Shown: one piece after another, positions 1-64,000 of the stretch
Layout: the number at the start of each line of letters is the position of its first letter
Position numbering within the stretch: the stretch's first letter is position 1
DNA from: Gemmatimonadaceae bacterium
GTDB lineage: Bacteria; Gemmatimonadota; Gemmatimonadetes; Gemmatimonadales; Gemmatimonadaceae
NCBI GenBank assembly: GCA_045803545.1
Contig: JBJMOW010000004.1
Span: 160,001-224,000, forward strand
DNA length: 64,000 bases
Direction of reading: 5' to 3'
Notes under the pieces: generated by a model
What the model was told of the DNA's origin: nothing
Databases searched by the model: none
The model's input: only the letters and a program-made list of their open reading frames with translations
Translations under genes and position numbers: made by a program

Positions 1-1586
1 GAGAGAATGCGATTGACGTAGAAGCCGGGGCCATCGTTCACCACGATTACGGTCTTGCCGAGCCGCTTCCCATATGCAACCGTCGTCGCGACAACCTGCG
101 GCTGCACCTGCGGTGTGGTGATTACCTCCAGCAACGGCATCTTGTGCACCGGCGAGAAGAAGTGCATTCCCAGCACTCGCTCCGGCCTGCGCGACGCCTG
201 CGCAATCAAGCCGATAGGAATCGTCGACGTATTGCTCGCGAAGATCGCGTCCGGTCTGATAGCTGCCTCTGTTTCGCGCAGCACCTGATGCTTGACCGCC
301 AGATCCTCGAACACCGCCTCGATCACGAGATCGACGTTGCCAAATCCGGAGTAGTCGACCGTGCCACCGATCAGGGCCATATAGTCGCTGTACTGAACTC
401 TGGTGATCTGCTTCCTGGTAAGCCGTTCTTTCAGAACATCACGCACGGCTGCGTAGCCCTTGGCAACACGCGAATGATCGGCGTCCTTCAGTCTCACCAG
501 GCTGCCGTGCTGCACCGCGATCGAGGCAATGCCGGCTCCCATGAATCCCGCACCGATAATCGCAATCTTGTCGATGGGCAGGGGCTCGAACGACGATACC
601 GGTAGCTCTGGATACTGGAGCGGGTCGATTCCAGGATCTTTCTTCAGCTCGTTGGTCGCAAAGAACAGGAAGATCAGCTGCCGGGACACGTCGGTCATCG
701 CCATCTCGCCGAACTTGCGAGACTCTTCGCGATAACCTTCGGCTATACCTTTTTCGTAACCCGTTGCGACGGCGTCGATCGCGGCAATCAGCGCCGGATA
801 ATTCCCGCGCGATTTCGCCAGCGTCTGCTCGCGGGCTTTGCGCATTACGATCGCGCGACCAGCCGGATTCCCGTCCAGCAGGACGCCTTTCAGTCCCCCC
901 GTGTGCGACTCGCTTTTTCGTCTGCCTTCAGCGACTTCCCGCGCGCGCTGGATCGAGATCGTCCGCAAAATTGACGGATGCACCAACTCGTCGATCAGTC
1001 CGAGCTGCAACGCTTTTTTCGCGCGCACGTGCTTGCCAGTCAAAATCAGATCGAGCCCGTTCGTCAGCCCGATCTTCCTCGGCAAACGCTGCGTCCCGCC
1101 GGCGCCCGGAATCAGGCCGAGTTGCACTTCAGGCACGCCGAGAATGGTTTTTGAATGATCGGTGGCGATCCGATATCGACACGCGAGCGCGGCCTCCAGC
1201 CCTCCGCCAAGGCAAGCTCCATGGATGGCGGCAATTACCGGAACGCGGAGACGCTCCAGAGAATCCAGCAGCATCTGCCCGTCACGACTCAATCGCTCGG
1301 CGTCAGTCGCGGTTTTGAGTTGGAGGAATTCCTCGATGTCGGCGCCGGCGATCCACACGTCGGGCTTGCCGCTGATCAGAACCGCACCACGGACCGTGGT
1401 GTCCTGCTCGAGCCTGCTGAGGAGAGCGATAAACTCGTCCTTCACCGCGCGACTGAGTTTGTTCACCGATTCGTTCGGCAGGTCGAAAGTGATCACGGCG
1501 ATGCCGTCAACGACTTCGACCGACAACGCCGGCTTCCAGCGCGTGCCGACCAGTCCGCCGATGGTGACTTCCGATGTCGAGCTCAT
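1..1586 (-). CDS. fadJ: Fatty acid oxidation complex alpha subunit (enoyl-CoA hydratase/3-hydroxyacyl-CoA dehydrogenase), runs off the left edge
   Basis: Manual minus-strand translation from ATG at 1586 (ATGA overlap with the thiolase stop): MSSTSEVT...AVITFDLPNESVNKLS...WIAGADIEEF...LGVPEVQLGLIPGAGGTQRLP...IAIIGAGFMGAGIA. Absent from the ORF track because it has no stop in the window. Confidence 0.93.
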   Translation of the reverse strand, partial: MSSTSEVTIGGLVGTRWKPALSVEVVDGIAVITFDLPNESVNKLSRAVKDEFIALLSRLEQDTTVRGAVLISGKPDVWIAGADIEEFLQLKTATDAERLSRDGQMLLDSLERLRVPVIAAIHGACLGGGLEAALACRYRIATDHSKTILGVPEVQLGLIPGAGGTQRLPRKIGLTNGLDLILTGKHVRAKKALQLGLIDELVHPSILRTISIQRAREVAEGRRKSESHTGGLKGVLLDGNPAGRAIVMRKAREQTLAKSRGNYPALIAAIDAVATGYEKGIAEGYREESRKFGEMAMTDVSRQLIFLFFATNELKKDPGIDPLQYPELPVSSFEPLPIDKIAIIGAGFMGAGIASIAVQHGSLVRLKDADHSRVAKGYAAVRDVLKERLTRKQITRVQYSDYMALIGGTVDYSGFGNVDLVIEAVFEDLAVKHQVLRETEAAIRPDAIFASNTSTIPIGLIAQASRRPERVLGMHFFSPVHKMPLLEVITTPQVQPQVVATTVAYGKRLGKTVIVVNDGPGFYVNRIL

Positions 1587-2881
1587 TCGGTTCTCTCGAC
1601 CACCATTGCGAAGCCCATTCCTCCTGCCGCGCAAACAGTCATCAGTCCAAATTGCCCGCCGCGTCGACGCAGCTCATTGAGCAGCGTCGTGGTGATGCGC
1701 GCACCGGTCGCTCCAAATGGATGACCGATGGCAATGGATCCGCCCATGACGTTGAGCTTTGCGCGATCGACTTCGCCGACGGGTTGCGTAAATCCGGCGC
1801 GCTCAGCCCAGTACTGCGATTCGAATCCCTTGAGATTGGACAACACCTGTGCAGCAAATGCCTCGTGCATCTCTACGAGATCGATGTCCTTCAGTGTCAG
1901 TCCGGCCCGCTTCAGCGCTACTGGCGCCGCCAATACGGGCGCCTGCAGCAGCTGTTCGCCCGGATCCAGCGCTGCGTAAGCATACGATCTGATGATGCCG
2001 AGTGGCGGATAGCCGAGCGATTTGGCTTTCTCCTCACTCATCAAAAGCACGCAGGCCCCACCGTCGGTCAGTGGCGATGAATTCCCTGCGGTGACGCTGC
2101 CGTACTTGCGATCGAACACCGGTTTCAGCGCGGCGAGCTGCTCATAGCTCGTGTCTTCACGAATGCCGTTGTCCGATGTGAGAACGCTGTCGAATTTTGG
2201 TGGGACATACACCGGCATTATCTCCGCCGTCAATCTGCCGTCGGCAGTTCCCGCGGCAGAGAGGCGGTGCGACCGCAGCGCGAAGTGATCCTGTTCTTCG
2301 CGCGAGATGGTGTTGAGCTTTGCCATCTTCTCCGCCGACTGACCCATTGTTTCACCAGTCGATGGCTCGGCGATCGCCGGCGTGATCGGTACCAGATCCT
2401 TCGGCCGAAGTCGCATCAGGGTCTTGATCCGCCGCGGCAGCGACTTCGCCTTGGATGCCAGCACCAGAGTTTCGGCAAAACCCTGGGAGTGGAGAATCGG
2501 AATGTTGGACAGCGACTCCGATCCGCCGGCGATGGCAACTTCCATGTGACCAAGCGCGATTTGATCGGCGGCGTCGGTGATTGCCTGATTTGCAGAAGCG
2601 CAGGCGCGACTGACGCTGAAAGCCTGCACACCCTTCGGAAACACCGGCAGCAGCGAGACCTCACGGGCGATGTTCGGCGCAAGAATCGACGGTATCACCG
2701 TGCCGAAAACGAGCCCGTTGACTTCCTGACCGTCGAGATTGGTGCGCTGCAGCAGCTCGGCGACACAAAGCTTACCCAAGTCAATTGCCGACAGCGATTT
2801 AAGGGCGGTGCCGGCTTTTGCGAACGGCGTTCGAACGCCCGCGACGATCGCCACGCGGCGCCCGTTCCCGAATGTTGCCAT
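1583..2881 (-). CDS. fadI: Acetyl-CoA C-acyltransferase (3-ketoacyl-CoA thiolase)
   Basis: Thiolase motifs VSRACAS, HEAFAAQ, GHPFGATG and VCAAGG; adjacent to fadJ. Confidence 0.93.
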   Translation of the reverse strand: MATFGNGRRVAIVAGVRTPFAKAGTALKSLSAIDLGKLCVAELLQRTNLDGQEVNGLVFGTVIPSILAPNIAREVSLLPVFPKGVQAFSVSRACASANQAITDAADQIALGHMEVAIAGGSESLSNIPILHSQGFAETLVLASKAKSLPRRIKTLMRLRPKDLVPITPAIAEPSTGETMGQSAEKMAKLNTISREEQDHFALRSHRLSAAGTADGRLTAEIMPVYVPPKFDSVLTSDNGIREDTSYEQLAALKPVFDRKYGSVTAGNSSPLTDGGACVLLMSEEKAKSLGYPPLGIIRSYAYAALDPGEQLLQAPVLAAPVALKRAGLTLKDIDLVEMHEAFAAQVLSNLKGFESQYWAERAGFTQPVGEVDRAKLNVMGGSIAIGHPFGATGARITTTLLNELRRRGGQFGLMTVCAAGGMGFAMVVERTE

Positions 2882-2929
2882 GGAGGGAAGTTAGACGGGC
2901 GCCAACCTTCTTTCTAGGACGTAAGCCCG

Positions 2930-4030
2930 TTACCCCGCGCTGCGTTCCTTCTCGAGCAGCCGCTTTTTACGATCGAGTCCCCATCGATATCCACCCAGGT
3001 CTCCGCTCTGGCGAATCACGCGATGACACGGTATCAACAGCGCAACGCGATTGTTGGCACATGCTGAGGCCACCGCGCGTACTGCACGCGGAGCACCGAT
3101 CGCAGCGGCGATGTCACTGTACGATCTCGTCTGGCCGAGCGGAATTTTCTGCAGCTCGCGCCAAACTTTCCACTGGAACGCGGACGCCTGGACGTCGATA
3201 GGCACCTCGTTTCCTGCGCGATCGCCTTCGAGGGCCGCAACCACAGCCTGCACCCACCCGTGCAGATCGCCTTCCGCGACACTAAGGCGTTTCCGCTCGG
3301 CGGCCGGATATTCGTTCGCCAGTGCGTCTTCGACATCTCGTTGAGTGTCGCCGATGGTGACCGAACAGACACCACGTTCGGTGGCACCGACGAGCAGCAC
3401 GCCGAGGGAGCTCTTCATCGTTACGTAGTCGATGTGCGTCCCCGCGCCACCGCGCTTGTAGGTGGCCGGAGTCATACCGAGTCGAGTCGCAGCGTCTTCG
3501 TACGCTCGACTGCTGGAACCATAGCCCGCGCCAAACAATGCTCTACTCACCGTTTCGCCTTTTCTCAACTCCGTCTTGAGCTTTTCGCTTTTTCTCGCGC
3601 GAATGTATTGCGCGGGAGTCAGTCCCACTGTTTGCTTGAACGTTCGCTGGAGGTGATACGGACTCAGGCCGGCGTGATCGCTCAGGAGCGAGAGAGTAAT
3701 GCGTTCGTCGAGGTTACCGGCATGCTCATCGATATAGTCACGCGCGCGCTGGATTGCGACGTTTCCGGTCTTCGGCCGATTGGGATGGCAGCGCAGGCAG
3801 GCACGGAAGCCGGCGCGCTCCGCCCCTTCGGGCGATGAGAAGAATGCGATATTCTCGCGGTTCGGACGACGCGACGGACACGAAGGCCGGCAGTAAATGC
3901 GAGTCGTCGTGACACCGTACAAGAAATCATCGTCTGCACCGGAATCACGGTTGAGCACGGAATTCCAGGCGGTCGCTTCGTCCATCGCTTGCCGATTCGA
4001 CACATTCAATTCTGTTGCGGTGTTTGGCAT
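2930..4030 (-). CDS. ada: Bifunctional transcriptional activator / O6-methylguanine-DNA methyltransferase Ada
   Basis: Zn-binding YCRPSC and FRACLRC, AraC-type HTH, C-terminal IPCHRV. Start chosen at ATG 4030 (GGGG upstream); alternative 4054. Confidence 0.93.
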   Translation of the reverse strand: MPNTATELNVSNRQAMDEATAWNSVLNRDSGADDDFLYGVTTTRIYCRPSCPSRRPNRENIAFFSSPEGAERAGFRACLRCHPNRPKTGNVAIQRARDYIDEHAGNLDERITLSLLSDHAGLSPYHLQRTFKQTVGLTPAQYIRARKSEKLKTELRKGETVSRALFGAGYGSSSRAYEDAATRLGMTPATYKRGGAGTHIDYVTMKSSLGVLLVGATERGVCSVTIGDTQRDVEDALANEYPAAERKRLSVAEGDLHGWVQAVVAALEGDRAGNEVPIDVQASAFQWKVWRELQKIPLGQTRSYSDIAAAIGAPRAVRAVASACANNRVALLIPCHRVIRQSGDLGGYRWGLDRKKRLLEKERSAG

Positions 4031-4102
4031 AGTCCCCGTCTCTGAAAGAATCATAACTGCGATGAAGGATGGCCGCTCCGGAGCAATGTCGATATCCGAA
4101 TC

Positions 4103-4115
4103 TTGCTGTCAAATT
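4103..4115 (-). promoter_or_regulatory. Putative Ada box (AAT-N6-GCAA) upstream of ada
   Basis: The minus strand reads AAT-TTGACA-GCAA, matching the A-box/B-box spacing of the Ada operator. Confidence 0.5.
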
Positions 4116-4151
4116 CGGAGCTCCCCTCGTTGAATCGTCCATTCCCGGCCT

Positions 4152-5642
4152 ATGCGCGAGCTATTTGATCGAGATTTCGACGTCCTGGTGATCGGTGGTG
4201 GAATCACGGGCTGCGGCGTGGCGCGAGATGCAGCAATGCGCGGCCTCTCGGTAGCCCTTGTCGAGCGCGACGACTTCGCGAGCGGAACCTCCGGACGGTC
4301 TTCACGCTTGATTCACGGAGGAATCCGATATCTGGAACAGGCTCGATTCAAGCTGGTTCACGAATCGATTCGCGAACGACAGATCCTGCTCACCATCGCT
4401 CCGCACCTCGTGAAGCCGTTGGCTTTTACCTGGCCGATTTATCAGGGTGCGCGAATCGGGCGCCTGAAGCTGAGCGCGGGTTTGGCTCTGTACCAACTCA
4501 TGGCGCTCGGCAGATCGCATCGCCCTTCGCTCCTGGGCGTAAAGAAAACCCTGGAGCGCGAACCGTCGCTGGAGAAGAATCGTTTGAAGGGCGGCGCGGT
4601 GTACTACGACGCGGCAACCGACGACAGTCGCCTGACGGTAGCTACTGCCGTATCGGCGTCCGACAACGGCGCGGTCGTCGTCAATCACGTTAGCGCGACA
4701 CGGATACTTCGCGCATCCGATAGGGCAATCGGGGCCGAACTGAGATCACAGTACACCAAGGAAAGGGGTGACGTTCGCGCGCGAGTGGTAGTGAACGCCA
4801 CCGGCGTCTGGCAGAATGGCGGGAATGCGATCGATCACGGAGTTCGTTCGCGCGGCAGCAAAGGGGTTCATATCGCTGTGCCGAGGGAGCGGATCGGCAA
4901 TCACGACGCAGTGACGATGATTTCTTCAGTCGACGGGAGAGTAATGTTTTGTCTTCCGGCGGGCAGGCAAGCAATCATCGGAACCACGGATACCTGGACC
5001 GACGAATCACCTGAGGCTGTCCACGCATCGACCGCCGACGTCGATTACTTGCTACGGTCGGCGAATTCGTACTTCCCGGATGCGCGGCTAACGTTCGATG
5101 ACGTTGTCAGTGCGTGGGCGGGCATTCGACCGCTGGTCGCCACTCAATCGAATAATCCGACGTCAGCGTCGCGCGAGCACAGCATCGTCGCCGACGCATC
5201 CGGGGTAATCAGTGTAACTGGTGGCAAACTGACCACATATCGCGCCATGGCTGCCGAGGTAGTCGATCGCGTGCAGCAAACGCTGGGGCAGAACATGAGA
5301 CGTGCGCCAACGGACACACTTCCGCTCGAAACGGAATCCAGCGATGACGAAATTCGTCGTATCGGCCAGGGTGATCCACAATTGACCGAGCCTCTCGTCG
5401 CCGGGCTGGTCTACACCCCCGCGCATCTGGTCCATGGCGTCAAGCGACGCATGGCAAAGACGTTGAGTGATCTTCTAATCCGTCGACTGCACCTCGCGTT
5501 TGAGACACGCGACCACGGCAGGGATGTCGCTTCACCGGCGGCAGAGGTCGTGGCGCCGCTGCTAGGTTGGGACGAACGCACGAAACACGCGCGCATCAGC
5601 GAATACAACGCCGATGTCGAGCGCATGTTCGCTATCTCGTAA
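4152..5642 (+). CDS. glpD: FAD-dependent glycerol-3-phosphate dehydrogenase/oxidase
   Basis: IGGGITG, ASGTSGRSSRLIHGGIRYLE, AGIRPL, GGKLTTYR. Confidence 0.88.
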   Translation: MRELFDRDFDVLVIGGGITGCGVARDAAMRGLSVALVERDDFASGTSGRSSRLIHGGIRYLEQARFKLVHESIRERQILLTIAPHLVKPLAFTWPIYQGARIGRLKLSAGLALYQLMALGRSHRPSLLGVKKTLEREPSLEKNRLKGGAVYYDAATDDSRLTVATAVSASDNGAVVVNHVSATRILRASDRAIGAELRSQYTKERGDVRARVVVNATGVWQNGGNAIDHGVRSRGSKGVHIAVPRERIGNHDAVTMISSVDGRVMFCLPAGRQAIIGTTDTWTDESPEAVHASTADVDYLLRSANSYFPDARLTFDDVVSAWAGIRPLVATQSNNPTSASREHSIVADASGVISVTGGKLTTYRAMAAEVVDRVQQTLGQNMRRAPTDTLPLETESSDDEIRRIGQGDPQLTEPLVAGLVYTPAHLVHGVKRRMAKTLSDLLIRRLHLAFETRDHGRDVASPAAEVVAPLLGWDERTKHARISEYNADVERMFAIS

Positions 5643-6287
5643 TCAGTATTGGGGGGCGCCCTGCGAATGGGCGAGCCGCAGGAATTCATCGCGGGTCTTC
5701 GGATCTTCGCGAAACACTCCACGCAATGCCGACGTGATCGTCTTGGAGTTCTGTTTTTGCACTCCGCGCATCATCATGCACAGATGATACGCCTCGATCA
5801 CGACTCCCACCCCACTCGGGTGCAGCACATTGCATAGTCCCTCGGCGATTTCCTCGGTCAGCCGTTCCTGCACCTGAAGCCGTCTTGCAAAGACATCAAC
5901 GATACGCGGGATCTTGGACAGCCCGACGATCTTCCCATTGGGGATATAGGCGACGTGTGCTTTGCCGAAGAAAGGGAGCATGTGGTGCTCGCACATGGAG
6001 TAGAGCTCAATGTCGCGAACCATGATCATGTTGTCATGTTCTTCGTTGAAGATCCCGCTCCCGACGACCTCCTCCGCAGACGACGTGTAACCCTGGGTGA
6101 GGAATTTCATGGCTCGCGCAACGCGCGCCGGAGTTCGAACAAGCCCTTCGCGCTCGGGATCCTCGCCAATCAGCTCGAGCTCGCGATGAACGAGAGCCTC
6201 GAATTCATGTGACCAGCGGGAATCGCCAGGGCCCCTTTCGTCAGCAGATTCGTCGAGCGACTCGGCCTTATACAAACCGATTCCCAT
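5643..6287 (-). CDS. folE: GTP cyclohydrolase I
   Basis: [46 protein letters not shown]. Confidence 0.96.
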
Positions 6288-7904
6288 TTATGCCTCTTGA
6301 GCTTCAACCGAGACGGGCGGCGGCGGTTGTAGCAACAGCGCTCGCGCCAGCTCCAGTTCAGTTTCAAGGTTTTGACGATCACGATTGATCGTCGCCATTG
6401 CGCGACGTTTTCCGCCTGCCAGATAGGAGACCGCGCAGTCCAGTTTTTCTACACTGCCATCCACGAGCGTGGAGTCCCAGCGCTCGACGTGTCCGGTGTA
6501 GCCGATCTGAACAGCGTCATAGTGCGCACTCCAGAAAAACGGAATGTCGTCGAAACGATCGCGATGACCGAGCATGTTGCGGGCAACAACCTGTCCTTGT
6601 CGCTCCGCGACGACCCAATGCTCGATTCTAATGCGCTGTTCGGAATAAGCATCCGGATAGCGTGCGACATCGCCGGCAGCGAAGATGCCTTTGACACTGG
6701 TCTCGAGGAACTCGCTCACGGCAATGCCGCGATCGATGGTGAGTCCGGCGTCTTCACCTACTTTGACGTTTGGGCGAACCCCAATTCCAGCAATCACGAT
6801 GTCAGCGTCGATTCTGCTAAAGTCGTCGAGCTCCACACTGCCTTCATGAATTGCGCTGACACTGTGGCCGAGGTGAAATGTGACACCTTTGTCCTCGTGC
6901 ACCTTCTTGATCAAAGTACCGAGCTCCCTGCCAAGCACCCGCTCCAGCGGCAGGGCCTCCGGAGCAACGACGTCGACTTTCAGTCCACGCGTGGTCAATG
7001 AAGCGGCGACCTCGAGCCCAATGAAGCTCGCGCCAACCACGAGTGCTTTTTGGCCAGGTTTGGCGCGCTCGATGATGGTGCGGCAGTCGCGCAGGGTACG
7101 CATGTAGAGAATTCGCTCAGCACCCTGGATCGACAGTCGTACTGGAGTTGCTCCCGTCGCAATGAGCAGGCAGCCATATCGCCGACTGGATCCATCGCTC
7201 AGTTGAATAGTGCGTGCCTTCGTGTCGACCTTGTCCACCTCGACGCCCGAAAGAATCTCAATGTGCTGCGCCTCGTAGAAATCGCGCGGATGCAGCGGTA
7301 GCCACTCCTCGGGTGCATTGCCAGCGAGAAAGTCCTTTGAGAGATTCGGTCGATCGTACGGCGCATCCGGATCCGTATCGACCATCGTTATCGGCCCGCG
7401 ATACGCCTCACGGCGTAGCATCTCGGCGCATGCGTTCCCGGCCGCTCCCGCACCGATTATGACAACTGATTCGGGGCCATTGACCGGGTTTGCCTCATAA
7501 ATCACGCGATCAGGCAAACGCGAGCCGCGCGTGGTGAGGGAGCGTTTCCTGAGCTGGCCATGATCGCGTTTGCGTAAAACACGCACGCGATTGTTTTCGA
7601 CAACGACGTCGTACGACGGCAAGTCGTTCAACGCCGGCGCATGCGAGGCGGCACCGTTGTGCAGCTCGAAACACGCGTGATGCCAGGGACAGCGCAGGGT
7701 TTCGCCAACAAGAACTCCCTGGTCGAGTGGCGCGCTATAGTGCGTGCACTTGGCGCCGACGGCGAACCAGTTTACCTGCGCGTGAACGAGCAGGACCGGC
7801 TCGCCGAAGGCGTGACCGGCCATTAGTTGGCCGGGCGCGAGACCGGAAGCATCGATGCCCGCCTCCAGATCGGGCCCGGTCAACTCATCGGAGTGTCCGC
7901 TCAC
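6288..7904 (-). CDS. Rieske [2Fe-2S] domain fused to FAD/NAD-dependent oxidoreductase (AIF/ferredoxin reductase-like)
   Basis: N-terminal CTHY...CPWHH Rieske motif; GAGAAG, YDRPNLSK, GASFIGLE, AAGDVA, PFFWS. Confidence 0.88.
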   Translation of the reverse strand: MSGHSDELTGPDLEAGIDASGLAPGQLMAGHAFGEPVLLVHAQVNWFAVGAKCTHYSAPLDQGVLVGETLRCPWHHACFELHNGAASHAPALNDLPSYDVVVENNRVRVLRKRDHGQLRKRSLTTRGSRLPDRVIYEANPVNGPESVVIIGAGAAGNACAEMLRREAYRGPITMVDTDPDAPYDRPNLSKDFLAGNAPEEWLPLHPRDFYEAQHIEILSGVEVDKVDTKARTIQLSDGSSRRYGCLLIATGATPVRLSIQGAERILYMRTLRDCRTIIERAKPGQKALVVGASFIGLEVAASLTTRGLKVDVVAPEALPLERVLGRELGTLIKKVHEDKGVTFHLGHSVSAIHEGSVELDDFSRIDADIVIAGIGVRPNVKVGEDAGLTIDRGIAVSEFLETSVKGIFAAGDVARYPDAYSEQRIRIEHWVVAERQGQVVARNMLGHRDRFDDIPFFWSAHYDAVQIGYTGHVERWDSTLVDGSVEKLDCAVSYLAGGKRRAMATINRDRQNLETELELARALLLQPPPPVSVEAQEA

Positions 7905-8437
7905 TTCAGGTTGTTGAGAAGCGCTTGCGCACGATCCCGGTGCGCGACGAAAGCAGGAGCGACCTTCGTTTCCAGGTCTTTGAGTTGCGCATTTTGAGTA
8001 GCGGGAAGGAGCGTCTTCGTCACCGCATCGATAACGGCGTCATGGAAATCTACTTCGTGTTGCAGGAACACTCGGTCGAATGCGGCACCATTCAAAGAGC
8101 GGAGCTTTGCCATCGCCGCGACGTGCGCCTTGGCCAGTGCAAAATCGCTGGGCACGGTGGGCGTCACCTTGAGCGAAGCCGCGAGGTCGCGACCCTGCTG
8201 TCTGACGGCCTTGTGATCCCGCTGCAGCATCTCGGCAAATTCATGGATGTCGTGGTTCTTCGTCTTCTTCTCGGCGAGGGCGCCGGTCTCGATGTCGTAG
8301 GTGTTCGCCGCATCAAAGATGGCGACGATAGTCGGGTCGTCGATCGCTTTGCTCTGAGCGCCGAGTGCAACGGCGACAAGTGCACCAAAGATGGCGAGTG
8401 AGCTGTAAGCAATGAGACGACGGATTGACGTGCGCAT
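7901..8437 (-). CDS. Secreted DUF4142-like (ferritin-like fold) protein
   Basis: Signal peptide; FAEMLQRDH, GAAFDRVFL..EVDFH, AHRDRA pattern. Confidence 0.7.
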   Translation of the reverse strand: MRTSIRRLIAYSSLAIFGALVAVALGAQSKAIDDPTIVAIFDAANTYDIETGALAEKKTKNHDIHEFAEMLQRDHKAVRQQGRDLAASLKVTPTVPSDFALAKAHVAAMAKLRSLNGAAFDRVFLQHEVDFHDAVIDAVTKTLLPATQNAQLKDLETKVAPAFVAHRDRAQALLNNLK

Positions 8438-8550
8438 TCGGGTCCTCCAAAGGTTGATCTGTCAGGTGCCACGTCAACCCTATCCGAGGCCAGTTTATAT
8501 GTCAAGGTTTCCTTTGACTTATTCGGTGAACGGCGTTAAAGTGCAGGTAA

Positions 8551-9186
8551 ATGCCCGATAGCCACCGCCCAACGAAAACATCCGATCGCACGCGCGGTCG
8601 ACTGCTCGCGCTGCTGCGCGAAGGATCGTGGACCGTCGACGACCTGGCCGATCACCTGGCTCTAACCGACAATGCCGTGCGCTTTCATCTCGACGCGCTC
8701 GAGAAGGCCGGCACGGTGGAGAAGAGCGGGATCAGGCGCCTTGGAGTTGGCCAACCGGCAGTGCTTTACTCGCTCAGCACCTCGGGCGACGAAGCATTCT
8801 CGAAGGCATACGCACCGGTGCTAATCGCGACCCTCGCGGAACTGCGAGAACGCATGACCCCGCCGGAGCTGATGCGGCTGCTCAAGCGCATCGGCAAGCG
8901 TCTCGCTCGCGGTGCAGGCTCTGTCAGCGGATCGATGGGAACGCGGGCGAGCCGTGCGTCGCAGCTACTCAACGATTTGGGTGGCGTAACTGTCGTTGAA
9001 AAGAAAACCGACGGTTACACCATTATTGGTCGGGCTTGTCCGTTGGCGCGCGCAGTAGAAGAGGATCACTGTGTTTGCGCAGCCGTGACTTCGCTCGTTG
9101 CCGATGTCGTCGGAGCAGAAGTAGTGGAGCGTTGCGATCGCTCGGGCCGTCCCAAGTGCCGGTTTGATATCACGACCGGCACATAG
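8551..9186 (+). CDS. Winged-HTH transcriptional regulator with Cys-rich sensor domain (SufR/ArsR-like)
   Basis: TVDDLADHLALTDNAVRFHLDALE..G HTH, GQPAVLY, C-terminal CPL..HCVC...C..C; divergent from the DUF4142 operon. Confidence 0.75.
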   Translation: MPDSHRPTKTSDRTRGRLLALLREGSWTVDDLADHLALTDNAVRFHLDALEKAGTVEKSGIRRLGVGQPAVLYSLSTSGDEAFSKAYAPVLIATLAELRERMTPPELMRLLKRIGKRLARGAGSVSGSMGTRASRASQLLNDLGGVTVVEKKTDGYTIIGRACPLARAVEEDHCVCAAVTSLVADVVGAEVVERCDRSGRPKCRFDITTGT

Positions 9187-9215
9187 ACCCGAGCAATCGC
9201 TCGCGGTTAATCGCC

Positions 9216-9608
9216 CTACTGGACCGTTATGCTGCCGGCCATCGCGGCGCCGTGCACCGCGCAGTGATAGTTGTAGGTGCCGGCTGCGCTGAACGTACGC
9301 GAATAGCTTCCCTGATCCTGCGTCGGCGAGCTCAAGCCATCATCGAACGTCACACTATGTGACACGCAGGTCTGACCCGCGTAGACGTCTCCGGTGCAGG
9401 TGTTCCACGCCCACTGCACAGTGGAACCCACAGCGATCGATTTGTTCGCTGGACTGAAGCTGTTGTTGCTGACCGTGATTCCGTTCGCCGGTGGCGGAGT
9501 ATTGCCACCACCGCCCGGGGGCGGGCTAGTGACCGACGAACCACCGCCTCCCCCGCCACCACACGCGGCAAGACCCACAACCGCCAGCGCGACTAGAACT
9601 GCTCTCAT
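9216..9608 (-). CDS. Plastocyanin/azurin-family cupredoxin lipoprotein
   Basis: Lipobox LAAC, Gly/Pro linker, HSV and YHCAVHGAAM type-1 Cu ligands. Confidence 0.82.
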   Translation of the reverse strand: MRAVLVALAVVGLAACGGGGGGGSSVTSPPPGGGGNTPPPANGITVSNNSFSPANKSIAVGSTVQWAWNTCTGDVYAGQTCVSHSVTFDDGLSSPTQDQGSYSRTFSAAGTYNYHCAVHGAAMAGSITVQ

Positions 9609-9752
9609 GTGTAACGTCTCCTTTTTGCAGCGATACTCAGGAGACGCTAGTAACCGGCTTTCGCGGCTACAAGCGCGTAAGCGCTATACAGCGGTGGATG
9701 ACTGCTATTCCACGGCGAGTGGCAAGGCCAGACTCACCGAGTCAGCAGAGTG

Positions 9753-10223
9753 TCAGGCAGCGTCGTGGATTGTTTTCAGCTCGACAATCTTCAAGCGCCG
9801 CGTCACAGCGGGCAACTTGAGCACGACGGTTTCACCCACACTGCGACCGACCAGTGTGCGACCGATCGGCGATGACATGCTGACGTGTCCTTCCTCGAAT
9901 TCGACTGAGTCTCCGAAAACGAGGTTGTACTTCTCGCGCTCACCGGTCTTCTCGTCCTGCACTACGACATGGGAGCCGAGCCCGACTTTGTCCGACGGAA
10001 TCTGGGACACGTCGATCTGCGACAGCTTACTCAGACGCTGACGCAGTTGACCGAGCCGAGCCTGCACGAATTGCTGGCGCTCGAGGGCTGCCTTGTATTC
10101 GCTGTTCTCGCGCAGATCGCCAAGCTCCACCGCTTTTCTGATTTCCTGCGGCAGGACGACGTTCAGCTCGTGCTGAAGTCGCTCCGCTTCCTCTCCCAGT
10201 TTTTGCTTCAGCTCGTCGATCAT
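9753..10223 (-). CDS. greA: Transcription elongation factor GreA/GreB family
   Basis: GDLRENSEY, SPIGRTLVG; start at ATG 10223 (MIDELKQKL). Confidence 0.85.
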   Translation of the reverse strand: MIDELKQKLGEEAERLQHELNVVLPQEIRKAVELGDLRENSEYKAALERQQFVQARLGQLRQRLSKLSQIDVSQIPSDKVGLGSHVVVQDEKTGEREKYNLVFGDSVEFEEGHVSMSSPIGRTLVGRSVGETVVLKLPAVTRRLKIVELKTIHDAA

Positions 10224-10254
10224 CGCAGCCCGATTCCTGCCGGCGGTGGCACTC

Positions 10255-10290
10255 AAAAAACAAGCGCCCGACCCCAGATAGGCCGGGCGC
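10255..10290 (-). terminator. Intrinsic terminator-like hairpin in the greA 5' region
   Basis: Minus strand GCGCCCGGCC-TATCTGG-GGTCGGGCGC followed by TTGTTTTTT. Confidence 0.7.
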
Positions 10291-10298
10291 ACCTCTGC

Positions 10299-10326
10299 AA
10301 GCTAGAGGGTCGCGACTGGCGGTCAA
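10299..10326 (-). promoter_or_regulatory. Putative sigma70 promoter for greA
   Basis: Minus strand TTGACC-N16-TAGCTT. Confidence 0.45.
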
Positions 10327-10335
10327 GATGTAGCG

Positions 10336-11644
<1,309 letters not shown>

Positions 11645-11661
<17 letters not shown>

Positions 11662-12649
11662 CGCTTCTGCGCTCGGCGCGCTGCTCGTACTGATCGCCGC
11701 CGGTCATCCCTATCGACTTGTAAGCCGAAATGATCGCCTGAGCGGCCTCGGCAGGGTCGTCAGTGACTAGCATCAGGTCGAGATCGCCGTCGGAGATCTT
11801 GCCTTCGCTCAGGACGCGAGCGTGTAGCCAACGCAGCAGTCCTGCCCAGTAGTAGCGACCGAACAGAATCACCGGGAAACGATAGATCTTGCCGGTTTGA
11901 ATGAGTGTCAGCGCCTCGAACAGTTCGTCGAGAGTGCCGAATCCGCCGGGGAAAATGACGAACGCCACCGAGTACTTGATGAACATCGTCTTGCGGACGA
12001 AGAAGTACTTGAAGTTGATGAGCGTATCGACGTACGGATTCGCGCCCTGCTCAAACGGCAACTCGATATTGCAGCCGATCGAACTGCCACCACCGAGCTG
12101 AGCACCTTTGTTGCCCGCTTCCATGATTCCCGGGCCGGCGCCGGTGATGATCGCGAAACCCGCTTCAGCGAGCAGTCGCGCGGTTTCCACGGCCGCATCG
12201 TAGTGCGGATCATCCGGGCCGATTCTCGCTGATCCGAAGATCGTCACCGCCTTGTCTACCGATGCGAGCGTGTCGAATCCTTCGATCACTTCGCCCATGA
12301 TGCGCATCACCCGCCACGGGTCGGTGCGCGTGAAATCAATGCGCGGCCCTGGCTGCTGCAGCAGTTTCTGATCTTCAGTGACCGCCATCGGCGCCTCGCG
12401 AATGGAGTCGTCGACGGTGCGAGTGGCGCCCGATCTGCGACCATCCTGCTGGGATGGAGGAGTGCGACCGGCTTTGAGATGGCCTTCTTCGGTGCGCTCC
12501 TTGAATCCCTGCAGTGCTTTTCGCTCGGCGGAGCGCATCACTTCGGGAGTGAGCTTCTTTCCGCCGGCGGTCCGCGCTTTCGTCGATCGCGAGGCAGCGG
12601 GTCTGGCCGGGGCATCGCTTTGGCTTTGCTTATCTTTGCTCGTCTTCAT
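11645..12649 (-). CDS. LOG family nucleotide phosphoribohydrolase (TIGR00730 Rossmann fold)
   Basis: [34 protein letters not shown]; the true start may be downstream (e.g. 12388). Confidence 0.88.
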
Positions 12650-12697
12650 TTCTCGCCGCTCAAGCGGGCGTCAGCTCTTTCGATTGGAAAGGTAAAG

Positions 12698-14134
12698 TTG
12701 CGTGCGACTGCACAAAGCCCGCCAGCCAACGGCGCGCAGGTAGTTGTCATCATAGCGGATGGGGTGCGACCAGACGTTCTGACCGCTGCCATCGATCGCG
12801 GCGATTTGCCCGCGCTCGCTGCGCTACGCAACGAAGGTAGTCTGTCGACGATCACCTCGGCATTCCCTTCCGTCACAGGTCCTGCGTACGCTCCGTTTCT
12901 AATGGGAAGATACCCGGGCGACATCGGCTTGCCGGGACTCCGTTGGTTCGACCGCACACGCCGCATCGGCCGACTCTCGGGATTTGCGCGCAGCTATGTC
13001 GGCATCGACATGCGATTCGTGGATCGCGACATCGATGCGGCGTCACCGACGATCTTCGAGCTGGCGAAGCCGAGCTTCGGCGCGCTCAGCGTGATCACGC
13101 GCGGCCTGCGTAGACGGGACCGCGTCGGCCAGAGTCCTCGTTTCATCGCGCGCGCGGCGACGACTCACTTTCGCGGCAACGTGCGCGGCTGGTTGGCAAT
13201 CGACCGCGCTGTTGGAGAAAGAGCTGCGCATCGGCTGCGGACCGAGCGCACGCGATACGCGTTCGTTGCGCTGACCGGCGTCGACAAGACGTCGCACGCC
13301 CGGGGGCATGACGATTCGATTGTCGCTAGCGCGCTCTCGATCGTCAATGACACTGTCGCGGAGATCCGCCACGACGCAGAACGCGAAGGCAGGTGGGAGA
13401 AAATGCACCTCTGGGTTGCCAGCGATCACGGACACTCGCCGGTGCGACAGCATGAGGATCTTGCTGGATTGATCGATGAGTGGGGCTATCAGACGCTCGC
13501 GCATCCCTGGGCGTTCAACCCCACTGCGGACGTTGCGGTGATGGTAAGCGGTAACGCGATGACGCACCTCTATGTCGACCTCGAGCGTACCACTCGGGCA
13601 TGGTGGCCCGCGATCCGCGATCGGTGGCAGCCACTCGTCGATCGATTGCTGGCGCTGCCATCCGTAGACCTGGCGATCTTGCCTACCGCGCCGAATTCGT
13701 GCGAGGTCCACGCCCGGGGGCGTGGCCAGGCGATTCTGACCTGGCAGGAATTGCGTTACACCTACACGCCGGTAACGGGCGATCCGTTGTCCGTCGGAGT
13801 GCGCGAGTCGATCGACGAGGGCAGTGCCTATGATCTGACTCGAAACACCGATTATCCGGACTCGATTGTCCAGATCGCGCACCTCGCAACGGCGTCACGC
13901 AGTGGTGATGTCATTCTTTCAGCGGCGCGAGACTGGGACTTTCGCGCGCGGTACGAACCCATTCCGCACGTTTCGTCTCATGGAGCGTTGCACCGCGATC
14001 ATATGCTGGTGCCGCTGCTGATCAACCGGAAACCGAAACAGCAGCCGCGTCGGACCGTTGACACAATGCCGAGCGCGTTAGCAGCGCTCGGCATTGCAGT
14101 TCCAGCCAACCTGGACGGAGTGTCGTTTTTCTAG
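12698..14134 (+). CDS. Alkaline phosphatase superfamily protein (nucleotide pyrophosphatase/phosphodiesterase type)
   Basis: IADGVRPD, FPSVTGP (Thr nucleophile), DKTSH, ASDHGH, SHG; start placed at TTG 12698 to avoid overlapping the divergent LOG gene. Confidence 0.8.
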   Translation: MRATAQSPPANGAQVVVIIADGVRPDVLTAAIDRGDLPALAALRNEGSLSTITSAFPSVTGPAYAPFLMGRYPGDIGLPGLRWFDRTRRIGRLSGFARSYVGIDMRFVDRDIDAASPTIFELAKPSFGALSVITRGLRRRDRVGQSPRFIARAATTHFRGNVRGWLAIDRAVGERAAHRLRTERTRYAFVALTGVDKTSHARGHDDSIVASALSIVNDTVAEIRHDAEREGRWEKMHLWVASDHGHSPVRQHEDLAGLIDEWGYQTLAHPWAFNPTADVAVMVSGNAMTHLYVDLERTTRAWWPAIRDRWQPLVDRLLALPSVDLAILPTAPNSCEVHARGRGQAILTWQELRYTYTPVTGDPLSVGVRESIDEGSAYDLTRNTDYPDSIVQIAHLATASRSGDVILSAARDWDFRARYEPIPHVSSHGALHRDHMLVPLLINRKPKQQPRRTVDTMPSALAALGIAVPANLDGVSFF

Positions 14135-14137
14135 CGA

Positions 14138-14551
14138 CTACTGAACGGTGAGCGAACCCGTCATGCCGGGGTGAATCGTACACTGGAAACCGTAAGTGCC
14201 GGCGGTGTTGAATTTTCTGGTGTGCGTACCGGTACTGAACTGATCTATGTTGCCGATGCCGTCTCCCTGTTGGGCAGCCGTCCTGCCTGTGGCATCGTTC
14301 CACGTGACGTTGTGAAGCGTGCCAGTGTCGTTCTGCCAAATCACGGTGGTCCCTACCGCCACAGTCAGGGTAGCGGGCGAGAATTTGTTCGCGATCGTCA
14401 TGCAGAATGTGTTGGCGGGACAGGTTCCTCCTCCGCCTCCGCCTCCGCCGCCACCACCGCCACCACCCGTGCCCGTTGAATCACTGCCACCACAACTTGC
14501 GGTCACCAGCGCAAGAACCAACGCACTCGACAGACCAAAGATTTTCCTCAT
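14138..14551 (-). CDS. Second plastocyanin/azurin-family cupredoxin lipoprotein
   Basis: Lipobox TASC, poly-Gly linker, HNV and FQCTIHPGM ligands. Confidence 0.82.
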   Translation of the reverse strand: MRKIFGLSSALVLALVTASCGGSDSTGTGGGGGGGGGGGGGGTCPANTFCMTIANKFSPATLTVAVGTTVIWQNDTGTLHNVTWNDATGRTAAQQGDGIGNIDQFSTGTHTRKFNTAGTYGFQCTIHPGMTGSLTVQ

Positions 14552-14722
14552 CCTACCTCCTCGTCGCTACCACTCAGGTTCGGAGCCGGCCGCAGACGGG
14601 AACTACACGCGGCTCGGGCTCTCTAATAAGAAGGATGGACCGGCGAGGCGCAAAGTAGGGTCGGCAATCGTATGAAGCCGGCGCGTGAGGAGCAGCAGAG
14701 CCGGGGCGAACGGTACCTTTCG

Positions 14723-15346
14723 CTAGTCTTTCATTGAACAAGTGTATAACCGCCAATCCGACTCGGGGGCTGCAACCGCGGCGATGTAGCCAGGTCTCGG
14801 TGCAAACAATCGGTGAGTCAGCGTTGGCGAATTGTTGGCGTTCCCTGACCAGACTCCCTTTCCTTCAGCCTTGAGACGGGCTTCGCGCACGACCCAGGAG
14901 CGCAGGAATTCGGCGTTTCGTTTGTCCTCAGGCGTCTCGGCCAGCGTGCGCAACTCGGCATCGGACATGAAGCGCTGAGCCACATCGAGTAATCGACGAA
15001 CGGGACGCTCATTCTCGACATCGATGCCGACTGGCCGATCGGGAGAGAAAGCGAACACGCCAAGATCCGCCGAGTGCGAGATGTTGAATTGGAGGTCGTC
15101 ACGGTCGGCGAGAGCAGGCTTGCCTGACGGGCCGTACGTGAAGCGAAGTTTCCTCGCATCGGTGCCAGTGAAACCGGAGAGCAGGTTGCGGAGAATCCCA
15201 CGCGCGACCACGTAACGTCGCGCGGCAACCGGGTGCAGCGACGTCGAATGCTCGACCTCCTCGCGTGGCATCCGGGAGGCGAGCTCGGAGTAGCGTTCCT
15301 CGTTGACAACGAGCGAAGCCACCCAGACCTGGACTTCGTCCGTCAT
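14723..15346 (-). CDS. 4'-phosphopantetheinyl transferase (Sfp-type)
   Basis: GKPAL, FNISHS, VGIDVE, WVVREARLKAEGKG; start ATG 15346 just after the upstream stop. Confidence 0.85.
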   Translation of the reverse strand: MTDEVQVWVASLVVNEERYSELASRMPREEVEHSTSLHPVAARRYVVARGILRNLLSGFTGTDARKLRFTYGPSGKPALADRDDLQFNISHSADLGVFAFSPDRPVGIDVENERPVRRLLDVAQRFMSDAELRTLAETPEDKRNAEFLRSWVVREARLKAEGKGVWSGNANNSPTLTHRLFAPRPGYIAAVAAPESDWRLYTCSMKD

Positions 15347-15350
15347 CAAC

Positions 15351-15830
15351 TCAAGCGATGTCAATGATGCTGACCTCAGATTTGCCACTTGCGATTTTGA
15401 GAATGCCGACACTGGCGGACAGGTTGAAGCGCCGCGGTCCAGCGGCTCCCGGGTTCACAAATAGCTGATCGCCTATTCGCGTCACAAGCTGACGATGCGA
15501 ATGACCGTAGATCACAACGTCATTATCGTATCGCGCCGCGAGACGTTCTGGCGTCGGGCTGCCGACCTCATTGCCATGACTGACGTGAATTCGCACTCCA
15601 TCAATCTCCATTTCAATGCTGTCGCTCAATTCCGGCATTGCCGGTGGATCAGTATTGCCGAACACGGCTCGCACTGGAGCGATGAGCTTCAACTCCTCGA
15701 GGATTTCTGCACCGCCAACATCACCAGCGTGTAGAATGAGCTCCACTCCCTTGAGGGCTTCGTGCACTGCTGGGCGAACAAGGCCGTGCGTGTCGGAAAT
15801 GAGTCCGATGAGGCGGGGAGTGGTCGGCAT
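15351..15830 (-). CDS. YfcE/MJ0936-family metallophosphoesterase
   Basis: ISDTHG, HAGD, GNTD, HG, GHSH, NPG motifs. Confidence 0.88.
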   Translation of the reverse strand: MPTTPRLIGLISDTHGLVRPAVHEALKGVELILHAGDVGGAEILEELKLIAPVRAVFGNTDPPAMPELSDSIEMEIDGVRIHVSHGNEVGSPTPERLAARYDNDVVIYGHSHRQLVTRIGDQLFVNPGAAGPRRFNLSASVGILKIASGKSEVSIIDIA

Positions 15831-15856
15831 CGCTCCTTCTATATATTAGGAGACGA

Positions 15857-16105
15857 ATGCCGTGGCTACGACTCGCATTGCGATTGACAGCTCGTTCGAT
15901 CCGCCATCCGCGACTCGCGGCTGATCTCATTCGGATCGCCTGGCGCTTCCGATCGAGGACCTGGTACCGCCACTTCCCGTTTGTTCCCGTTCCCGACTCC
16001 ACTTATTTACGCTGGCGCATGTATACCGCTTATGGTGACTACACCGCGGTGCCCTCGGTCACTGACGTTGAGCGTTATGCGCATTGGGCGGTGAACAACG
16101 AATGA
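15857..16105 (+). CDS. Small hypothetical protein
   Basis: 82-aa ORF with an ATGA overlap to queG; motif PVPDSTYLRWRMYTAYG. Confidence 0.6.
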   Translation: MPWLRLALRLTARSIRHPRLAADLIRIAWRFRSRTWYRHFPFVPVPDSTYLRWRMYTAYGDYTAVPSVTDVERYAHWAVNNE

Positions 16106-17163
16106 TTGCTGCGGTCGCCGAGATGACTTCAGTGGAAAACCTGATCAAGGCGCAGGCGTACGGACTGGGCTTCGACCTCGTCGGCATCACGCCGCTTGGC
16201 CCGATGGAAACCGCCGAGAACTTCGACGCATGGATCGACAAGGGCTACGCTGGAGAAATGGAGTATTTGGCTCGCGGCGCTGACAAACGCCGCGATTCGC
16301 GTTTGGCTTTCCGCGGAGCGATCAGCGCAATCGTCGTCGGCTTGAACTACGGAGGCCGCGAAAAAACGGGCCCCGTCGCGCGATACGCACGGGGTGACGA
16401 CTACCATGACGTGATGATGGATCGACTCGCCCAGCTGCATCGCTGGCTCGAGGCGGAGACCGGCCGACCGATCCGAGGCAAACCTTACGTCGACACGGGG
16501 CCAGTTCTCGAGCGTGATCTCGCGCGGCGCGCCGGACTCGGCTGGTTTGGCAAAAACACCAACCTCGTCAACCCCGGCCTCGGTTCGTTCTTTTTCATCG
16601 GCGCACTCGTCGTCGATGTAAACCTCGTGGCCGACAGTCCATTCGAGGCGGATCGGTGCGGTCGCTGCACGCGCTGTCTCGATGCTTGCCCCACCGGTGC
16701 GTTCGTAGATGAGCGGGTGCTCGATGCGACTAAATGCATTTCGTATGTAACCATCGAGGCGAAGGGCGAGATTCCCGTCGGCTTGCGCGAAAAGCTCGGC
16801 GGCCTCGTCTACGGTTGCGACATTTGTCAGGACGTCTGTCCGTGGAACACGCGATTCTCGCAGGAGCTGAGAGAAGATTCATTCAAATCGCGTGAATCAC
16901 TCGGAGCCAGGGATGCGCGCACGTTGGCAATCGACATTCTGCACCTGGACGACGAATCCTTCCGTTCATCGTTCCGCGGTTCCCCAATGAAGCGCGCCAA
17001 ACTCCGCGGGCTAAAGAGAAACGCGGCTGTCGCCCTCGGTAACACTGGCACTGGAGCGGATATCGCGACGCTCGCCGCCGTCGCGGATGACAAGGATCCG
17101 ATGGTCGCCGAGCACGCGCGTTGGGCGATTGCGCGCATCGCCGAGCGAGACAGCGCAAACTGA
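16102..17163 (+). CDS. queG: tRNA epoxyqueuosine(34) reductase
   Basis: ARYARGDDYH, VDTGPVLER, CGRCTRCLDACPT, GCDICQDVCPWN, C-terminal HEAT-like segment. Confidence 0.94.
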   Translation: MIAAVAEMTSVENLIKAQAYGLGFDLVGITPLGPMETAENFDAWIDKGYAGEMEYLARGADKRRDSRLAFRGAISAIVVGLNYGGREKTGPVARYARGDDYHDVMMDRLAQLHRWLEAETGRPIRGKPYVDTGPVLERDLARRAGLGWFGKNTNLVNPGLGSFFFIGALVVDVNLVADSPFEADRCGRCTRCLDACPTGAFVDERVLDATKCISYVTIEAKGEIPVGLREKLGGLVYGCDICQDVCPWNTRFSQELREDSFKSRESLGARDARTLAIDILHLDDESFRSSFRGSPMKRAKLRGLKRNAAVALGNTGTGADIATLAAVADDKDPMVAEHARWAIARIAERDSAN

Positions 17164-17186
17164 CATTTAGCTTACAAGAGCGCGCT

Positions 17187-17214
17187 TGCAACCAGTTCGC
17201 GTTTCCATACGTTC
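17187..17214 (+). promoter_or_regulatory. Putative ECF sigma promoter (TGCAAC-N17-CGTTC) upstream of the DUF305 gene
   Basis: Same -35 hexamer and spacing as the motif at 28171-28205. Confidence 0.45.
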
Positions 17215-17227
17215 AAGCACTAGTCAC

Positions 17228-17842
17228 ATGAAACACCTTGCATTGCTAATCTCCGCTGCGACTTTGACGAGCGGAAACGTCGTTGCATCCGCGCAAACCC
17301 TTCCGACATTCACCCAGGCCGATGTCCGCTTCATGCAGGGCATGATCGGGCACCACGCTCAGGCATTGGCGATGGTGGCGCTGATTCCTTCACGCACCAA
17401 TCGGCCGGATATCCGCGCGCTCGGTGAACGCATCCGAGTCTCGCAGCAGGACGAGATCTCACTAATGAAACAGTGGCTGCGCGATCGGCATCAGGAAATT
17501 CCATCGACCAACATGTCGCACGGCGACGCGAGCGCGCATTCGATGCAGATGCCTGGCATGTCGATGTCCGACACGCTGATGCCGGGAATGCTTACAGCGC
17601 AGCAGATCACCGAGCTGACGAATGCCAAAGGCGCGGAGTTCGAGGCGCTTTTTCTCAAGGACATGATTCAGCATCATGGAGGCGCACTGACAATGGTTGC
17701 CAGGCTGCTGAACACCACCGGGGCAGGTCAGGAGCCGGAGGTGTTCCGCTTCGCGGCGGAAGTAGACACCGACCAACGCGCTGAAATCGCGCGCATGAGC
17801 GCGCTCCTGAACGCTATGCAGCCGAGCTCAACGACTCGCTAA
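17228..17842 (+). CDS. DUF305 domain secreted protein
   Basis: DVRFMQGMIGHHAQALAM and FLKDMIQHHGGALTM paired-His repeats; Met-rich linker. Confidence 0.85.
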   Translation: MKHLALLISAATLTSGNVVASAQTLPTFTQADVRFMQGMIGHHAQALAMVALIPSRTNRPDIRALGERIRVSQQDEISLMKQWLRDRHQEIPSTNMSHGDASAHSMQMPGMSMSDTLMPGMLTAQQITELTNAKGAEFEALFLKDMIQHHGGALTMVARLLNTTGAGQEPEVFRFAAEVDTDQRAEIARMSALLNAMQPSSTTR

Positions 17843-17863
17843 TCGACCCACCCACAAGAGAGA

Positions 17864-19630
17864 ATGCACATGAATGGAGCAAGAATGACTCTGTTGAAAT
17901 CGCTCGCCCTGACGGTGGTGGTCGCGAGCGTCGCTATCGCGCAGGAGACACAGGTAATCGCGACGAGCAATGACCCGCGCATCGGCCTCAAGCCGGGATT
18001 GGAGGATGCGGCCACAGCTGCGCGCAATCTCGAGCTGATCGGTCACGTCGACAGGCTGACAAACTTCGGCGACCCGAAAGATCCTGGAAGTTTTGGATTC
18101 CTCAACGGTGACCTCGGGTTTATCGGCAACTACGTCTTCCAGGGTGGATTCAACGGATTGCAGGTGTGGGACATCTCCAATCCCGCGCGCCCGACGCTTC
18201 GCACCTCGATGGTTTGCCCGGGTGGTCAGGGTGATGTCTCCCTGTACAAGAATCTTCTCTTCATGTCGGTTGAAGAGACGCGTGGTCGGCTCGATTGCGG
18301 GGGTCAGGGCGTGAGCGATACGGTGAGCACCGAACGGTTTCGCGGCATCAGAATCTTTGACATCACCGATCTCGATCATCCGAAACAGATCGCGGACGTT
18401 CAGACTTGCCGCGGCTCACACACTCACACTCTTGTGGTCGATCCCAGGGACGCCAACAACGTCTACATCTACGTCTCGGGCACCGGACCGGTGCGCTCCG
18501 GATCGGAGCTGACCGGTTGCAACGCCGACTCGTCACTCAACGACACGACGACGTCGCTGTTCAGGATCGACGTGATCAAAGTCCCCGTTGCCGCGCCACA
18601 GAATGCGCGGATCGTCAGCTCGCCACGCATTTTTGCCGATTCCGCCAACGCCGTCCTCGGCTTGTGGAAGGGTGGCACGCACGGTCCCGGAACGCAGTCG
18701 ACGTCCCAGACCAACATGTGCCACGACATCACCGTGTACAGCGCGCTCAACCTTGCCGCTGGTGCGTGCTCGGGAAATGGAATCCTCCTCGACATCAGTG
18801 ATCCGGCGAATCCGAAGCGCATCACCGCAGTCATGGACCCGAATTTCGCCTACTGGCATTCGGCGACGTTCAACAACGACGGCACCAAGGTTCTGTTCAG
18901 CGACGAGTGGGGTGGAGGCATGGCGCCGCGCTGCCGCGCGACCGACAGCCCGCGCTGGGGCGCTGACGCGATCTTCACTCGCTCGGGTAACAACCTGAAT
19001 CTCGCCGGCTATTACAAGCTGCCGGTTGCCCAGACGGAGCAGGAAAACTGTGTCGCGCACGATGGCTCGCTCATTCCTGTTCCTGGCCGCGACATCATGG
19101 CGCAGGCATGGTATCAGGGCGGCATTTCCATTTTCGATTTCACCGATGCCGCGCATCCGAAGGAGATCGCTTTCTTCGATCGCGGCCCAATGGATTCGAC
19201 CAAGCTCATATTGGGCGGCGATTGGTCAGCCTACTGGTACAACGGTCATCTCTACGCCTCGGAGATCGATCGTGGGCTCGACGTCCTCGATCTAAAGCCG
19301 AGTGATCAGCTATCGCAGAACGAGATCGATGCGGCGAAGCTGATTCACTACGACCTGTTCAATCCACAGAACCAGCCGAAGTTCGTGTGGCCGGCAAGTT
19401 TCGTCGTCGCGCGCGCCTATCTCGATCAGCTCGTGCGCAACAAGGGCATTGCCGCCAATCGTTCAACGGCGATCGCGCGCGATCTCGATCGCGCCGAGAA
19501 GGCGAAAGGCACGAGTCGAAAGACTGCGCTAACCAGGTTGGCAAGCAGTCTCGATCAGGATGCGAAGACAGCCGCGGATGCAGCCAAGGTGCAGGCTCTC
19601 GCTTCAGCGGTTCGCGATCTGGCTAGGTAG
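17864..19630 (+). CDS. Secreted LVIVD-repeat (beta-propeller) protein
   Basis: Signal peptide; repeated WDISNPARP / FDITDLDHP / LDISDPANP / FDFTDAAHP units; CRGSHTHT, CHDIT, CVAH. Confidence 0.78.
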   Translation: MHMNGARMTLLKSLALTVVVASVAIAQETQVIATSNDPRIGLKPGLEDAATAARNLELIGHVDRLTNFGDPKDPGSFGFLNGDLGFIGNYVFQGGFNGLQVWDISNPARPTLRTSMVCPGGQGDVSLYKNLLFMSVEETRGRLDCGGQGVSDTVSTERFRGIRIFDITDLDHPKQIADVQTCRGSHTHTLVVDPRDANNVYIYVSGTGPVRSGSELTGCNADSSLNDTTTSLFRIDVIKVPVAAPQNARIVSSPRIFADSANAVLGLWKGGTHGPGTQSTSQTNMCHDITVYSALNLAAGACSGNGILLDISDPANPKRITAVMDPNFAYWHSATFNNDGTKVLFSDEWGGGMAPRCRATDSPRWGADAIFTRSGNNLNLAGYYKLPVAQTEQENCVAHDGSLIPVPGRDIMAQAWYQGGISIFDFTDAAHPKEIAFFDRGPMDSTKLILGGDWSAYWYNGHLYASEIDRGLDVLDLKPSDQLSQNEIDAAKLIHYDLFNPQNQPKFVWPASFVVARAYLDQLVRNKGIAANRSTAIARDLDRAEKAKGTSRKTALTRLASSLDQDAKTAADAAKVQALASAVRDLAR

Positions 19631-19666
19631 TTTCGCTTTGCGGTATCCGCCGCAGCGATATAGAAC

Positions 19667-19699
19667 AGGCCGCCTGCAAATCCAGGCGGCCTTTTCTTT
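19667..19699 (+). terminator. Intrinsic terminator between convergent genes
   Basis: AGGCCGCCTG-CAAATC-CAGGCGGCCT then TTTCTTT. Confidence 0.75.
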
Positions 19700-21719
19700 A
19701 CTCGGAGACTTGCCTGACGTCTGGCACCAGATCCCGCACCGCATCACGCAGGTACTGAGTCGCGTCATCGTGGTGTGACGGATCCCATTCTTCAGCGAGC
19801 TCCTCGAGGTGCGCACGCCTCGCATCCACCAACCGCTCGAGCACTCGGCAGCCGGTTGGGGTCAGCTCAGAATGTCGGTTTGAATCAGCGCGCGGAATCG
19901 TTAACAGGCCGCGGCGACGCAACTCCTCGAGCGCTCCCTGGGCGCTGCGGTCACTGATTCCTCGGCTATGCGCCAGCTCGTGTGGAGACACTGTGGGCTG
20001 CACTTCAACCTGAACGAGTAGCCACGCTGCGAGCGGGCTCAACGTCTCGCCGGCCCGCTGAACGATCTTTTCAATATGCGCGCGCTGCACGTCACGATCC
20101 GCCAGTGACGACAGTGCCGCATACAGCCGCCTTGCAGCGGCACCTTCGTCCGCGGGTCGCGCGAACGTTTCCCCCGCTTCGTTACCGAGATCGCTCGCGC
20201 TCGCCGCTACAGTCGCGCGCAATGGCCGCTCCGGCAGCAACCAGGTCATGACAAATCCGATGGCGCATACGACAGCAGCGACGAAGAACATCGAATCGAG
20301 CGACGCGGTAAATGCCTGGGCGTACGTAGTTCGTACAGCTGGCGGTAGCTGAAGTACTGCTTGGACTGTGATGTTGTGCGCCCCACTACCCGCCGGCAGC
20401 AGCCTCGCCAGATTCGCCTCCAATCGCGAGGCGAAAATGGCGCCGAGTATCGCGGTGCCAAGCGAACCGCCAATCAGGCGGAATAACGTCGCACCGGACG
20501 TCGCGACGCCCAGGTCCTGATAGTTGACTGCGTTTTGCACGGCGATGACCAGCACCTGCATCACCATTCCGAGGCCAACGCCAAGCACGAGCAGCAGCAG
20601 CGACGCGGTGGTAGTTGTACTATCCGGACTAAGTCGCGAGAGAAAGTACAATCCGGCCGTCATGACGGCAGTTCCGAGCAGGGGGAAGATTTTGTAGCGA
20701 CCAGATCGGCTTATCAGCTGGCCAGATCCGATCGACGTCACAAGCATTCCCGCCATCATCGGCAGCATTTGCAATCCAGACGCGGTTGGAGTCTCACCTT
20801 TCACAACCTGCAGAAAGAGCGGGAAGTAGGTGACTGATCCGAAAAGCGCGAAGCCGACGATGAGTCCGACCGCCGAAGTGATGACGAAAGTGCGCTGCCG
20901 GAACAATCGCAGCGGTAGCACTGGCTCAGCGGCCTTGTTCTCGATGGCGGTGAACAGTACGAGCGCCAGCACCGACACGAGAATCAGGCCAATCGAGAAT
21001 GGCGAAGACCACGGATAGGTCGTCCCGCCAAGATCCGACAGCACCGTGATCGCGCTGAGCACGACGGCGAGCAGTCCGGCGCCCGCGTAATCGATCGCGC
21101 GAAATGCACGCCGGGCAATCGACGGCAGCGTCGAGGCTAGTACGACCAACGCTGCAATGCCGACCGGCAGATTGATGTAGAAGATCCACCGCCACGACCA
21201 GTGAGTCGTGAAGTATCCACCGAGCAGCGGACCGGCAATGCTCGAAAGACCGAACACCGCGCCGAAAATTCCCTGGTACCGGCCCCGTTCTCGCGGCGGC
21301 ACGATGTCGCCAACCACTGCCTGCGTGCTGACGACCAATCCGCCGCCACCAAGGCCCTGCACAGCGCGGAACATGATCAGCTGCGTCATGTTCTGACTAA
21401 GCCCGCACAGCGCCGAACCAATCAGAAAAAGAATGATCGCCGACTGCAGCACGATCTTTTGGCCGTAGAGATCACCGAGCTTGCCGTAAACCGGCGTGAC
21501 GATCGTCTGCGCCAGCAAATAGCCGGTGACGACCCACGACAAATGCTCGAGACCGCCGAGCTCGCTGACGATTGTTGGAAGCGCGGTTGAGACGATCGTC
21601 GAATCGAGTGCGGCGAGCAACATCGCCAGCACCAGACCGCTGAACGCGATCAGGATTTGTCGATGGCCGAGCGCGGCCGGCGGCGCGACCGCCTCGTCAG
21701 CAATCGCTGTTTCTGTCAT
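19698..21719 (-). CDS. DHA2/EmrB-type MFS efflux transporter with a C-terminal MarR-like winged-HTH extension
   Basis: LDSTIVSTALPTI, YGKLGDLYG, WRWIFYINLPVG; C-terminal ~130 aa ..ELAHSRG..LEELRRRGLL..LTPTG. Confidence 0.88.
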   Translation of the reverse strand: MTETAIADEAVAPPAALGHRQILIAFSGLVLAMLLAALDSTIVSTALPTIVSELGGLEHLSWVVTGYLLAQTIVTPVYGKLGDLYGQKIVLQSAIILFLIGSALCGLSQNMTQLIMFRAVQGLGGGGLVVSTQAVVGDIVPPRERGRYQGIFGAVFGLSSIAGPLLGGYFTTHWSWRWIFYINLPVGIAALVVLASTLPSIARRAFRAIDYAGAGLLAVVLSAITVLSDLGGTTYPWSSPFSIGLILVSVLALVLFTAIENKAAEPVLPLRLFRQRTFVITSAVGLIVGFALFGSVTYFPLFLQVVKGETPTASGLQMLPMMAGMLVTSIGSGQLISRSGRYKIFPLLGTAVMTAGLYFLSRLSPDSTTTTASLLLLVLGVGLGMVMQVLVIAVQNAVNYQDLGVATSGATLFRLIGGSLGTAILGAIFASRLEANLARLLPAGSGAHNITVQAVLQLPPAVRTTYAQAFTASLDSMFFVAAVVCAIGFVMTWLLPERPLRATVAASASDLGNEAGETFARPADEGAAARRLYAALSSLADRDVQRAHIEKIVQRAGETLSPLAAWLLVQVEVQPTVSPHELAHSRGISDRSAQGALEELRRRGLLTIPRADSNRHSELTPTGCRVLERLVDARRAHLEELAEEWDPSHHDDATQYLRDAVRDLVPDVRQVSE

Positions 21720-21742
21720 TCAACGTCGTGTCAGGCTCGCTA

Positions 21743-22276
21743 TCAGGCGGCCTTGGTCACCGGCTTACGCACGGCCAGTTGCAACAGGCCTCCGATTACG
21801 CCGACTGCCAGAACGATCCAGGTAAGGCCGGGCGTTTCCCACCGCTGCAGTCGGAGCGCATAGTCAAGCGAGTATCGGCCTGGCCCAGTTAACGCGAGCG
21901 CCAGCGCCGCAACCGCGAACATCAGCGGATGTTCGATGCCATTGGTGGAAACGAAGAACGGGTTGGCCTTGTGGACGGTGATCATCGCAACAATCATCAC
22001 CGAGATCATCAGTGCCGGACCAACAGGTCCAAGAAGCCCCAGCGCGAGCAGGAGCCCGCCAACAAACTCGGCGAGCGCAGCAGCGGTCGCGAAGCGACTA
22101 CCAGGTCGAAAGCCGATGCTCTCCAGCCAGCCTGCGGTTCCAGCCAATCCGTAGCCGCCGAACCACCCGAAAAGTTTTTGCGAGCCGTGAGCCGCGAAAA
22201 TCAGCCCGAAGACGAGTCGGATGACAAAGAGTCCGAGGTCGAGAAGCTGAGTGTCGATCGCATCTGTGGAAGGCAT
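21743..22276 (-). CDS. DoxX family membrane protein
   Basis: AHGSQKLFGWFGG, AEFVGG, GIEHP, GPGRYSLD. Confidence 0.88.
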   Translation of the reverse strand: MPSTDAIDTQLLDLGLFVIRLVFGLIFAAHGSQKLFGWFGGYGLAGTAGWLESIGFRPGSRFATAAALAEFVGGLLLALGLLGPVGPALMISVMIVAMITVHKANPFFVSTNGIEHPLMFAVAALALALTGPGRYSLDYALRLQRWETPGLTWIVLAVGVIGGLLQLAVRKPVTKAA

Positions 22277-22357
22277 GGTGACATCTCCGCGAAAGCCGAT
22301 AGAGTGAATGTTTAGCACGGCGGTCGACAGCGACTGACCGTTACGACAGATCAAAAA

Positions 22358-22993
22358 TCAGTCTGGACTGTTGGTCCCCAGAATTTTGAGTGCGAGACAA
22401 GCGGCGCCAAAGCCGTTATCGATGTTCACGACCGCAACGCCAGGACTGCAGCTGGCCAGCATCGTGTTCAAGGCAACGACGCCACCTTGGGCAACGCCTG
22501 TGCCGACAGACGTGGGAACGCCGATTACAGGCGAGCGGAGTAGTCCGGCAACAACAGCGGGCAGCGCGCCGTCCATGCCAGCAGCGACGATGCACACCCG
22601 AGCCGCAGCAAGCTCGGGCAGAATCGACTGCAGGCGATGAATGCCGGCCACCCCGACATCGAAGTGAGTAGCGGTCGGTACTCCCATCGCCTCCAGCGTT
22701 GTCGACGCTTCGAGCGCAACAGCGATGTCTGCAGTACCGGCGGTGATTACCGGCACGGGTGCGATGTCCCGTTTCGGCCGCGGGTTACGGACCGCCATGC
22801 GCGCTTCACGATGGATCGTCGCGAATTCCTCGAGGACGTTCATTTGCTCGTCGCTCAGTCGCGAAGCGATACGGAGCTCCGGATTGTTCTCGAAGATCTC
22901 GCGCAAATGCACTGCCGTCTTGCCCGGCCCGTAGACGACCTCGGGAACGCCCGTACGCGCTTCCCGCTCCTTGTCCCAGCGAACGTGTTTCAT
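22358..22993 (-). CDS. larB: Nickel-pincer cofactor biosynthesis carboxylase/hydrolase
   Basis: GVPEVVYGPGKT, TAGTADI, DVGVAGIHRL, AGMDGALP, PTSVG, VVNIDNGFGAA. Confidence 0.92.
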   Translation of the reverse strand: MKHVRWDKEREARTGVPEVVYGPGKTAVHLREIFENNPELRIASRLSDEQMNVLEEFATIHREARMAVRNPRPKRDIAPVPVITAGTADIAVALEASTTLEAMGVPTATHFDVGVAGIHRLQSILPELAAARVCIVAAGMDGALPAVVAGLLRSPVIGVPTSVGTGVAQGGVVALNTMLASCSPGVAVVNIDNGFGAACLALKILGTNSPD

Positions 22994-23811
22994 GTAGCGG
23001 CCAGAGGGAGCGAAAGACTGCCGCTCTGCAATCCGCCGAGGTCCAACGCGACGAACCTGAAGCCAGCCTTGCGACAGACGCTACGCAGCTCGTCGCGCAG
23101 CGGATCCGACACGACTTTCTCGAACAGCGCTGGTGGCACCTCGATGCGCACCACGGTCTCGTGCCAGCGTGCGCGTGCCGGCCAGACATCGTGCGCGCGC
23201 AGAAACTCTTCCACTTGCTCGATCTGTTGCAAACGCTCCGGCGTCACTTCGATCCCCACTGGTATTCTGCTCGCCAGACACGGAGCTGCAGGTTTTTCGG
23301 CGTTGGACAAGTTCCATTGGCGTGCCAGCGCTCGCACGTCGGCTTTACCGAAGTTGGCATCGACGAGTGGCGCGACGACCCCGTGCTCCATCGCGGCGCG
23401 GAGTCCCGGCCGATGCTCGCCGAGGTCGTCGAGATGCGTTCCGACGAACATGACTTCAGTATCTCCGCGAGATGCCGCCAGCTGCTGCACGGTTTCGTAC
23501 AGCGACGTCTTGCAGAAATAACAGCGGTCGCCGGCGTTAGCGCGGTATCCGGTCAACTCGATTTCGTTGGTCTCGACTTCCTCAATCGTCGCGCCGATCT
23601 CAGACGCAATGCGATGTGCCTCGGCGCGCTCACTCGCAGCGAGCGATGGACTCACGCCCAGCAAGGCGACCGTTGGCAGTCCAGCGCGAACGCACGCCGC
23701 CAGCACCACTGTCGAATCAATCCCGCCCGAGTAGCAGACGTAGACAATTCGGCCAGCGGCCGCGACGCCAACCGCGTCAATCAGCCGCTGCTCAAGATCC
23801 AAGTGGCTCAC
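22990..23811 (-). CDS. larE: Nickel-pincer cofactor ATP-dependent sulfur transferase
   Basis: PP-loop SGGIDS, RCYFCK, DDLGEHRPG, PCLASRIP. Confidence 0.92.
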   Translation of the reverse strand: MSHLDLEQRLIDAVGVAAAGRIVYVCYSGGIDSTVVLAACVRAGLPTVALLGVSPSLAASERAEAHRIASEIGATIEEVETNEIELTGYRANAGDRCYFCKTSLYETVQQLAASRGDTEVMFVGTHLDDLGEHRPGLRAAMEHGVVAPLVDANFGKADVRALARQWNLSNAEKPAAPCLASRIPVGIEVTPERLQQIEQVEEFLRAHDVWPARARWHETVVRIEVPPALFEKVVSDPLRDELRSVCRKAGFRFVALDLGGLQSGSLSLPLAAT

Positions 23812-25027
23812 CAGCCGCCGAAGGCTCGGCGTCCCACAACGAGTTCATGACTTCCTCGCGCAGCTCGGAGATCGGCCGCGCAGTCTCTTCCGCAACACGT
23901 CGCAAATCATCGAACTCGGGCTTGGCACGCCGAGTTCCGTCGGGCAGGGTGGAAATCTTGACGCGAATGTCGTGGCCGTTCAGGCGGACGACTTTCGATT
24001 CACGCTCGAGGGCGCTTCTCAAGACGTCGAACGTTTTTACGCCGATCGTCGTGAAGTGAGTGAACATCGTTTGCTCGATTCGCGGCAGATCGTCCGCCTG
24101 GACGAGGGCCTCTACGCGCGTTCCTGGCCTTCCCTTCTTCATCGTCGTGTTCAGCAGCACCACGTCCAGCGCGCCTTTCGCGCGGAGCACGTCCGCTGCT
24201 CCAGCCAGCTCCTCGGGCGACATATCGTCGATGTCCGCGCTGAGCAGATGCAAATGCTCGGTGTGAACATGATCGTGGTGGTGGTGATGATGCTGGTGCT
24301 CGTGTTCTACCACCGCGTCGCCCATGATGATGCGCAAGGCGTTCAACTGATGCGGAATGTCGCGTGTGCCCGCGCCGTAACCGCTGCTGCGTGCCGTGTA
24401 CTCGCGCGGCGGCACGCCCTTGGAAAGAACGCGCAGCAGCGCCGCACCCGTTGGAGTTGTAAGCTCACCTGATCCCGGCGGACCGTGACTGACGTTGAAT
24501 CCCTCGAGCAGCCGAATCGTCGCCGGTGCCGGTACCGGCAATACTCCGTGTGCCGTCTTCACGGTTCCATCGCCGAGCGCGACACGGGTATTGTAGACTC
24601 GCTCGATACCGAGCAGCTCGATACCCCACAGCGAGCCGACGACATCGAGAATCGCGTCGACGGCGCCGACTTCGTGCAGATGCAGGTCGTCCGGGGCGAC
24701 GCCATGTATGGCCGCCTCGATTGTAGCGATGGCATCGAACGCGGCATGCGCGCGCTCGCGAACCTTGTCCGGAATCGAAACGACGTCTACCAGCCGATGA
24801 ATCTCGGAGACCGCGCGTCCATGCGGCTGCGGCGGAATGTCGAAATCGACCTTCACACATTTCACTGCCGACCGCTGCACTTCCGCGATGCGCACGGTCA
24901 CCCCATCGAGACCCAGTGTCGCCGGTAGCCGCGACAGCCACAGGCGATCGAGGCCGTTGTCGACGAGCGCGCCAATGAACATGTCGCCAGCGATACCGCT
25001 GGCGGGGTCGAGAACCGCGATCTTCAT
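23792..25027 (-). CDS. larC: Nickel-pincer cofactor nickel insertase
   Basis: SGIAGDM, HEVGAVDAILD, HGVLPVPAPAT, ELTTPTGAA, His-rich linker, MKKGRPG, KPEFDD. Confidence 0.93.
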   Translation of the reverse strand: MKIAVLDPASGIAGDMFIGALVDNGLDRLWLSRLPATLGLDGVTVRIAEVQRSAVKCVKVDFDIPPQPHGRAVSEIHRLVDVVSIPDKVRERAHAAFDAIATIEAAIHGVAPDDLHLHEVGAVDAILDVVGSLWGIELLGIERVYNTRVALGDGTVKTAHGVLPVPAPATIRLLEGFNVSHGPPGSGELTTPTGAALLRVLSKGVPPREYTARSSGYGAGTRDIPHQLNALRIIMGDAVVEHEHQHHHHHHDHVHTEHLHLLSADIDDMSPEELAGAADVLRAKGALDVVLLNTTMKKGRPGTRVEALVQADDLPRIEQTMFTHFTTIGVKTFDVLRSALERESKVVRLNGHDIRVKISTLPDGTRRAKPEFDDLRRVAEETARPISELREEVMNSLWDAEPSAAGEPLGS

Positions 25028-25080
25028 CCCGATAATCTAATTCCGGAACTTCCGGTTCTGATTTTGCACCCGGCCCCCGC

Positions 25081-26001
25081 ATGACATCCGAACGTTACGA
25101 TGTCGCGGTGGTCGGCGGTGGTCCAGCTGGATTGTCAGCGGCACTCTGGCTCGCGCGATACCTACATAAGGTCGTGGTGATCGATTCCGGCGATCCGCGT
25201 AACTGGGAGACGCGCGGCATCAACGGCTATCTCGGTCATCAGGGCATTCGCTCGCCGGAGCTCCGTCGACTCGGCCGCATCGAGAGCGAGAAGTACGGCG
25301 CGGACTTCATGACCGGCGTTGTCGACACCGCGGCAAACGAAACCGGCGACCTGTTCACGATCTGCCTGCGCGGCGGAAAGACAATCGAAGCGCGACGAAT
25401 CCTGCTGTCAATCGGTCTTCGAGATGTTTGGCCCGACGTTCCGGGTCTCAACGAATGTTATGGTGAGACGGTGCACGTCTGCCCCGATTGTGATGGTTAC
25501 GAGACGCACGGAAAGAAGACGGTCGTGATTGGCGTCGGACGTAAGGCAGTTGGAATGGCGCTGGCGCTGACGACGTGGACGCGCGAGATCGTCATCTGCA
25601 CCAATGGCGAGCCGCCCGACATGGAGCAGAAGCTGCTGGACCTGCTCAAGCCTCTGAACATCCCGGTGCTCGATGCGCCGATCACGTGTGTCGTCTCACA
25701 GCAAAAGGAGATTCGCGGGGTGGAGCTGGAAGGCGGAATGTCCCTTGACTGCGAGCGTCTCTACTTCGCGATCGGTCAGTACCCCTCAGACGATCTCGGT
25801 ACCCAGCTGGGATGCGAGCGTGACGAGATCGGCCGCCTGGTGATCGACGAGCACAACCACACCTCGATCAGGAATGTGTATGCAGCCGGCGACATCGCCG
25901 GCGGTGCTCAGCTCGCTATTGCAGCAGCCGCGAGCGGCGCAATCGCTGCTGTCGCCATCCACGCGTCCCTGGTTCCCGAGACGAGGAAGCTTCCGAACTA
26001 A
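25081..26001 (+). CDS. Thioredoxin-reductase-like FAD/NAD(P) oxidoreductase
   Basis: GGGPAGLSAA, CPDCDG redox motif, YAAGD. Confidence 0.82.
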   Translation: MTSERYDVAVVGGGPAGLSAALWLARYLHKVVVIDSGDPRNWETRGINGYLGHQGIRSPELRRLGRIESEKYGADFMTGVVDTAANETGDLFTICLRGGKTIEARRILLSIGLRDVWPDVPGLNECYGETVHVCPDCDGYETHGKKTVVIGVGRKAVGMALALTTWTREIVICTNGEPPDMEQKLLDLLKPLNIPVLDAPITCVVSQQKEIRGVELEGGMSLDCERLYFAIGQYPSDDLGTQLGCERDEIGRLVIDEHNHTSIRNVYAAGDIAGGAQLAIAAAASGAIAAVAIHASLVPETRKLPN

Positions 26002-26005
26002 ATCC

Positions 26006-26887
26006 CTACCAGCGCAGTGTCAGAGACTGCAGCTGATGCTTCCGCATGATCTGGAGATCAACACTGCGATCTTTTTCGTCGGCGGATCTGATTGCCTGCA
26101 CCAGATCGATCGGGCTCGACACCTTCATGTTATCTGCCCTGAGGATGATGTCGCCGCCGCGCAGTCCGGCGTTTCTCGCCGCTGATCCTTCGACGACGTT
26201 CGTCACGAAGACTCCGTCACCCTTCACGCCGAGTACATCGCACAGATCGGAATTCAGCTGCGTAAACGAGGCGCCGGCAAACGGGTAGGTTCCGCCGGCA
26301 CCGAAGCCGAGTGCGGGAGCGAGAACGGCCGGCAGCGGATCCGTCGGAACTCTGCTCCTAACGCTCAGCATGCCGGTCATCGGCTCTCGGCTGAGCGAGC
26401 CACTTCGCATGTCGAGCCGGTCTTTGACACTCATTTGCTGGGTCATCTCAACGACCATCCGCTGCTCCCAATCGGACGGCCGTTTCGTGAGCGTGCCTCT
26501 CAACATTCGCGTCCTGTCGTTTCGCCGAATCTTGAGCACGAACGGTGCGCCGACCTTGAGCCATTGGGCGAGCTCGATCGAGCCGCCACGCATATCATGG
26601 CCGTTGAACATCAGCAGCACGTCGCCGATCTGAACGCCGGCTTTTGACGCCGGTGAGTTTGGATCCACGTGAGTGACGACCGGGTAGGCGTCGAAGAACG
26701 CAGTGCCTTCATCAGTCATCATTGCGGTATCGGAGATCCGCACGCCAAACCATCCAGTCGGCTCCTTGATGACGAAGGTGCGAGTAGGTTCCTGCGCTCT
26801 TGCCGCCACGGGCAAGCAACAACACGCCACCAATGCGGCGGTGACGATCGACTTCCTGGACTCGATAATCTCCCTTCTTTGACGCAT
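26006..26887 (-). CDS. Secreted protein with two PDZ domains
   Basis: Signal peptide; GWFGV..SPASKAGVQIGDVL and SAARNAGLRGGDIIL; no protease motif. Confidence 0.78.
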   Translation of the reverse strand: MRQRREIIESRKSIVTAALVACCCLPVAARAQEPTRTFVIKEPTGWFGVRISDTAMMTDEGTAFFDAYPVVTHVDPNSPASKAGVQIGDVLLMFNGHDMRGGSIELAQWLKVGAPFVLKIRRNDRTRMLRGTLTKRPSDWEQRMVVEMTQQMSVKDRLDMRSGSLSREPMTGMLSVRSRVPTDPLPAVLAPALGFGAGGTYPFAGASFTQLNSDLCDVLGVKGDGVFVTNVVEGSAARNAGLRGGDIILRADNMKVSSPIDLVQAIRSADEKDRSVDLQIMRKHQLQSLTLRW

Positions 26888-26891
26888 CAGA

Positions 26892-27527
26892 CTAGAACCC
26901 CCTCAAGCCGGCAGTAGAAACCACCTGCCGTGTCGCCGCGCGGGCTCCCATCGTGGCCAGGAAGTACTGGTTCAAAACGGGATCGTGGGGAGCGGTTGCC
27001 AGCGCGCTCCTCGCCGCATTCGCGATCTGATCGAGTGCTTCGGCGCGGGCTCTGTAGAAGGCGGCGCTGTCTCGCGTCTGGTCGGCGAGATTGCTGGCTG
27101 CGAGATACTGAGAGGCGCGTGTGTATTCCTGAACCGCTCTATCCAGTGCGGCCGACGCCTGATCGACCGAGGCGAAACTCGCGCTCGAGGATGGGATGAA
27201 ATCGGTAGTTGCGTTGTTGTTAGCGGTAGTGGCCGTCGACGGATTCGCAGCAGTCGCCACAGCGGCGGGTTGGCTGGTCACAGTTGTCGGGAGTCCTATC
27301 GTGCTACGGCCGATTGCGATACCTCCAACGAGTAGCAGCACCGCGGCTGCCGCCTGTAGCCATTGCTGTCCGAGTGACCCTCGCCACTCGCGCGAATCCT
27401 GGATGAGACCCTCCTCTCGCGCTCGCGCCGCGATGGTCCGCCATTCGTTCAACGGTTCCTGCGGTCGCACTTTCTCCGCGGCAATGACCTGGTCGAGTTG
27501 TTCTTCAGACAGATGCGACATGTCCAT
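26892..27527 (-). CDS. Putative single-TM anti-sigma factor
   Basis: Directly downstream of the ECF sigma; HLSEEQL N-terminus, TM WLQAAAAVLLLVGGIAIG, helical periplasmic C-terminus. Confidence 0.6.
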   Translation of the reverse strand: MDMSHLSEEQLDQVIAAEKVRPQEPLNEWRTIAARAREEGLIQDSREWRGSLGQQWLQAAAAVLLLVGGIAIGRSTIGLPTTVTSQPAAVATAANPSTATTANNNATTDFIPSSSASFASVDQASAALDRAVQEYTRASQYLAASNLADQTRDSAAFYRARAEALDQIANAARSALATAPHDPVLNQYFLATMGARAATRQVVSTAGLRGF

Positions 27528-28110
27528 TCCCCTTTCTTCCTACTTTCGTCGTTGGTGAATCGTCTACAAGGTGCGCGAGCATCGTCCGTAACCGCGCGCG
27601 CGCCTTGAACAGTTGTGATTTCGATCCGCCCGGAGTGATTCCGAGCTCCTCTCCGATCTCCCCGTGCGTGTAGCCTTCGATGTCATGAAGTACAAACACG
27701 GCCCTGGCACCCGGCGACAGCTTGTTCATCGCCTGTTCTATCGATTCGGCGATGAACGTCCGGTCCGAATCCATCTCAGTCATCGCGGAGTCATCCTCGA
27801 TGTCTGTTTCCAATTTTGCGATGCGCCTTATTTTGCGTAAAGCGTTCAGCGTGCGGTTCACTGCGATGCGGTGCGCCCACGTTCCGAACTGCGAGTCGCC
27901 GCGATAGCTGGGGAGAGCTCTGAAGATCTGCATCCAGACTTCCTGAGAGATGTCGGCGGCCAGCTCGGGATCACCACAGAGCCTGCGAACAACGGCGTCG
28001 ATGTGAGGCGCATGCTGCGACCAAAGTCGCTGCATTGCCCTCTCGTCACCGTTGATTGCGCGCTTGAGGTCAAGCTGATCGATTGGCATCTCGGACAATG
28101 GCTTAGTCAC
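27505..28110 (-). CDS. ECF RNA polymerase sigma factor
   Basis: Region 2 DISQEVWMQIFR..FGTWAHRIAVN; region 4 LSPGARAVFVLHDIEGYTHGEI..SKSQLFKAR; start uncertain (28110 GTG or 28089 ATG). Confidence 0.9.
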   Translation of the reverse strand: MTKPLSEMPIDQLDLKRAINGDERAMQRLWSQHAPHIDAVVRRLCGDPELAADISQEVWMQIFRALPSYRGDSQFGTWAHRIAVNRTLNALRKIRRIAKLETDIEDDSAMTEMDSDRTFIAESIEQAMNKLSPGARAVFVLHDIEGYTHGEIGEELGITPGGSKSQLFKARARLRTMLAHLVDDSPTTKVGRKGNGHVASV

Positions 28111-28169
28111 ATCAGATGAGGATGAAGTTTCCTTCGAAAAATCGGTGACGTTTCGCTTTCCGGAATCGT

Positions 28170-28206
28170 TTGCAACCGTACGCCCATCCGCTCCGTACAG
28201 TTGCAA
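28170..28206. promoter_or_regulatory. Palindromic, bidirectional ECF-type promoter candidate
   Basis: TTGCAACCGTACG-N11-CGTACAGTTGCAA (12/13 inverted repeat) gives TGCAAC-N17-CGTAC on both strands. Confidence 0.55.
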
Positions 28207-28277
28207 AGGTCACCCGAGAGGTCGGAACCTTGCAGAGTACGGCTCAGTACAAATAAGTGTAGTTCAAGGAGTTAGCG

Positions 28278-29630
28278 TTGCTTCGAGTTATTCTAACCGC
28301 CCTGACGGTAACCCGTGCTGGCGATGGCCTGCCCATCAAGGCACCGACCGATGTCGGCATGTCCAGCACTCGGTTGGCCGCTATCGAGCGTGTCATCCAA
28401 CGGGGGATCAAGGCGGGCGGTTACCCAGGTGCGGCGGTAGTTGTGGGACGAAAGGGAGCTGCGGTCTACGAGAAGGGGTTTGGGAAGCTGTCCTGGAGTG
28501 AAAGCAGCATCCCCGTCGACGCTCAGCACACCATTTACGACATCGCGTCTCTAAGCAAGGTGGTCGGAACCACGACCGCGATCATGATTCTCTTCGATGA
28601 GAAAAAGATCGGCCTGGACGACCCGGTCGTGAACTACATCCCGACTTTTGGCGGTGGGGATAAGGACAAAGTCACCATCCGTATGCTGCTCACGCATACA
28701 TCAGGTTTGCCGGCTGGACGCGACATATGGCGCATTGCCCAGACTCCGCTCGAGGCCCGCGCCCTGGTCCTGAACACCCCCCTCGAAGGTCGGCCGGGCA
28801 TGCAGTACATCTACTCCGACCTTGGGGCCGATGTCCTCGGCATGCTGGTCGAAGTCGTCGCTGGTGAGCCGCTCGACAAGTTCCTGACCCGCCGTGTTTT
28901 CGAGCCGTTGGGCATGAACGAGACGATGTACCGGCCCGCTGATTCGCTTAAGTACCGGATCGCCCCAACCGAAGTGACGCCGCCTCGCGGATATCCTCTC
29001 CGCGGTGAGGTTCATGACGAGAACGCTTACGCATTGGGTGGCGTCGCAGGTCACGCCGGTCTATTCAGCACCGCGGCCGATCTCTCGGTCTTCGCGCAGA
29101 TGATGCTCAACGGCGGTGAGTACAACGGCGTCCAGATCATCAGCAAGCCGACGGTGGACCTATTCACCACCCGCGCTTTCGGTCATCGCGCACTCGGTTG
29201 GGACACCGCCGAGGGCGATTATGGATCTGGCCGTTACCTCGGCCCGACCGCCTACGGACACACTGGCTTCACCGGAACGTCGATGTGGATCGACCCTGAG
29301 CGCGAGATGTTCGTGATTCTGTTGACGAACCGCGTCCACGCTGCCCGTGCGCTGCGTCCGGCCAAGGTTATCTCGGATGTCCGCGCCGACCTTTCCGACG
29401 CCGCGGTGCTATCGGTTGTCGACGGACCGAAAGTCGCGGCCTCACGCGGTTTCCGCGCCGATCGCGAAGTGGGCTGGAACCCACCGCCGCCGCGCGCTTC
29501 GAGACGCCGTCATTCATCGTCGAAGCATCACACGATCGCCAGCGCCACTTCTCGCGGCCGCAGCTCAGCGAAGAAATCGAGCTCGACCAGGAAGTCTACC
29601 GCCAAAAAGAGCACCACCAAAAAGAGATAA
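28278..29630 (+). CDS. Serine hydrolase, beta-lactamase class C-like family, with a basic Ser/Lys/Arg-rich tail
   Basis: SLSK (SxxK), LLTHTSGL, YSD, VHDENA, GHAGLFS, GHTGFTG. Confidence 0.85.
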   Translation: MLRVILTALTVTRAGDGLPIKAPTDVGMSSTRLAAIERVIQRGIKAGGYPGAAVVVGRKGAAVYEKGFGKLSWSESSIPVDAQHTIYDIASLSKVVGTTTAIMILFDEKKIGLDDPVVNYIPTFGGGDKDKVTIRMLLTHTSGLPAGRDIWRIAQTPLEARALVLNTPLEGRPGMQYIYSDLGADVLGMLVEVVAGEPLDKFLTRRVFEPLGMNETMYRPADSLKYRIAPTEVTPPRGYPLRGEVHDENAYALGGVAGHAGLFSTAADLSVFAQMMLNGGEYNGVQIISKPTVDLFTTRAFGHRALGWDTAEGDYGSGRYLGPTAYGHTGFTGTSMWIDPEREMFVILLTNRVHAARALRPAKVISDVRADLSDAAVLSVVDGPKVAASRGFRADREVGWNPPPPRASRRRHSSSKHHTIASATSRGRSSAKKSSSTRKSTAKKSTTKKR

Positions 29631-29672
29631 AGATCTCTGCGATCTCCGAGATCAACGCGACACTGCTAGTAG

Positions 29673-29702
29673 AAGGGCGCCCCAATCGGGGCGCCCTTAC
29701 TT
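29673..29702 (+). terminator. Probable intrinsic terminator
   Basis: AAGGGCGCCCC-AATC-GGGGCGCCCTT, weak U-tract. Confidence 0.6.
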
Positions 29703-29737
29703 GTATACGCGGCTGTCATTTGGCGATTATTCGTTAA

Positions 29738-30094
29738 ATGACAGAGGAATCAAACCCTATCCAGACTCCTGTCGACGCCGCCCCGACCACTTCCGGCGCC
29801 GTCAGCGAAGATCAGGTGAAGCTCGCGCTGCGGCGAGTGAAAGATCCTGATCTGCAGCTCAACATCATTGACCTGGGCCTCGTTTACAACATCGCCGTCG
29901 ACGGCACGACGGTTAAGGTGGACATGACCCTGACTTCACCCGCGTGTCCATCCGGACCGGAGTTGATGACCAACGCCGAGAAGGAAGTGATGGCGCTGCC
30001 CGGGGTGGAGAAGGTGGAGGTGAATCTGGTGTGGATGCCTTTCTGGACGCCCGAGAAGATGGAGCCGCGCGTCCGAGCCTATCTCGGCTTTTGA
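29738..30094 (+). CDS. Metal-sulfur cluster assembly factor (DUF59/SufT/PaaD-like)
   Basis: VKDPDLQLNIIDLGLVY, MTLTSPACP, LVWMPFWTPEKM. Confidence 0.88.
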   Translation: MTEESNPIQTPVDAAPTTSGAVSEDQVKLALRRVKDPDLQLNIIDLGLVYNIAVDGTTVKVDMTLTSPACPSGPELMTNAEKEVMALPGVEKVEVNLVWMPFWTPEKMEPRVRAYLGF

Positions 30095-30999
30095 TATCAG
30101 CACTCGCTGAAAAACTCCGGCGAGCGCGTAGCGGGTACACACTTCTAGTCATCGCCACCTGCGTTACGAGCGTCGGTTGCGCGAGCACTCCTTCAGGCGC
30201 CAGGAAAACTGCGTCGAACTCGAAGCCGGGCATCGGCTGTCTCGACACCCTGCACGCGGCCGACTCCATGATGACCGTCATCAAGTTGAGCGTCGCTCCA
30301 CAAGACACCACCGAGAAGTTGCAGAGCGATTTCGAGGCGTTCTTCGCGCAGGAGTTTCGCCGCCGGTTTCGGGCGCCGCGGAACTTGCCGCTGAGCGTGG
30401 TGATGGGCGCGCCGCCTTGCGATTCTGCAGGCGCTCGTTGCGTTGGTGGCTACCTCGATGTGAATGCAGTCGCATACCTGACCGCCCATTACGATGGCAA
30501 GCTGTCGGATATTCAGGTCGTCGACGCGACGCTCACCCCCGATCTCGCGGACAGCGTGCGGAGCGCTCTGCAGACGATGAGTCACCAAGGCCTTGGCCCG
30601 ACGATGGATGCCGATACCATGGCATTGATCGTTCGCCTCGAGGGAGACCCCAATCCCGACACCGTTCCCGAAATCCGGCACGTGTTCCTGGCCAAGGTGC
30701 CTCATTACAACCTTCCATTTAGGTATGCGTCGATGCCCGCGTCTGGTGTCGAGCCGCGGTATCCCTTCGCGGCTCGCCTGGCGGGAGTCGGGGACAGCGT
30801 CGCCATCGCATTCACTGTCGATGCGGAAGGCAGAATCGCGCCTGAGTCACTCGAGTTAATGCGGGCCAGTTATGGGGATTTCGTCGCCTCGGTCGTGAAT
30901 GCCCTCCAACGGACACGCTACCATCCGGCACGGCTCGGGGATTGCCCCGTCAGTACACGAATGAGTCAACGTTTTCTTTTCGACGTTCCGAAAGAATGA
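30091..30999 (+). CDS. Putative lipoprotein with a TonB C-terminal-like domain
   Basis: TTG start overlapping the upstream TGA; SVGC lipobox; PRYPFAARLAGVGDSVAIAFTVDAEG...YHPARLGDCPV. Confidence 0.6.
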   Translation: MISALAEKLRRARSGYTLLVIATCVTSVGCASTPSGARKTASNSKPGIGCLDTLHAADSMMTVIKLSVAPQDTTEKLQSDFEAFFAQEFRRRFRAPRNLPLSVVMGAPPCDSAGARCVGGYLDVNAVAYLTAHYDGKLSDIQVVDATLTPDLADSVRSALQTMSHQGLGPTMDADTMALIVRLEGDPNPDTVPEIRHVFLAKVPHYNLPFRYASMPASGVEPRYPFAARLAGVGDSVAIAFTVDAEGRIAPESLELMRASYGDFVASVVNALQRTRYHPARLGDCPVSTRMSQRFLFDVPKE

Positions 31000-31027
31000 A
31001 TCCGCTCCGCACACTAGCAACGCGCGC

Positions 31028-32179
31028 TCAGGCCGCAGCGGATTTTAGTGCGTTCAGAAAATCCGCTCCCATTTCCTCGATCTGCCATCGCCTGAGGCCT
31101 GGCACTTTCTCCAGATCTTCGAGCGTCTTGGCTCCGCTTCGCGCAACATTCTCCAGTCTTTCCCTGGAGCAGAGCACGCCAGGGTCGAGCTCGAGTCGAC
31201 TCGCAGCCGCGTCGCGTACCGCCTTCAGTCGCCCCACTCGATCATCGAAATCTCGATCCTTGTTCCAGCGCTGACCACGCGGGAATTTCGGCAGCTCCGC
31301 TTCTGGCGCCTCGAGGCCGCGACGAATCGCCGCGACCAGATCGGACCCGCCACGCTCCACCATTCCCCTCGGCATGCCTTTGATCGACGACAGCTCGGTG
31401 GCATTGCGCGGCGCCTTGCGCGCCAGGTCGAACAGCACCTCATTGCCCATCACGCGGAAGGTTGCCCGATCGAGTTGCTCCGCCGTCTTGTCTCGCCACG
31501 TCGCCACCTCGCGCAACACCGCCAGCTCTCGGCGTGTGAGATCGCGCGCTCCCTTCAGGCGGAGAAATCCCTCCATCTCTTCTTCGGCTTCCCAGCGTGT
31601 TCCCTCCAGGCGCGCGAATTCTTCCTGCGCCCAGTGCCAGCGTCCGCGACGCTGTAGCTCGCTCTTCATCTGATCACGTAACTGTAGCAAATACCGCGTG
31701 TCCTGTGCGGCGTACTCCAGCATGTCGTGCGGCAGCGGCCGCATCGACCAGTCGGCGCGCTGGTGTTTCTTGTCGAGCTTAACATCGAAGAACTGCTCGA
31801 GCAGCGCCGCCAGCCCGAAAGACTTGATGCCGAGCAGCTGCGCAGCGACGCGAGTGTCGAAGATGGTGGTGACGTGCCAACCGTAATCCTGATGCAGCAG
31901 TCTCAGATCATAATCAGCGTCGTGAAAAACGACTTCGATCGCGTTGTTCTGCAGCAGCTCCCCCAGCTTCGGTAGCGATCCGATCGGAAGCGGATCGATG
32001 ATCGCATTACGCTCGCGGGTTGATACCTGGAGCAGGTAGATGCGATCGAGAAAGCGGTGGAAGCTCGCGCCCTCGGTGTCGAGTGCAAGCTCTTTGACGT
32101 CCGAGATTTCGTTTAGAAAACGCTCGACTTCCGCAGGCTTGTCGAGGTAGAGTGCGGTTTCGCTGTTCACAACGGGCAT
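31028..32179 (-). CDS. rnd: Ribonuclease D (DEDDy exonuclease + HRDC)
   Basis: ALDTEG, FHDADYD, FDTRVAA, DWSMRPL, YAAQD, HRDC C-terminus. Confidence 0.9.
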   Translation of the reverse strand: MPVVNSETALYLDKPAEVERFLNEISDVKELALDTEGASFHRFLDRIYLLQVSTRERNAIIDPLPIGSLPKLGELLQNNAIEVVFHDADYDLRLLHQDYGWHVTTIFDTRVAAQLLGIKSFGLAALLEQFFDVKLDKKHQRADWSMRPLPHDMLEYAAQDTRYLLQLRDQMKSELQRRGRWHWAQEEFARLEGTRWEAEEEMEGFLRLKGARDLTRRELAVLREVATWRDKTAEQLDRATFRVMGNEVLFDLARKAPRNATELSSIKGMPRGMVERGGSDLVAAIRRGLEAPEAELPKFPRGQRWNKDRDFDDRVGRLKAVRDAAASRLELDPGVLCSRERLENVARSGAKTLEDLEKVPGLRRWQIEEMGADFLNALKSAAA

Positions 32180-32292
32180 TCGCGAAATCTAAGTGTGCGA
32201 ATGGTGCGGGACGCCGGCTCATCCTCGACAAAGTCTCTGAAACGCGAAATCGGCGTTAGTTTTCGACCCGACACCCATCACACCGTAGCCAA

Positions 32293-32712
32293 ATGCCACA
32301 GGACTTTCAGGTCCACATCTATCCGAGCGACTGCGATTCGGTCGGCCACGTCAATCACGCTCACCTGCTCACCCTACTCGAGCGCGCTCGCTGGTCGGCT
32401 CTCGAACGGCACATGTCGTACGAGGAATACATGCGGACTAGCCTGTGGGCAGTCGTCCGTAAAGTTGAAGCATCCTACTCGGCACAGGTTTTCCCCGGAG
32501 ACGACCTGACCATCCGTACCGGACTTCTCTCCGTCGGCAACACCAGCTTCATCGTGCGGCAGGTAGTCCAGAATAAACGGGGCGTCGTTGTCTGCGACGC
32601 ATCGATCGTCTACGTGACTGTTTCGACGGACGGGAAGCCTATTCCCGTGCCCGATCAGTGGCGCACGCTGTTCTCGCCATGGGAAGAGTCGGAGGCAGCT
32701 AACACGCGATGA
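32293..32712 (+). CDS. 4-HBT/YbgC-like acyl-CoA thioesterase
   Basis: DCDSVGHVNH, ERAR, hotdog-fold pattern. Confidence 0.82.
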   Translation: MPQDFQVHIYPSDCDSVGHVNHAHLLTLLERARWSALERHMSYEEYMRTSLWAVVRKVEASYSAQVFPGDDLTIRTGLLSVGNTSFIVRQVVQNKRGVVVCDASIVYVTVSTDGKPIPVPDQWRTLFSPWEESEAANTR

Positions 32713-32737
32713 ACGGTCGCGACCCCGGATTGGCAAC

Positions 32738-33394
32738 GTGACCCAACCGACCGAAGTACGCCCGCCGGTGAGCGCGACCGAGGTCTCCGCGCCGGCTCGT
32801 ATCGGTGCCGTTCTCTTCCGACACCGAGGGTGGCTACCGATCCTGTTCCTCGGCATCCCGCTGGTCGCTCCGGGAACGATGTCCCCGTTCAGATGGGAAG
32901 TAGGTTTGGTGCTGATTGCACTTGGAGAACTGGTGCGACTCGCGGGAGTCGCAGCCGCCGGCACGGTTACGCGACGTCGTTCTCGCAACGTGCAGCGACT
33001 CGTTACGTATGGGATTTTCGCGTGGGTGAGGAACCCGCTCTACATCGGCAACTTCCTAGCTTGGATGGGATTCGTCACCATCTCCGGCGTGTTGTGGTTC
33101 CTGCCGTTCGCGATTCTACTGTTCGCGCTGGAGTATGAGCTGATCGTTCGCTACGAAGAGGGAGTGCTGGAATCGATCTTCGGGCGCGAGTATCTCGATT
33201 ACAAAACGTGCACCCCGCGCTGGATCCCTCGGCCACCGAAGGGAGAGCAAGAGAAGGGTGAATACCATTGGGGCGAAGCGGTGCGCAGTGAGATCAGCAC
33301 CTTTCTCCAGTACATCGTGCTGTTACTGGCACTTTGGATCAAATCGAAAGTCTATGTCCAGGCGGGGGTAACGGGTTTCATCAAAAGCTTCTGA
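32738..33394 (+). CDS. Isoprenylcysteine carboxyl methyltransferase (ICMT/PEMT) family membrane protein
   Basis: LVTYGIFAWVRNPLYIG, EEGVL..FGREY..Y...PRWIP. Confidence 0.82.
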   Translation: MTQPTEVRPPVSATEVSAPARIGAVLFRHRGWLPILFLGIPLVAPGTMSPFRWEVGLVLIALGELVRLAGVAAAGTVTRRRSRNVQRLVTYGIFAWVRNPLYIGNFLAWMGFVTISGVLWFLPFAILLFALEYELIVRYEEGVLESIFGREYLDYKTCTPRWIPRPPKGEQEKGEYHWGEAVRSEISTFLQYIVLLLALWIKSKVYVQAGVTGFIKSF

Positions 33395-33431
33395 CCGAGG
33401 CCCGATGACTAAGGGCATCGTGCCTCAGTCT

Positions 33432-33641
33432 TCAGCTGCCAGCCTTCGAGCGACACTCGACGCACACAACTCTCTCGCCTGAAAACCGCGCTCGGATTCT
33501 GTCCCAGAACGATCCGTAGAGATCGTTACCGCACAGCGAGCGCTTGCAGTTGCCACAAACACCGCCCTGCCCAGCTCTGAAAAACACGCCGCATTTGTCG
33601 CACTGCCACGTGTAAGTGGATTTGCGGAAAACGGCTGGCAC
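33432..33641 (-). CDS. Small Cys-rich putative zinc-finger protein (69 aa)
   Basis: GTG start overlapping the upstream TAG (TAGTG); CDKC-x11-CGNC-x4-CGND-x19-CVEC. Confidence 0.6.
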   Translation of the reverse strand: MPAVFRKSTYTWQCDKCGVFFRAGQGGVCGNCKRSLCGNDLYGSFWDRIRARFSGERVVCVECRSKAGS

Positions 33642-34498
33642 TACACGATGGCGAGCGTCTGCGCGCCACTCCACGACAAGCCGGGCTTGAGCTCCACTGG
33701 AGATCCGATCTGCGCCGCTTCGATGCAGACCATGCGCAGATAGTCCTCGGTGTCGAGCCCGATGAAGCCGGTGACTTTCTCCAACCACGGGTTCCAGACG
33801 ACCGCATCCTTGAATCCAGTCGCGCGAATCTCAACCCGTCGCTCGTTGCCGCGATCTTCTACTTCCACTTTCTTCGGCGCCTTCAGATAAACCCGGTCGG
33901 TCTCATCGGAAACGACGAGTTTTTTGGCCTCGTCTTTTGTCTCGTTGCCGCCTTGAGTCTTATCCAGGTACCACTTGCCGGTGAATCCGCGAATCGCAGT
34001 CTCTCGAATGTCCGCGACCGCGATATAGGTGTGCAGAGCGGCGGTAAAGGTAAAAATCTCGTCACCGGTATTGAATGCGGACAATTCGACGGTGAGCGAC
34101 TTTTCATCGATCGAGACTTTCAACTCCGTGCGAAAGTGATACGGCCACAGCTCCCGGGTGCGGTGATCATCCGTCAGCTGCAAAGTCACTGATGATTGGT
34201 TCTCGTTTTCTCCATCGGGCGTCTCGACGAGCTGCCACTCGCTCTTACGGGCAAATCCGTGCTGCGGCAAACCGCCGAGATTGGCGAATTGAGGCCATAT
34301 CACCGGAATGCCGCCGCGAATCGGATCGCCGGCGGCAAACGTCGCTCTCTTGCCCATGAACAGCACCTCCTGTCCGCCGCCAGGAATCCACGACGTTACG
34401 TGAGCGCCATTGAGATAGATGTCAGCCGAGCTGCCCGACGGATGCGAAAGCAAAACCGTCGGCAGTCCGTTCTTTCCGGGAACGATTGGTGGGGTCAT
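33641..34498 (-). CDS. D-hexose-6-phosphate mutarotase (aldose 1-epimerase family, YeaD-like)
   Basis: GAHVTSW, IRGGIPVIWPQF, HGFAR, ALHTY, VVWNPW, MVCIEAA. Confidence 0.9.
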   Translation of the reverse strand: MTPPIVPGKNGLPTVLLSHPSGSSADIYLNGAHVTSWIPGGGQEVLFMGKRATFAAGDPIRGGIPVIWPQFANLGGLPQHGFARKSEWQLVETPDGENENQSSVTLQLTDDHRTRELWPYHFRTELKVSIDEKSLTVELSAFNTGDEIFTFTAALHTYIAVADIRETAIRGFTGKWYLDKTQGGNETKDEAKKLVVSDETDRVYLKAPKKVEVEDRGNERRVEIRATGFKDAVVWNPWLEKVTGFIGLDTEDYLRMVCIEAAQIGSPVELKPGLSWSGAQTLAIV

Positions 34499-34548
34499 TA
34501 ATCAGATATTGATTGCCGAGCACCGGGTTCGCCAGCCGCTCGGAGCTA

Positions 34549-34812
34549 CTACCGGTTGGGCCGTCCCGGAGGATTCGGAGACTTGAAGACGTCCCGGTTG
34601 ATCTGGATATACTCCTTCATGTTCGCCGGCACATCCTCTTCCGGAAAAATCGCCGTAACCGGACACTCCGGCTCGCATGCCCCGCAATCGATGCATTCGT
34701 CGGGGTGGATGAAGAGCTGGTCCGCTCCCTCGTAAATGCAGTCGACGGGACACACGTCGACACAAGCGCGGTCCTTCGTGTTCTTGCACGCTTCGGTTAT
34801 GATGTAGGGCAT
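34549..34812 (-). CDS. Dicluster (7Fe-type) ferredoxin
   Basis: MPYIITEAC..ACVDVCPVDCI..IHPDECIDCGACEPECP. Confidence 0.9.
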   Translation of the reverse strand: MPYIITEACKNTKDRACVDVCPVDCIYEGADQLFIHPDECIDCGACEPECPVTAIFPEEDVPANMKEYIQINRDVFKSPNPPGRPNR

Positions 34813-34950
34813 CTCAGTCCGATTTTGCGGCGCCGAACGAGAGAACGACGAGCGCCGACGATTCCTTGGCGAAAAATAGAGTCGCTGCCTCCAATCGCAA
34901 CAGTGAGCGAGGCACATTCCGGCCCGCCGACGGCGTTCGATGCACGTAGT

Positions 34951-35259
34951 CTACCGTTTGATAATGCCGAGTAACACGCCAAGTGCGAAGAGCGCGATGA
35001 TCGAAAGCACGGTGATGACCAGCCGGCGTCGGGTTCTCACCACGGCTGACCAGACCTCTTCGTCGAGATAGTACGTGCCGGGAGCCGCCTCACGGATGAC
35101 TGCGCGATTGTGCAGTCGCTTGATCGCCAGGGATTGCCCGAATCCCATCGCCTGATAGGACTGTGCGCGATCAGGCGACGTCGCGCCCGCGGCGCGAAAG
35201 TCGTCGATCACTTCCTGCTCGCGCCTTCTGAGAATCGCAGCTACCGCCGGTGCGCCCAT
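34951..35259 (-). CDS. Hypothetical protein with a C-terminal TM helix
   Basis: In-operon ORF, hydrophobic C-terminus. Confidence 0.6.
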   Translation of the reverse strand: MGAPAVAAILRRREQEVIDDFRAAGATSPDRAQSYQAMGFGQSLAIKRLHNRAVIREAAPGTYYLDEEVWSAVVRTRRRLVITVLSIIALFALGVLLGIIKR

Positions 35260-35263
35260 TTTA

Positions 35264-35572
35264 CTACCTCCGCCAGGGCGGCAATTCGCCGCGGTTTTTC
35301 GTGATCTCCGGATTCTCGCGAAACAGCGTCGCGGTACGCCCGATCACTTGCACTATGTCGGATTTCGTCGCCAGCGCCAGTGACTCCGCAACATCCTTCG
35401 GTTTGATCTGGTCGTCCTTGAAACCGAGCTTCACCTTCACCAGCTCGCGCGTGCGGAGAGCGTCGTCGAGCGAAGTAATCACCGCCGGCGTGAGCCCGTG
35501 CTGACCGACATGCACCGTCGGATCCAGGTGGTGCGCCTCCGCTCTCAGCTCTGCGCGCTCTTTGCCCTTCAA
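35264..35572 (-). CDS. yhbY: YhbY/CRM-domain RNA-binding protein
   Basis: LRAEAHHLDP, VGQHG, ELVKVK, VQVIGRT. Confidence 0.85.
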   Translation of the reverse strand: MKGKERAELRAEAHHLDPTVHVGQHGLTPAVITSLDDALRTRELVKVKLGFKDDQIKPKDVAESLALATKSDIVQVIGRTATLFRENPEITKNRGELPPWRR

Positions 35573-36084
35573 TTGCGGATCCTTCCCGGTTTCGTCATGA
35601 AGCTGCGGACATCAATCGGTGTGCCGTTCCAGTAGTTGGCGTCGCTTCGCATTACCTGGAAGTGAAGATGCGGCGCATCGGGCGACGCGTTGCCAGTAGT
35701 TCCGACAAAACCGATAATGTCGCCCTCTTCCACGGCCAATCCTTCCTTCACATTCGGCGCGTATCCCGTCAGGTGTGCGTAGTACTCGACGTAGCGGCCA
35801 CTCGCGTCGGCTACGTAAATGGTAATTCCACCGGCGCCACTGTTTGCCAGCTTGATGATCCGACCTGGAGCGGCGGCAATGACTGGCGTGCCTCTCATCG
35901 CCATGATGTCAGTGGCCATGTGCATACGTCCGCCGCTCCGCGCTTCGTGGAAGGTGTCTCGCAGCTCACCTGGCACTACACCCTCGACGGGGACCATCAA
36001 CGGATGCGCGCGGAAATACGCCGAGTCCGCCGCCACCATCCCCGTGTTCGATGGCGCTCCGCTTTCCGCGGGCTCAGTGACCAC
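35569..36084 (-). CDS. M23 family metallopeptidase
   Basis: HMATD (HxxxD), YYAHL, GTTGNA, PHLHF; the frame stays open upstream with a signal-peptide-like stretch, so the start is uncertain. Confidence 0.85.
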   Translation of the reverse strand: MVTEPAESGAPSNTGMVAADSAYFRAHPLMVPVEGVVPGELRDTFHEARSGGRMHMATDIMAMRGTPVIAAAPGRIIKLANSGAGGITIYVADASGRYVEYYAHLTGYAPNVKEGLAVEEGDIIGFVGTTGNASPDAPHLHFQVMRSDANYWNGTPIDVRSFMTKPGRIRN

Positions 36085-36182
36085 CGCCGGCGGCAGCCGC
36101 TTGGTCTGCGCCTGGTCGCTGGGCGCGCGTAGATTTACGCATTCCGCGACGGCGAAAACGCAGAGAAGCGCCCCCAGCAGGA

Positions 36183-37744
<1,562 letters not shown>

Positions 37745-37799
37745 GCATCCAATATATACGCGCTGCGAGACATTCGACCTCACAATCACCGAGGTAGCT

Positions 37800-38234
37800 A
37801 TGGCCATGAATATCAAGAAGGTCGTAGTAGGAGGAATTGTTGCAGGGGTAATCCTCAACGTCGTCGATTTCATCGCGAACTACGCACTCGGCGCGCGAAT
37901 GAGGGCAGAAGCCGAAGCCTTCAAGCCAGGTGTCAGCGATCAGATGATGGCGGGTAATGCCGTCATCAGTTACGTGATCATGGATCTCGTGTTGGGAATC
38001 GCGCTCGTGTTTGCGTACGCGGGATTTCGTCCGCGATTCGGACCCGGTCCGCGCACCGCTGTTTACGTCGCGCTCCTCTTCTGGCTGCTGGGCCTCATTT
38101 TCAACGCCGGCTATCGCCAGATGGGAATGATGTCGGCGGGGCTGTGGTGGACGTTCGCGATAATCTGGCTTGTGAGCTTCTCCATCGCCTCGTGGGCAGG
38201 AGCCGCGGTCTATAGCGAGGAGAACGCCGCTTAG
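37800..38234 (+). CDS. Hypothetical 4-TM membrane protein
   Basis: Four hydrophobic segments, RPRFGPGPRTA motif, GAGG RBS. Confidence 0.7.
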   Translation: MAMNIKKVVVGGIVAGVILNVVDFIANYALGARMRAEAEAFKPGVSDQMMAGNAVISYVIMDLVLGIALVFAYAGFRPRFGPGPRTAVYVALLFWLLGLIFNAGYRQMGMMSAGLWWTFAIIWLVSFSIASWAGAAVYSEENAA

Positions 38235-38328
38235 CGGGAGGTGGTTGGCGAGAGGCGGGAGACCGAAGGCGAGGCGTAGGCTGGGTGTAAGGTTGGTGCC
38301 GACGGCTGTCCGCAGTCGTCAATTGGAT

Positions 38329-38490
38329 ATGGGGAAATTGTTTGGGTTCATCGGTGCGACGGTCGGCAGCTATGCGGGCTGGTTCCTCGGCGCGAGAGTC
38401 GGCATCACTACGGCAGTCATGCTGAGTTTTGTCGGTACTGGCGTCGGTATTTACTACGGCCGCAAGATCGCCAACAATTACGAGACATAG
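38329..38490 (+). CDS. Small Gly-rich membrane protein (53 aa)
   Basis: MGKLFGFIGATVGSYAGWFLG...GTGVGIYYGRK, followed by a terminator. Confidence 0.6.
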   Translation: MGKLFGFIGATVGSYAGWFLGARVGITTAVMLSFVGTGVGIYYGRKIANNYET

Positions 38491-38506
38491 TCGCCACGAC
38501 AGGAAG

Positions 38507-38540
38507 AAAAAAAAGGCGCGCTCGTCTGAGCGCGCCTTTT
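38507..38540. terminator. Bidirectional intrinsic terminator
   Basis: A-run + GGCGCGCTC-GTCT-GAGCGCGCC + TTTT between convergent genes. Confidence 0.82.
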
Positions 38541-38559
38541 CCATTTGCGGTTATCTCGA

Positions 38560-39486
38560 TCAGACCGACTGCTGCACTACCATCGGTTGGTTCAGCTTGA
38601 TCGCGATGCGACCGCCGTTGGGAACGCAGCCATCGTACTTGCCAGTCGCGCCGGCGACGATTGCGCCCGCCGCCGCACCGCCAGCCGCGCCGATCACAGT
38701 CGACTTGGTGTGGTGCCCGAAGATCTGCCCCGCGATAGCGCCGATAACGGCGCCGGTTGCGACTTTCTTGGCGTCATTGCTGGCGTCGCCGTTGCGCACC
38801 TTGTCGACCTGCGCCGACGTGACAGTCGAATTCACGGCGTAGGTCTTACCGTTGAAGGCAATAGACTTCACCGCGAATTCCATCTCGATGTTGTCGTTTG
38901 CATTCTCGCTGCGCTTGACAGCGGTGACTTCGATCACCGCGGTTGCGCCTGCCGGAATTGCGACACCGTTCGATCCCTGGACCGACTCGGCGACGTTAGC
39001 GGTGAAGCGATCGCCAATCTGATAAGTGTTGGTGCAAACGCGCTGACCGGCGAAAAGCGAAATCTCGGATCCGGTGGCGATGGTGCCGACAGCACCTTCT
39101 TTAGAGGCGCCAGTCGTAGCGGTCTCAGTAACCGTGTTTCCGTTGGACGTAGTGACAGGTGTGTTGACGGGCGCTGTCGTTGGATTCGTCGCGACGCGGC
39201 GAGGATTTCTGCTCGGCGTGAGAATCTCGGCCGGAGTCTGCCGCTTGGCGACACGAGGAGCCTGAGTCGTCGGAGTCTCAGCGGGCGTGACAGTCACCGG
39301 AACGTCCTTGAGCTGAGGCTGCGCAGCGCTGTCGGCGTTCGCAAGCTGGAGATCGTGAGCGAGGGAGGTGTCCTGAGCGAGCGCGTCTTCTGGCTTGTCG
39401 CCCTGCTTGCAGGCACCGAGTGCCAGCGTAAATGCAAAGAGGACCGGAGTAGCGATCCTCGAGAAAGTGGTTTTGGTCATAGTCAT
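38560..39486 (-). CDS. Lipoprotein with a C-terminal glycine-zipper region
   Basis: Lipobox LGAC, Thr/Pro linker, GAVIGAIAG..GAAGGAAAGA. Confidence 0.72.
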   Translation of the reverse strand: MTMTKTTFSRIATPVLFAFTLALGACKQGDKPEDALAQDTSLAHDLQLANADSAAQPQLKDVPVTVTPAETPTTQAPRVAKRQTPAEILTPSRNPRRVATNPTTAPVNTPVTTSNGNTVTETATTGASKEGAVGTIATGSEISLFAGQRVCTNTYQIGDRFTANVAESVQGSNGVAIPAGATAVIEVTAVKRSENANDNIEMEFAVKSIAFNGKTYAVNSTVTSAQVDKVRNGDASNDAKKVATGAVIGAIAGQIFGHHTKSTVIGAAGGAAAGAIVAGATGKYDGCVPNGGRIAIKLNQPMVVQQSV

Positions 39487-39496
39487 CTCGGGAACT

Positions 39497-39532
39497 AAAA
39501 AGGGATGCAGTCTCATCACAGACCGCATCCCT
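39497..39532 (-). terminator. Intrinsic terminator between the two lipoprotein genes
   Basis: Minus strand AGGGATGCGGTCT-GTGATG-AGACTGCATCCCT-TTTT. Confidence 0.75.
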
Positions 39533-39548
39533 CTTTACGCTCTAGGAG

Positions 39549-40208
39549 TTAGTAACGTGGGGCACGGCTGATTGGATTACCGCCAACGCTGATACCAGAT
39601 CTGCTAATTCCGCCGATTCTGCCGCCGCCCGGAATGGGAAACGGGATCCTCTGGTTGATCGAGCCGCGAGTGTGCCGGCCATCAGTGCGAGGATCGCAGT
39701 TGTCGACGTCGCCGCCGACTACACCACCACGAATCACCGCGCCGAGGATCGTGCCGAGGACAGCGCCAACACCGGAACCACCACTGCTCACGCGCCCATC
39801 GTCACCACCAGACGACGAACCGCTCGGATAGGATACCGCGACAGGTTGCGGACGCGGCGACACCGGAGTCGGATCGACTGGTGCGGGAGCGACTGACTGC
39901 TCCTCTGTAGTCTGCGCGACAGTCGCGGGCGCCTTGGTTCTGACAACCTGAGGCGGCGACTTCGGAGCAGGCTTATGAGTTCTCGCGCGAGTCGTTGGAG
40001 TCTGCTGACGAGCAGGCGGAGTCGTCCGCTCGATCGCGGAGACAACCTGTTGGCCCGCGTTCGGAGAGCTGTTTGCAAGGGTGATCCCATCGGACGAGGA
40101 GGCGAGCTCCAGGTCTTTCTTGAGATCATCATTCATCGCTGTCTTCTTGTCTGCACTGCAAGCAGCGAGAACCGCAGCTCCAGCAAGCAACAGATAAGTC
40201 TTTCTCAT
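39549..40208 (-). CDS. Low-complexity lipoprotein
   Basis: Lipobox LAAC, Pro/Thr-rich, Gly-rich C-terminus. Confidence 0.65.
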   Translation of the reverse strand: MRKTYLLLAGAAVLAACSADKKTAMNDDLKKDLELASSSDGITLANSSPNAGQQVVSAIERTTPPARQQTPTTRARTHKPAPKSPPQVVRTKAPATVAQTTEEQSVAPAPVDPTPVSPRPQPVAVSYPSGSSSGGDDGRVSSGGSGVGAVLGTILGAVIRGGVVGGDVDNCDPRTDGRHTRGSINQRIPFPIPGGGRIGGISRSGISVGGNPISRAPRY

Positions 40209-40486
40209 AAAAACTCCTTTCCCACGACTGGGTATAACTCTCTCGAGTCGTATACACCGGCGAAAAACATATGGTTCGCGCCGGTGCCATCTATATAGGC
40301 AACCTGGACGCCGATGATTATCTCGTGTTTTGAGGACTTAACTCTCGATTTTCCTAGAGCGTGTCACCGGCGATGGACACGCCTTGTCTCGGTAGTGAGA
40401 CGACGGCTTTTCGTAAGACACTTCGGATCCGAGATCCACTATGCGGGAACTCGCGTCCAGCTACGATCTCGCCTAGGTTCGCCAGG

Positions 40487-41038
40487 ATGAAACACGCGCT
40501 CCTTTACGTGATCGCAATCGCAGCTCTGCTCGGCTGCCAGCAGCGAAGCGCGACGGACATGACCGCCAGCGAACAGAAAGCGGTCGCCGATTCTCTCAAG
40601 AAGCTCGTGGTCAGTGCGTATGACTTATCGAAACCAGATCCCGTTAAGAGTCTGATGAGTCTTTATCCCGACAGCGGGCGGGTGATCTCGGCCAGTGGCG
40701 GCGTCGTGACGACTACTCGCCCTCAGCTCGAGCAGGGGATCAAAGCGTTCTGGGGGTATGTCGGCCAGAACATGAAAAACCCGAAATGGGAATGGACGTC
40801 AATGAACGTCGATGTGCTCGCCCCCGACGCAGCGGTGATGACGAGCACATATCGCGTCCCGCACCAGACGCCGACCGGGATGAATCACGTTATCGGCGGT
40901 GCGTGGACAGCTGTATTTCAGAATCGCGGAGGTCGCTGGGTGGTCATCCAGGAGCACCTGTCTGACGTACAGAGCAATCTTAATTTGCAGATGCAGGACA
41001 CCATGCCAGGCATGGTCATGCCCCACAGCAACCCCTGA
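40487..41038 (+). CDS. NTF2-like (DUF4440/SnoaL) lipoprotein
   Basis: Lipobox LLGC; VDVLAPDAAV, WTAVFQNRGGRWVVIQEHLS. Confidence 0.72.
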   Translation: MKHALLYVIAIAALLGCQQRSATDMTASEQKAVADSLKKLVVSAYDLSKPDPVKSLMSLYPDSGRVISASGGVVTTTRPQLEQGIKAFWGYVGQNMKNPKWEWTSMNVDVLAPDAAVMTSTYRVPHQTPTGMNHVIGGAWTAVFQNRGGRWVVIQEHLSDVQSNLNLQMQDTMPGMVMPHSNP

Positions 41039-41041
41039 GCG

Positions 41042-41254
41042 TTACTCCCCCATCTCTCCGCCCGAAGAGACAGATGACTTGAGCTGCTGGCTCATCTCGG
41101 CTTCGCCGCTGATGATCGAGCGCCAAGTCAGCTCGGGTCCCCTTCGGAAGCCCTTCTGGGTGACCTTAACTCCCTCTGGCGAAATGGCGACCATGTAGGG
41201 TTTGCCGTCGATCTCGATTTCCCGCTTCAGCGTCTTTTCGAGTTTTGTAGCCAT
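41042..41254 (-). CDS. Small hypothetical protein
   Basis: MATKLEKTLKREIEIDG..., GGAGG RBS. Confidence 0.65.
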   Translation of the reverse strand: MATKLEKTLKREIEIDGKPYMVAISPEGVKVTQKGFRRGPELTWRSIISGEAEMSQQLKSSVSSGGEMGE

Positions 41255-41405
41255 GCCCCCTCCGGGGAGTTGGGTTAGTCGTTGAGGGTATAATACGCGC
41301 CCCGGGCTCCGCCAACGAGCCCCCCGGCCTAGGTTGGCACCCTGTTAGGCGCGGCTAATGTAGCCTCATCAGTAGTTCATTCGTCTTTAGGAACACGGAG
41401 ATCGA

Positions 41406-41918
41406 ATGGCTGCAATGCCTTTACAGGCCCCGGGCGACGACAGCGCCCACCTCATATACGAGTTCGAGCGCCGCGCCTACCCGGTCAGGAATTCTTTACT
41501 GACGATTGGCCGCGATGCCGCGAGTCATATCCTCATTCGTGAGCCGGCAGTATCGCGCAACCACGCCGAGCTGCGTCTCGAGGATGGCAAGTTCGTAATT
41601 CATCCGTGTGGAGTTAATCCGACGCTGGTCAACGGCAGTGTGCTCGCGGAGCCTCGGTCGCTGTCCGAAGGTGACAAGGTCGCTGTCGGCTCGGCCCTCT
41701 TCACGTTTACGACGCAGCGACTGCCGTTGGGTGTAGCTGTGATCGATCCGGCAACAGCGACGAAGCGCGAGAAAGACATCAGCACGCGTCGCAACACGAT
41801 CAAGCATCCGATCCTTGCCAGCGATCTCGATCCCGATTCGCCGCGCCGGGTTCCGACCAACATCATCATTGGCGCAATCGCGGTGATCGTCGTGATTCTC
41901 TACCTGCTCGGCCGATAG
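41406..41918 (+). CDS. FHA domain protein with a C-terminal TM anchor
   Basis: IGR, VSRNHA, NPTLVNG, LSEGD motifs. Confidence 0.85.
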   Translation: MAAMPLQAPGDDSAHLIYEFERRAYPVRNSLLTIGRDAASHILIREPAVSRNHAELRLEDGKFVIHPCGVNPTLVNGSVLAEPRSLSEGDKVAVGSALFTFTTQRLPLGVAVIDPATATKREKDISTRRNTIKHPILASDLDPDSPRRVPTNIIIGAIAVIVVILYLLGR

Positions 41919-41927
41919 CCGACTGCG

Positions 41928-42142
41928 GACTGCGGACTGAAAAGCGCACTACCGCGCTGGTAGCTGTTAGCAGCTACCTGATAGCTATCGCTGCAGGCGA
42001 CGGGACAGGCGTCCTTCGCATTCGCACCCACAACCGGCTTTTCCTCAGGATGGTCGCGACCTGTCCCGTTGCAGGCAGCAATCAGCTAACAGCCTGCTGC
42101 TATCAGCTATCAGCGAGGTAGTTCGCATTTAAGTCCGCAGTC
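41928..42142. repeat. Long imperfect inverted repeat (~82-nt arms, ~50-nt loop)
   Basis: Arms 41928-42009 and 42060-42142 align at about 68/83 positions by manual count. Confidence 0.88.
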
Positions 42143-43572
42143 TAAGTAGACGTGAAGCGCGCCAGCACCATTTTCTCAAGTTCCTTTTTTAGCGGCTCAA
42201 GCTCGATGGTTTCAAGTACGTCGGCAGCAAAGGCGTAGGTGAGCAGAGTGCGCGCGGTATCGCGCCCGATCCCGCGGCTGTTCAGATAAAACATCGCCAC
42301 CTCGTCGAGACGGCCAACGGTTGCGCCGTGGGTGCACTTAACGTCGTCGGCGAAAATCTCCAGCTGCGGTTTGGTGTCGACGCGCGCGCTCGGTGAAAGC
42401 AGAAGGTTGTTGTTGCTCTGCTTGCCGTCGGTCTTCTGCGCTTCCGGGTGGACGTAGACCTTCCCATTGAACACGCCGTGTGAGCGTCCGTCCAGCACTC
42501 CCTTGTACACCTCGTGACTCGGGCAATTCGGTGCGATGTGCTCGATGCTCGTCTGATTGTCGATGTGCTGAGTACCGTCGGTGAGATAAAGACCGTTCAG
42601 CGTGCACGTTGCCGCGTCCCCATCGAGCGAAGTGTAGATGTTCGTGCGCGCCAGCGATCCACCGGTCGCGAATGAGAACGAGTGCAGCCGGCTGTCGCGC
42701 GCTTCGCGCGCCTGCACTGTTCCTACGTGAAAGGCCGTTTCGCTCTCGCGCTGGATTTTATAGTGATCGATGTGCGCGCCGTCGCCGAGCACCATCTCGG
42801 TAACAGCGTTGGTGAAGTACTCGCCGTCGCGCAGCGACACGTAGCTCTCGACGAACACAGCCTGCGAATGCAGGCCCGCCACAATGAGATTGCGAGGATG
42901 CGAGACTCCGTCGCCATCGGAAACGAACAGGAGATGGATCGGCCTGTCGACGATCGCGCCCGGCTGTAGCTCGACGAAGGCTCCGTCGCTGATGAATCCG
43001 GTGTTGAGCGCAGTGAAAGCGTGCTGATCGAACCTGGCAATCTTGCCGAGGTAACGCTCGACGACCTCGGATCCTGACTTGATCGCTTGCGCGAGGCTGG
43101 ACGCGCGCACACCGTCGCCCAACGCAGCGAACGATGAGAGATCTTCGGCGAAGCCGCCGTTGATGAAGACCAGAGTGTGCCAATCACTCTCGCCGAAATT
43201 GAACCGGTCGAGTAGCGACGGCGCGATTCCCGCCGGATTCGTAACATCTCCTTTCCGACGCGCCGCGCCGCGCCGCTCGTTGTCGCCGTTCGCTTCTGAA
43301 ACTGTCGACAATCTGTACGAGCGCTCTGCAATCGGCGCGACGCTGGTAAAGTGCCAGTCTTCGTTTTTCGTCGTGGGGAATCCGAGCGCTTCGAAGCGGG
43401 CGATGCCCTGCTTCCGCAAAGACTGCAGCCACTCCGGGCCGAGGGGCAGACGCGCGAACTCTTCGCGATATGTCTCGATCGAGCCGGGCTTACGCGTGGT
43501 CACACCTTCGGCCTTGGATCCTTCCCTGGCCGAATTCTCACGCGTTGATTTTCTGATTGCTGTCTCAGTCAA
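42142..43572 (-). CDS. sufD: Fe-S cluster assembly protein SufD
   Basis: FPTTKNEDWHFT, FNGKVYV, KTDGKQ, PQLEIFADDVKCTHGATVG, FYLNSRGI; TTG start overlapping the sufC stop assumed. Confidence 0.93.
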   Translation of the reverse strand: MTETAIRKSTRENSAREGSKAEGVTTRKPGSIETYREEFARLPLGPEWLQSLRKQGIARFEALGFPTTKNEDWHFTSVAPIAERSYRLSTVSEANGDNERRGAARRKGDVTNPAGIAPSLLDRFNFGESDWHTLVFINGGFAEDLSSFAALGDGVRASSLAQAIKSGSEVVERYLGKIARFDQHAFTALNTGFISDGAFVELQPGAIVDRPIHLLFVSDGDGVSHPRNLIVAGLHSQAVFVESYVSLRDGEYFTNAVTEMVLGDGAHIDHYKIQRESETAFHVGTVQAREARDSRLHSFSFATGGSLARTNIYTSLDGDAATCTLNGLYLTDGTQHIDNQTSIEHIAPNCPSHEVYKGVLDGRSHGVFNGKVYVHPEAQKTDGKQSNNNLLLSPSARVDTKPQLEIFADDVKCTHGATVGRLDEVAMFYLNSRGIGRDTARTLLTYAFAADVLETIELEPLKKELEKMVLARFTST

Positions 43573-44339
43573 GCCACCGCTCCGGCAGCCGCAGGAGTGG
43601 AGCTCTGAATCCAATCGTAGCCCTTCTCCTCGAGCTCGAGCGCCAGCTCTTTCCCGCCTGACTTGACGATTCTGCCATTGGCGAGAACGTGCACGAAGTC
43701 AGGAACGATGTAGTTGAGCAAACGCTGATAGTGGGTGACCACGATCGTGGCGTTGTCGGGCGAGCGAAGCTTGTTCACGCCCTGCGCGACGATGCGAAGC
43801 GCATCGATGTCGAGGCCTGAATCGGTCTCATCGAGAATCGCGAGTCGCGGCTGGAGAACCGCCATCTGAAATATTTCGTTGCGCTTCTTCTCGCCGCCCG
43901 AGAATCCCTGGTTCACTGAGCGTGACAGCATCGACTCGTCCATGTCGACGAGCTTCAGTCTGTCCTGAACGAGATCGAGAAACTCCAGCGGATCAACTTC
44001 CTCCTGGCCGTTGGCTTTGCGAATCTCGTTGTACGCGCTGCGCAGGAAGTAGGCGTTGGAAACGCCGGGGATTTCAACCGGATACTGAAACGCGAGAAAG
44101 ATTCCGTTTTGCGCGCGGACTTCAGGGTCCAGCTCCAGCAGATTCTGGCCGTTATACGTCACGCTACCGCCAGTTACTTCGTACGAAGGATTCCCCGCGA
44201 GAACCTGTGCAAGCGTGGATTTGCCGGATCCGTTCGGCCCCATCACTGCATGCACCTCGCCCGCATTCACTCGTAGCGTAATGCCGCGAAGTATTTCACG
44301 ATCGCCGATGCCGGCGTGAAGATCATTTATTACGAGCAC
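43569..44339 (-). CDS. sufC: Fe-S cluster assembly ATPase SufC
   Basis: GPNGSGKST, FQYPVEIPGV, FSGGEKKRNE, LDETDSGLDIDA. Confidence 0.96.
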   Translation of the reverse strand: MLVINDLHAGIGDREILRGITLRVNAGEVHAVMGPNGSGKSTLAQVLAGNPSYEVTGGSVTYNGQNLLELDPEVRAQNGIFLAFQYPVEIPGVSNAYFLRSAYNEIRKANGQEEVDPLEFLDLVQDRLKLVDMDESMLSRSVNQGFSGGEKKRNEIFQMAVLQPRLAILDETDSGLDIDALRIVAQGVNKLRSPDNATIVVTHYQRLLNYIVPDFVHVLANGRIVKSGGKELALELEEKGYDWIQSSTPAAAGAVA

Positions 44340-44519
44340 GAAACCATTGATTGAAAGTTGTCTGAATCGCGTAAATCGCCTGGCTGAACAACGTCCAGTT
44401 TGCCGTGAAAGGATATCCCGGGGTGCGTGGGCCGGACCGCAGCCAGTTCCACCCAGCAGAGAGTTTGTCGCGGAGCTTTCTGAGCAGCATTAGCCGGGGT
44501 TGGCGGAATTGCGTTGATC

Positions 44520-45956
44520 TTAACCGACGCTTCCTTCGAGTGTGATACCAAGCAGCTGCTGCGCCTCCACCGCGAACTCCATCGGCAGCTCCTTGAACAC
44601 TTCGCGACAGAAACCGCTCACAATCATCGACACCGCATGCTCGGCGCTCAGTCCGCGCTGCTTCAGATAGAAGATCTGATCCTCACCGATCTTTGAAGTC
44701 GACGCCTCATGTTCGAGCGTCGCCGAATTGTTCTGCACTTCGATGTACGGAAACGTATGCGCACCGCACTTGTTGCCGATCAACATCGAGTCGCACTGTG
44801 TGTAGTTTCGCGCGCCGGCCGCCTTCGGCAAAACGCGAACGAGTCCGCGATAGCTGTTGTTTCCTTCTCCGGCGGAGATTCCCTTCGAAACGATCGTCGA
44901 CTTCGTGTTTCTGCCGATGTGGATCATCTTGGTGCCGGTGTCAGCCTGCTGCTTACGGTTCACGACGGCGACCGAGTAGAACTCCCCAGTTGAATTGTCG
45001 CCCTGAAGGATCACGCTCGGATATTTCCAGGTGATGGCTGATCCTGTCTCGACCTGCGTCCAGGAAATCTTCGAGTTGACACCAGCGGCTTTGCCACGCT
45101 TGGTAACGAAATTGTAGATGCCTCCTTTGCCCTCTGCATCACCGGCGTACCAGTTCTGCACCGTCGAGTACTTCACGGTCGCGTTGTCGAGTGCGATCAA
45201 CTCCACGACCGCGGCATGCAGCTGGTTTTCGTCACGCTTGGGTGCCGTGCATCCCTCGAGGTAGCTAACTGACGCGCCTTCGTCGGCGATGATCAGTGTC
45301 CGCTCGAACTGTCCGGTGTTCTTACTGTTGATACGGAAGTAAGTCGACAGCTCCATCGGGCACTTCACGCCCTTTGGCACATACCCGAACGAACCGTCGC
45401 TGAACACCGCCGCGTTGAGGGCCGCGAAGAAGTTGTCGCTGTGCGGCACGACCGTGCCGAGATATTTCTCGACCAGGTCCGGGTGATTCTGGACCGCTTC
45501 CCCGAATGAGCAGAAGATGATGCCGAGCTTCCCCAGCTCATGTTTCATCGTGGTGCCGACAGAGACGCTGTCGAAAATCGCATCGACCGCGACACCAGCG
45601 AGCATTTTCTGCTCGTTGAGCGAGATACCGAGCTTCTGATAGGTCTTCAGCAGCTCCGGATCTACTTCGTCGAGACTCTGTAGCGGCTTGACGCTCTTCG
45701 GCGCCGAGTAGTAGACGAGGGCATTGTAGTCGATCGCGGGATACTGGACGTTGCCCCAGTGCGGCTCCTTCATCGTCAGCCAGCGACGATACGCCTTTAG
45801 CCGCCACTCCAGCATGAACGCGGGCTCGTTCTTCTTCGAGGAGATGGTGCGGATGATGTCTTCGTTGAGGCCGGGCGGGACAGTGTCCGTCTCGACGTCG
45901 GTGACGAACCCGTACGCGTATTCCCGATTGACCAGCGCCTCAATTCCCGAACTCAT
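44520..45956 (-). CDS. sufB: Fe-S cluster assembly protein SufB
   Basis: [39 protein letters not shown]. Confidence 0.96.
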
Positions 45957-45988
45957 TCCAACTCCTTGGCGTTTCTCAACTTCCCTTC

Positions 45989-46026
45989 TTAGATTCAATC
46001 TAAAGTAATCCTGTCGGGATAGTCAA
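45989..46026 (-). promoter_or_regulatory. Putative sufB promoter overlapped by a palindrome
   Basis: Minus strand TTGACT-N18-TAGATT; palindrome TTAGATT-C-AATCTAA (45989-46003) covers the -10. Confidence 0.5.
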
Positions 46027-46123
46027 GCGAACGGCTGTGTATCTATCCCCTTGTCTTGTCAATACTTACGCGACATGAGGCAAGCGGCCGCCCAGTTGGC
46101 CGGACACAATCTAGAGGCACCGA

Positions 46124-46531
46124 ATGACTGGCTCCGCGCGACCTCTTTGGGGGTCGATGGATGGCAATTCCGAGTTTGAGGCCGTGGCTTCGTTGAGTGA
46201 TCTGGCGGAGGGAACGGTTTTACAACGGGTGCGATCGAGTGGTGACGCAGTCTGCCTCGTTCGCTTTCAGAACGAAATTTCCGCTCTGAGCGACATCTGC
46301 ACTCATCAGCATTTTTCAATGTCGCTTGGCGACTTGCTCGCGAATGGCACGCTGCAATGCGCATGGCACGGCGCGAGTTACGACTGCCGGACCGGTGAAG
46401 TGAAGCAGGTTCCGGCCACCAGTCCGCTGCCGGTGTTCCAGGTGCGTGTCGAAGGCGATCAGATAATGGTCGGTCCGCGCTGCAAGCGCGTCGACGGGAA
46501 GTACGAGCCATCAACTGTACGCGTTCCGTGA
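46124..46531 (+). CDS. Rieske-type [2Fe-2S] ferredoxin
   Basis: CTHQ...CAWHG; start 46124 or 46157. Confidence 0.85.
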   Translation: MTGSARPLWGSMDGNSEFEAVASLSDLAEGTVLQRVRSSGDAVCLVRFQNEISALSDICTHQHFSMSLGDLLANGTLQCAWHGASYDCRTGEVKQVPATSPLPVFQVRVEGDQIMVGPRCKRVDGKYEPSTVRVP

Positions 46532-47742
46532 ACCTCCGCTCAGACTTTCCCATCCTCGCGCGAAATCCCGATCTCCATTACCTGGATTCGGCGGCGACAT
46601 CGCAGAAGCCGCAGGTTGTGCTCGATGCGCTTCGGGAGTTTTACGAAACGTCGAACGCCAATCCGCATCGCGGCGCGTACTCACTCTCGGTGCGCGCGAC
46701 CGAGCTCTATCATCAGTCGCGAGCGCTGATCGCCGAGTTCCTTGGCGTTCGTGATTCGGATTGTCTGATCTTCACGCGCGGCACAACCGAGGGTCTGAAT
46801 CTCGTCGCCGGCTCATGGGGCTGGGCAAACGTCGGGTCCGGCGACGAGATCGTCGTCACCGCTCTCGATCACCACGCGAACTTTGTCCCGTGGCAGGTGC
46901 TCGCTGCGCGGAAAGGTGCAAAGTTCCGCATTTGCGAGCTCACGCCGGATGAGAGAATCGATCTCGATCACCTGGCAAAACTGGTGAGTGCGCGCACGAA
47001 GGTGGTCGCGTTCAACCATGTGTCCAACGCGGTCGGCACGATCAATCCGGTCACCGATATTGTGCGGATCGCTCGCGAAAACAGCGACGCGATTCTCGTC
47101 TGCGATGGAGCGCAAAGCGCTCCCCACTTTCCGGTTTCGTTCGATTCCCTGGGCGTCGACTTCTATGCGTTCAGCGGCCACAAAATGCTGGGGCCGATGG
47201 GAATCGGCGGCTTGATCGGGACGCGCGCAATGCTGGAGTCGATGCCGCCTTATCAGACTGGCGGAGACATGATCGAGTTCGTTCACGACGATCGCACGAC
47301 CTGGAACGTGTTGCCGCACAAATTCGAGGCGGGAACACCGAATGCCGCCAACGCGGTCGCTCTCGCCGCAGCAGTCGATTATCTCGCGGGGATTGGAATG
47401 GACCGGGTGATCGCACACGAGCGTTCACTAATATCGCGCGCTCAGGAGAGGCTTTCCGCTGTCGAAGGCATTCGTATTTACGGGCCGCCGCCCGCCGAGC
47501 GCAGTGGAGTCGTCAGCTTTACGATGAACGATGTCCATCCGCACGACCTTGCGACGGTTCTCGATGGCGAGGGCGTCTGCATTCGCGCGGGACATCACTG
47601 TGCACAGCCACTCATGCGTCGCCTCGACGTGCCGGCGACGGCGCGCGCGTCATTCTACGTATACAACGATGAGAGCGACATCGACGCACTCGTTGCTGGC
47701 ATGCTCAAGGCGCGCGAGATCTTTTCTTATGCCGCGTCCTGA
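46528..47742 (+). CDS. sufS: Cysteine desulfurase
   Basis: YLDSAATSQKP, FSGHKMLGP, FEAGTP, RAGHHCAQP. Confidence 0.94.
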   Translation: MNLRSDFPILARNPDLHYLDSAATSQKPQVVLDALREFYETSNANPHRGAYSLSVRATELYHQSRALIAEFLGVRDSDCLIFTRGTTEGLNLVAGSWGWANVGSGDEIVVTALDHHANFVPWQVLAARKGAKFRICELTPDERIDLDHLAKLVSARTKVVAFNHVSNAVGTINPVTDIVRIARENSDAILVCDGAQSAPHFPVSFDSLGVDFYAFSGHKMLGPMGIGGLIGTRAMLESMPPYQTGGDMIEFVHDDRTTWNVLPHKFEAGTPNAANAVALAAAVDYLAGIGMDRVIAHERSLISRAQERLSAVEGIRIYGPPPAERSGVVSFTMNDVHPHDLATVLDGEGVCIRAGHHCAQPLMRRLDVPATARASFYVYNDESDIDALVAGMLKAREIFSYAAS

Positions 47743-48172
47743 TTCCGCCGAGCTTTCGGCGCTGTACCAGGAGATGATCCTGGATCATTACCGGCGGCCG
47801 CGCAACAAAGGCACAATGGAGAACGCTGACGCCAGCGTGGAGATGAAGAACCCGCTTTGCGGGGACGAGATCGGATTGCAGGTCGTGTTCGACGGCGATC
47901 AGATCAGCGATGTGAAGTTCTCAGGACGCGGCTGCTCGATCTCCCAGGCGTCCGCCTCGATGATGACGCAACTGCTCAAGGGCAAGACACGTGCGGAGAT
48001 TGAATCCATTCGCACGCAATTTCGCGAGCTGATGCTTGGAACTACGAAGGCGAGTGACGATCTCGGGCCTTTGCGTGCGCTCTCTGGAGTCGCGCGGTTT
48101 CCAGCGCGTGTGAAATGCGCCCTCCTGGCGTGGAACGCCCTGGAGAGAGCGCTGTCAGCGAATCAAAGCTGA
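47729..48172 (+). CDS. sufU: SUF system sulfur-transfer protein (NifU/SufU family)
   Basis: LYQEMILDHY, NPLCGD, GCSISQASAS, RVKCALLAW. Confidence 0.92.
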   Translation: MPRPDSAELSALYQEMILDHYRRPRNKGTMENADASVEMKNPLCGDEIGLQVVFDGDQISDVKFSGRGCSISQASASMMTQLLKGKTRAEIESIRTQFRELMLGTTKASDDLGPLRALSGVARFPARVKCALLAWNALERALSANQS

Positions 48173-48241
48173 GGCTCTAGCGACCTTTTGACCGTCGGCG
48201 AAGTCAGCGGCATCCAATTGGACAACATCGGTGGAGTACGG

Positions 48242-48643
48242 ATGACAAACACAAGACTGCTGTTCGCACTGACCTGTCTGAATCTCGTTCTGCTAACCGC
48301 ATTGCTGATCGAGCGGGTCCAGCCTGCATTCGCGAAGCCGACCGTGTCGCCGGTACTTCGCGGCAGTGCACTAGAGATAGTAGACGCGCAGGGTCGCACG
48401 CGCGCTCAGCTCGGCGTCTTTCCGCCGTCGACCGTCGGGGGGAAGAACTATCCGGAGACTGTCCTATTCAGATTGATCGACCCGCAGAGTGGCCCGGTTG
48501 TGAAAATCGGCGCGGGGAGTAACGGTGGTGCGATCGGTTTAACTGACGGCGCGGATCGCGGCGTACAGATCTTCGCCCACGACACCGGAAGTCTGGTGCG
48601 AATTGTAGATCGAAGCGGTCGCGAGAAAATCATGAGACCCTAG
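48242..48643 (+). CDS. Hypothetical exported protein
   Basis: N-terminal TM; LEIVDAQGRTRAQL motif. Confidence 0.6.
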   Translation: MTNTRLLFALTCLNLVLLTALLIERVQPAFAKPTVSPVLRGSALEIVDAQGRTRAQLGVFPPSTVGGKNYPETVLFRLIDPQSGPVVKIGAGSNGGAIGLTDGADRGVQIFAHDTGSLVRIVDRSGREKIMRP

Positions 48644-48794
48644 CAAGACCGCCCTTCGCGAGACGCGCGTTATTGTGGTGTCGGCCAAAGCCGGCCATCA
48701 TCTCATAGGTTACTCGAACGTCAGCGGATACGCTGTTGGACACGATTAGCTTGGACATCTTCATTTCTCTTTCGCAGTCTGACGAGGCCATAGC

Positions 48795-49238
48795 ATGAAG
48801 TTTCTGGTCATCATTTACAACGATCCGGCAATGCTCGACGCGATGCCGCAGCAGGAATTCGACGAAACCATGCGCGGATGCATCGAGCACGCCGACGAGC
48901 TGAAAACCAAGGGCAGTCTAATTGAGTCACAGCAGCTCGAGAATCCGAAGACGGCTAAGACGCTCCGTCGCCGCAACAGCCGTCTGACTATCACCGACGG
49001 TCCCTTTGCCGAAACCAAAGAGATTCTCGCCGGGTTCAATCTGATCGAAGCCGAGGACATGGACGAAGCTGTTCGCATCGCCTCCGAATTTCCGTGGGCT
49101 GAAACTGGCTCGATAGAAGTGCGACCGATTCGCGATTTCGAGGCCGTGCGTGACCGTGTTGGCGCATCGCGGGAAAAGGAGGGCGGGAAGCGGGAAGCGA
49201 AAACGTCACGATCAGCGCAAAGGGAGGCAGTGAAATGA
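48795..49238 (+). CDS. YciI/DGPF family protein
   Basis: TDGPFAETKEILAGF, GSIEVRP. Confidence 0.88.
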   Translation: MKFLVIIYNDPAMLDAMPQQEFDETMRGCIEHADELKTKGSLIESQQLENPKTAKTLRRRNSRLTITDGPFAETKEILAGFNLIEAEDMDEAVRIASEFPWAETGSIEVRPIRDFEAVRDRVGASREKEGGKREAKTSRSAQREAVK

Positions 49239-49423
49239 AAGCGTACTTAATCACCACCGGTGTCGTTTTCGGGCTGCTGACAATCATTCACCTGTGGCAG
49301 ATGTTTTCGGAGACAGGCCTTCACGGCAACCGGGATCCATGGTTCGTCGTCATCACACTGCTCTCGGCAGGCTTCTGCATCTGGGCCTTCCAGCTACTAC
49401 GGAAGACGTCACGCACGACGTGA
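49235..49423 (+). CDS. Small 2-TM membrane protein
   Basis: ATGA overlap with the upstream stop, GGAGG RBS, two hydrophobic helices. Confidence 0.6.
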   Translation: MKAYLITTGVVFGLLTIIHLWQMFSETGLHGNRDPWFVVITLLSAGFCIWAFQLLRKTSRTT

Positions 49424-50674
49424 GCGGTCGATAAGCTCGACGATCTCCTGCCGTCGAAAAAAGGTCGCCCAGCCATGCGCATCGCTGTCGTGCGCGCTGT
49501 CGCGAATGGTGGAGTCCGCGCCCGCCTCGAGCAGTGCGCGCGCGACATCGACGTGACCTGACAGCACGGCCAGATGTAGAGGAGTAAGCATCGAACCCCA
49601 GTGATTCCAGAGCCCGTCTGGATTCGCACCTCGGGTCAGGAGCCATCTGACAGCGGCGATGTTTCCACGTTTGGCCATCAGATGCAGTACGCCGTCCCTG
49701 TTGAGCGTTGACGGGTCGCTTTCCAGGATCTCCGCGGCAGCCTGTAGATCCCCGAGCCCGAGTGCCACGGTCAAGGTCGGTCCGACTCGCTCACGCATTG
49801 CCCTCAGTACCGGAGCGTCGACGTCGGGCTCGGTTGCATAGGCGACGGCTGTGAAACCGGATGCATCGGTCGCCAATGGATCTGCTCCAAGCTCCAGCAG
49901 TAACTCAATCATCCCTCGCAGCTGTGCGTGGACGGCAAAATGGAGCGGCAGCCGAAAATTTTCGTTGTGGCTCTGCGGCCGTCTGAGTTGCGCCGGGTCG
50001 TGCGCAACGATGCGACGAACTTCATCCGCATCGTTCAGCGCCATCGCCGAGTAGATATGGTGACGTGCGCCCCGACTGACGAGGAAGTCGGCGATCGCGC
50101 GACGCGCGGCATTGTCGACGACTTCCCAACCCGTTGCCCAGCCAATCACCTGGAGCGCGTGATCGTCGCCCTCACCGATGACGTCGCCGCCGGCGTCAGC
50201 GAGTCTCCGCACTATCTCGAAATGACCCGCCGCCGCCGCCCAATGCATCGCGTAGGTATTGTCGCCTTTTTCTCGGGTGTTCGGATCGAGCCCGCGATCG
50301 AGCAGTAGGTCAACGACATCGAGGTGACCGTTGTGTGCGCCGACGTGAAGCAGAGTGTGCTCGTAAGGCTGGTTGCGCGCGTAGAGCTTTTCGGGATGCG
50401 CCTCGAGCAGCGAGCGCAGCTTGTCCGCGTCGCCGCTGCGCGCGGCAGCGAACAGCTGGCCATCCAGAGTCAGGGAATCGACATGCGCTTTCAGAGCGCG
50501 CCAACTGGGAAAGCCATACCGGCGTGCTACGTCGAGTTGGGCTTCGGCCAGTTTTGCCCTGGAGCTCGTTTTACGAATCTCTTGCAGGCGTTGCTTCGCC
50601 TGCTTGCGAAGCCATTCGAGATTCGGCGTGGCCGGCAAGCTGAGCGCGCCGGACTCGGAGGTCTGCTCGGACAT
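49409..50674 (-). CDS. Ankyrin repeat protein with a small helical N-terminal domain
   Basis: TLLHVGAHNGH, AMHWAAAAGH, PLHFAV, TPLHLAVLSGH; N-terminal PNLEWLRKQAK...AQLDVARRYGFPSWRAL. Confidence 0.85.
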   Translation of the reverse strand: MSEQTSESGALSLPATPNLEWLRKQAKQRLQEIRKTSSRAKLAEAQLDVARRYGFPSWRALKAHVDSLTLDGQLFAAARSGDADKLRSLLEAHPEKLYARNQPYEHTLLHVGAHNGHLDVVDLLLDRGLDPNTREKGDNTYAMHWAAAAGHFEIVRRLADAGGDVIGEGDDHALQVIGWATGWEVVDNAARRAIADFLVSRGARHHIYSAMALNDADEVRRIVAHDPAQLRRPQSHNENFRLPLHFAVHAQLRGMIELLLELGADPLATDASGFTAVAYATEPDVDAPVLRAMRERVGPTLTVALGLGDLQAAAEILESDPSTLNRDGVLHLMAKRGNIAAVRWLLTRGANPDGLWNHWGSMLTPLHLAVLSGHVDVARALLEAGADSTIRDSAHDSDAHGWATFFRRQEIVELIDRSRRA

Positions 50675-50815
50675 AGGGCACCTTCTTTCCTTTGAAAGAG
50701 CGAGCTCTTTCGTCGCGCCCGATGTCCGCATTGCGGGCGAGGAATGAAGGTAATGGCGATAAACTGTAGAAGTGGGTTGAACCCTTTACGCGGACCGTCG
50801 GCCGCCCCTCGGCCC
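50675..50815 (-). promoter_or_regulatory. Putative structured cis-regulatory 5' leader of the ankyrin gene
   Basis: Several complementary segments, a possible pseudoknot and anti-SD pairing (see findings). Confidence 0.55.
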
Positions 50816-50889
50816 TGACCGAATCTGAGTTCAGCTAGCGCCGATGGCAACCAGCCTTGACGGCGAAAACCAGACACTACATCGTGAAG

Positions 50890-51045
50890 GCGGCGTCGAA
50901 TCCGCGCCCAACCTCTTGAGACTCCGCCCGGCCGGAGTCCGTAGCGAGGCAAAGGGGGGCAAACTCCCGGATTGATCGTCAGTCCTTTGCGTCACCGCGG
51001 CGCGCTGCTGGGAGAGCACCGTGGTGTGTCCAAAGGAGATTGACG
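50890..51045 (+). promoter_or_regulatory. Putative structured cis-regulatory 5' leader of the 51046 gene
   Basis: Several hairpins and a mutually exclusive anti-SD pairing (see findings). Confidence 0.5.
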
Positions 51046-51714
51046 ATGACTTCCAACAAGGATTTCAAGCGCCTCGTTCGCGCTCGCATGAAGAAGACCG
51101 GTGAAGCGTACACCACCGCCCGGTCGAACGTCCTCAAGAAACCCAAGAAAAACACGGCGATCGATTACGCCGGGCTTGCCGGCATGAGTGACTCCGTGAT
51201 CGAGGAGAAAACTGGCCGCAATTGGGAGCGCTGGGTTAAAGCGCTCGATCACGATGGCGCCGAGAAAATGCCGCATGGTGAGATCGCTGCGCTGGTGAAA
51301 AAAACTTACAAGGTCGGCGAGTGGTGGTCGCAGACCGTGACCGTTGGCTACGAGCGCATCAAAGGACTTCGTGCCAAAGGTCAGCGGCGCGACGGGAGCT
51401 ATGAGGCGAGTAAGTCTCGAACCTTCGACGTGCCGGTCAAAACTCTGTTCGCGGCGTGGGCAGACGGTGTTACCCGCCGGCGCTGGTTGAGTGGAGCGAC
51501 AGTGCGAATTCGCACTGCCACCGAACCAAAGTCAATGCGCCTCGACTGGAACGAATCCATTGTTGCCGTTGGATTCGCGCCGAAAGGAAGCTCCCGGAGC
51601 TCCGTTGCGGTCCAGCACACCAAGCTGCCCGATCGTGAAACAGCTAAGGAGCTGAAGGAATACTGGGCGGCACGTCTCGACGCACTCGGCAATGTGCTCG
51701 CCAGGCGATCATAG
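51046..51714 (+). CDS. Protein with a basic N-terminal helical module, DUF4287-like domain and SRPBCC-like C-terminus
   Basis: KDFKRLVRARMKKTGEAYTTAR; IEEKTGRNWERW; LFAAWAD..VAVQHTKL..YWAARL. Confidence 0.65.
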   Translation: MTSNKDFKRLVRARMKKTGEAYTTARSNVLKKPKKNTAIDYAGLAGMSDSVIEEKTGRNWERWVKALDHDGAEKMPHGEIAALVKKTYKVGEWWSQTVTVGYERIKGLRAKGQRRDGSYEASKSRTFDVPVKTLFAAWADGVTRRRWLSGATVRIRTATEPKSMRLDWNESIVAVGFAPKGSSRSSVAVQHTKLPDRETAKELKEYWAARLDALGNVLARRS

Positions 51715-51822
51715 CTGAAGGCGGAGCCGTTGGCTGCATGAAGGTGGCCGGCAACAGAAACGATTCTCCCGAGCCTCATTCACTCATGCTAGAATGAGGC
51801 TCGGATCCCTCCGGCTATCAGT

Positions 51823-52938
51823 ATGAGCATAAGCCACAACCTGGCATGGACCGCGACACGCGAGGACTACGAGCGCGAAGCGGCAGCGTTGTACGATGCG
51901 CTGCAAGCTCGCCAGGACTCGGCGCTGTGGAATTTCAAATGGATGCATCCGCATTTTCGCGGCAAGACCGTCACCGACGTCGATCCAACCATTCTCGACC
52001 TCGACGATGCGCGACTCGTCGTCGCCCATGAGTATGGGTTCCCGGCGTGGTTCAATCTCATGAAATTCGCGGACGACGTTGGACAGGACGGGCAGCCAGC
52101 ACAGTTCGAGCGTGCGGTCGACGCTGTCGTGTCAGGTGACATCGCTACGCTCAGAGCGATGATTGGCGATGATCCGCAGCTGGTTCATCGGAGATCGGCA
52201 CGCTTTCACCGCGCAACGCTGCTGCACTATATCGCGGCAAACGGAGTAGAAGGCGTCCGCCAGAAAACTCCTCCCAATGCCATGGAAGTCGCGCGGACGT
52301 TACTGGACGCCGGGGCGGATCCAGACGCGCTTGCGATGATGTACGACAACCTGTGCACCACGATGAGCATGCTGGTCTCCAGTGCGCACCCCGCCGGTGC
52401 CGGACTACAGGCAGATCTCGCCGAGCTGCTGTTGGATTACGGCGCAAAGCACAACGGGCCGGGATCAGAGTGGCAATCCGACATCATGACCGCGCTGGTG
52501 TTCGGATACTGGAAAACGGCGGACCGCTTGGCGAAGCGTGGTGCCCCGGCCGACAATCTTCCCACGGCTGCGGGACTCGGCCGCGTCGACGAAGCGACCC
52601 AGCTACTTCCGGCAGCGGATGCACGAAGCCGACATATCGCACTCGCGCTCGCCGCGCAGCACGGCCATGCCAACGTCGTACGAGTTCTGCTCGACGCGGG
52701 TGAGGACCCCAATCGATTCTGCCCGGAGGGGTTTCACTCCCACGCGACTCCGTTGCACAACGCGATTTCCGCCGGCCGGGATGACGTCGTCAAGCTGCTG
52801 CTGGATCGCGGGGCGCGCACGGACATCAGGGATACGATTTTCGACGGGACGCCGCTCGATTGGGCGGTCTACTGCAAGAAGCCGGAAATCGTCGAAGAAC
52901 TACGCAACCGCGGAGCTCCTACCAGCAACGCAGGGTAA
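51823..52938 (+). CDS. Ankyrin repeat protein with a related N-terminal domain
   Basis: ARLVVAHEYGFPAWFNL; TLLHY, ALALAAQHGH, TPLHNAI, TPLDWA. Confidence 0.83.
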   Translation: MSISHNLAWTATREDYEREAAALYDALQARQDSALWNFKWMHPHFRGKTVTDVDPTILDLDDARLVVAHEYGFPAWFNLMKFADDVGQDGQPAQFERAVDAVVSGDIATLRAMIGDDPQLVHRRSARFHRATLLHYIAANGVEGVRQKTPPNAMEVARTLLDAGADPDALAMMYDNLCTTMSMLVSSAHPAGAGLQADLAELLLDYGAKHNGPGSEWQSDIMTALVFGYWKTADRLAKRGAPADNLPTAAGLGRVDEATQLLPAADARSRHIALALAAQHGHANVVRVLLDAGEDPNRFCPEGFHSHATPLHNAISAGRDDVVKLLLDRGARTDIRDTIFDGTPLDWAVYCKKPEIVEELRNRGAPTSNAG

Positions 52939-52987
52939 AGAGCCGTCGGGTAGACAGAGATTGGTCTGCATGGTACTGTGTAGTCCA

Positions 52988-53707
52988 ATGCGTTTTCTGC
53001 TACTTCTGGTCGCGTTTTTTTTCACCGCGACCGGCTGTTACGTACAGACAACCGCTCCTCAGCGCGACGCTGTCGCGGTCCAGTCTGAGAGTCGGTTCGA
53101 ATCCGAAATTCGCGCGTTTGAGGATGCCGATCGGGCCGAGCACCCCAAATCGGGTGGGGTCGTGTTCGTAGGCAGCTCGTCGATTCGCTTGTGGCCCGAC
53201 CTGCACGCCGATTTCCCGGGCATCAACGTGATCCAGCGTGGATTCGGCGGCTCGCGACTCGACGAGGTTGTGCACTACACACCACGGATTGTGCTTGCGT
53301 ATAAGCCGACCCTCATCGTCCTCTACGCAGGTGACAATGATTTGGCCGAGGGCAGAACACCGGAGCAAGTCTTCAACGACTACAAAGCGTTCGTAGCCAC
53401 AGTGCGGAAGGCGCTACCGGAAACGAGAATCGCGTACATCTCGATAAAGCCTAGTGGTGATCGTTGGGCACTGGTCGATGAAATGAGGGTGACGAATTCA
53501 ATGATTCAAGCGTACGCGGCTAGAGATTCCAAGCTCACCTACGTCGATGTGTTCACGTCGATGTTGGGAACGGACGGCAAGCCGCGCGAAGAGCTGTTCA
53601 GAGAAGATCGTCTGCATATGAACGACCGCGGCTATGCTATCTGGCGTGAGCTGCTGACTCCGATCGTGACTGTCGTAGCCGCGCAGCTACCGCAGCCGTC
53701 GCACTAA
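52988..53707 (+). CDS. SGNH/GDSL hydrolase (probable lipoprotein)
   Basis: FVGSSS, RGFGG, YAGDND, DRLH; start ATG 52988. Confidence 0.85.
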   Translation: MRFLLLLVAFFFTATGCYVQTTAPQRDAVAVQSESRFESEIRAFEDADRAEHPKSGGVVFVGSSSIRLWPDLHADFPGINVIQRGFGGSRLDEVVHYTPRIVLAYKPTLIVLYAGDNDLAEGRTPEQVFNDYKAFVATVRKALPETRIAYISIKPSGDRWALVDEMRVTNSMIQAYAARDSKLTYVDVFTSMLGTDGKPREELFREDRLHMNDRGYAIWRELLTPIVTVVAAQLPQPSH

Positions 53708-54219
53708 TGGCCGCGCGCAAACCGAAGAAAGCGGCGGTGTTGAAGGAAGGCGACAAGCTTCCTCGCTTCTCCCTTCCCGCTGACGACGGCAGCGTAGTCA
53801 GCAGCGAATCTCTCAAGGGCCGAAGCACAGTCATCTACTTCTATCCCAAGGACGACACTACCGGATGCACGAAGGAAGCGTGCGATTTTCGGGATGCGTT
53901 TCCCCGTTTCAGCCAGACCGACGCGCGCATTATTGGAGTGAGCCCGGATAGCGTCGCATCGCACGTCAAATTCAAGGCGAAGTACGCTCTCCCCTTTCAG
54001 CTGCTCGCCGACGAAAAGCACTCTCTGGCGGACTCCTTCGGCGTATGGCAGGAGAAATCGATGTACGGCCGCAAATTCATGGGCGTCGAGCGCACCACTG
54101 TTATCGTCGATGCGGAGGGACGAATCGCCCGGATTTTCCCGAAGGTGAGCGTCGCCGGCCACGTCGCTGAAGTCGAAGACACGCTTCGCGAACTGGCCCG
54201 ATCCAACGCGACGGGATAG
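53707..54219 (+). CDS. bcp: Peroxiredoxin, BCP type
   Basis: YFYPKDDTTGCTKEACDF, GVSPD, ERTT. Confidence 0.9.
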   Translation: MAARKPKKAAVLKEGDKLPRFSLPADDGSVVSSESLKGRSTVIYFYPKDDTTGCTKEACDFRDAFPRFSQTDARIIGVSPDSVASHVKFKAKYALPFQLLADEKHSLADSFGVWQEKSMYGRKFMGVERTTVIVDAEGRIARIFPKVSVAGHVAEVEDTLRELARSNATG

Positions 54220-54222
54220 TCG

Positions 54223-54732
54223 CTACTTGCTCGGCGAGAGTCCCGGCATCGGCTCGTCGGCGGTCGGACCGTAGATCGACGGCACCGGTACATCGATCAG
54301 ACGCAAATAGACGGTCAGCTGCCCGCGGTGGTGAACGAGGTGATTGATCGTCTGGCGTACGATCACGCCGCGCGGTGCACTGAAGAAGACCTGGTCGCCG
54401 CGTTTTAGCGACCACTTCACCGCGTAATCGGAGTCATTTGACTGCGCGATCGCCTGCCGTGCCTCCTTAACGTTCTTGTCGAAGCCCTTGAGAAGATCTT
54501 CCGTCTTCTCGTAGCTGTATCCGGGATAACCGCCCAGGTCGAGTGAGGTTTGTGTGACGGCGTTGGTGATCCAGCCCGGCATTCCCGCGACGAGCTGCGT
54601 GAGGTGGCCGAGCGAAAACGACTTGTCGTGTGGTTTCCACTTTGCTTTATCGGTCGGAACGCGCTCGATCACCCTTCGCGTCGTTGCCATCTCCTGATCG
54701 AACTCTGGAAGCAGTGTGTCAGCGATGCTCAT
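54223..54732 (-). CDS. DinB family protein
   Basis: WKPH, SLGHL, NHLVHHRGQLTVYLR. Confidence 0.85.
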   Translation of the reverse strand: MSIADTLLPEFDQEMATTRRVIERVPTDKAKWKPHDKSFSLGHLTQLVAGMPGWITNAVTQTSLDLGGYPGYSYEKTEDLLKGFDKNVKEARQAIAQSNDSDYAVKWSLKRGDQVFFSAPRGVIVRQTINHLVHHRGQLTVYLRLIDVPVPSIYGPTADEPMPGLSPSK

Positions 54733-54869
54733 ACGATTCCCTCGATAGTCACCGGTTCGCGGCAACTAGTATCGCGCTCTGATCGTCGCGCGGCCAGCCT
54801 CACCCATTCATCCGATACCGGCTGGCCTTTCCCGGAGTGATTCATTCGGCGTCACTCATTGGGCCAAAC

Positions 54870-55799
54870 ATGTCAGCATCAGCGTCGGGCGCGGTCAGCG
54901 CTCTCTCGGAACTGTCTTCCCAGCTCGCCTCGGCCGTGCAAACTGCCGGTAATTCGATTGTGGCCATTCACGCGCGACGCCGTATTCCGTCGAGCGGCAT
55001 CATGTGGCGCGACGGAGTCGTGGTCAGCGCCAGCCACACGGTGCGCAGCGAGGGTGACATCTCAATCACGCTACCCAATGGTGATTCAGCGAAAGCAACG
55101 ATTGCCGGACGAGACTCCGCAACGGATCTGATCGTGCTCCGCATCAAGGGCAACGCGACTGTGAAAGCAGCGCCGCGAGGAGATTACAGCTCGCTGAGAG
55201 TCGGTACGCTGGTGCTCGCCGTCGGGCGACCGGGCAAAAATGTGTCGGCGAGTTTCGGGATCGTGAGCGCTGTCGGCGAAGGATGGCGCACCTGGCAGGG
55301 CGCGCGCATCGATCGCGTGCTTCGTCTGGATCTCGCGGTTTATGATGGCTTCTCCGGCGGGCCGCTTGTCGACGCGGGTGGAGGGGTGGTCGCAATCAAC
55401 AATTCGGCTCTCGCACGTGGAACTCCACTGGCTTTGCCGGCGCAGGCAGTTGACCGGGTAGTCGAGGAATTGCTCGAGCGAGGGCACGTACGCAGGCCGT
55501 TCATTGGAGTGGCGGTACAGCCAGTCGCGCTTTCGGCTGCGCTCTCCAAACAGCACCAGATCTCCGGCGACAGTGGCTTGATGATTGTTTCGATTGCCGA
55601 CAACTCACCGGCGGAGAAAGGCGGCATCCTGCTCGGAGATTTGTTGCTGGAAGCGGGTGGCCATCGGCTGTCGCGTCCTGATGACCTGTTGGATGCCTTG
55701 GCGGCGAAACAGGATGCGCCGGTAAGTCTCAAGGTTCTGCGCGGTGGTGTTCTCAAGACGATCTCAATTACCCCTGCCGATCGAGGTGAGCGGGAATGA
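54870..55799 (+). CDS. S1C (HtrA-like) serine protease with a PDZ domain, no signal peptide
   Basis: SASH, TDL, GFSGGPL catalytic triad; SPAEKGGILLGD PDZ. Confidence 0.85.
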   Translation: MSASASGAVSALSELSSQLASAVQTAGNSIVAIHARRRIPSSGIMWRDGVVVSASHTVRSEGDISITLPNGDSAKATIAGRDSATDLIVLRIKGNATVKAAPRGDYSSLRVGTLVLAVGRPGKNVSASFGIVSAVGEGWRTWQGARIDRVLRLDLAVYDGFSGGPLVDAGGGVVAINNSALARGTPLALPAQAVDRVVEELLERGHVRRPFIGVAVQPVALSAALSKQHQISGDSGLMIVSIADNSPAEKGGILLGDLLLEAGGHRLSRPDDLLDALAAKQDAPVSLKVLRGGVLKTISITPADRGERE

Positions 55800-56392
55800 A
55801 CTCGGCAATTTTTGGCTCGGCGCGAGCAGCATCATCGAACCTCAACGGCCTCGCCGAGCTGTTGCGCGAAGCAGTCGTCGAAGTGCGGAGCGGTGAGCTG
55901 GGGAGCGGCACTGGAATCATCTGGGGCGGCGCGGGTCTCATCGTTACCAATGCGCATTGTGTCAGACGTGGATCCTCACTCGAAGTCGATGCCAACGGCA
56001 AGTGGCGCGAAGCGAGCGCACTCGCGTACCATCCTCAGCATGATCTGGCGCTCATCGCCGCTCCATCGGTCGCCGGCCCGATGCTGGAGCTGCGCGATCC
56101 AGAGTCGCTCCGCGCGGGCGAGCTCGTTTTCGCCCATGGACACCCACTTGGCGTTCGCGATGCGCTGGCAATGGGTGTCATTCATACAGTCGCCCGCGAC
56201 CGGTCGAAATCGCCACGCTGGATTGTCGCCGATGTCCGTCTTGCTCCCGGCAACTCGGGTGGCCCGCTCGTTGACGCCGAAGGCCGCCTGGTTGGGATCA
56301 ACAGCATGGTCGTCAATGGACTTGGCGTCGCGATTCCCTCGACGCTGGTTCAGCAATTCGTCGAGCGCGCGCTCGCCCAGCGAGCAGCCTGA
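55796..56392 (+). CDS. Trypsin-like S1C protease without PDZ
   Basis: TNAH, HDLAL, GNSGGPL. Confidence 0.85.
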   Translation: MNSAIFGSARAASSNLNGLAELLREAVVEVRSGELGSGTGIIWGGAGLIVTNAHCVRRGSSLEVDANGKWREASALAYHPQHDLALIAAPSVAGPMLELRDPESLRAGELVFAHGHPLGVRDALAMGVIHTVARDRSKSPRWIVADVRLAPGNSGGPLVDAEGRLVGINSMVVNGLGVAIPSTLVQQFVERALAQRAA

Positions 56393-56407
56393 CCGCAACG
56401 CGCGCCG

Positions 56408-56812
56408 ATGACGCGCGTTGCCATCGTCGCGCCGACTCAGAAACTGGGCGCATCGATCGCGGCGGCGCTGCGCTCGAGCGAGGAATTCGAGATCGTCGGC
56501 GTCGGCAATTCCAGCGCGGAGGTGCCGCCCGGCACCGAACTGGTGCTAATCGCGCGCGTGGCGCCGTCCGGAACGCCGCGCGTGAGCAATCGCATCGCGA
56601 ACGACACTGGCTCGACGACCCTCAGCCGCCGCGAGCAGGAAATTCTCGCGCTCCTTGCCGATGGCCTCGTCAACAAGCAGATCGCGGCGCGCCTGGGGAT
56701 CTCGACCAACACTGTAAAAACCCATCTCGAGCTGTTGTTCGAGAAGCTCGGGGTGGCGACGCGCGCTGAAGCTGTCGCCACGGGAGTCAGGCGCGGCTTA
56801 CTTCTGCTCTGA
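56408..56812 (+). CDS. LuxR/NarL-type HTH regulator with a vestigial receiver domain
   Basis: LSRREQEILALLADGLVNKQIAARLGISTNTVKTH; only ~70 aa precede the HTH. Confidence 0.82.
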   Translation: MTRVAIVAPTQKLGASIAAALRSSEEFEIVGVGNSSAEVPPGTELVLIARVAPSGTPRVSNRIANDTGSTTLSRREQEILALLADGLVNKQIAARLGISTNTVKTHLELLFEKLGVATRAEAVATGVRRGLLLL

Positions 56813-56903
56813 GCAGACGGGCCTGACAATCCCATTACACGCTTGATTGGACGGGTTTTCCGCCCCAATGTATGGCCAACGTTGATGCGACGAGGACGCT
56901 GGG

Positions 56904-57329
56904 ATGCCCGAAGGCCCAATCGAACAACAGCTGCTCGATCTGGAGAAGCAATACTGGACGGCGATCAAGGAACGGAATGTACAATCAGCGATGAGGCTGA
57001 CCGACGATCCCTGTATCATCGTTGGCGCGTCCGGTGTTGCTCGCATCAGCCAGGACACTTTCGGCAAGATGCTGCAGGCTGGCGGCTGGACGCTCCACGA
57101 ATTCACTTTGTCCGACGTTCAGATACGGCTCGTGTCAGACGATGCGGCCGTTATCGCGTACAAAGTGAAAGAGCTGCTCACTGTAGACGGCAAGCCGATC
57201 ACGGTCGAAGCTTCGGACTCGTCGACCTGGGTTCGTCGCGAGGGTCAGTGGGTGTGCTCGATGCACACCGAGGCGCTGGTCGGCGATCCATTCGGGCGCG
57301 ACAAGCAGCCGATGCCAAGGAAGCCATAA
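56904..57329 (+). CDS. NTF2-like (DUF4440) protein
   Basis: LLDLEKQYW.., SSTWVRREGQWVCSMHTE. Confidence 0.75.
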   Translation: MPEGPIEQQLLDLEKQYWTAIKERNVQSAMRLTDDPCIIVGASGVARISQDTFGKMLQAGGWTLHEFTLSDVQIRLVSDDAAVIAYKVKELLTVDGKPITVEASDSSTWVRREGQWVCSMHTEALVGDPFGRDKQPMPRKP

Positions 57330-57345
57330 CCGGGAGCGAAACCTG

Positions 57346-57855
57346 GTGACGATCATCCGACATTTCGTCGCGATCCTCTTGCTGCCGTTCGTGGTAACGG
57401 TACTCATACCGCGCTGGCTGATCGACGCGTTTGCGTCGTCTGATACTCGATGGATCGACGGCACATTCACCGCAACGTTTGGTCATCTCGCGGGGATGTT
57501 GATACTGCTGTTTGGAATCTCGCTCTTCATCTGGTGCGTCACGCTCTTCGCGAGCATTGGGCGCGGTACTTTGGCGCCCTGGGATCCAACCAGACACCTC
57601 GTGGTGGTCGGGCCGTATCGCTTCGTACGCAATCCGATGATCAGCGCGGTCCTCATCATTCTGATCGGTGAATCACTCTTCCTTGGCTCGCGCGTGATCG
57701 CGCTGTGGGCAGTCGTGTTCTTCTTCGTAAACGTGATTTACTTCAGGCTACTGGAGGAACCTGGACTCGACAGACGGTTTGGCGACGAATATCGCCGCTA
57801 TAAGGCCGCTGTTCCGCGGTGGATTCCGCGCCCAACGCCCTGGAAGAACGCCTGA
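57346..57855 (+). CDS. ICMT/PEMT family membrane methyltransferase
   Basis: GRGTLAPWDP, GPYRFVRNPM, EEPGL..FGDEY..Y...PRW. Confidence 0.82.
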   Translation: MTIIRHFVAILLLPFVVTVLIPRWLIDAFASSDTRWIDGTFTATFGHLAGMLILLFGISLFIWCVTLFASIGRGTLAPWDPTRHLVVVGPYRFVRNPMISAVLIILIGESLFLGSRVIALWAVVFFFVNVIYFRLLEEPGLDRRFGDEYRRYKAAVPRWIPRPTPWKNA

Positions 57856-57923
57856 TTCTCCACCAACGCTAGCGGTGCGCGCACGGAACTTGATTGCAAT
57901 CCGGACAAATCAGCCCTGAAACC

Positions 57924-58358
57924 ATGACCGCATCGACCAGAACAGAGATTCGAACAGACCGGTTGCCGCCCGACATTCTCAGAACGATCATCGCCGCGCT
58001 GATTGCGTTGCTGACGATCGCCGGCTGGCTGAACGTGTTCGTGAAGCCGCCGTTGCGCGCCGCGCTGGTTTTCCAGACGAGAGCCTGGTGGTGGATCGAG
58101 CAGATCATCAGCGTTCTGCTGGCGATTCTTTGCATCGGGATCATCATGCGCAAGCGGTCGGTCCTGAACGCCGCGTTCTGGTTGACGATCTACTCGCTGG
58201 CCTTCGACATCGTGCGCTGGTTTTTCGCGTTCAAGGAGGGGCAACTGAATGTCCCGGTTGCGCTGATCCTTTACCTCCTCTTCGCCTGGCGACTTTGGGT
58301 TGCCCGCCGACAAGTTGTGCTCATCGACGACGCAGGAACGGTTCAGGCGACAGGTTAG
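57924..58358 (+). CDS. Hypothetical 4-TM membrane protein
   Basis: Four hydrophobic helices, co-oriented with its neighbours. Confidence 0.6.
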   Translation: MTASTRTEIRTDRLPPDILRTIIAALIALLTIAGWLNVFVKPPLRAALVFQTRAWWWIEQIISVLLAILCIGIIMRKRSVLNAAFWLTIYSLAFDIVRWFFAFKEGQLNVPVALILYLLFAWRLWVARRQVVLIDDAGTVQATG

Positions 58359-58482
58359 CGGGTCTGGGGCTCCGCGGTGGCGTAGCGCGTGCACCGGAGG
58401 TAAATAATTACTGTGGCCCTCAAGTGGGTGCCCTACGTTCTGCGCCGCATCGTTTAAACAGTTTCGGGTGTCCAATCCGGGT

Positions 58483-60234
58483 ATGAGGCGGCTCCTCACC
58501 CGACTGATTGCAGTGTGCGCATCCCTTATGGTGATGCTCTCTCCCGCAGGCAGTCGCGCTCAGCAACAGTTGGTGAAAGCATCATCATCTGACGACGAGC
58601 AGCCGAGGGTCGACTCAGCGGACATTGTCGATCACGCCAAAGGTCTGCAAGTGAGCTTCGAGATCCGCAGGCGGCGCATGTTGCCGCGCTTCTACATTGG
58701 AGGCGTCGATCAGAATCACTGCCTGATTGTGGGGCGGTTCTGCGAATGGCATCCCAACCTCAAGGATTACACGATTCCCGAAGAGGGACGGGATATCGTA
58801 AAGGCTCGCAAAGAGCTGCTTCGCGATCTCGAGCGTGCATCAACGCTGATTCCCGGCGACGACTGGATCATGGGACAACGGATCCGCTACCTGCTCGAGA
58901 CCCGTGACACGAGCACCATCGCCCTCGCTCGCTCGTGTCGCGCGTCCAAATGGTGGTGTGATGCGCTACTCGGCTTCGCTCTTCACGTATCCGGCAATTA
59001 TGTGGAGGCAGACAGCGCCTACTCACACGCGCTCGACGAGATGCCGTCATCGCTGCGCTGTCACTGGATGAATCTGAGCCCGCTACTCGACGACGACATT
59101 CGTGGTACTTATCACAAGATGTCGTGCGCGCAGCGTGAGGCGACCGACGCGCGCATCTGGTGGGTATCCGATCCGCTGTACATGATGCCCGGCAACGAGC
59201 GCCGCACTGAGCACTACTCGCGGATTCTCTACACCATGTTGCAGCAGACGTCGGCCAATACCTACGGCTCGACGTGGGGTGGCGATCTCGCCGAGCTGAT
59301 TCTGCGATTCGGCTGGGCTGAGAAGTGGACGCAGGAGCCGAGTCAGAGTTTGTATGCTGACTCGAAACCAGCCATCACAGGGCACGAACGCGAGCCCGGC
59401 TATCATTTTTTCCTGACTCAGCGGCCGCCGGATAGCCTGGCACAGATCGTCGATTCGGTGTTCGACATTTTTCAGTTTCCGCCGCGCGAGCAGTACTCGC
59501 CCGCTTATACGAATGGGTTCGTGAGGCTCGATGCGCAGGTAGCGCGTTTCCGCCGCGGTGATTCCACGAAGATAGTCGCCGCGTTCGACGTCACAGCTGA
59601 CACGATCTTTGGCCAGCACAAATTCGCGGCCGCGGTAGTGGCGATGGGTGATGAAGCGACGACACCGTCGATGACGCGGTTGAACGAGTCTCCGATGAAG
59701 AACGTGTTGACAGTCATGACGCCGTGGCGCGAACAACTAATCGGCGTCGAGCTGCTGGCGAAGGACAGCACTGCGGCAGCGCGCTGGCGCTCGGGTTTCG
59801 CGGAGATACCTCTCGACTCAGGCAAGATCAGTGTGTCGGATCTTTTGTTGGTGGATGGAGCGCCGTCACTGCCGACGAACCTGGACGAAGCGATCGGACG
59901 CGCCCACGGTGGAACGAAATTCAGGCGCAACGTTCAGGTGGGACTGTTCTGGGAGCTATACGGCAGCACTCCTGCCGATAGCGCTCTACCGGTGACGCTG
60001 ACAATCACTCCGGTAGATGAAAGCCTGCTGCGGCGTGCTTTCCGCGTCCTGCGTATCGCGCCCAGGTCCCAGCCGCTCAACATTCGCTGGCAGGAGAATG
60101 GCGCCGCCGGCGTCATGTCTCCACGCTCAGTAGTCCTCGACCTCTCCGCGGTCCCAGCCGGCAAGTACGCCATCAAGCTGGAGGTCGGGACGGCCCACGG
60201 CAGCTCTACGACGCGCGTTATCGAGGTGAAGTAG
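58483..60234 (+). CDS. Large hypothetical secreted protein
   Basis: Signal peptide, Cys/Trp-rich helical N-half, beta-rich C-terminus; no family recognised with certainty. Confidence 0.65.
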   Translation: MRRLLTRLIAVCASLMVMLSPAGSRAQQQLVKASSSDDEQPRVDSADIVDHAKGLQVSFEIRRRRMLPRFYIGGVDQNHCLIVGRFCEWHPNLKDYTIPEEGRDIVKARKELLRDLERASTLIPGDDWIMGQRIRYLLETRDTSTIALARSCRASKWWCDALLGFALHVSGNYVEADSAYSHALDEMPSSLRCHWMNLSPLLDDDIRGTYHKMSCAQREATDARIWWVSDPLYMMPGNERRTEHYSRILYTMLQQTSANTYGSTWGGDLAELILRFGWAEKWTQEPSQSLYADSKPAITGHEREPGYHFFLTQRPPDSLAQIVDSVFDIFQFPPREQYSPAYTNGFVRLDAQVARFRRGDSTKIVAAFDVTADTIFGQHKFAAAVVAMGDEATTPSMTRLNESPMKNVLTVMTPWREQLIGVELLAKDSTAAARWRSGFAEIPLDSGKISVSDLLLVDGAPSLPTNLDEAIGRAHGGTKFRRNVQVGLFWELYGSTPADSALPVTLTITPVDESLLRRAFRVLRIAPRSQPLNIRWQENGAAGVMSPRSVVLDLSAVPAGKYAIKLEVGTAHGSSTTRVIEVK

Positions 60235-61471
60235 CGCGGAGCTCCCTCAAGCGCTGCGCGATAAATCTCTTTTCGGGCTCCTGCTTCGCCAGCGCTAGTG
60301 CGCGCTCGTAGCTGACGATCGAATCGTCGGTTTGTCCGAGCCGCCGGCAGAGATCAGCGCGCGCGACGTGCGCAGGCAAGTAGTCGGTCAAGTCTCCCCT
60401 GACGAGAATTGCATTGATCAGAGCCAGACCGGCCGCGGGACCACTGTTCATTGCGACCGCGGCTGCACGATTCAGCTCGATGACCGGCGACGGGTCCGCG
60501 AGCATGAGCACGTCGTATAACGCCACGATCTGCGCCCAATCCGTGGAAGCTGCACTCGTCGCATCGGCGTGGACCGCCGCAATCGCCGCCTGCAAGGTGT
60601 AAGGGCCGAAGCGTCGCGACTGCAGCGCTCGCTCTACGAGCTGCGCCCCTTCGTCGATTTGCGCGCGATTCCATAGCGAGCGATTCTGGTGCTCGAGCAG
60701 AATCAGCTCCCCAGAGCTGGTTGTACGTGCCGCCCGGCGCGCGTCGAGCAGCAGCATCAACGCAAGCAAGCCGACTGCCTCAGGCTCCGGCAGGAGCTCG
60801 ACAAGTATCCGGCCGAGTCTGATGGCTTCGCTGGAGAGATCCGAGCGAGTCAGCGAGCCGCCACTCGATGCGTAGTAGCCTTCGTTGAAGACGAGGTAGA
60901 TGACGTGCAGCACGGTGTCCAGCCGCTCCGGCAGCTCGCTGCGCGCGGGAACCTCGTATGGGATTCGCGCATCGCGGATCTTGGCTTTGGCGCGAACGAT
61001 CCGTTGGGCCAGTGTCGGAGGAGGTGTGAGAAAAGCGTGCGCGACTTCTTCCGTTGTGAGACCGCACACCTCGCGGAGCGTGAGTCCAATCTGAGCATCG
61101 GGATTCAGCGCCGGGTGACAGCAAGTGAAGATCAGTCGCAGCCTGTCATCCTCGACGCCTGTCTCGTCGTATTCAGGCACGTTCATTTCGGGTACCTCCG
61201 GCGTCGACGCATCGATCGAGTCGAACCGCGCCGTCCGACGGGCTCGATCGATCGCCTTGAATCGCCCCGTCGAGATGAGCCACGACCGCGGGTTTGACGG
61301 GATTCCATCTTCCGTCCACTGCTCTACCGCCGCGGCGAATGCATCCTGCATTGCTTCCTCGGCGGTATCGAAATCGCCGAGCAGACGGATGAGCGTCGCC
61401 AACACGCGTCGCGACTCCGATCGGTAGATCGCATCGACCTCGTCGCGAACGCGCGCCGGCTCCGGTGTCAC
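60218..61471 (-). CDS. ECF sigma factor with a C-terminal TPR-like extension (ECF42-type)
   Basis: Sigma2/sigma4, LIFTCCHPAL, YLVFNEGY, GPYTLQAAIAAVH; downstream of a DGPF gene. Confidence 0.88.
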   Translation of the reverse strand: MTPEPARVRDEVDAIYRSESRRVLATLIRLLGDFDTAEEAMQDAFAAAVEQWTEDGIPSNPRSWLISTGRFKAIDRARRTARFDSIDASTPEVPEMNVPEYDETGVEDDRLRLIFTCCHPALNPDAQIGLTLREVCGLTTEEVAHAFLTPPPTLAQRIVRAKAKIRDARIPYEVPARSELPERLDTVLHVIYLVFNEGYYASSGGSLTRSDLSSEAIRLGRILVELLPEPEAVGLLALMLLLDARRAARTTSSGELILLEHQNRSLWNRAQIDEGAQLVERALQSRRFGPYTLQAAIAAVHADATSAASTDWAQIVALYDVLMLADPSPVIELNRAAAVAMNSGPAAGLALINAILVRGDLTDYLPAHVARADLCRRLGQTDDSIVSYERALALAKQEPEKRFIAQRLRELRATSPR

Positions 61472-61825
61472 TCAGGCCATCCTTTCTACGATCGGACGCA
61501 CTTCGATCGCACCCGAGCGTGCCGACGGTATGCGCGAGGCGACGCTGATGGCATCGTTCAGATCCCTGGCGTCGATCAGGTAGTAGCCGCCGAGCTGCTC
61601 CTTGGTCTCGACAAAGGGCCCATCGGTCGTCGAAACCTTGCCGTTGCGAATCCGAACAGTCGTCGCCGTGTGCGAGGGTTGAAGCTGATTCGAGCCGACG
61701 TGCTGCCCGCTTTGTTTAATGCTGCTGGTGAACTGGGTGTACTCGCCCATGTACTTGTCCTGCACGTCCTTGGGGAATTTCTGCCACGCTTGCTCGTCGT
61801 CATAGATCAGGCACAGATACTTCAT
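61472..61825 (-). CDS. YciI/DGPF family protein
   Basis: TDGPFVETKEQLGGYY, GAIEVRP. Confidence 0.9.
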   Translation of the reverse strand: MKYLCLIYDDEQAWQKFPKDVQDKYMGEYTQFTSSIKQSGQHVGSNQLQPSHTATTVRIRNGKVSTTDGPFVETKEQLGGYYLIDARDLNDAISVASRIPSARSGAIEVRPIVERMA

Positions 61826-61859
61826 TTTTCCTCCGACTCTGAAAGGGTTGTGCTAATTG

Positions 61860-61886
61860 GTCGGATAGTGTCAGTCGAAATCGACA
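61860..61886 (-). promoter_or_regulatory. ECF42-type promoter
   Basis: Minus strand TGTCGA-N17-CGAC upstream of the DGPF-sigma operon. Confidence 0.65.
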
Positions 61887-61893
61887 TCGACTT

Positions 61894-63681
61894 TCAGGAG
61901 GTTATCCCCCTCAGGATGCCGGCGCGGATCCGGATAGCCCTTGGCGCTGCATTCGGAACGGGCGAGACGACCGTAATTACCCGCGGAAAAAGTCGGATTG
62001 GCAGCTGCAGCGTCTGCGTTTGGGCACCGCGTTTTACGACCAGCGGCAACGTCGTCGCAGTAGTGCCATTATAGCGGTGCCGGAACACGTCGAACGAGCT
62101 GTCGTTAGTGATGGTGACTTCGCCGATCGACACCAGCCTGTCGCCGACAGTGAGCCCAGCAACCGCGCCTGCGCTGTTGGCGGCAATCCCGGTAATCGTT
62201 ATGCCGAGGCTATCAGTTGCTGTGGCAACGCCGAGTCGCGGCTCGCGTAGCGAATCGCTCTTAACTCGCAGGCCAACGAGTGCGAGGATCGAGTCGGTCG
62301 GTAGTGGCTCGCGTCCGTCGACGTATCGATGCGCGAAGTCGGCGAAGCTCTTTCCATTGGCTGCTTTGCTGACTTCACCCCACCAGTCGCTCGGCGTAAA
62401 GCCCCGGCCCCGTTTGTAGGCCTGGCCGTAGAGCGTCCGCATGACCTGATCGAGCGAATGTCGATTGTCACTCGCATCGCGAATCAGAACGTCGAGAACG
62501 AATCCGACAAAGCCGCCCTTCGGATAGTAAAGCCCGCCGCTGCCGTCGGTGGCGCCGATCCACGCATCGAAGGATGCGTCACTCAACGCAGTCGGAGGCG
62601 CCGATGCAATCGACGAAATCTCACCGGCAATGAAATCGAAGAACGCCGTACTATCGTGTACGCCGCCACGCGTCAGGCCCAGCTCACCGTAGTAGTCTGT
62701 AACGCCTTCGCTCACCCAAAGCCATGTCGTCTGCTGGGCGTCGTCGTAGCGGTAAGGTACGAGGTCAGCTGGTCTGAGTCGCTTGACGTTCCACGCGTGG
62801 AAGAACTCATGGGAATAGAGACCGGGTAGATAGCCCGCGTCGAGCTGAGTGACATGGACTTCGTCCACCTGCGACGCCTGGTGCTCGAGGCCACCGCCAT
62901 TCACCAATGTGTCCGACCGCTGGAAGATCGTGTAGTTACGGAAAGGTGCTTCGCCGAATACCGCGATGTGCTTCGGCACGAATTTCTGCAGCCAGCCGAA
63001 AGTACGATCGCGTCGTGCCGGAGTGAGCGAAGAGGCCGGATAGAACGCAAGACGGACCCACTTGCCCTCGATCTGGGTACTATCGATTGCAAAGCGACCG
63101 ACATAGAAGGGCATGTCGGTGAGATCGTGGTAATTGAGCGCACTGAAAGTGTTTGCACCCGCCGGGTCCATTCCGGTTGCGATGCGCCAGCTCGGTTCTG
63201 TACGCACGGTCACGCGAGCGGGCCAATCGAATCCGCGACCGGTCGGATAAAGAAAAACGTTGGTGCCGTTGAAGAAAGCGAAATTGGGTGCCGTCCACGC
63301 GACAGCGCGATCGACAGCGTTGGCGAGATACTGGAAGCTCACACGCACCTGACCCGCACGGCGCGGCTTTATCTCCCATGTCTGAAAGTCGAGCTTGCGC
63401 CACTCCAGCGACGCGCCGTTCTGCTGCGGCGCAAAATTCGAGACACGCCGCGCAAACCAGAGCAGCACGTAATGTCCAGGCGACCAGGCTGGCAACGCGA
63501 GAACGACTGGCGCCGTTCCGCTGACATCGAATGTCATCGAGACGCCCAGCTGATGGCGACCGACTGAAACGGAATCCGCGATGATCTCGTAGGCGACGTT
63601 GCTGATTGGCGCCGACTGATCGAGTTGTTGTGCGGCGGCGTTTGTGCCGAAGGTCAATGCAACTGCAAGAGCGCGAAGCAT
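61894..63681 (-). CDS. M61 family (glycyl aminopeptidase-like) metallopeptidase with PDZ
   Basis: PAWSPG, GGGLEH, HEFFHAWNVKRLRP, WVSEGVTDY, YYPKG, C-terminal PDZ. Confidence 0.9.
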   Translation of the reverse strand: MLRALAVALTFGTNAAAQQLDQSAPISNVAYEIIADSVSVGRHQLGVSMTFDVSGTAPVVLALPAWSPGHYVLLWFARRVSNFAPQQNGASLEWRKLDFQTWEIKPRRAGQVRVSFQYLANAVDRAVAWTAPNFAFFNGTNVFLYPTGRGFDWPARVTVRTEPSWRIATGMDPAGANTFSALNYHDLTDMPFYVGRFAIDSTQIEGKWVRLAFYPASSLTPARRDRTFGWLQKFVPKHIAVFGEAPFRNYTIFQRSDTLVNGGGLEHQASQVDEVHVTQLDAGYLPGLYSHEFFHAWNVKRLRPADLVPYRYDDAQQTTWLWVSEGVTDYYGELGLTRGGVHDSTAFFDFIAGEISSIASAPPTALSDASFDAWIGATDGSGGLYYPKGGFVGFVLDVLIRDASDNRHSLDQVMRTLYGQAYKRGRGFTPSDWWGEVSKAANGKSFADFAHRYVDGREPLPTDSILALVGLRVKSDSLREPRLGVATATDSLGITITGIAANSAGAVAGLTVGDRLVSIGEVTITNDSSFDVFRHRYNGTTATTLPLVVKRGAQTQTLQLPIRLFPRVITVVSPVPNAAPRAIRIRAGILRGITS

Positions 63682-63774
63682 CAGGTTCTCCGTAGGTTCC
63701 GACTCTTAGACAGAACTTCGAGGCGGTGGGGTTGTACCAATAGGTTAGCTTCTGTCTCAACCACCCGGAACATC

Positions 63775-64000
63775 ATGGAATTCAGAACACACATTGCGGC
63801 AATTGTTGCCGTTTCTTGTTTATGTGCCACTGTCTCGCGCGCGCAGGCTGCGAAAATCACTGCGCAGCCCACGCATCCCCAGCCCGGCGCGATAGTGCGC
63901 CTGACCGTCAGCGATGCAACGCGCGGAGACTCGATCGTTTCAATTCGCGGTGCGCTGGCCGAAGAACCACTCCACTTCCGACGGACTAGCGCCAACGCGT
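63775..64000 (+). CDS. Secreted protein, N-terminal fragment (runs off the right edge)
   Basis: MEFRTHIAAIVAVSCLCATVSRAQAAKITAQPTHPQPGAIVRLTV..., open to the window end. Confidence 0.55.
   Translation, partial: MEFRTHIAAIVAVSCLCATVSRAQAAKITAQPTHPQPGAIVRLTVSDATRGDSIVSIRGALAEEPLHFRRTSANA

Follow-up and report, generated by a model that had tools for sequence, protein, structure and literature searches.

Genes and features at the locus

The window (the whole stretch of DNA analyzed, i.e., 64,000 nt from a Gemmatimonadaceae bacterium, positions 160,001 to 224,000 of contig JBJMOW010000004.1) carried on its minus strand a gene (49409 to 50674) for a 421-aa protein in which ankyrin repeats follow a helical domain at the N-terminus. 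A longer open reading frame from an ATG at 50731 was rejected: this ATG fell in a variable loop position and was absent from homologues, and thus the AUG at 50674 was taken as the start codon. The N-terminal three-helix domain (residues 12 to 66; 50477 to 50641, minus strand; 12 K/R and 5 D/E) is proposed as the RNA-binding part, based on its AlphaFold model (pLDDT 83.5), its linkage to the leader RNA, and a weak Glyoxalase_8 match. The gene was likely monocistronic, because a small convergent gene overlapped its end: the last part of this membrane-protein-like open reading frame (49270 to 49425, plus strand) ran over the last ankyrin-gene codons.

Two further genes lay on the plus strand: (i) a divergent gene (51046 to 51714) whose product joins a short basic motif at its N-terminus to DUF4287/AHSA1-like domains and (ii) an ankyrin paralogue (51823 to 52938) that had a decayed N-terminal domain stripped of basic residues and lacked a leader, serving as a natural control. 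An inverted repeat was present just 5′ of the paralogue, at about 51765 to 51800. The region 42142 to 48172 presumably contained SUF iron-sulfur cluster genes (sufB/C/D-like on the minus strand; Rieske-like, sufS-like, and sufU-like on the plus strand).

The ankyrin gene and the divergent gene were preceded by back-to-back leaders, referred to as class I (50680 to 50814, minus strand) and class II (50889 to 51045, plus strand), an arrangement also found in locus L001. The own genome held one copy of the class I leader; no plasmid match was found for the window's copy, and the viral collections gave three pattern hits, one of which was a full copy; an origin from a mobile element or phage was rejected on these three grounds. 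One soil metatranscriptome contained a 151-nt contig identical over 50664 to 50805, such contigs showing neither strand, ends, nor level and possibly being DNA; five more pieces from it, likewise possibly of DNA origin, lay on the two leaders, and none lay deep within coding regions; these matches are given no weight as support for expression.

Architecture and covariation of the class I leader

Sequence comparison identified the class I leader as a conserved double-pseudoknot RNA of about 125 to 150 nt, predicted to hide the ribosome-binding site. Single-sequence folding of the window's copy was not significant (z -1.51; 15 of 200 shuffles folded as well), and therefore the case rests on homologues; the predicted minimum free energy (MFE) fold contained the anti-Shine-Dalgarno (anti-SD) helix and four hairpins, but other pairs replaced P1. 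Two data sets were used: (i) alignment A1, a plain MAFFT alignment of the window plus 64 loci from a protein-first GTDB scan (at least 66 loci), unfitted to any structure, and (ii) a motif parse of the window plus 186 loci, 175 of which were parsed (170 with P1), with 12 more dropped for ambiguous register and 151 distinct rows resulting. Among the matches listed, 65 of the 66 protein-first loci carried the motif upstream (the remaining one, L004, had an internal deletion), and the leader occurred in Gemmatimonadota, Acidobacteriota, Alpha- and Gammaproteobacteria, Planctomycetota, Actinomycetota, and one Haliangiales bin, i.e., in six phyla.

Covariation among homologue leaders, which the earlier note had named as the check on its structure, was found in both data sets. 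On A1, 93.7% of 1621 cells were paired and 11 of 25 pairs changed both sides; none of 500 shuffles reached the observed pairing, and slid controls paired at 35 to 44%. In the motif parse, six column pairs exceeded every pair of the tree-based null. The parse itself used pairing to select P1, P4, and the PK2 partner, which makes their counts partly circular; the PK1 and Pa pairs were not selected in this way. G-U pairs were common and A-C rare, which fits an RNA on the sense strand, and class I leaders showed no variation at many stem bases, a trait shared with riboswitch aptamers.

The elements were ordered 5′ to 3′ as P1, Pa with its kissing loop, an A-rich joint, P2 with its triloop, one purine, the PK1 3′ strand, a variable linker, and P3 enclosing P4, all on the minus strand. 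P1 (50800 to 50814) was a hairpin with 4 of 5 pairs changing both sides on A1 and two pairs exceeding the tree-shuffle null, and the G-rich bases at its loop end (50805 to 50808) formed pseudoknot PK1 with a strand after P2 (50769 to 50772). Two PK1 pairs were G-U wobbles in the window's copy; 3 of 4 PK1 pairs changed both sides on A1, where the outermost pair was formed in only 26 of 65 rows, and the third pair (A-U 70, G-C 59, C-G 9, and G-U 9 of 151 rows) exceeded every null pair. Pa (50788 to 50798) consisted of a 2-bp stem (50797 to 50798 with 50788 to 50789) closing a loop that served as the kissing strand; it was 100% paired on A1, and its varying pair (C-G 79, A-U 67, and U-A 2 of 151 rows), unused in parsing, lay above every null pair.

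The kissing loop of Pa (50790 to 50795) paired with the loop of P4 (50724 to 50729) to form PK2, which had 6 bp and was 99.7% paired on A1. An 8-nt complement between these regions, proposed by the earlier note as a long-range pseudoknot, was present in the window's copy, but only 6 bp of it were kept across homologues, and its last two bases (50788 to 50789) covaried with 50797 to 50798 in Pa instead. PK2 was nearly invariant in close copies, divergent copies changed both sides at five of its six positions, and it was fully paired in 33 of 34 loci found by a model without the pseudoknot; 6 of 7 divergent rows paired PK2 with their own loop, compared to 4 of 49 cross-pairs. P4 itself (50716 to 50739; core 50735 to 50738 with 50717 to 50720) was 96.9% paired on A1, with an inner pair of C-G 92, U-A 50, and G-C 7, a count that is partly circular since the stem was picked by pairing.

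P2 (50774 to 50784), preceded by the conserved A-rich joint (50785 to 50787), had previously been read as a T-loop-like hairpin. In a T-loop, a UUCRA-type pentaloop is closed by a conserved U...A trans pair; at 50774 to 50784 the first and last of these bases covaried as a Watson-Crick U-A/C-G pair and the three middle bases varied, and thus a 4-bp stem with a 3-nt loop replaced the T-loop reading, the hairpin as such being present like that at 50800 to 50814 (P1). The closing pair of P2 was C-G in 82, U-A in 64, and U-G in 5 of 151 rows, with no mismatch. A variable single-stranded linker (50752 to 50768) followed PK1, the PK1-to-P4 distance being 27 to 48 nt in 169 of 170 parsed rows. P3 was formed by the anti-SD strand (50740 to 50751), assigned from duplex energies against shuffled and swapped partners, and the SD-containing strand (50680 to 50691), assigned from SD pairing in the MFE folds of homologous leaders. 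Both hairpins that had been described within this helix, i.e., P4 and P5 (50694 to 50711), were present; P5 could close no more than 7 bp around a 4-nt loop (an eighth pair would shrink the loop to 2 nt) and was optional among homologues (25 of 65 A1 rows, counted by eye). All nine coordinate pairs given by the earlier note returned the letters that it had reported, and its list was without PK1 and the 2-bp stem of Pa.

SD sequestration and promoter

The SD-hiding helix had been correctly located before: the anti-SD and SD strands formed 10 of 11 pairs, the exception being an A-A, and this helix lay 6 nt ahead of the AUG at 50674 and formed in the MFE fold. Across 167 rows (some with mis-picked starts, the window's included), the own anti-SD:SD duplex averaged -12.7 kcal/mol, compared to -7.2 for shuffled and -9.8 for swapped partners, and at least 5 of 8 SD-window bases paired with the anti-SD region in the MFE folds of 123 of 162 leaders. 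The computed cost of freeing the SD, with knots uncounted, had a median of 6.6 kcal/mol and was 5.3 kcal/mol in the window's copy; the PK2 strands were paired in 102 of 162 SD-free folds. As for a conserved alternative anti-SD partner, the purines before P2 (the segment tested in the full form) paired no better than shuffles (-6.5 vs. -6.0), and this candidate was rejected.

A predicted -35 box TTGCCA (50845 to 50850, minus strand) and, 17 nt downstream, a predicted -10 box CAGATT (50822 to 50827, minus strand) were recognized as sequence patterns, which would place the transcription start near 50815 to 50820. Of 165 upstream regions from homologues, 100 had the pattern TTG-N16/18-xAxxxT at a distance of 4 to 13 nt before P1 (shuffled mean 3, maximum 9); a generic promoter scan of the window found no promoter at the leader. 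With this sigma-70-like pattern just upstream, the motif likely represents the whole 5′ untranslated region (UTR).

Distribution and linkage to the N-terminal domain

An RNA-first pattern scan of metagenomes gave at least 120 loci, of which 80 with long flanks were examined. Among the matches listed, 71 of these 80 had a gene with the N-terminal domain 88 to 123 nt after the kissing strand; the other nine comprised four cut by contig ends, three half motifs, one chance match, and one copy before a broken gene. A Pfam scan covered the window protein plus 62 of the 71 downstream proteins (short and frameshifted ones left out), and ankyrin repeats were found in 52 of 63, the others having HEAT, LRR, FliG_C, or no Pfam family. 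Ankyrin repeats, by which the earlier note had defined the controlled gene, thus did not hold as the partner. The constant partner is a basic three-helix N-terminal domain of about 55 aa: the cargo varied (ankyrin, HEAT, LRR, FliG_C, VOC, peptidase-like, or unassigned), and the domain was constant.

The RNA was present in 24 of 101 genomes of Gemmatimonadota, the window's phylum, and 80 of these genomes (all 23 other RNA-positive ones plus 57 negative ones) were searched with a domain profile. Of 39 RNA hits, 37 adjoined a domain hit and two were remnants without the 3′ knot strand; conversely, 38 of 40 domain genes had the RNA (one of them only with filters off), and of the two others, one was frameshifted and had its leader deleted, and one was a decayed domain within an operon. 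In an acidobacterial class census, 13 of 15 RNA hits preceded a domain gene (the other two were remnants), and the 16 domain hits comprised 13 with RNA, two with minimal modules, and one false hit. Five chosen genomes, one of them shared with this census, had 19 of 20 leaders before domain genes. One planctomycete bin harbored 11 leader copies, 10 of which were followed by domain genes of differing cargo; the remaining copy (L221:1501-1650), an intact leader before a lipoprotein-like signal-peptide protein without the domain, was the clearest exception, possibly controlled in trans by the other domain proteins of that genome. The leader was found in only 4 of 81 Actinomycetes genomes, and the family was therefore patchy.

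Same-cargo homologues without the N-terminal part were also without the leader (L250 and L253; L292 to L294). Half-leader remnants were observed beside unrelated or broken genes (L200, L201, L299, L300, L072, L078, and L104), which suggests frequent gain and loss of the cassette. The RNA subtype tracked the domain tree (6 changes compared to 50 when shuffled), but kinship explains this, and RNA-domain coevolution on the tree was rejected as being confounded by physical linkage.

The N-terminal domain

The domain was modeled as three helices (AlphaFold pLDDT 83.5, as above), and the class I domain comprised about 10,000 clusters at 50% identity. RNA-linked domains kept R/K15 (200 of 204), K19 (203 of 204), and Q41 (178 of 190); internal repeat copies, a small sample of 12, kept W53 (12 of 12) but not K19 (1 of 6) or Q41 (1 of 12). 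Eight rows flagged as RNA-negative were composed of one with RNA by covariance model, three with sister or minimal leaders, one broken gene, and three decayed domains including the 51823 paralogue.

No clear solved relative or known RNA-binding fold was found by PDB sequence search (best E 0.017, a chain named only JUBO2), Foldseek (nothing at E<0.001), or VIA structure comparison (best Z 4.5); an Atlas structure search gave only unnamed clusters (0.83 to 0.84), and neither a PHROGs match nor a helix-turn-helix (HTH) match was found for the domain. The N-terminal part of Glyoxalase_8 (PF20066) and residues 15 to 59 of NCBIfam PRK05973 were matched weakly, below curated cut-offs, by 56 and 38 of 78 members, respectively, and the PRK05973 N-terminus was matched to the class I domain (HHalign 96.7%). 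These two families thus have a three-helix segment homologous to the class I domain; unlike here, their descriptions neither set this segment apart as a domain nor tie it to RNA.

Sister leaders and minimal variants

The class II leader of the divergent gene displayed the same helix and knot order with a different sequence, and had its own promoter-like boxes at 50857 to 50883; its single-sequence fold was not significant (z -1.44), and its covariation was thin. All 19 phylum homologues that kept the basic N-terminal motif of the divergent gene had the class II leader (17 of them served to build the model). The leader was missing from two homologues that had the same cargo but no motif, and in a divergent homologue of the 51046 gene, inspection by eye showed a leader that had diverged too but was similarly laid out. 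No homology was detected between the class II motif and the class I domain, and phmmer with the class II motif gave close relatives, named hypothetical or, where named, AHSA1/START.

Leaders of like layout were also found in (i) PRK05973 "DNA helicase" genes of Alphaproteobacteria (L295 to L298; 4 of 4, about 160 nt before the start codon) and (ii) Glyoxalase_8 genes with varied C-terminal parts (L263 to L267), which had a structured leader some 170 nt ahead of the start codon; its 7-nt kissing complement was recognized by eye in 5 of 5 and with a strict pattern in 3 of 5, the likeness of the Glyoxalase_8 leaders being limited to the kissing complement and the long SD-side helix. Neither of these two further leaders, of which that of PRK05973 was conserved, had a counterpart in Rfam. 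The knot sequences differed or were inverted between sister classes, which would fit coevolving protein-RNA pairs over one metabolite pocket.

Minimal variants had the 5′ module only (L283:1420-1506, L290, L291, L301, and L303). In small samples, domain-plus-glyoxalase genes had this module only (3 of 3), and glyoxalase-only relatives were without both domain and module (3 of 3). In L283, L290, L301, and L303, the PK1 3′ strand formed the base of the SD hairpin (by eye); folding of the module would therefore free the SD, pointing to activation.

Proposed mechanism and alternatives

The leader may well act as an operator for autoregulation, with the small basic domain at the N-terminus of the protein encoded behind it as the binder, a reading given about an even chance. 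As shown by covariation, the 5′ module (P1, PK1, Pa, A-rich joint, and P2) docks by the 6-bp loop-loop kiss onto the tip of the long P3/P4 arm, the base of which pairs the SD. In the computed folds, the SD is mostly paired by default, at a cost that should still permit some basal translation. From gene context, the N-terminal domain probably recognizes the folded module of its own leader. On the model of S15, S4, L20, and Aca2, the bound domain would keep the leader closed and limit how much of its own protein is made, and repression of translation is thus put forward with the scales about level; the direction of control is the weakest and an uncertain step, and the minimal variants would favor activation. 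RNA and domain seem to move as one portable cassette, with fusion to cargo of unrelated kinds (ankyrin, VOC/glyoxalase, HEAT, LRR, FliG_C, or helicase-family ATPase). The wider proposal, held at slightly less than even confidence, is a superfamily of plug-in feedback cassettes, in which a knotted kissing-loop operator and an RNA-binding domain of about 55 aa form orthogonal pairs that are fused to thousands of unrelated proteins and self-control their translation.

Physical linkage alone would yield co-occurrence of RNA and domain. Other readings were weighed as well. The earlier note had offered a riboswitch or a protein-binding translational leader; a conserved pseudoknotted 5′ leader with a predicted hidden SD stood, and of the two options, protein binding fits the gene context best. 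In a riboswitch, the 5′ module would have a small molecule or an ion as its ligand and control SD access, the domain being tied to it otherwise, e.g., through the same ligand. The compact two-knot fold with many invariant bases, the SD-hiding platform, the 5′ UTR place behind a predicted promoter with covarying structure in several phyla, the aptamer-like PK1/SD-hairpin overlap of the minimal variants, and the intact L221 leader without a domain in cis would all suit such a switch, but the cargo domains share no metabolic or transport theme, the primary knot sequence is not kept between sister classes, the tested segment offers no conserved alternative anti-SD partner, and domain copies without the RNA have lost basic residues; a riboswitch is thus considered rather unlikely.

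The operator reading draws its co-occurrence evidence from data that apply in full to a leader-binding domain that turns translation on instead, or to a cargo that gates binding, i.e., an RNA-output one-component sensor with positive or signal-dependent feedback. A mostly closed default (median 6.6 kcal/mol) leaves more room for activation than for repression, PK1 competes with the SD hairpin in the minimal variants, and the PK2 strands still pair in 102 of 162 SD-free folds; in the full form, however, all helices covary and the linker seems, by rough geometry, long enough for their coexistence, and the known autogenous operators, as far as covered in PMC10931766, repress, so that activation is held to have only a small chance. 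Smaller still is the chance of a leader without any ligand, acting as a fixed or temperature-sensitive translation brake or as a stability element inherited with the 5′ end of the gene: a stable SD helix as default and linkage alone could account for such a brake, yet it would need P3 only, and the 5′ module and both knots are strongly selected, the module persisting without the kiss in minimal variants and being lost where the domain is decayed or absent.

It is rare for a complex two-knot RNA to occur in six phyla and yet be missing from Rfam. If the domain binds the leader, it would be a new RNA-binding domain, and a function would follow for the unexplained N-terminal part of Glyoxalase_8, of PRK05973, and of many ankyrin proteins in bacteria; bacteria would then move translational autoregulation as a portable RNA-plus-domain unit, and the naturally different pairs could serve as orthogonal parts in synthetic biology. 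If a small molecule is bound instead, a new riboswitch class would result. Through the PRK05973 leaders of Alphaproteobacteria, a test organism that can be cultured may come within reach.

Comparison with known systems

HDV-like ribozymes have a nested double-pseudoknot helix order plus catalytic bases; an HDV-like or other small self-cleaving ribozyme was rejected, the leader having no Rfam match and a different helix order. SAM-II, preQ1-II/III, and ZTP are SD-sequestering pseudoknot riboswitches that share with the leader a compact knotted fold, invariant bases, and SD control; in contrast, the SD of the leader lies in a separate long helix rather than in a knot, and the leader has no Rfam match, no metabolic gene theme, and no known ligand.

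The earlier note had not recognized a named family, and the searches agreed: in Rfam 15, the best E for the window was about 1 with all scores far below gathering score, 20 plus 17 homologue and sister loci gave no leader match (the hits were limited to a cobalamin riboswitch unrelated to the leader and, elsewhere, a tRNA), and 7 plus 6 further loci gave none. No description of the leader family was found in the literature compared, some supplementary motif sets (PMC5737381, PMC11109978) lying outside the comparison, and the alignments of Soil-1, Solibacter-1, and GUCCY-hairpin in the supplement of PMC2864571 differed from the leader by eye. bioRxiv 10.64898/2026.10.21.760802 describes 1.5 million motif clusters and one motif before glyoxalase genes, and the leader family may be among these clusters.

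Aca1 and Aca2 are small helical proteins that bind a structured motif in their own 5′ UTR, the motif differing between subfamilies (as given in the consulted sections of PMC13551039). The leader resembles them in its small helical domain, 5′ UTR motif, and class-specific motifs, with binding proposed here; according to the same sections, Aca proteins regulate phage operons as HTH proteins that stand alone and bind DNA as well, and the Aca2 motif consists of hairpins, whereas the class I leader displays a two-knot fold, a fused domain, no HTH match, and three viral pattern hits (one full copy).

Autogenous ribosomal-protein operators with pseudoknots include E. coli rpsO/uS15, the alpha operon/uS4, and rpmI-rplT/bL20 (as presented in part of PMC10931766). 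They likewise have a pseudoknotted 5′ leader at the ribosome-binding site, and here too the encoded protein is the proposed binder: the structured class I leader overlaps the ribosome-binding site and consistently precedes one candidate RNA-binding domain, with L221 as the clear exception. Compared to these operators, the genes behind the leader are not ribosomal, the helix order differs, and no primary RNA target is known for mimicry. The leader is thus an uncatalogued, cross-phylum RNA and a member of no described family, most likely working like an autogenous operator in which, compared to the ribosomal-protein operators, the proposed binder is a small domain fused to unrelated cargo.
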